This document shows positions 1-64,000 of a DNA stretch of 64,000 nt, one piece after another. This DNA is from Eledone cirrhosa (taxonomy: Eukaryota). The DNA lies in assembly GCA_964016885.1 (NCBI GenBank), contig OZ024740.1:184884001-184948000 (forward strand), read 5' to 3'. Every line of letters starts with the position of its first letter. Positions within the stretch are counted from its first letter, which is position 1. The notes beneath the pieces are model-generated. The model ran no database searches, had not been told where the DNA came from, and saw nothing but the letters and a program-made list of their open reading frames with translations. Made by a program: the position numbers and the translations under genes.

Positions 1-30432: not shown

Positions 30433-31025
30433 TCATTATTGGCATCTAAATTGATTTATTCTATTCTTTTCTCTTTCTATTCTTCCAATCTCTTTCCACT
30501 TTCTGTTCTCTCCTTTTCCAGAGAATATTTCTAGTATTTCTATTATAATTACATCCACATCTAGTATGTCGTATATAATTAAATAAATCAAACCCAGCTA
30601 TTACTTGACTAATATCTTATTTTGTCATATAGGGAAAGAGGAAATGCCAAGCGACATTGGTGGGATTTGAACTCAGAAAGCTAATGAGCATATATATATA
30701 TATATCATCATTTAACATCCATCTTCCATGCTAGCAAGGCATATATATATATATATGCATATATGTATATATGCATATGTATATATGTAAAGCGTAAACA
30801 GAAATAACAAAGCACACAGCACAGAACAATGAAGAAATATATTGGTTCAGAAGATAGAATGAGAAATAAGATGAAATAGAGGGGGAGGATTGGAAAAAGA
30901 TTTTTTCTAGACAAAAACACGGATGTGTTCAGTCAGCCAGTTTGAATAATAAAAAAAACAAATATAAATAAATATATGTTGTTATTTCTATTTACACACA
31001 CGCACAAGCACACACACACACACGT

Positions 31026-31675
31026 ACATACATACATACATACATACATACATACATACATACATACATACATGGTGGCTGCCATCTCGTTTTCGAGTAC
31101 GGCCACTACTGTATATCCATGTAGGAGAACCCCTACCGATACGCTGAACGAGTGTGACTTTTTAGTCCAGTCAGCGACTTGAAAACTCTGGTACAAACAC
31201 TACATTTGTGACCATTATTGACACATAGTGCTGGGCCCATGGTACCATGTGACAAGTGCAGAGAGATCTCCAGATATAAAGCAATGCCTGTGCTGTGAAG
31301 CTTTTATAGTGAGCAAAGGCACTGCACAAAGCCAGTCCCACTCTCTTAACCAAGATGATATTTACCAAAAAGAAGAACAAGTCAACATCATTGGATACCA
31401 TCAGGGTTGCAGGTGTTATATCAGAGTTTTCCTTCTCCTAGAATTCTGCCTTGACAAAGGCTAAGGGGTCATCTCTCCCGGTGATTTTGGATGGATATTG
31501 ACCCTTAAGAGCCCCTTTGCCTTTTGACAGGTTTTGTTTTTAGTCCTGCAGGATGTCCAAAGCCACACTCCTCACCAAGAAACCTTGGTGGGGTTGCCAG
31601 TTTAGTCACCAACGACCCGACCATGAGACAGGTTGTACTGGGATACATGTTACCAGTAGCACCAACTGGTGACCT
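31026..31675 (-). mobile_element. Non-coding RTE-related element with (ATGT)n tail, inserted in (ATGT)n
   Basis: Bounded by (ATAC)n on both sides; carries ctaggagaaggaaaactctga, which I recall as an RTE 5'UTR motif; no RT ORF. Confidence 0.55.
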
Positions 31676-32179
31676 GACACATACATACATACATACATAC
31701 ATACATACATACATACATACATACACACACTTGGATGAATCATTAGCAATATCGTTTTACATTCACTTGTCCATGCTTGGTGCTTTGTCATGGCTCCTAC
31801 ATGACCATTTTACAGTAAGGGCTTGGTGATATCTGTCAGGATACCAACATGACAACTTTGCTCTATGGGCTGGATGCTTTTGTCGTGGCACCAAAATGAT
31901 TACTTTACAGTGTAGGCTGGGAACATTGGTAGAGAAGGTGTGTGTTGATTCCAGAGGTATGTATAAAGAGAGGCAGAGTGATAGGTCATTGGTGGTGAGG
32001 GAGATGCATTGAAATGGGGATGGAGGCAACATGTATGCTTCAGTCTGTACACATGGGCAGGCAGGTCTTCTACGTAACACCAGAAATTTTCATCCTGTGT
32101 CATTGCCTTTAAGAGTTACAGTTTTGCAAAATCAGCTTTTATCATCTCATCTCAAGTCTTCATGAGTACTCTCCACATT

Positions 32180-32723
32180 TTTATTTATATGTATGTATAT
32201 GTATGTATATATATATGTATATATATATGTATGTGTGTATATGTCTATAAATATATATACATATCTACGTATTATATATATATGTATGTATGTATAGATG
32301 TATGTATGTACATAAATGTGCATGTTTGTATATATGTACGCATATACATGTATGTATATATGTATGTATGCATATACATACATATATACATGCATATGTA
32401 TATATGCATATATATGTGTATATGTATGTATATATATATATGTATGTATGTATATGTATGTATATATATGTATGTATGTATATGTATGTATATATATATG
32501 TATGTATATATATATATATATGTATGTATATATATATGTATGTATATATATATATATATGTATGTATATGTATGTATATATATATATATATAAGTATGTA
32601 TATGTATGTATATATATATATATATGTATGTATATATATATATGTATGTATATATATATGTATGTATATATATATATATGTATGTATATGTATGTATGTA
32701 TATATATATGTATGTATATGTAT

Positions 32724-32755
<32 letters not shown>

Positions 32756-33215
32756 GTATGTATATATATATATGTATGTATATATATATATATGTATGTA
32801 TATATATATATGTATGTATATGTATGTATATATATATATGTATGTATATGTATGTATATATATATATGTATGTATATGTATGTATATATATATATGTATG
32901 TATGTATATGTATGTATATATATATGTATGTATATGTATGTATATATATATATGTATGTATGTATATGTATGTATATATATATGTATGTGTATGTATATA
33001 TATATATATGTATGTATATGTATGTATATATATATATGTATGTATATGTATGTATGCATATGTATGTATATGTATGTATGCATATGTATGTATATATATA
33101 TATGTATGTATGCATATGTATGTACGTTTGCATGCATGTATGTATGCATGTATATGTATATATACATGTATACAAGCATATATATACATGTATATATGCA
33201 TGTATATGTTTGCTT
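32180..33215. repeat. (TATG/TA)n satellite
   Basis: Direct reading. Confidence 0.95.
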
Positions 33216-33547
33216 GTATAAAATATAAATGAACAATTCGTGATTATTTATATATTCCTATTTACACCTTCTGATATTTCTTAAGTAAACTGTGAAGTCA
33301 ACTAAATATAGGTTTATGAGAAGTAAGCAAGTAAACAAATAAAATCACACCAAAATGAGATAGATATATACATTTCTGAAAAATAAAAAAAGATATGCTT
33401 GTAAACATGATTTCAAATATATACACACCTCAATGCATTCTTAGCAATTATACCTCAATTTATACATGACTAAATATTTGAGCATGTTGATTAATATGTA
33501 TACTTCTGTTATGTATGTGTTTGTGTGTATGGGAATGTACACACACA

Positions 33548-33588
<41 letters not shown>

Positions 33589-33751
33589 TTATATATATAT
33601 ATACTTATATATATTAGAAAGTGAGGTTTTTTTTACAAAATGAAAAATAACCGAGGTGTCCTACACGAGTGGAAGTATAAAGAGAAAGGGATGAAATCGA
33701 AAATGCAACTGAAGTCTTATTTTTTTTTTAAATATATATATTTATTTGGTT

Positions 33752-33789
33752 CCTTTACCGGTTTCGCAGTTCTTCTGCTTTTCAAAAGG
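33752..33789 (-). ncRNA. Minimal type I hammerhead ribozyme, U3-A8 core variant
   Basis: Minus strand CCTT-TTGAAAA-GCAG(AAGAA)CTGC-GAAA-CCGG-TA-AAGG. Stems I and II perfect, palindromic stem III ACCGGT, GUA site. Confidence 0.75.
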
Positions 33790-34335
33790 TGAGTTGAGAT
33801 GGAGGGTCTGTGGTTTTTCTCACTTCTTATATATATATATATTTATATATATATATACTTATATATATATACACTTATATATATATACTTATATATATAT
33901 ATACTTATATATATATATACTTATATATATATATACACTTATATATATACACTTATATATATATACACTTATATATATATACACTTATATATATATATAC
34001 TTATATATATATATACTTATATATATATATACTTAATTATATATATAGGTATATACTTATATATATATACATATATACTTATATCATTATCATCATCATC
34101 AAAATTTAACGTCCGTTATATATATATAGATATATACATATAAATATAGATATATATACTTATATATATATATATATATATATACTTATATACATATATA
34201 CATATATATATATATACATATATATATATACATATATATACATATATATATATACATATATACATATATATACATATATATATATATACATATATATACA
34301 TATATATATATATACATATATATACATATATATAT

Positions 34336-34807
34336 ACCTCTCCAAGACAATGTCACTGGACCGAGACCTTTGGCGGTACTCAGTAACAGAGAAGACCCGC
34401 CTTACCTAAATATATAGTAAAACGTACTCCAGCCAGTAGGCATCTCTAACAAAATACACCCCGTCCCACCACCACCACCCCCACCCCATCCACACCACCC
34501 CGTTCTATGTAAAGTTATGTTGGTGCCGCGCCATCCAGGCCGAAAAAAATGAGATCGTGTAGGTGTCACGACAAAAAAACACACAGTCCACGCTGTAATG
34601 TGGCCGTGTAGGCAACACGGTAAAAACCTCCCAGACCCACACTGTAAATGTGGTTGGTGTTAGGAAGGGCATCCAACTGTAGAAAACCTGCCAGACAGTC
34701 CTATGCGAGCAAGACAATCACTCTTGCCTCAAGTGGGACTACCCCCGTCCAAACCCATGCAAGCGTGGAACACGGACGTTAAACGTTGATGATGATGATG
34801 ATGATGA
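34336..34807 (+). mobile_element. RTE family B 3' fragment
   Basis: Reverse complement of 11445-11914. Confidence 0.95.
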
Positions 34808-34933
34808 TATACATATATATACATATATATATACATATACATATATATACATATATATATATACATATATATACATATATATATACATGTATATATATAT
34901 ATACATATATATATACATATATATATATATATT

Positions 34934-35009
<76 letters not shown>

Positions 35010-35010
35010 C

Positions 35011-35045
<35 letters not shown>

Positions 35046-35196
35046 CATATATATTTACATATATATATACATATATATATACATATATATATACATATAT
35101 ATATACATATATATATACATATATATATACATATATATATACATATATATATACATATATATATACATATATATATATATATACATATATATATAC

Positions 35197-35259
<63 letters not shown>

Positions 35260-35316
35260 CATATATATATACATATATATATATATACATATATATATAC
35301 ATATATATATATATAC

Positions 35317-35349
<33 letters not shown>

Positions 35350-35574
35350 CATATATATATACATATATATATACATATATATATACATATATATATACAT
35401 ATATATATACATATATATATATACATATATACATATATATATATATATGTAGGAGGTGAGTTTTATTGTAGTACAATAAAGCAATGCAGATATCGGATAA
35501 GAAGCACTCTACAGTTTGTAGGACTAGAGTATACATAATATATAAGATCAAAAGATGGTTAAAAGAGTTCCATG

Positions 35575-35645
35575 TATTTTATTATGCACATTTCAAAAAC
35601 AAATATCATCATGCAATAACATTTGTGTTTTCATCAGATAAAATA
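35575..35645 (-). ncRNA. Type I hammerhead ribozyme motif (left arm)
   Basis: Minus strand TATTTTAT-CTGATGA-stem II-GAAA-TGTGCA-TA-ATAAAATA. Confidence 0.75.
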
Positions 35646-35922
35646 GGAAGACATGATATGAAGGTTAAAAAACACTTGTGAATAGTGCAGTTTTAAATCA
35701 ACATATGAAAAATAGTTTTAGATTGATGTGTGTTATAAAAGCTATCTCATCCTTCCTCATTATACTCCTCCACCTCCACCTTTTACTCTCATCTCATCCC
35801 CCCCCCCCCCAAAAAAAAAAATGTTTTCCCAATATCACACAACAATCTAAAACTATTTTTCATATGTTGATTTAAAACTGCACTACTCACAAGTGTTTTT
35901 TAACCTTCATATCATGTCTTCC

Positions 35923-35993
35923 TATTTTATCTGATGAAAACACAAATGTAATTTCATGATGATATTTGTTTTTGAAATGCGCATAATAAAATA
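35923..35993 (+). ncRNA. Type I hammerhead ribozyme motif (right arm)
   Basis: TATTTTAT-CTGATGA-AAACACAAATGT..ATATTTGTTTTT-GAAA-TGCGCA-TA-ATAAAATA. 8-bp stem I, palindromic stem III, AUA site. Confidence 0.8.
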
Positions 35994-36043
35994 CATGGAA
36001 CTTTTTTAACCATCTTTTGATCTTATATATTATATATATATAT

Positions 36044-36766
36044 ATCATCATCATCATGATCATCATCGTTTAACGTCCATGTTCCACGCTTGCATGAGTT
36101 TGGACGGGAGTTTTCCCACTTGAGGCTAGAGTGGTTGTCATTGCTCGCATACGACTGTCTGGCGGGTTTTCTACAGCTGGATGCCCTTCCTAACACCAAC
36201 CACATTTACAGTGTGGGGATGGGAGGTTTTTACCGTGTTGCCTACACGGCCACATTACAGCGTGAACTGTGTGTTTTTTTTATGTGACACCTACACGATC
36301 TCATTTGTTTCGGCCTGGATGTTGTGGCCCCAACATAACTTTACATTGAAAGGGGGGGGGGGGGGATGGGGTGGGGGCGGGGTGTATTTTGTTAGAGTTG
36401 CCTACTGACTGTAGTAGGTTTTACTTTGTATTTAGGTAAGGCGGGTCTTCTCTATCACTGAGTACCGCCAAAGGTCTCGGTCCAGTGACATTGTCTTGGT
36501 GAGGTGTAAGTGTGTGAGGTCGGAATTTATCAGCTCGTCCCAGGTTTTTCTGGGTCTGCCTATTCCGTGGCTACCGTCTTTCTTTATTGCCCTGCACTTT
36601 GTTATACAGCTATCGTCCTTAATGTGCATCACGTGACCATACCAACGTAGCCTTCTCTCGAGTAAACAACATCTGATCTCTCTTATTTCTAATTTTTTCC
36701 TTAGTTCGTTTATGCTTTGCCGTTCACGTATATTACTGTTACACATCCAGCGGAGCATGCAAGCTT
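36044..36766 (-). mobile_element. RTE family B 3' fragment (diverged subfamily)
   Basis: Encodes [24 protein letters not shown]; 3'UTR and tail present. Confidence 0.95.
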
Positions 36767-36912
36767 ATATACATATTTTTATACACATGTACATATATGT
36801 ATATAGGTATATATACATATATATATACACATATATATATATATATGCATATATATATATACATATATATACATATATATATATACATATATATATACAT
36901 ATATATATATAC

Positions 36913-36955
<43 letters not shown>

Positions 36956-37256
36956 TATATACATACATATATACATATATATATACATATATATATACAT
37001 ATATATATACATATAAATATATACATACATATATATATACATATATATATACATATATATATACATATATATATACATATATATATACATATATATATAT
37101 ATACACACATATATATATATATATGCATATATATATATACATATATATACATATATATATATACATATATATATACATATATATATACATATATATACAT
37201 ATATATATATACATATATATATATATACATATATATACATATACATATATATATAT

Positions 37257-37824
37257 ACACGTGATGCGCATGAAAGTCGATAGCTGTATAACAAAGTGCA
37301 GGGCAATGAAGATAGACGGTAGCCACGGAATAGGCAGACCTAGAAAAACCTGGGATGAGCTGATAAACTCCGACCTCACACACTTACACCTCTCCAAGAC
37401 AATGTCACTGGACCGAGACCTTTGGCGGTACTCAGTAACAGAGAAGACCCGCCTTGCCAGTAGGCATCTCTAACAAAATACACCCCGTCCCGCCACCACC
37501 CCCACCCCATCCACACCACCCCGTTCTATGTAAAGTTATGTTGGTGCCGCGCCATCCAGGCCAAAACAAATGAGATCGTGTAGGTGTCACGACAAAAAAA
37601 CACACAGTCCACGCTGTAATGTGGCCGTGTAGGCAACACGGTAAAAACCTCCCAGACCCACACTGTAAATGTGGTTGGTGTTAGGAAGGGCATCCAACTG
37701 TAGAAAACCTGCCAGACAGTCCTATGCGAGCAAGACAATCACTCTTGCCTCAAGTGGGACTACCCCCGTCCAAACCCATGCAAGCATGGAACACGGACGT
37801 TAAACGTTGATGATGATGATGATG

Positions 37825-37825
<1 letters not shown>
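37257..37825 (+). mobile_element. RTE family B 3' fragment with ~28-bp deletion over the stop codon
   Basis: [13 protein letters not shown]; cgcctt|gccagtagg junction. Confidence 0.95.
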
Positions 37826-37855
<30 letters not shown>

Positions 37856-37890
<35 letters not shown>

Positions 37891-37973
37891 GGTTTAGCGA
37901 CCGTGCTGCACGCTTGCATGGGTTTGGACGGGGGTTTTCCCACTTGAGGCAAGAGTGGTTGTCTTGCTCGCAT
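37856..37973 (-). mobile_element. RTE family B tail fragment
   Basis: (TCA)n plus cacgcttgcatgggtttggacgg. Confidence 0.85.
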
Positions 37974-37976
37974 ATA

Positions 37977-38008
<32 letters not shown>

Positions 38009-38025
38009 CATATATATACATATAC

Positions 38026-38072
<47 letters not shown>

Positions 38073-38087
38073 CATATATATATATAC

Positions 38088-38118
<31 letters not shown>

Positions 38119-38779
38119 CATATATATACATATATATATACATATATAACCACGTGTTGCTACACACAAGGGAAAGAGAAAAATTATGAGACCAATAGAG
38201 ATATGTACATTTATATTTATATCTAAATATTGCTATTATCATTTACAGTCCCTCTGTGTTTAATGTATGTTCATTAGTATATGTGTTGTTATTTCGGCTT
38301 ACATTTTACATACATATATATCAATGCTTACGTGAACCTCTAAAAAATTCGTTGGATTTTCTAATTGGATAGCACGAAACTGGATACCAACACTGAATAC
38401 ACCTGAACTTCTACCAGGAAATCTTTTGTATCATTGAAAATTTTCTTTTCTTTGCTTCTTATATATATATATGATATGTACTTGTCCCCCATTGCAAAAG
38501 GCCATAAATTCAAAATTTTGAAGAGAGAGGAAAAGAGACAAGTGATCTATGAACTTGTACATCTCACTGACACCCCCCCCCCCGCCACCACAATAACAAT
38601 AACGTCTACACTCGCTCCCACCATCACCACAGTACTCATTACTCTATCTAAGGTGGCTGACCTGTTCCTTGTTCCCTGTTGACATACTGTTGACTCTTTT
38701 CTTTTGATGTATGTATGTGTATATACATATATATATGTGTGTGTATATGTATATCTCAGTGGATGCGACCAGATTTCAA

Positions 38780-39110
38780 CACAGCAACAACTACAACAAC
38801 AACAGCAGCAACAACAACAACAACAACGGCAACAACACCATTGTCTGTGTTGAATGTGTGTGTATGTATGTATTTGTATATATGCGACAGCAATAACAGC
38901 ATCAACACCATTGTCTGCAGCAACAGCAGCAGTGAAATGAAGAAGAAGAAGAACAACAACAACATCGACAACAGCAACAACAACAACAACAGCAGCAGCA
39001 GCAACTACAATAACAACTACAGCACCAACAACTGCCACCACCATCACTGACCATCCACCACCACCACACTGACACCAACCACCACCATTCACCACCACCA
39101 ACATTACCAG
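38780..39110. repeat. (CAA/CAG)n and (CAC)n trinucleotide tracts
   Basis: Direct reading. Confidence 0.9.
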
Positions 39111-39211
39111 CATAAAGCAAACAATTATTATTATTATTATATACAAGCTGAACTGGACTGGGAAAGGTCAACAGTTGACATGATTTTGATTTTGATTTTG
39201 TATTTGGATCA

Positions 39212-39529
39212 GTCATCATCATCATCACTCGTCGACTACTGTCGAGATGATGGATCTCACTCTCATACCCAGAATCCCCTGTCCCCCATCGCTGCCCCCA
39301 GGTCCTGTCTGCTGATTCCCGTATCCCTAGAGATAACGTCAGGGAATGACAGCTTCCTACTCCTTGTCAGGCTGGAGTCAGGGTTCCAGTGCAAGAGAGC
39401 GGATATGATTTCATTGCTGGCACGGTGACAGTGGCCAGCAAATTGATCTCTCCGGGATTTTAGAAGGGCAGAGGCTCGAGGGAGTTTGCCATAGATTTTA
39501 GACAAGGTGGGATGTTGTACTGTTGGTAA
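39212..39529 (-). mobile_element. 3' end of another RTE-like LINE (family D)
   Basis: QHPTLSKIYGKLP..RRDQFAGHCHRA..LLHWNP..ISRDTG..AMGDRGFW*, then (TGA)n tail. Confidence 0.8.
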
Positions 39530-39689
39530 TATATATATATATATATATGTGTGTGTTTGTGAGTGGTGTGTGTGATTGTATGCATGAATGAGTTTTGGTA
39601 TGTGAGTGGCATGTGTGTGGTTGTGGTTTGTATGCATGAGTGTTGGTGTGTGGGTGTGTGTGTGTGCGTCATGTCAATAAGGTTGTTTT

Positions 39690-41268
39690 TTTGTTTTTTT
39701 TATGACCATGCTGTAAAATGGAGGGGTAGAGAGGGCCCTTGAGTCTAGTAAAACATCCTCTCTAGTGCTAGTGGCACAAATAAAAGTACCCAGTCCATGC
39801 TGTAAAGTGGCGCTGGTGTTAGGAAGGGCATACAACCAGTGTATCAATGACAAAACGCTTATCAGCACAGCAACAAATAGGAACAACAACAAAATATGAA
39901 GACGTCGCATCTCAGAGTTGCAACACTTAATGTTGGCACTCTTGGAGGTAGATCTGCTGAAATAGCGGAGATGCTGGAGAGAAGGCAGGTGGATGTGTGC
40001 TGCGTGCAAGAGGTGAGATGGAGAGGTACCTCTGCGAGACTAGTTGTAGCTATAAGCTATTCTGGGTAGGTAAGGATGATGGGTTAGGGGGAGTAGGCAT
40101 TTTCCTGGCTGAGAAATGGATCAATAAGACAATAGAAGTAGTTCGAGTTAGTAATCGAATAATTAAGCTTAGATTAGTTGTAGGTAGGAGACTACTGACA
40201 ATCATCTCGGCCTATGCTCCCCAAGTAGGCCTAGGCAAAGATGAGAAAGACTGCTTTTATGAGCAACTTTTGCAAACAACCGCAATGACAGAGGACGGAG
40301 ACATCGTTATGCTAGCAGGAGACTTCAATGGTCATGTTGGACAGCTCCAGGATGGTAACACTGGGGTACATGGTGGGCACGGTTACGGTTCAAGAAATGA
40401 AGGAGTGAGACTTCTTGAATTTTGTGATGCAGGTACATTGACTATTTGCAACACAAACTTCCAGAAACCTGCCAATCACCTAATAACCTACAAATCTGGT
40501 GAGCACATAAGCCAGATTGACTTTTTACTAGTTAGGCAGTGGGACAGGCAGATAGTGTCTAATACCAAGGCATACCCTGGGGAAGAATGTACTCCACAGC
40601 ATAGGTTAGTTGTTAGTGATATCTCAGTAAGCAAGAGATGGTATGAGACATATAGGAAGGTGTGGAGAAGAAAGGTCTGGAAGCTAAAAGACCTTTCACT
40701 AAAATACAAATTTAGGAAAGCCTTTCAAGATGTATATGACGAAAAAGAAGACGATTTAGAGACGTATGACATAGATAATAACTGGAATTTCTTACGTGAC
40801 AACTTGCTGCAGGCTACTGATGAAACTTGTGGCTGGAGCAGAGCTCCAATCAGACAGAGAGTGACCTGGTGGTGGAACAGCACAGTAGATAAGGCTATTA
40901 GAGACAAAAGACTAGCATGGAAGGCTTGGAAAAAGGGTGGGAGTAGGGAAGAATATACAGCCACTAAGAGAGAAGCTAGACGTCAGGTGTACTTAGCACG
41001 CAGGGAGGCAGAGAGTAGGAGGTTTGCCAATGTTCTGCGACGGGAAGATCAGAGGCGTGCGGTGTTTCACATTGCAAGGCAGTGTGTCAATGCAAATCAA
41101 GATGTTGTTGGAGATAAATGTGTCCGGGATGATGCCGGTGTACTTAGTTTCACGAATGATCAGAAAAAGGAGGCCTGGAAATGTCATTATGAGAGACTGA
41201 TGAATGTGGAGAACAAATGGGAGAGAGAGAAATTACCCTTGGTAGATCCGACAGAGGGACCAGCTATT
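39690..41268 (+). mobile_element. RTE family A 5' portion (leader, AP endonuclease, linker), 3'-truncated
   Basis: ATG at 39896 gives MKTSHLRVATLNVGT..VQEVRW; frameshift near 40045; then SAYAPQ, AGDFNGH and QIDF. Homology to the 44591 copy stops at 41268. 5' boundary approximate. Confidence 0.9.
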
Positions 41269-41513
41269 TTTGGATTAACAAAGGCAGAAAGAATTCTACC
41301 CAATAGAGTCTTCTTCAAAATGGTAGGCATTAAGAAAGGCATCCTTTCATCCACTGAACTTTATGAAAAAACTTGAAAAATGAAAATAAAAATAAACTAT
41401 AGCTTTGTAGAATTAGCTTTTAATGAATTCCCTTTTCTATCAACCAATGACCTACACCCACCCCACTCCCCACCCTCTCCTACCACTTGTAGAGACCTAT
41501 AAATACCATACTT

Positions 41514-41560
41514 ATTCCTGATGATTTCTACAGAATGAAACAGTTCTAGTCCTGTAGAAT
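41514..41560 (+). ncRNA. Type I hammerhead ribozyme motif in a ~130-bp repeat (41514-41643)
   Basis: ATTC-CTGATGA-T-TTC(TACA)GAA-T-GAAA-CAG(TTCTAGTC)CTG-TA-GAAT. GUA site; U-U at base of stem II; further copies at 43440, 52093 and 52147. Confidence 0.7.
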
Positions 41561-41694
41561 CTCATCTATATTAATACTTTTATACTCTGCAATGTATTGA
41601 GTACCTTACTTACTGTGGTTACCTCCGATTCAACCCGGAATAATATACATATATATATATATACATATATATATATACATATATATATATATGC

Positions 41695-41748
<54 letters not shown>

Positions 41749-41892
41749 ACATATATATATATACATATATATATATACGTATATATATATACATATATAT
41801 ATATACATATATATATATACATATATATATATACGTATATATATATACATATATATATATATACATATATACATATACATATATATATATAC

Positions 41893-42001
<109 letters not shown>

Positions 42002-42006
42002 CATAC

Positions 42007-42053
<47 letters not shown>

Positions 42054-42058
42054 CATAC

Positions 42059-42347
42059 ATCATCATCATCATCATCATTGTTTAACGTCCGTGTTCCACG
42101 CTTGCATGGGTTTGGACGGGGGTTTTCCCACTTGAGGCAAGAGTGGTTATCTTGCTCGCATAGGACAATCTGGCGGGTTTTCTACAGCTGGATTCCCTTC
42201 CTAACACCAACCACATTTACAGTGTGGGGCTGGGAGGTTTTTACCGTGTTGCCTACACGGCCACATTACAGCGTGAACTGTGTGTTCTTTTACGTGACAC
42301 CTACACGATCTCATTTGTTTCGGCCTGGATGTTGTGGCACCAACATA

Positions 42348-42348
<1 letters not shown>
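42059..42348 (-). mobile_element. RTE family B 3'UTR fragment
   Basis: Matches 36044-36338. Confidence 0.92.
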
Positions 42349-42430
<82 letters not shown>

Positions 42431-42462
42431 TATATACATATATATATACATATATATATATA

Positions 42463-42682
42463 TAAGTATGTACACGTACATACATATATGTATACAGACT
42501 TACAGTAGTGTGTATATATATAAACAAACATCCCGTATTAAGTGTGTTTACAAACACACCGAGCATTATAATAAATGTTCGGTGAATCCATACGTACATA
42601 TATATATGTGTGCATGTATGTATATATATATACATACTACTGTACGTCTGTATACATGTATGTATGTACGTGTACATACTTA
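42463..42682. repeat. Foldback with ~60-bp inverted arms (42463-42522 / 42621-42682)
   Basis: taagtatgtacacgtac..cagacttacagtag versus ctactgtacgtctg..gtacgtgtacatactta. Confidence 0.85.
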
Positions 42683-42774
42683 TATATATATATATTCACA
42701 TATCACGATAAATTAACGGAGGCATTGGTGTGTTACCTTCTCAACATATTATATATTCACATATATATATATAT

Positions 42775-42822
42775 ATCATCATCATCATCATTTTACGTCC
42801 GCTTTTCCCTGCTTGCAAGGGT
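42775..42822 (-). mobile_element. Extreme 3' tip of family A or SINE family 1
   Basis: (TCA)n ttttacgtccgcttttccctgcttgcaagggt. Confidence 0.85.
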
Positions 42823-42921
42823 ATTCACACATATATATATATATGTATTCACATATATATATATATATTCACATACATATATATTCATATATATGTATTC
42901 ACATATATATATATATATATA

Positions 42922-42955
<34 letters not shown>

Positions 42956-43093
42956 CACATATATATATATGTATTCACAATATATATATATATATATATT
43001 CACATATATATATTCACACATATATATATATGTATTCACAATATATATATATATATATATATTCACATATATATATATATATTCACATATATA

Positions 43094-43135
<42 letters not shown>

Positions 43136-43439
43136 TATATATCTATATATCTATATATATATATATATATATATATCATATATATCATATATATCTATAT
43201 ATATATATATATATATATATCATATATATCATATATATCTATATATATATATATATATATATATCATATATATCTATATATCTATATATATATTATATAT
43301 ATATATATCATGTATATATATATATCATATATATATCATATATATATATCATATATATATGATATATATATATCATATATATATCATATATCATATATAT
43401 ATATATATATATATATCATATATATATATATATATATAG

Positions 43440-43481
43440 TTTTAATATAGATGAGATTCTACAGGACTAGAACTGTTTCAT
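43440..43481 (-). repeat. Partial copy of the 41514 hammerhead repeat (lacks CUGAUGA)
   Basis: Reverse complement of 41535-41573. Confidence 0.85.
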
Positions 43482-43879
43482 ATATCATATATATATATAT
43501 ATATATATATCATATATATATATATATATATATATATCATATATATATATCATATATATATTATATATATATATATATCATATATATTATATATATATAT
43601 ATATCATATATATATATATATATATATATATCATATATATATATATATATATATATATCATATATATATATATATATATATATATCATATATATATATAT
43701 ATATATATATATCATATATATATATATATATATATATATCATATATATATATATATATATATATATCATATATATATATCATATATATATCATATATATA
43801 TATATATATATCATATATATCATATATATATCATATATATATATATATATATATATATCATATATATATATATATATAT

Positions 43880-43922
<43 letters not shown>

Positions 43923-43949
43923 TATATATATATATATATATATCATATA

Positions 43950-44230
43950 TGGGATCCCAAAAGTCAGCTCAAAAGTGACACAGAGGAAACTGAGGTTGGC
44001 TGGACATGCTCACCGACATCCAGAGTTGACATTGCACTCAGTTCTCCTTTGGGAGCCCCTATATGGACACATTGAAGAGGAAGATCAAGGTTAACATATG
44101 TTGATGCCCTCAGGACAGACACTGGTCTGTTGGAGATGCAGGATATGGCAACGATAATGAGGGACAGAGACCGCTGGAGAGAACTCGTCCATGGATCTCG
44201 GTAATTTTACCCGCCTTAGATAGATAGATA
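43950..44230 (+). mobile_element. 3' end of RTE-like LINE family C with (TAGA)n tail
   Basis: GIPKVSSKVTQRKLRLAGHAHRHPE..LLWEP.. frameshift ..RGRSRLTYVDALRTDTG..RDRDRWR. Confidence 0.8.
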
Positions 44231-44272
44231 TCATATATATATATATATATATCACATATATATATATATATA

Positions 44273-44592
44273 TCTATAGAAATAGTGGACAGCAGTGGGG
44301 GAGGGTGCTCTGAAAGTACAGTAGCTAGTGTCAGAACTGGATGGAAAAAGTTCAGAGAGCTTATACCACTATTAGCCGCTAAAGGGTTCTCACTAAAAAT
44401 GAAAGGCAGGTTGTATGATGCCTGCATACGAACAGCAATGTTGCATGGCAGTGAGACCTGGGCATTGTGTGCAGAGGATATACACAGACTAGAGAGAAAC
44501 AAAGCTTGCATGCTCCGCTGGATGTGTAATAGTAATATACGTGAACGGCAAAGCATAAACGAACTAAGGAAAAAATTAGAAATAAGAGGGAT
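44273..44592 (+). mobile_element. Internal RTE family B fragment fused to family A
   Basis: Reverse complement of ~12084-12430 with a 27-bp deletion. Confidence 0.92.
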
Positions 44593-47353
44593 GCTAGCAG
44601 GAGACTTCAATGGTCATGTTGGACAGCTCCAGGATGGTTACACTGGGGTACATGGTGGGCATGGTTACGGTTCAAGAAATGAAGAAGGAGTGAGACTTCT
44701 TGAATTTTGTGATGCAAGTACATTGACTATTTGCAACACAAACTTCCAGAAACCTGCCAATCACCTAATAACCTACAAATCTGGTGAGCACATAAGCCAG
44801 ATTGACTTCCTGCTAGTTAGGCAGCGGGACAGGCAGATAGTGTCTAATACCAAGGCATACCCTGGGGAAGAATGTACCCCACAGCATAGGTTAGTTGTTA
44901 GTGATATCTCAGTAAGCAAGAGATGGAATGAGCCATATAGGAAGGTGTGGAGAAGAAAGGTCTGGAAGCTAAAAGACCTTTCACTAAAATTCAAATTTAG
45001 GAAAGCCCATCAAGATGTATATGACGAAAAAGAAGACGATTTAGAGACGTATGACATAGATAATAACTGGAAGTTCTTACGTGACAACTTGCTGAAGGCT
45101 ACTGATGAAACTTGTGGCTGGAGCAGAGCCCCAACCAGACAGAGAGTGACCTGGTGGTGGAACAGCAGTGTAGATAAGGCTATTAGAGACAAAAGACTAG
45201 CATGGAAGGCTTGGAATAAGGCTGGGAGTAGGGAAGAATATACAGCCACTAAGAGAGAAGCTAGACGTCAGGTGTACTTAGCACGCAGGGAGGCAGAGAG
45301 TAGGAGGTTTGCCAATGTTCTGCGACGGGAAGATCAGAGGCGTGCGGTGTTCCACATTGCAAGGCAGTGTGTCAATGCAAATCAGGATGTTGTTGGTGAT
45401 AAATGTGTCCGGGATGATGCCGGTGTACTTAGTGTCACGAATGACCAGAAAAAGGAGGCCTGGAAATGCCATTATGAGAGACTGATGAATGTGGAGAACG
45501 AATGGGAGAGAGAGAAATTACCCTTGGTAGATCCGACAGAGGGACCAGCTATTGAGATTGACGAATATAGGGTCCAAGAGGCGATTAGGGAAATGAAAAA
45601 TGGTAAGGCGGCCGGACCATCGGGAATAGTTGCTGAGATGCTGAAGGCATCAGGGGACGTAGGCACTAAACTGGTTGCACGCATAATCAATCAGGCTATA
45701 TATGGTGGTGTCATACCCAAAGACTGGTGCAGCAGTATTCTCATAAATTGCTACAAAGGTAAAGGGGATGCTTTGGAGAGGAGCAATTATAGGGGTATAA
45801 AACTGATAGATCAGGTTATGAAAGTGGCAGAAAGGATTTTAGCACAACTAATTAGAGAAAGGGTCAAACTAGATGAGATGCAGTTTGGTTTTGTGCCTGG
45901 GAAGAGTACAACAGATGCCCTCTTCTTGGTGAGACAAATGCAAGAGAGGTTCTTAGAGAAGAATAAGCCACTATACTTGGCCTTTGTTGACCTAGAGAAG
46001 GCCTTTGATAGGGTACCCCGATCTGTCATCTGGTGGTCCCTAAGGAAGCTGGGTGTTGAGGAATGGCTTGTAAGGACAGTGCAAACTTTGTACAGAGGTA
46101 CTCTCAGTAAAGTCAGGGTAGGAATGGAGTTTAGTGAGGAATTCCAGATACAAGTAGGAGTACATCAGGGTTCGGTCCTCAGCCCGCTCTTGTTCATTAT
46201 AGTCCTCCAAGCCATAACAGAGGAGTTTAAGACTGGCTGTCCATGGGAACTTCTCTATGCTGACGATCTGGCTCTTATGGCAGAATCAGTAGAGGAGCTA
46301 GAGAATAAATTCCGGCTATGGAAACAGCAGTTGGAAGCAAGAGGACTGAGAGTAAATCTAGCTAAGACAAAAGTGTTGATGAGTAGAAAAGAGGACAAAA
46401 CCCTGATTCCGTCAGGGAAATGGCCATGTTCGATATGCAGAAAAGGAACTGGCATAAATTCTATAAAATGCACACAATGTAGGTCCTGGGTACACAAGAG
46501 ATGTAGCGGGATAGCAGGCAAACTAACAGGTAGGGAGAAATATGTATGCAGTAGATGTACAGGGAAATTAGACAGTAGAAGTCGCACTGATAGACACATT
46601 TTTCAAATGCGAGAGGGCGCTATAGAAGTGGTGGATAGCTTCCGGTACCTAGGAGATCAGATTAGCATGGGAGGAGGGTGTTCCGAGGCCATAGTATCTA
46701 GAATAAGGACGGGTTGGAAGAAGTTTAGGGAGCTGCTTCCTCTGTTGACGAAGAAGGGTTTCTCCCTGCGTACGAAAGGCCGGTTGTATGATGCCTGTGT
46801 GAGGAGCGCGATGCTGCATGGTAGTGAGACATGGGCAGCTACCGCAGAAGATATGCGACGGCTGGAGAGAAATGAGGCAAGCATGCTCCGTTGGATGTGC
46901 AGTGTAAATGTGCGTGAACGACCCAGCATAAATGTGTTGAGAGAGAAACTGTGTCTGAGAGGGATAGAATGTAGTGTACGGGAGAGGAGACTGAGGTGGT
47001 ATGGACATGTGATGCGCATGGAGGATGACCGATGGGTGAAGAAGTGCCAGGAAATGCCAGTTGAAGGAAGACGTAGTAGAGGTAGACCACGAAAAACATG
47101 GGCGGAGGTGGTGAGAACAGACCTCAGATCATTGAAGCTCACGGTGGAGATGACGAAGGACCGTGACGAGTGGAGAGATGCTGTGCTGAATAAGACCCGT
47201 CCCACCCTTGCAAGTAAAATGATGATGATGATGATGATGATATATATATTCATATATATATATATATATATTCATATATATATATATATATATTCACATA
47301 TATATATATATTCACATATATATATATATATATATTCACATATATATATATAA
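44285..47353 (+). CDS. Chimeric open frame: family B C-terminal piece plus family A partial EN/RT, running into the tail
   Basis: 1022-codon ORF with GTG start; probably not translated as such. Confidence 0.5.
44591..47240 (+). mobile_element. RTE family A, 5'-truncated within the endonuclease; uninterrupted RT
   Basis: AGDFNGH..NYRGIKL..QFGF..DLEKAFD..QGSVLSP..YADD..LRWYGHV; (TGA)n tail; 16-bp deletion just before the tail. Confidence 0.95.
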
Positions 47354-47684
47354 ATATTCATATATATATATATATATTCACATATTTATATATATATATT
47401 CACATATATATAAATAAATATATATTCATATATATATATATATAAATATTCATATATATATATATATATATTCATATGTATATATATATATATATTCATA
47501 TATATATATATATATTCATATGTATATATATATATTGTTATACTTTGGGAGGGTCATGTTGCCAATAATATATATATATATATTCATATATATATATATA
47601 TATATTCATATATATATATATATATATATATATTCATATATATATATTCATATATATATATATATATATATTCATATATATATA

Positions 47685-47718
<34 letters not shown>

Positions 47719-47786
47719 TATATATATATATATATATATATTCATATATATATGTATATATATATATATATTCATATATATATATT

Positions 47787-47826
<40 letters not shown>

Positions 47827-47954
47827 CATATATATATATATATATATTCATATATATATAGATATATATTCACATATATATATATATATTCATATATATA
47901 TATATATATTCACATATATATATATATATATTCATATATATATAGATATATATA

Positions 47955-47988
<34 letters not shown>

Positions 47989-48046
47989 TATATATATATA
48001 TATATATATATTCATATATATATATTCATATATATATATATATATA

Positions 48047-48122
<76 letters not shown>

Positions 48123-48260
48123 TATATATATATATATTCATATATATATATATATTCATATATATATATATATATATTCATATATATATATATATTCATA
48201 TATATATATATATTCATATATATATATATATTCATATATATATATATATATTCATATATA

Positions 48261-48305
<45 letters not shown>

Positions 48306-48320
48306 ATATATTCATATATA

Positions 48321-48367
<47 letters not shown>

Positions 48368-48375
48368 ATATATTC

Positions 48376-48427
<52 letters not shown>

Positions 48428-48445
48428 ATATATTCATATATATTC

Positions 48446-48481
<36 letters not shown>

Positions 48482-48493
48482 TCATATATATTC

Positions 48494-48527
<34 letters not shown>

Positions 48528-48545
48528 ATATATTCATATATATTC

Positions 48546-48618
<73 letters not shown>

Positions 48619-48654
48619 TATATATTCATATATATATATATATATATATATTTA
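47241..48654. repeat. (TA)n/tattca satellite
   Basis: Direct reading; contains a ~35-bp island at ~47533-47568 matching ~51313-51362. Confidence 0.95.
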
Positions 48655-49894
48655 TCATCATCATCATCATCATCAACGTTTAACGTCCGTGTTCCACACT
48701 TGCATGGCTTTGGACTGGGGTAGTCCCACTTGAGGCAAGAGTGATTGTCTTGCTCGGATAGGACTGTCTGGCAGGTTTTCTACAGTTGGATGCCCTTCCT
48801 AACACCAACCACATTTACAGTGTGGGGCTGGGAGGTTTTTACCGTGTTGCCTACACGGCCACATTACAGCGTGGACTGTGTGTTTTTTTGTCGTGACACC
48901 TACACGATCTCATTTGTTTCGGCCTGGATGGCGCGGCACCAACATAACTTTACATAGAATGGGGTGGTGTGGATGGGGTGGGGGTGGTGGTGGTGGGACG
49001 GGGTGTATTTTGTTAGAGATGCCTACTGGCTGGAGTAGGTTTTACTATATATTTAGGTAAGGCGGGTCTTCTCTGTTACTGAGTACCGCCAAAGGTCTCG
49101 GTCCAGTGACATTGTCTTGGAGAGGTGTAAGTGTGTGATGTCGGAGTTTATCAGCTCGTCCCAGGTTTTTCTAGGTCTGCCTATTCCGTGACTACCGTCT
49201 ATCTTTATTGCCCTGCACTTTGTTATACAGCTATCGACTTTCATGCGCATCACGTGTCCATACCAATGTAGCCTTCTCTCGAGTAAACAACATCTGATCC
49301 CTCTTTTCTCTAATTTTTTCCTTAGTTCGTTTATGCTTTGCCGTTCACGTATATTACTATTACACATCCAGCGGAGCATGCAAGCTTTGTTTCTCTCTAG
49401 TCTGCGTATATCCTCTGCACACAATGCCCAGGTCTCACTGCCATGCAGCATTGCTGTTCGTATGCAGGCATCGTACAACCTGCCTTTCATTTTTAGTGAG
49501 AACCCTTTAGCAGCTAATAGTGGTATAAGCTCTCTGAACTTTTTCCAACCAGTTCTGACTCTAGCTACAGTACTTTCAGAGCACCCTCCCCCACTGCTGA
49601 TTTTATCGCCCAGGTAACGGAAGCTGTCCACTATTTCTATAGAACCCTCTGCGCAATTGAAAGAGCTAGTATTTTGTGGGCACTTGCTGCTACTTATTGC
49701 ACCAGAGCACCGGCCACATGTAAAATCTATGTTCTTAGTTAGCTTACCTGTGATCCCACTACATCTTTTATGCACCCATACTTTGCATTTAGGACATAAA
49801 ATGGAGTTTCTACCTACGCCTTTCCTACACACCGAGCACGACCATTTCCCAGAAGGGACCGCCGCCTTGTTTTCTTTCCTACAAACTAGTACTT
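48655..49894 (-). mobile_element. RTE family B, 5'-truncated
   Basis: Near-identical to 11445-12681. Confidence 0.95.
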
Positions 49895-49979
49895 ATATAT
49901 ATATATATATATTCTAGTACTTATATATATATATATATATTCATATATATTCATATATATATATATATATTCATATATA

Positions 49980-50028
<49 letters not shown>

Positions 50029-50048
50029 ATATATATTCATATATATTC

Positions 50049-50086
<38 letters not shown>

Positions 50087-50091
50087 ATATA

Positions 50092-50144
<53 letters not shown>

Positions 50145-50159
50145 ATATATTCATATATA

Positions 50160-50197
<38 letters not shown>

Positions 50198-50206
50198 TAT
50201 ATATTC

Positions 50207-50244
<38 letters not shown>

Positions 50245-50253
50245 TCATATATA

Positions 50254-50300
<47 letters not shown>

Positions 50301-50318
50301 ATATATTCATATATATTC

Positions 50319-50358
<40 letters not shown>

Positions 50359-50378
50359 ATATATATTCATATATATTC

Positions 50379-50411
<33 letters not shown>

Positions 50412-50453
50412 TATATATATTCATATATATATATATTCATATATATTCATATA

Positions 50454-50486
<33 letters not shown>

Positions 50487-50499
50487 ATATATTCATATA

Positions 50500-50532
<33 letters not shown>

Positions 50533-50540
50533 ATATATTC

Positions 50541-50580
<40 letters not shown>

Positions 50581-50611
50581 ATATATTCATATATATTCAT
50601 ATATATATTTA

Positions 50612-50664
<53 letters not shown>

Positions 50665-50682
50665 ATATATTCATATATATTC

Positions 50683-50720
<38 letters not shown>

Positions 50721-50734
50721 ATTCATATATATTC

Positions 50735-50774
<40 letters not shown>

Positions 50775-50792
50775 ATATATTCATATATATTC

Positions 50793-50828
<36 letters not shown>

Positions 50829-50846
50829 ATATATTCATATATATTC

Positions 50847-50878
<32 letters not shown>

Positions 50879-50927
50879 ATATATTTATATATATTCATAT
50901 ATATATATATTCATATATATTCATATA

Positions 50928-50960
<33 letters not shown>

Positions 50961-50973
50961 ATATATTCATATA

Positions 50974-51006
<33 letters not shown>

Positions 51007-51101
51007 ATATATTCATATATATTCATATATATATTTATATTTATATATATATATATTTATATTTATATATATATATTCATATATATTTATATATATATTT
51101 A

Positions 51102-51151
<50 letters not shown>

Positions 51152-51168
51152 CACACATATATATATAT
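49895..51168. repeat. (TA)n/tattca satellite
   Basis: Direct reading. Confidence 0.95.
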
Positions 51169-51239
51169 ACAAGTGAAGCCATTTTTTCTACCCACCTGTC
51201 TTAATGTACCAAGGATTACACACATTTTCCAATATATCA

Positions 51240-51270
<31 letters not shown>

Positions 51271-51315
51271 TTTTGCGAGGTTTTTTATATGAAATCGTGT
51301 GTCGAAACAGATATT

Positions 51316-51994
51316 GTTATATTTGGGGAGGGTCATATTTGCGTAATATTGCCAGAATTAATAACAGAACACACTCACTGTTTGGTTGGTTTTCGCTTCT
51401 CGCTGTCTTTTATATATATATATCTGCGATCTAACTTACTCGGTCCTCAATGTTGCCATTGACTGACCGGCGGTCAAAAATAATACAGATACAATATAGA
51501 CAAACACATATATATATAGTTTACATAATTTACATAAATCTTTCGTTGCACATCTGCAACATCGTCAGTGGTGTTATATTCATTGTTCCTCCTGTTGTGT
51601 TGTATGTCTACGCCATTTTTTTTGTTCAGTCTGTCTATATATTTATTTATTTATAAATTTATTATAAATAAATATATAGACAGACTGAACAAAAAAAATG
51701 GCGTAGACATACAACACAACAGGAGGAACAATGAATATAACACCACTGACGATGTTGCAGATGTGCAACGAAAGATTTATGTAAATTATGTAAACTATAT
51801 ATATATGTGTTTGTCTATATTGTATCTGTATTATTTTTGACCGCCGGTCAGTCAATGGCAACATTGAGGACCGAGTAAGTTAGATCGCAGATATATATAT
51901 ATAAAAGACAGCGAGAAGCGAAAACCAACCAAACAGTGAGTGTGTTCTGTTATTAATTCTGGCAATATTACGCAAATATGACCCTCCCCAAATA

Positions 51995-51998
<4 letters not shown>
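51316..51998. repeat. Palindrome: 335-bp inverted arms (51316-51650 / 51664-51998), 13-bp spacer
   Basis: Arms read as exact reverse complements wherever checked; mirror ORFs 51450+ and 51864- share their sequence. Confidence 0.97.
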
Positions 51999-52031
<33 letters not shown>

Positions 52032-52062
52032 TCACACATATATATGTATATATTTATATTCC

Positions 52063-52092
<30 letters not shown>

Positions 52093-52094
<2 letters not shown>

Positions 52095-52275
52095 GATGAG
52101 ATTCTACAGGACTAGAACTGTTTCATTCCTTAGAAATCATCAGGAATCCTGATGATTTCTAATGAATGAAACAGTTCTAGTCCTGTAGAATCTCATCTAT
52201 ATTAAAACTTTTATACTCTGCTATGTATTGAGTACCTTACTTACTGCGGTTACCTCCGATTCAACCCGGAATAAC
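52093..52275. ncRNA. Head-to-head inverted pair of hammerhead motifs (52101-52147 minus; 52147-52191 plus)
   Basis: ..tttcattccttagaaatcatcaggaat|cctgatgatttctaatgaatgaaacagttctagtcctgtagaat; the plus copy continues as 41561-41643. Confidence 0.7.
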
Positions 52276-52418
52276 GTATATATATATATATATATATTTA
52301 TATTCCCACACACATATATATATATATATATATGTATATATTTATATTCCCACACATATATATATATATATATTTTTTTTCATACCCATATATATATATA
52401 TATATATATGTATATGTG

Positions 52419-52476
<58 letters not shown>

Positions 52477-52482
<6 letters not shown>

Positions 52483-52507
52483 CACATATACTTTCACATC
52501 TGCTTAT

Positions 52508-52553
<46 letters not shown>

Positions 52554-52578
52554 ATAAGCAGATGTGAAAGTATATGTG

Positions 52579-52585
<7 letters not shown>
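52477..52585. repeat. Perfect hairpin centred on (TA)n
   Basis: ttcacacatatactttcacatctgcttatcca-(TA)n-tggataagcagatgtgaaagtatatgtgtgaa. Confidence 0.95.
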
Positions 52586-52618
<33 letters not shown>

Positions 52619-53849
52619 CACATATACTTTCATATATATATATATTTTTTCACAACCATATATATATATATATATATACACGTGTCTATGTGTGTGTGTA
52701 TGTATATATATATTATCATCATCATCATATACACATGAATAAACAAAAATATTCATCCTTATATTATATCTGCAAGTGTATGTATACATTATATTATTAT
52801 TGTTGTTGATTTTTCTCCTGGAATCAAAAAGCAGCTGTAGATTCATGCCTTTGAACATAGGTTGCATCTGCAAACATATGGAAGAGTAAATTGAAAAATA
52901 AAAATTGTTGACATCTATGAAATTCTTTCAGACCACATAGGCAAAGTTACTCAGAAAACCTGCCAAGCATATATTTACATAATCATGTTATATTCAGTCA
53001 ACTATCTATGGAAAGTTAAAAAAATAAATAATAACAATAACAACAAGACCTGGGTGATGGGGATGTGTTAGAATATATAACACTGAACCCTGTATTAATA
53101 TATAAATATATAAATTCAATTGATTTCTGAGAAAAACCATCAACATGCAAGGACATTTCTCGTAGTAATAGGAGAGATGAATACCAATCAGCCTGTGAGG
53201 ATAATGGTGTAAAAGTTCAATTTGAAAATTAACCAATGTAGTATATAACTATATATATGTATGTTTATACATATATATATATATATGATTTGTATACATA
53301 TATATATATATATATGTTTGTATGTATATATTTGTGTATACATATTTGTATGTATATTAAATATTTAGGTTTGTATATGTATATATATGTATGTATATAA
53401 TCATAATATGTAATATATACATATATATGCAAGTATATATGAAAAATAGTTAATTATGTGTGTGTATATGCATCATCATCATCTCATCATCTTCGTTTAA
53501 CGTCCATATTCCACACACACACAGACATGTATATATATATAGTATAGTGCTGGTGCTACAATAAAATGCACCCAATAGACTCTTCTTCAAAATGGTAGGC
53601 ATTAAGAAAGGCATCCTTTCATCCACTGAACTATATGCCAAAAAGTATGTGTGTGAGTAAAATAATGTCTTTGAATAACTGACTTGTTCCTTAATGACCC
53701 ATTCAAACCATCCCCTCATAGGGAAACAAAAATTAAATTATGATGATAATGTATTATATCTGAATAAAATTATTCTCGTCTTGTTTAATTATATTTTACA
53801 TTTGTCTTAATTAGACTCTTTAAATTTTAAATATTGATGACTTTCATTG

Positions 53850-54182
53850 GTCAGTTCAGGCTTCTGCCTGTTACTTGTACCATGTAATCCTGTACAACCT
53901 GCTTCATGCTAGAGTGGTCGGCAATTACATTGGCATCTCTGGTCTGATGATAAGGTTAATTGGAATCCCAGTAGCATAATAAACAAGAGCTGTTAAAAGG
54001 GCAGATGATCTCCTCAGAATCAAGGCCATGCTCCCTAACACTAGCCTCGCCAAACTGCAATTGGCCTAGTGTTGTGAGTACGGCTACACCCCAGACATGA
54101 ACAAAACCAAACAGAAGGTGGTGGAGGTCAACCAGGGAGAGGTTCCTCCAACAGGAGTGAGAGAGCCCTTGATTGGATTGAT
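53850..54182 (+). mobile_element. Old dispersed repeat homologous to 30095-30432
   Basis: gtacaacctgcttc..gtgagtacggctacacc..ggtggaggtcaaccagg..gattggattga. Confidence 0.6.
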
Positions 54183-54307
54183 GTTATCACACAATATACT
54201 CTGTAACTAATAAATAATTTCCTACTTTTAAAGCACAAATCTATTGGCGTATGTAAATACTTGGATGTTTATACATTTACACATACACACATACACAAGC
54301 ATACACA

Positions 54308-54357
<50 letters not shown>

Positions 54358-57300
54358 TACACATATACAAAATCACGTGTGTGCATGTATGTATGCATGT
54401 CCTAAATGTACAAAATGCCTTGTTTCAGCTTTCTGCACCACTCCATTCTCAGTTGAAATCCTACTGAATCAAACTGTGTTTTATTATTTCATGGTTGATA
54501 AATACAATACCAGTCCAGGGTACTGGAGTAGCAAGATAGTCTGTGATATCTGTTCTGGAACTTTTCTTTCTAGTGGCAATGACAGCAACAACAATTTAGC
54601 TAAAGTTTATCTGCCCATGATTTTCCATGGAAAACATGAGTGGCATTGAGAAGGGGGACATAAGCAATTGTTGGTATTTGATAACTTTATTTTGGAGAGG
54701 AACTTTCCAAATGCAGAACCACTCACTGTTGAAATATGGAGAAATGATGTATATGTATAAATCACAAAAAGCTATGGTAAGATAACATTTAGACATTAAT
54801 GTAATGTTAAATGCTCTCTTATTTATGAGATATTTGGTATCAGCATAATCATCATTATCAATGCTTTGACATGAGTTGGAAAGGTCTTAAAATGTTGTTG
54901 TTTATCCTAGCTTTTGTTTTGCATTGCCCTCTTCTGTATGCTCTGGAGTTCATGATGTACCAGTATACCAAGACCTGACAACTTATTGGTCTTCTTTTTG
55001 CATCAGTTGCAGTTACTGATAATATGGTATAGTCCAGTAAATCCTGATGGAGCCTTAGAGCGTTCATAATGGGATACAGCACATTGGACATTTTTTAAAG
55101 CCTGGTGGAGCCCATCACTCTCCCAACCTGTGTACAGCATATTTCTTCTAGAGAAGGATAGAAAGTGAGAAAGATAGAGAAAAAGTATTGGCCTCAGTGT
55201 TACACTTTTTTTTGTTTGGATGATCTGAACTCAGAGAGCGGAGAGCCATAACAAATAACCCAAAGCATTCTATCTAACGTTCTAATGACTCTGAAACGTC
55301 ATTGCTTTCTATCTACTGATAGCACAGGCCAATCTTTCACCTGGCACTCAGCATTATTCACATGTCTTGTTTCATCTACATACTTTATCTCATATCATTA
55401 AATCCCCACTACACTTAATATGTATGTATGTGTGCACACATGCATGTACACACACATGTACACATATTTCTTTACATATATCAAAAAGTGCATTCTAAAG
55501 CAATAGTCTAATAGTAATCCATAAACTAATGCATTAGTCTGGAGCCAGAGAATCAAATTCTCTAACCATGTGAATCATTTCTCTCACTATTTAACGTATT
55601 AGTGTACACTTTGCTTTCCTTTGGGTTAGTATCTTAATGATACTGGTTGAATTAAAGCATTGAGTGAGTGTGGAAACGATCAAAGGTACATCTGTCATAT
55701 CTGATGAATTCATGACAGTATTATTATATATATATATATATGTGTTTGTGTGTGTGTTTTAGCTAAAATGGGTGGAAAATGCATGTGTTTCACACTTGTA
55801 AAATCTTTTTTCTAACCTCTTTCTTTTCTTACTTCTCTCTATTTGTTTGGTTCTTCTATTTCTCTTTCTATCCTCCAATGAATGACTACCATCCAAAATG
55901 TTAAGACTCTTTGCCTAATATATCAAGCTTTATACTATTATATATCATCATTGTACTGTATTGTTCTCCTGTGCTATTTTTCCTTGTTGACTTTTCACAT
56001 GTATATTCATATATATATATATATAATCTTTTACTGATGTTTATCGGCAATGAATGTAATCATTAGTAATAGAATAGTATAAAAAATAAATCATTGCATT
56101 TTACAATGAAGTCCCTGTGTGAAAATTGTTCTGCCGCAAGTAACAGACACTCCCTTGTCACTCTTACCATAAAAAGAATTTCAGTGAAGTAGTGATCGGG
56201 CTATTGGAAACAATGCTATTATACGCCAACTGCGATATAAAAAAATACATTTGTACGAAAGAATGAACTGTCTTTTCTTACATTCTATTTGTCTTGACAA
56301 TCTCCACTGCATATATCAGATTAAAATACTGTGATACATATATATATGTATATATAATCAGAATGCATTGTATCAAATATGACAGAACCCCTACCTCATC
56401 TACCAATAAAGAAAATGAAGCAAAGAGTAAATATGAAGAAGACTTTTTATGAAGTAGAAATTGTATTGTGAAATATGATAGAGAAACAAAAATGCTTGAA
56501 GCATAACAGAGAATGTTAAAGAAGTAAAGATATGGAGAATGAGAGACAAAACGAGATGGAGAAAAAGTAGAAAAATATATTATTTATATTGTTTAGTAAA
56601 TATGATGATTGATAGATAGGTATATATAGATAGCTAGATATAAATATGAAGAGAGACATAGATATAGGTAGATGGATATAGATATAAGTGGATAGCTATA
56701 GATATAGGTAGATGTGTATATAGATATAAGCAGATACAGAGAGATAGAGAGATATAGATAGACAGATTCTTATGTAAATAGATGGTTTAGTGTTTAGGAA
56801 TTTCATGGGGATATGAAAGTATTATTTTTAACTGCATATCTTAATGAAGAAATCCTTGTCACAAAATTAAAAAACCTGACTTGTGTATGTAAACATGGTT
56901 CGTCTGTGATTTTCAAATTCCTTGGAGAATGTTTGTCAGAATAAGAGGATTTATGGCATTAGTTTGTGAAATATAGGAGATTCACTAGCAGAATACATTA
57001 TAGCATTATACTTGGAAACATAGACATGGCAGAAACATGGGATAGCTGCATGAAGATATTGTGTTGGGATAGTATGTATAGCTATAGTAGTTTGCTTTAC
57101 AGCCACTTGGTTCTGTGTTCAATCCCAGCAGTGAAACTTCTACCATAGCCAAGGATTACCAAAACCATGCAAGTGGAGTTTGGAAGACTAAATCTGTAAG
57201 CTTGATATTAAGTAATGCTCCATGAGTATAATTATGCTGCTATTTTGTAGCATATTGAGTACATACTGAAGGTGTTAAGCTGAGAAGCAATTTCAATTCC

Positions 57301-57424
57301 TACTTAGCAATATTTGTTTACCTTCATGATATATCCATCCTAACAATCTTCTCATAAAATATTTATACTTAGCTTTAATTATATAGTGCATTGTTTGGTT
57401 TTCCAAATTATTTCAATATGTATG

Positions 57425-57990
57425 ACATCATCTTCAGCGCCTTTCAGTTCACTGGTTAAGTTACACTTCAGAAAGAGCTCAGCCACTCTTTGTCTGCTTA
57501 CTCCAGGCACTGTGCTCAGCAGTTAGGTCATGCCATAATCAGAGGTTGAAGCCAAAAGTGTTGAGATCCTCTTTAATGCATTCCTTCCAGTATTTCCGTG
57601 GGCAAACTTCGCTTCTCTTGCCACTTGCTAATTCAGCAACAAGAGTTGCTTTAGAATGCAACTATCTTCCATTCGGGATACATGGTTGAACCCTCTGAGA
57701 TAGTTGTTCCAGATCACTGTTTCGACTGTAGTTGGCTTTGAATGATATAAAACCTTTGTTTTTTTTTACTTTTGTGCCACCATCTTAAGTATCTGGTGAA
57801 AGGAGCATTGATGGAAGGCTTCTAATTTGCATAGATGATGAGCAAGCATGGGTGACGTCTCACTGCTGTACAACAGTGAAAGGAGAACTATGGCATTATA
57901 CACTGTGGGTTTGGTTGCAACTGATAGGTTTTCTCAGTTCAACACTCTGGCATTAAAAGAATGGAAAGCAGCAGCACCACTAAAAGCCAG
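57425..57990 (-). mobile_element. Decayed RTE (BovB-like) 3' region
   Basis: Minus-strand pieces LRGFNHVSRMEDSCILKQLL and SGKRSEVCPRKYWKECIKEDL. Confidence 0.7.

Positions 57991-64000: not shown

What the first reader, a model, noticed from the sequence alone, without database searches (positions are those of the whole stretch)
33615..33829. 210-bp island with a well-formed minimal hammerhead showing U3-A8 compensation
The core reads UUGAAAA instead of CUGANGA. Both partners of the tertiary C3-G8 Watson-Crick pair are changed to U3-A8, which argues for selection rather than decay. Stems I and II are perfect, stem III is the ACCGGT palindrome, and AATAAA follows within 10 nt of the site. The island ends resemble short inverted repeats (agaaagtgag / ctcacttct), and it is embedded in one TA satellite.
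Basis: partly seen in the sequence, partly recalled or inferred. Interest (0 to 1): 0.75.

Follow-up and report, generated by a model that had tools for sequence, protein, structure and literature searches.

The report
Penelope retroelement end with variant hammerhead
This is the cut-off end of a Penelope-type jumping gene with thousands of near-identical copies in the genome, and it carries a predicted self-cutting RNA whose U-A core swap is real and shared by the whole family but already published, so the finding is largely ordinary.

Summary
The hammerhead is there as described (minus strand, U3 at 33785, A8 at 33780, 4-bp stems I and II, ACCGGU palindrome). The island is a solo pseudo-LTR plus tail of a young, 5.07-kb Penelope-like retroelement (RT, CX4CxxC linker, GIY-YIG; Neptune/Nematis type) that targets (TA)n. 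U3-A8 is the family state: 6,263 of 6,288 exact motif copies, none C3-G8. Three other families in this genome keep U3-A8 while their stems covary. That swap in Penelope hammerheads was published in 2014, and this scan met it before on other DNA. The 'inverted ends' are not terminal repeats, and AATAAA has no support as a poly(A) signal. Copy ends add mechanism: 3' ends fall at two fixed sites 61 nt apart, 58 of 120 arms begin about 70 nt upstream of the cut site (likely the RNA's 5' end), and 102 of 120 run through the cut site. A sister family of about 10,000 copies carries C at core position 13. Cleavage is therefore likely slow or dispensable. Cleavage itself was not tested. Verdict: new member of a known kind.

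The parts
33615..33823 (-). Solo pseudo-LTR plus tail of a Neptune/Nematis-type Penelope-like retroelement (island positions 7-215, counting from 33829 on the minus strand)
   Evidence: 40 of 40 scored genome hits full length at 95-100%; same sequence flanks an RT + GIY-YIG gene in L083 and L070
33752..33789 (-). Minimal type I hammerhead motif
   Evidence: sequence, descriptor scan and shuffles
33779..33785 (-). Core U3-U4-G5-A6-A7-A8-A9 (U3 = 33785, A8 = 33780)
   Evidence: 6,263 of 6,288 exact motif copies U3-A8
33786..33789 (-). Stem I 5' strand; pairs with 33755-33752 (4 bp; 3 bp plus a mismatch in a second subfamily)
33766..33778 (-). Stem II (4 bp) and 5-nt loop
   Evidence: formed in every minus-strand fold of the 40-100-nt pieces; covaries across four families
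33757..33762 (-). Palindromic stem III, predicted to pair between two RNA copies
   Evidence: dimer model -21.1 kcal/mol against -22.5 for the best dimer fold; monomer target fold has probability 0.023
33755..33756 (-). Predicted cleavage site after GUA (A17 = 33756)
   Evidence: position by hammerhead numbering; cleavage not tested
33741..33746 (-). AATAAA; no support as a poly(A) signal
   Evidence: absent at this place in three sister families; 116 of 120 arms end at the two fixed sites 65 and 126 nt beyond it
33615..33675 (-). 61-nt optional tail between the short 3' end (33676) and the long 3' end (33615)
   Evidence: 69 of 120 arms end at the long site, 47 at the short site
33824..33827 (-). 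Four junction bases of this copy that create the look of an inverted repeat
   Evidence: not in the parent element; 5' junctions differ between copies
33551..33614 (.). (TA)n target array, left
33826..34337 (.). TA-derived 16-bp minisatellite, right

Best explanation
The island is a solo pseudo-LTR with tail of a young Penelope-like retroelement inserted in a TA microsatellite, likely made when the element's reverse transcriptase primed near the start of an uncut transcript and copied only about 210 bases to the RNA's 5' end. Shown: the parent is a 5.07-kb unit (pLTR, ORF1, overlapping RT-linker-GIY-YIG ORF, 1.3-kb 3' region, pLTR); arms end at two fixed 3' sites; two-armed insertions pair a short with a long end; half of all arms start at one spot about 70 nt upstream of the cut site. 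Inferred: the endonuclease nicks (TA)n on both strands, each nick primes cDNA at one of the two sites, and the 5' hotspot is the transcription start. The hammerhead is predicted to cleave only as a dimer through its ACCGGU palindrome, likely slowly and with protein help; U3-A8 would keep the tertiary 3-8 pair and was inherited from the ancestor of several families in this genome.
For: Parent element; Pfam RVT_1 E 2e-7 and GIY-YIG E 1.6e-6 on the 590-aa frame of L061. Copy number: 12,331 exact matches to a 32-nt probe. Ends in a position-ordered sample: 69 long, 47 short, 4 other of 120 arms; 58 of 120 start at positions 0-12; 39 of 42 head-to-head pairs are long+short; TA repeats follow 104 of 116 fixed ends; 102 of 120 arms span the cut site; 13 of 36 unpaired arms are long-ended and start at the hotspot, as the window's copy does. 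No comparable hotspot at the second initiator-like site (216 matches, many of them small indels). U3-A8 counts; stem covariation. Literature: pLTRs of about 200 bp with inverted arm and tail (PMC3846280), two internal RT start sites that define the tail and a protein-assisted hammerhead not needed for insertion in vitro (PMC11167929), U3-A8 and dimer-only low activity (PMC4209133).
Against: No RNA data: transcription start and cleavage are inferred from DNA copy ends only. The 5' hotspot could be a strong RT stop instead of an RNA end. Clade placement rests on domain order and the linker motif, with no tree against named Neptune or Nematis sequences. Only a weak excess of arms starts at the cut site (about 53 per position at 74-75 against about 18-23 on either side, tallied by eye from the first 100 rows and confounded by A-rich microhomology). 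No fully intact parent copy was among those examined (L083 and L070 carry stops or frameshifts).
Confidence: 0.85

Rival explanations
1. The hammerhead is a catalytically idle relic: U3-A8 was fixed in an AT-rich founder and the fold now serves, at most, for RNA dimerisation or protein binding.
For: Sister family B has C13 in 98 of the first 100 of 9,979 copies yet is at least as abundant; A13 is part of the consensus core whose mutation usually costs most activity (PMC3088659). Stem I is 3 bp or broken in a second subfamily and in families C and D. 102 of 120 arms span the cut site. Cleavage was dispensable for insertion in vitro in another PLE (PMC11167929).
Against: This family keeps all consensus core positions with the 3-8 pair intact in 99.6% of exact motif copies; stem II covaries while the core and palindrome stay across four families; 3 of 120 arms start exactly at position 75 and there is a weak excess at 74-75.
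Confidence: 0.3
2. The element RNA is cut in both pLTRs, ligated to a 5.07-kb circle and reverse transcribed across the sealed site, so spanning the site does not mean 'uncut'.
For: Proposed for PLEs in PMC4209133; would explain long copies and partial tandems such as L083.
Against: A circle has no end at positions 0-12, where 58 of 120 arms stop, so it cannot explain the window's class of copy; it can hold only for the 33 of 120 arms that reach further upstream.
Confidence: 0.15
3. The 210-bp unit is an independent non-autonomous element (retrozyme or SINE-like) with its own master copy.
For: Very many copies have nearly the same length; retrozymes are described as PLE pLTR derivatives (bioRxiv 2026.07.22.740005, abstract and introduction).
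Against: The unit is 92-98% identical to the pLTRs of ORF-bearing copies; 5' junctions vary base by base; no head-to-tail monomer arrays were seen among the 120 arms (one search lists only inverted pairs and unpaired arms).
Confidence: 0.05
4. A miniature inverted-repeat DNA transposon with TA target.
For: Ends look alike over 9-10 bases in this copy; TA on both sides.
Against: Only one end is fixed; the other varies and continues into an RT gene in other copies; 4 of the 9 matching bases are copy-specific.
Confidence: 0.01

Closest known systems
Minimal U3-A8 hammerheads in pLTRs of Schistosoma mansoni Cercyon PLEs (Cervera and de la Pena 2014, PMC4209133; parts 1-2 of 4 read, supplements not read)
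   Same: Type I minimal motif in a PLE pLTR, short 4-5 bp helix I, palindromic helix III, U3-A8 instead of C3-G8, mostly single dispersed motifs or close opposite-strand pairs; predicted dimer requirement.
   Different: Here helix II is 4 bp with no extra base between positions 9 and 10.1, helix III is a 6-nt palindrome, and the motif is highly uniform (6,263 near-identical copies against about 1,300 heterogeneous hits there).
Neptune/Nematis-type EN+ Penelope-like elements (Craig et al. 2021, PMC8557442; introduction and passages read)
   Same: RT followed by CX2-5CxxC linker and C-terminal GIY-YIG with two cysteines between the motifs, separate ORF1 overlapping by a frameshift, (TA)n target, inverted 5'-truncated arms, optional tail.
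   Different: Tail is 61 nt instead of the 30-40 nt quoted; 1.3-kb repeat-rich 3' region; clade not confirmed by a tree.
Poseidon element of Anolis carolinensis, PAc (Frangieh et al. 2024, PMC11167929; parts 1-2 of 4 read)
   Same: Two internal RT start sites that define the tail, AT-rich target, hammerhead near the ORF start, unprocessed RNA as the main template.
   Different: PAc has C3-G8, its start sites lie inside the ORF, and it belongs to the Penelope/Poseidon clade; here both sites lie upstream of the ORF1 start codon.
Natural U3-A8 hammerhead core variants (Perreault et al. 2011, PMC3088659; section 8 and passages read)
   Same: C3-G8 to U3-A8 covariation seen in nature and stated to be active in vitro.
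   Different: That section does not deal with Penelope elements or dimer dependence.

Membership tests
EN+ Penelope-like element (Neptune/Nematis type) | RT plus C-terminal GIY-YIG endonuclease in the parent element | tested here: met
   Pfam RVT_1 and GIY-YIG above their cut-offs on L061; same ORF between two pLTRs in L083
EN+ Penelope-like element (Neptune/Nematis type) | CX2-5CxxC linker between RT and EN, two cysteines between GIY and YIG motifs | tested here: met
   C-x4-C-xx-C linker and C-xx-C inside the EN motif in the translations
EN+ Penelope-like element (Neptune/Nematis type) | pLTRs in direct or inverted arrangement with optional tail | tested here: met
   direct in L083 and L070; 42 inverted pairs, two fixed 3' ends
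EN+ Penelope-like element (Neptune/Nematis type) | (TA)n target preference | tested here: met
   TA repeats follow 104 of 116 fixed ends
EN+ Penelope-like element (Neptune/Nematis type) | RT phylogeny groups with named Neptune or Nematis elements | not tested
   homologs carry no clade names; no reference set was held
Minimal type I hammerhead ribozyme of PLEs | Core consensus with a Watson-Crick 3-8 pair, G12 A13 A14 A15.1, U16.1 H17 | tested here: met
   U3-A8 variant
Minimal type I hammerhead ribozyme of PLEs | Helices I and II formed, G10.1-C11.1, palindromic helix III | tested here: met
   pair table; folds
Minimal type I hammerhead ribozyme of PLEs | Match to an Rfam hammerhead model | tested here: not met
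   no hammerhead among 5 hits at E up to 10; this tests the Rfam models, not the published minimal descriptor
Minimal type I hammerhead ribozyme of PLEs | Site-specific self-cleavage as a dimer | not testable with these tools
   only an energy model and a weak, confounded excess of copy starts at the site
MITE / TIR DNA transposon | Both ends fixed and inverted | tested here: not met
   5' ends vary, 3' ends fall at two sites
Non-LTR retrozyme | Tandem non-coding monomers without a coding parent | tested here: not met
   unit is the pLTR of an RT-encoding element; no monomer arrays in the sample

The most novel reading that the evidence does not exclude
In this genome a whole lineage of Penelope elements (over 19,000 exact motif copies in four families) keeps a U3-A8 hammerhead fold and the ACCGGU palindrome while giving up catalysis: one family of about 10,000 copies has lost A13, others have lost most of stem I, and half of all cDNAs run through the site to a fixed RNA 5' end, like retroviral strong-stop DNA. 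The motif would then work as an RNA dimerisation or packaging signal that brings two templates to the two nicks of a target, which would also explain why two-armed insertions pair a short with a long end.
Probability: 0.2. Interest if true: 0.6.

Novelty: new member of a known kind. Interest (0 to 1): 0.22.

Why it matters
As found, it adds one more young Penelope family with an already published hammerhead variant. Its use is as test material: what hammerheads do in Penelope elements is an open question (PMC8557442, PMC11167929), and this genome offers four related families with the same U3-A8 core, one of them with C13, plus thousands of young copies whose ends record template ends. That makes a direct comparison of cleavage rate against transposition success possible.

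Tried and rejected
Rfam on the whole window gave only low-complexity miRNA-type matches among the 150 rows shown of 284, and on the island no hammerhead. Fold z-scores gave no support by themselves. Terminal inverted repeats rejected. AATAAA as poly(A) signal unsupported. A second promoter candidate (TATA-like run at positions 90-98 with an initiator-like motif near 120) gives no hotspot of copy starts (216 matches). Canonical CUGANGA with this palindrome: 2 matches genome-wide against 140 for the reversed control pattern, so uninformative beyond showing rarity. Copy starts at the cut site as a fossil of cleavage: only a 2-3 fold excess, tallied by eye on the first 100 of 445 and of 289 matches, with rows that were indels or local duplications of full copies set aside (about 30 including starts beyond position 82, 21); judged inconclusive. 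No RNA holder listed. Three contig runs of one sample were laid on L074: depth drops about fourfold upstream of the hotspot and TA loose ends sit at the short 3' end and the hotspot, but the sample may be the assembly's own and the runs are not on record as RNA, so this is not counted as independent support. No other part of the parent element lies in the window. Lunse et al. 2017 on PLE hammerhead variants is not held; only its title was seen. Searches for a published A13C variant found nothing, which is weak because that paper and the supplements of PMC4209133 were not seen. Target-site duplication cannot be read inside TA repeats.

Full report
Observation. A descriptor that lets positions 3 and 8 covary finds this single hit in both strands of the window and none in 100 block shuffles. 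Folding alone does not single it out (z -0.3 to -1.3) and Rfam has no matching hammerhead hit. Below, island positions count from 33829 on the minus strand; the predicted cut is between 74 and 75.

It is a repeat end. A genome search gave 235 candidates; all 40 scored were full length at 95-100% identity. In all 30 loci fetched the 3' end is the same and is followed by TA repeats, while 5' junctions differ. Following shared upstream DNA led to RT-encoding copies. L083 holds the whole unit of 5,073 bp: pLTR, ORF1 starting 30 nt after the island's 3' end, an overlapping second ORF entered at a U UUU UUA heptamer (a -1 frameshift is inferred; the heptamer type is recalled), a 1.3-kb repeat-rich 3' region, and a second pLTR. 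The second ORF has RVT_1 (E 2e-7) and GIY-YIG (E 1.6e-6) domains, a C-x4-C-xx-C linker and two cysteines inside the nuclease motif. By the introduction of PMC8557442 that is a Neptune- or Nematis-type Penelope-like element. Its 734 database homologs include an Octopus bimaculoides protein at 73% and bivalve proteins at 46-49%. A 32-nt probe has 12,331 exact matches. The window holds no other part of the parent.

U3-A8 is the family state. With positions 3, 7 and 8 free, the motif has 6,288 exact matches. Seventeen lack U3 (9 C, 5 G, 3 A; all with A8) and 8 have U3 without A8 (2 G), leaving 6,263 U3-A8 and no C3-G8. This pattern sees only the subfamily with the 4-bp stem I; a second subfamily with 3 bp plus a mismatch was 27 against 48 exact cases in the sample and also has U3-A8. 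Family B (9,979 matches) and families C and D (3,032 matches together) share U3-A8 and the palindrome, with compensatory changes in stem II and in part of stem I; B and C are linked by tblastn to related nuclease ORFs at 48-59% identity, D was not linked. Two further motifs with UUGAUAA and one with CUGAUGA turned up in flanking DNA. The swap is therefore old and inherited, one event for the related families, and not decay of this copy. It is also known: about 1,300 U3-A8 motifs in Schistosoma Cercyon PLEs (PMC4209133; the only library hit for 'U3-A8') and natural U3-A8 cores stated to be active in vitro (PMC3088659).

What the copy ends show. I took the first 100 probe matches by position on contig C1 and all arms in their loci, 120 arms after removing duplicates. 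3' ends: 69 at position 215, 47 at 154, 4 elsewhere; TA repeats follow 104 of the 116 fixed ends. This is the optional PLE tail, here 61 nt, which in PAc marks two internal RT start sites (PMC11167929). Of 42 head-to-head pairs 39 join a long with a short end, 2 a long with an irregular end, 1 two long ends; I ran this test on a lead from earlier scan notes. 5' ends: 58 of 120 at positions 0-12, 33 further upstream, 9 at 13-67, 2 at 68-74, 3 at exactly 75, 15 beyond. Unpaired arms show the same hotspot (18 of 36), and 13 of 36 are long-ended hotspot copies like the window's. A second initiator-like site near position 120 is no hotspot. The simplest reading is that transcription starts at about position 2-3, and RT primed 150 or 210 nt downstream runs off the RNA's end. 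This is inference; no RNA run was available.

Does it cut? The monomer rarely adopts the active layout (probability 0.023), while the double-hammerhead dimer lies within 1.4 kcal/mol of the best dimer fold, in line with dimer-only, low activity of PLE hammerheads (PMC4209133; review passage in PMC6765202). Against an essential role: 102 of 120 arms span the cut site, family B has C13 in 98 of its first 100 listed copies, and stem I is broken in families C and D. For some cleavage: the core is complete in this family, and starts at 74-75 are about 53 per position against about 23 at 76-82 and about 18 at 62-72 (by-eye tallies of the first 100 rows, scaled to 445 and 289 matches). Position 77 is nearly as high (about 40) and A-rich flanks inflate 74-75, so this is inconclusive.

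The left 'inverted repeat' is the element's fixed 3' end; the right one has 5 element bases and 4 junction bases, so there are no terminal inverted repeats. AATAAA is present but absent from the sister families at that place, and copies do not end near it. Insertion in a TA array is confirmed and is the family's target preference.

Papers seen: PMC4209133 parts 1-2 of 4; PMC11167929 parts 1-2 of 4; PMC8557442 introduction and passages; PMC3088659 section 8 and passages; PMC6765202, PMC3846280, PMC6155905 passages; bioRxiv 2026.07.22.740005 part 1 of 5; Lunse et al. 2017 title only (not held). No supplements were read; they may already contain an A13C variant.

Verdict. An ordinary solo pLTR of a young Penelope-like family with a real but published hammerhead variant: new member of a known kind, interest 0.22. 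The residual interest lies in the sister family with C13 and in the copy-end statistics, which make the role of PLE hammerheads testable.

Noticed in passing
L070:7590-7640 (+), L084, L195-L200; 9,979 matches genome-wide: Sister Penelope family B has U3-A8 and C instead of A at core position 13 in 98 of the first 100 listed copies; no published A13C found in two searches.
   Followed up: partly
L201-L212; 3,032 matches: Two more TA-targeting families (C, D) with U3-A8, the same palindrome and weak stem I; B and C also show a short and a long 3' end.
   Followed up: partly
window 33661-33671 and tails of families B and C (L196, L204, L210): A GTGT...ACAC motif that could form a small hairpin recurs in the tail of three families; predicted as a hairpin only in family C. 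It may mark the RT binding or start region.
   Followed up: partly
window 33719-33740: Across copies the boundary between the T run and the A run after the TATA-like stretch shifts while the total length stays nearly constant, as expected from template switching in a quasi-palindrome.
   Followed up: no
L083 minus strand, about 3525-3600; same in L070: ORF1/ORF2 overlap with a U UUU UUA heptamer followed by a possible hairpin; -1 frameshift inferred.
   Followed up: partly
L035, L058, L062, L052: Other hammerhead motifs in flanking DNA: two kinds with UUGAUAA (U3-A8) and longer palindromes, one canonical CUGAUGA.
   Followed up: no
window 51540-51774: Near-perfect inverted repeat of over 110 bp per arm with an AT-rich centre; similar sequence lies beside L007 and L008, so likely a head-to-head insertion of another repeat family.
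   Followed up: no
window 52490-52571: Second short perfect inverted repeat around a TA run.
   Followed up: no
window 11840-14269 (-), 39961-41376 (+), 44228-47353 (+): Long open frames of 381, 427, 471 and 1041 aa outside the TA arrays, likely other retroelements; not scanned.
   Followed up: no
L070:5335-7800: A copy of sister family B lies head to head with a near-complete copy of this family in one TA array.
   Followed up: partly
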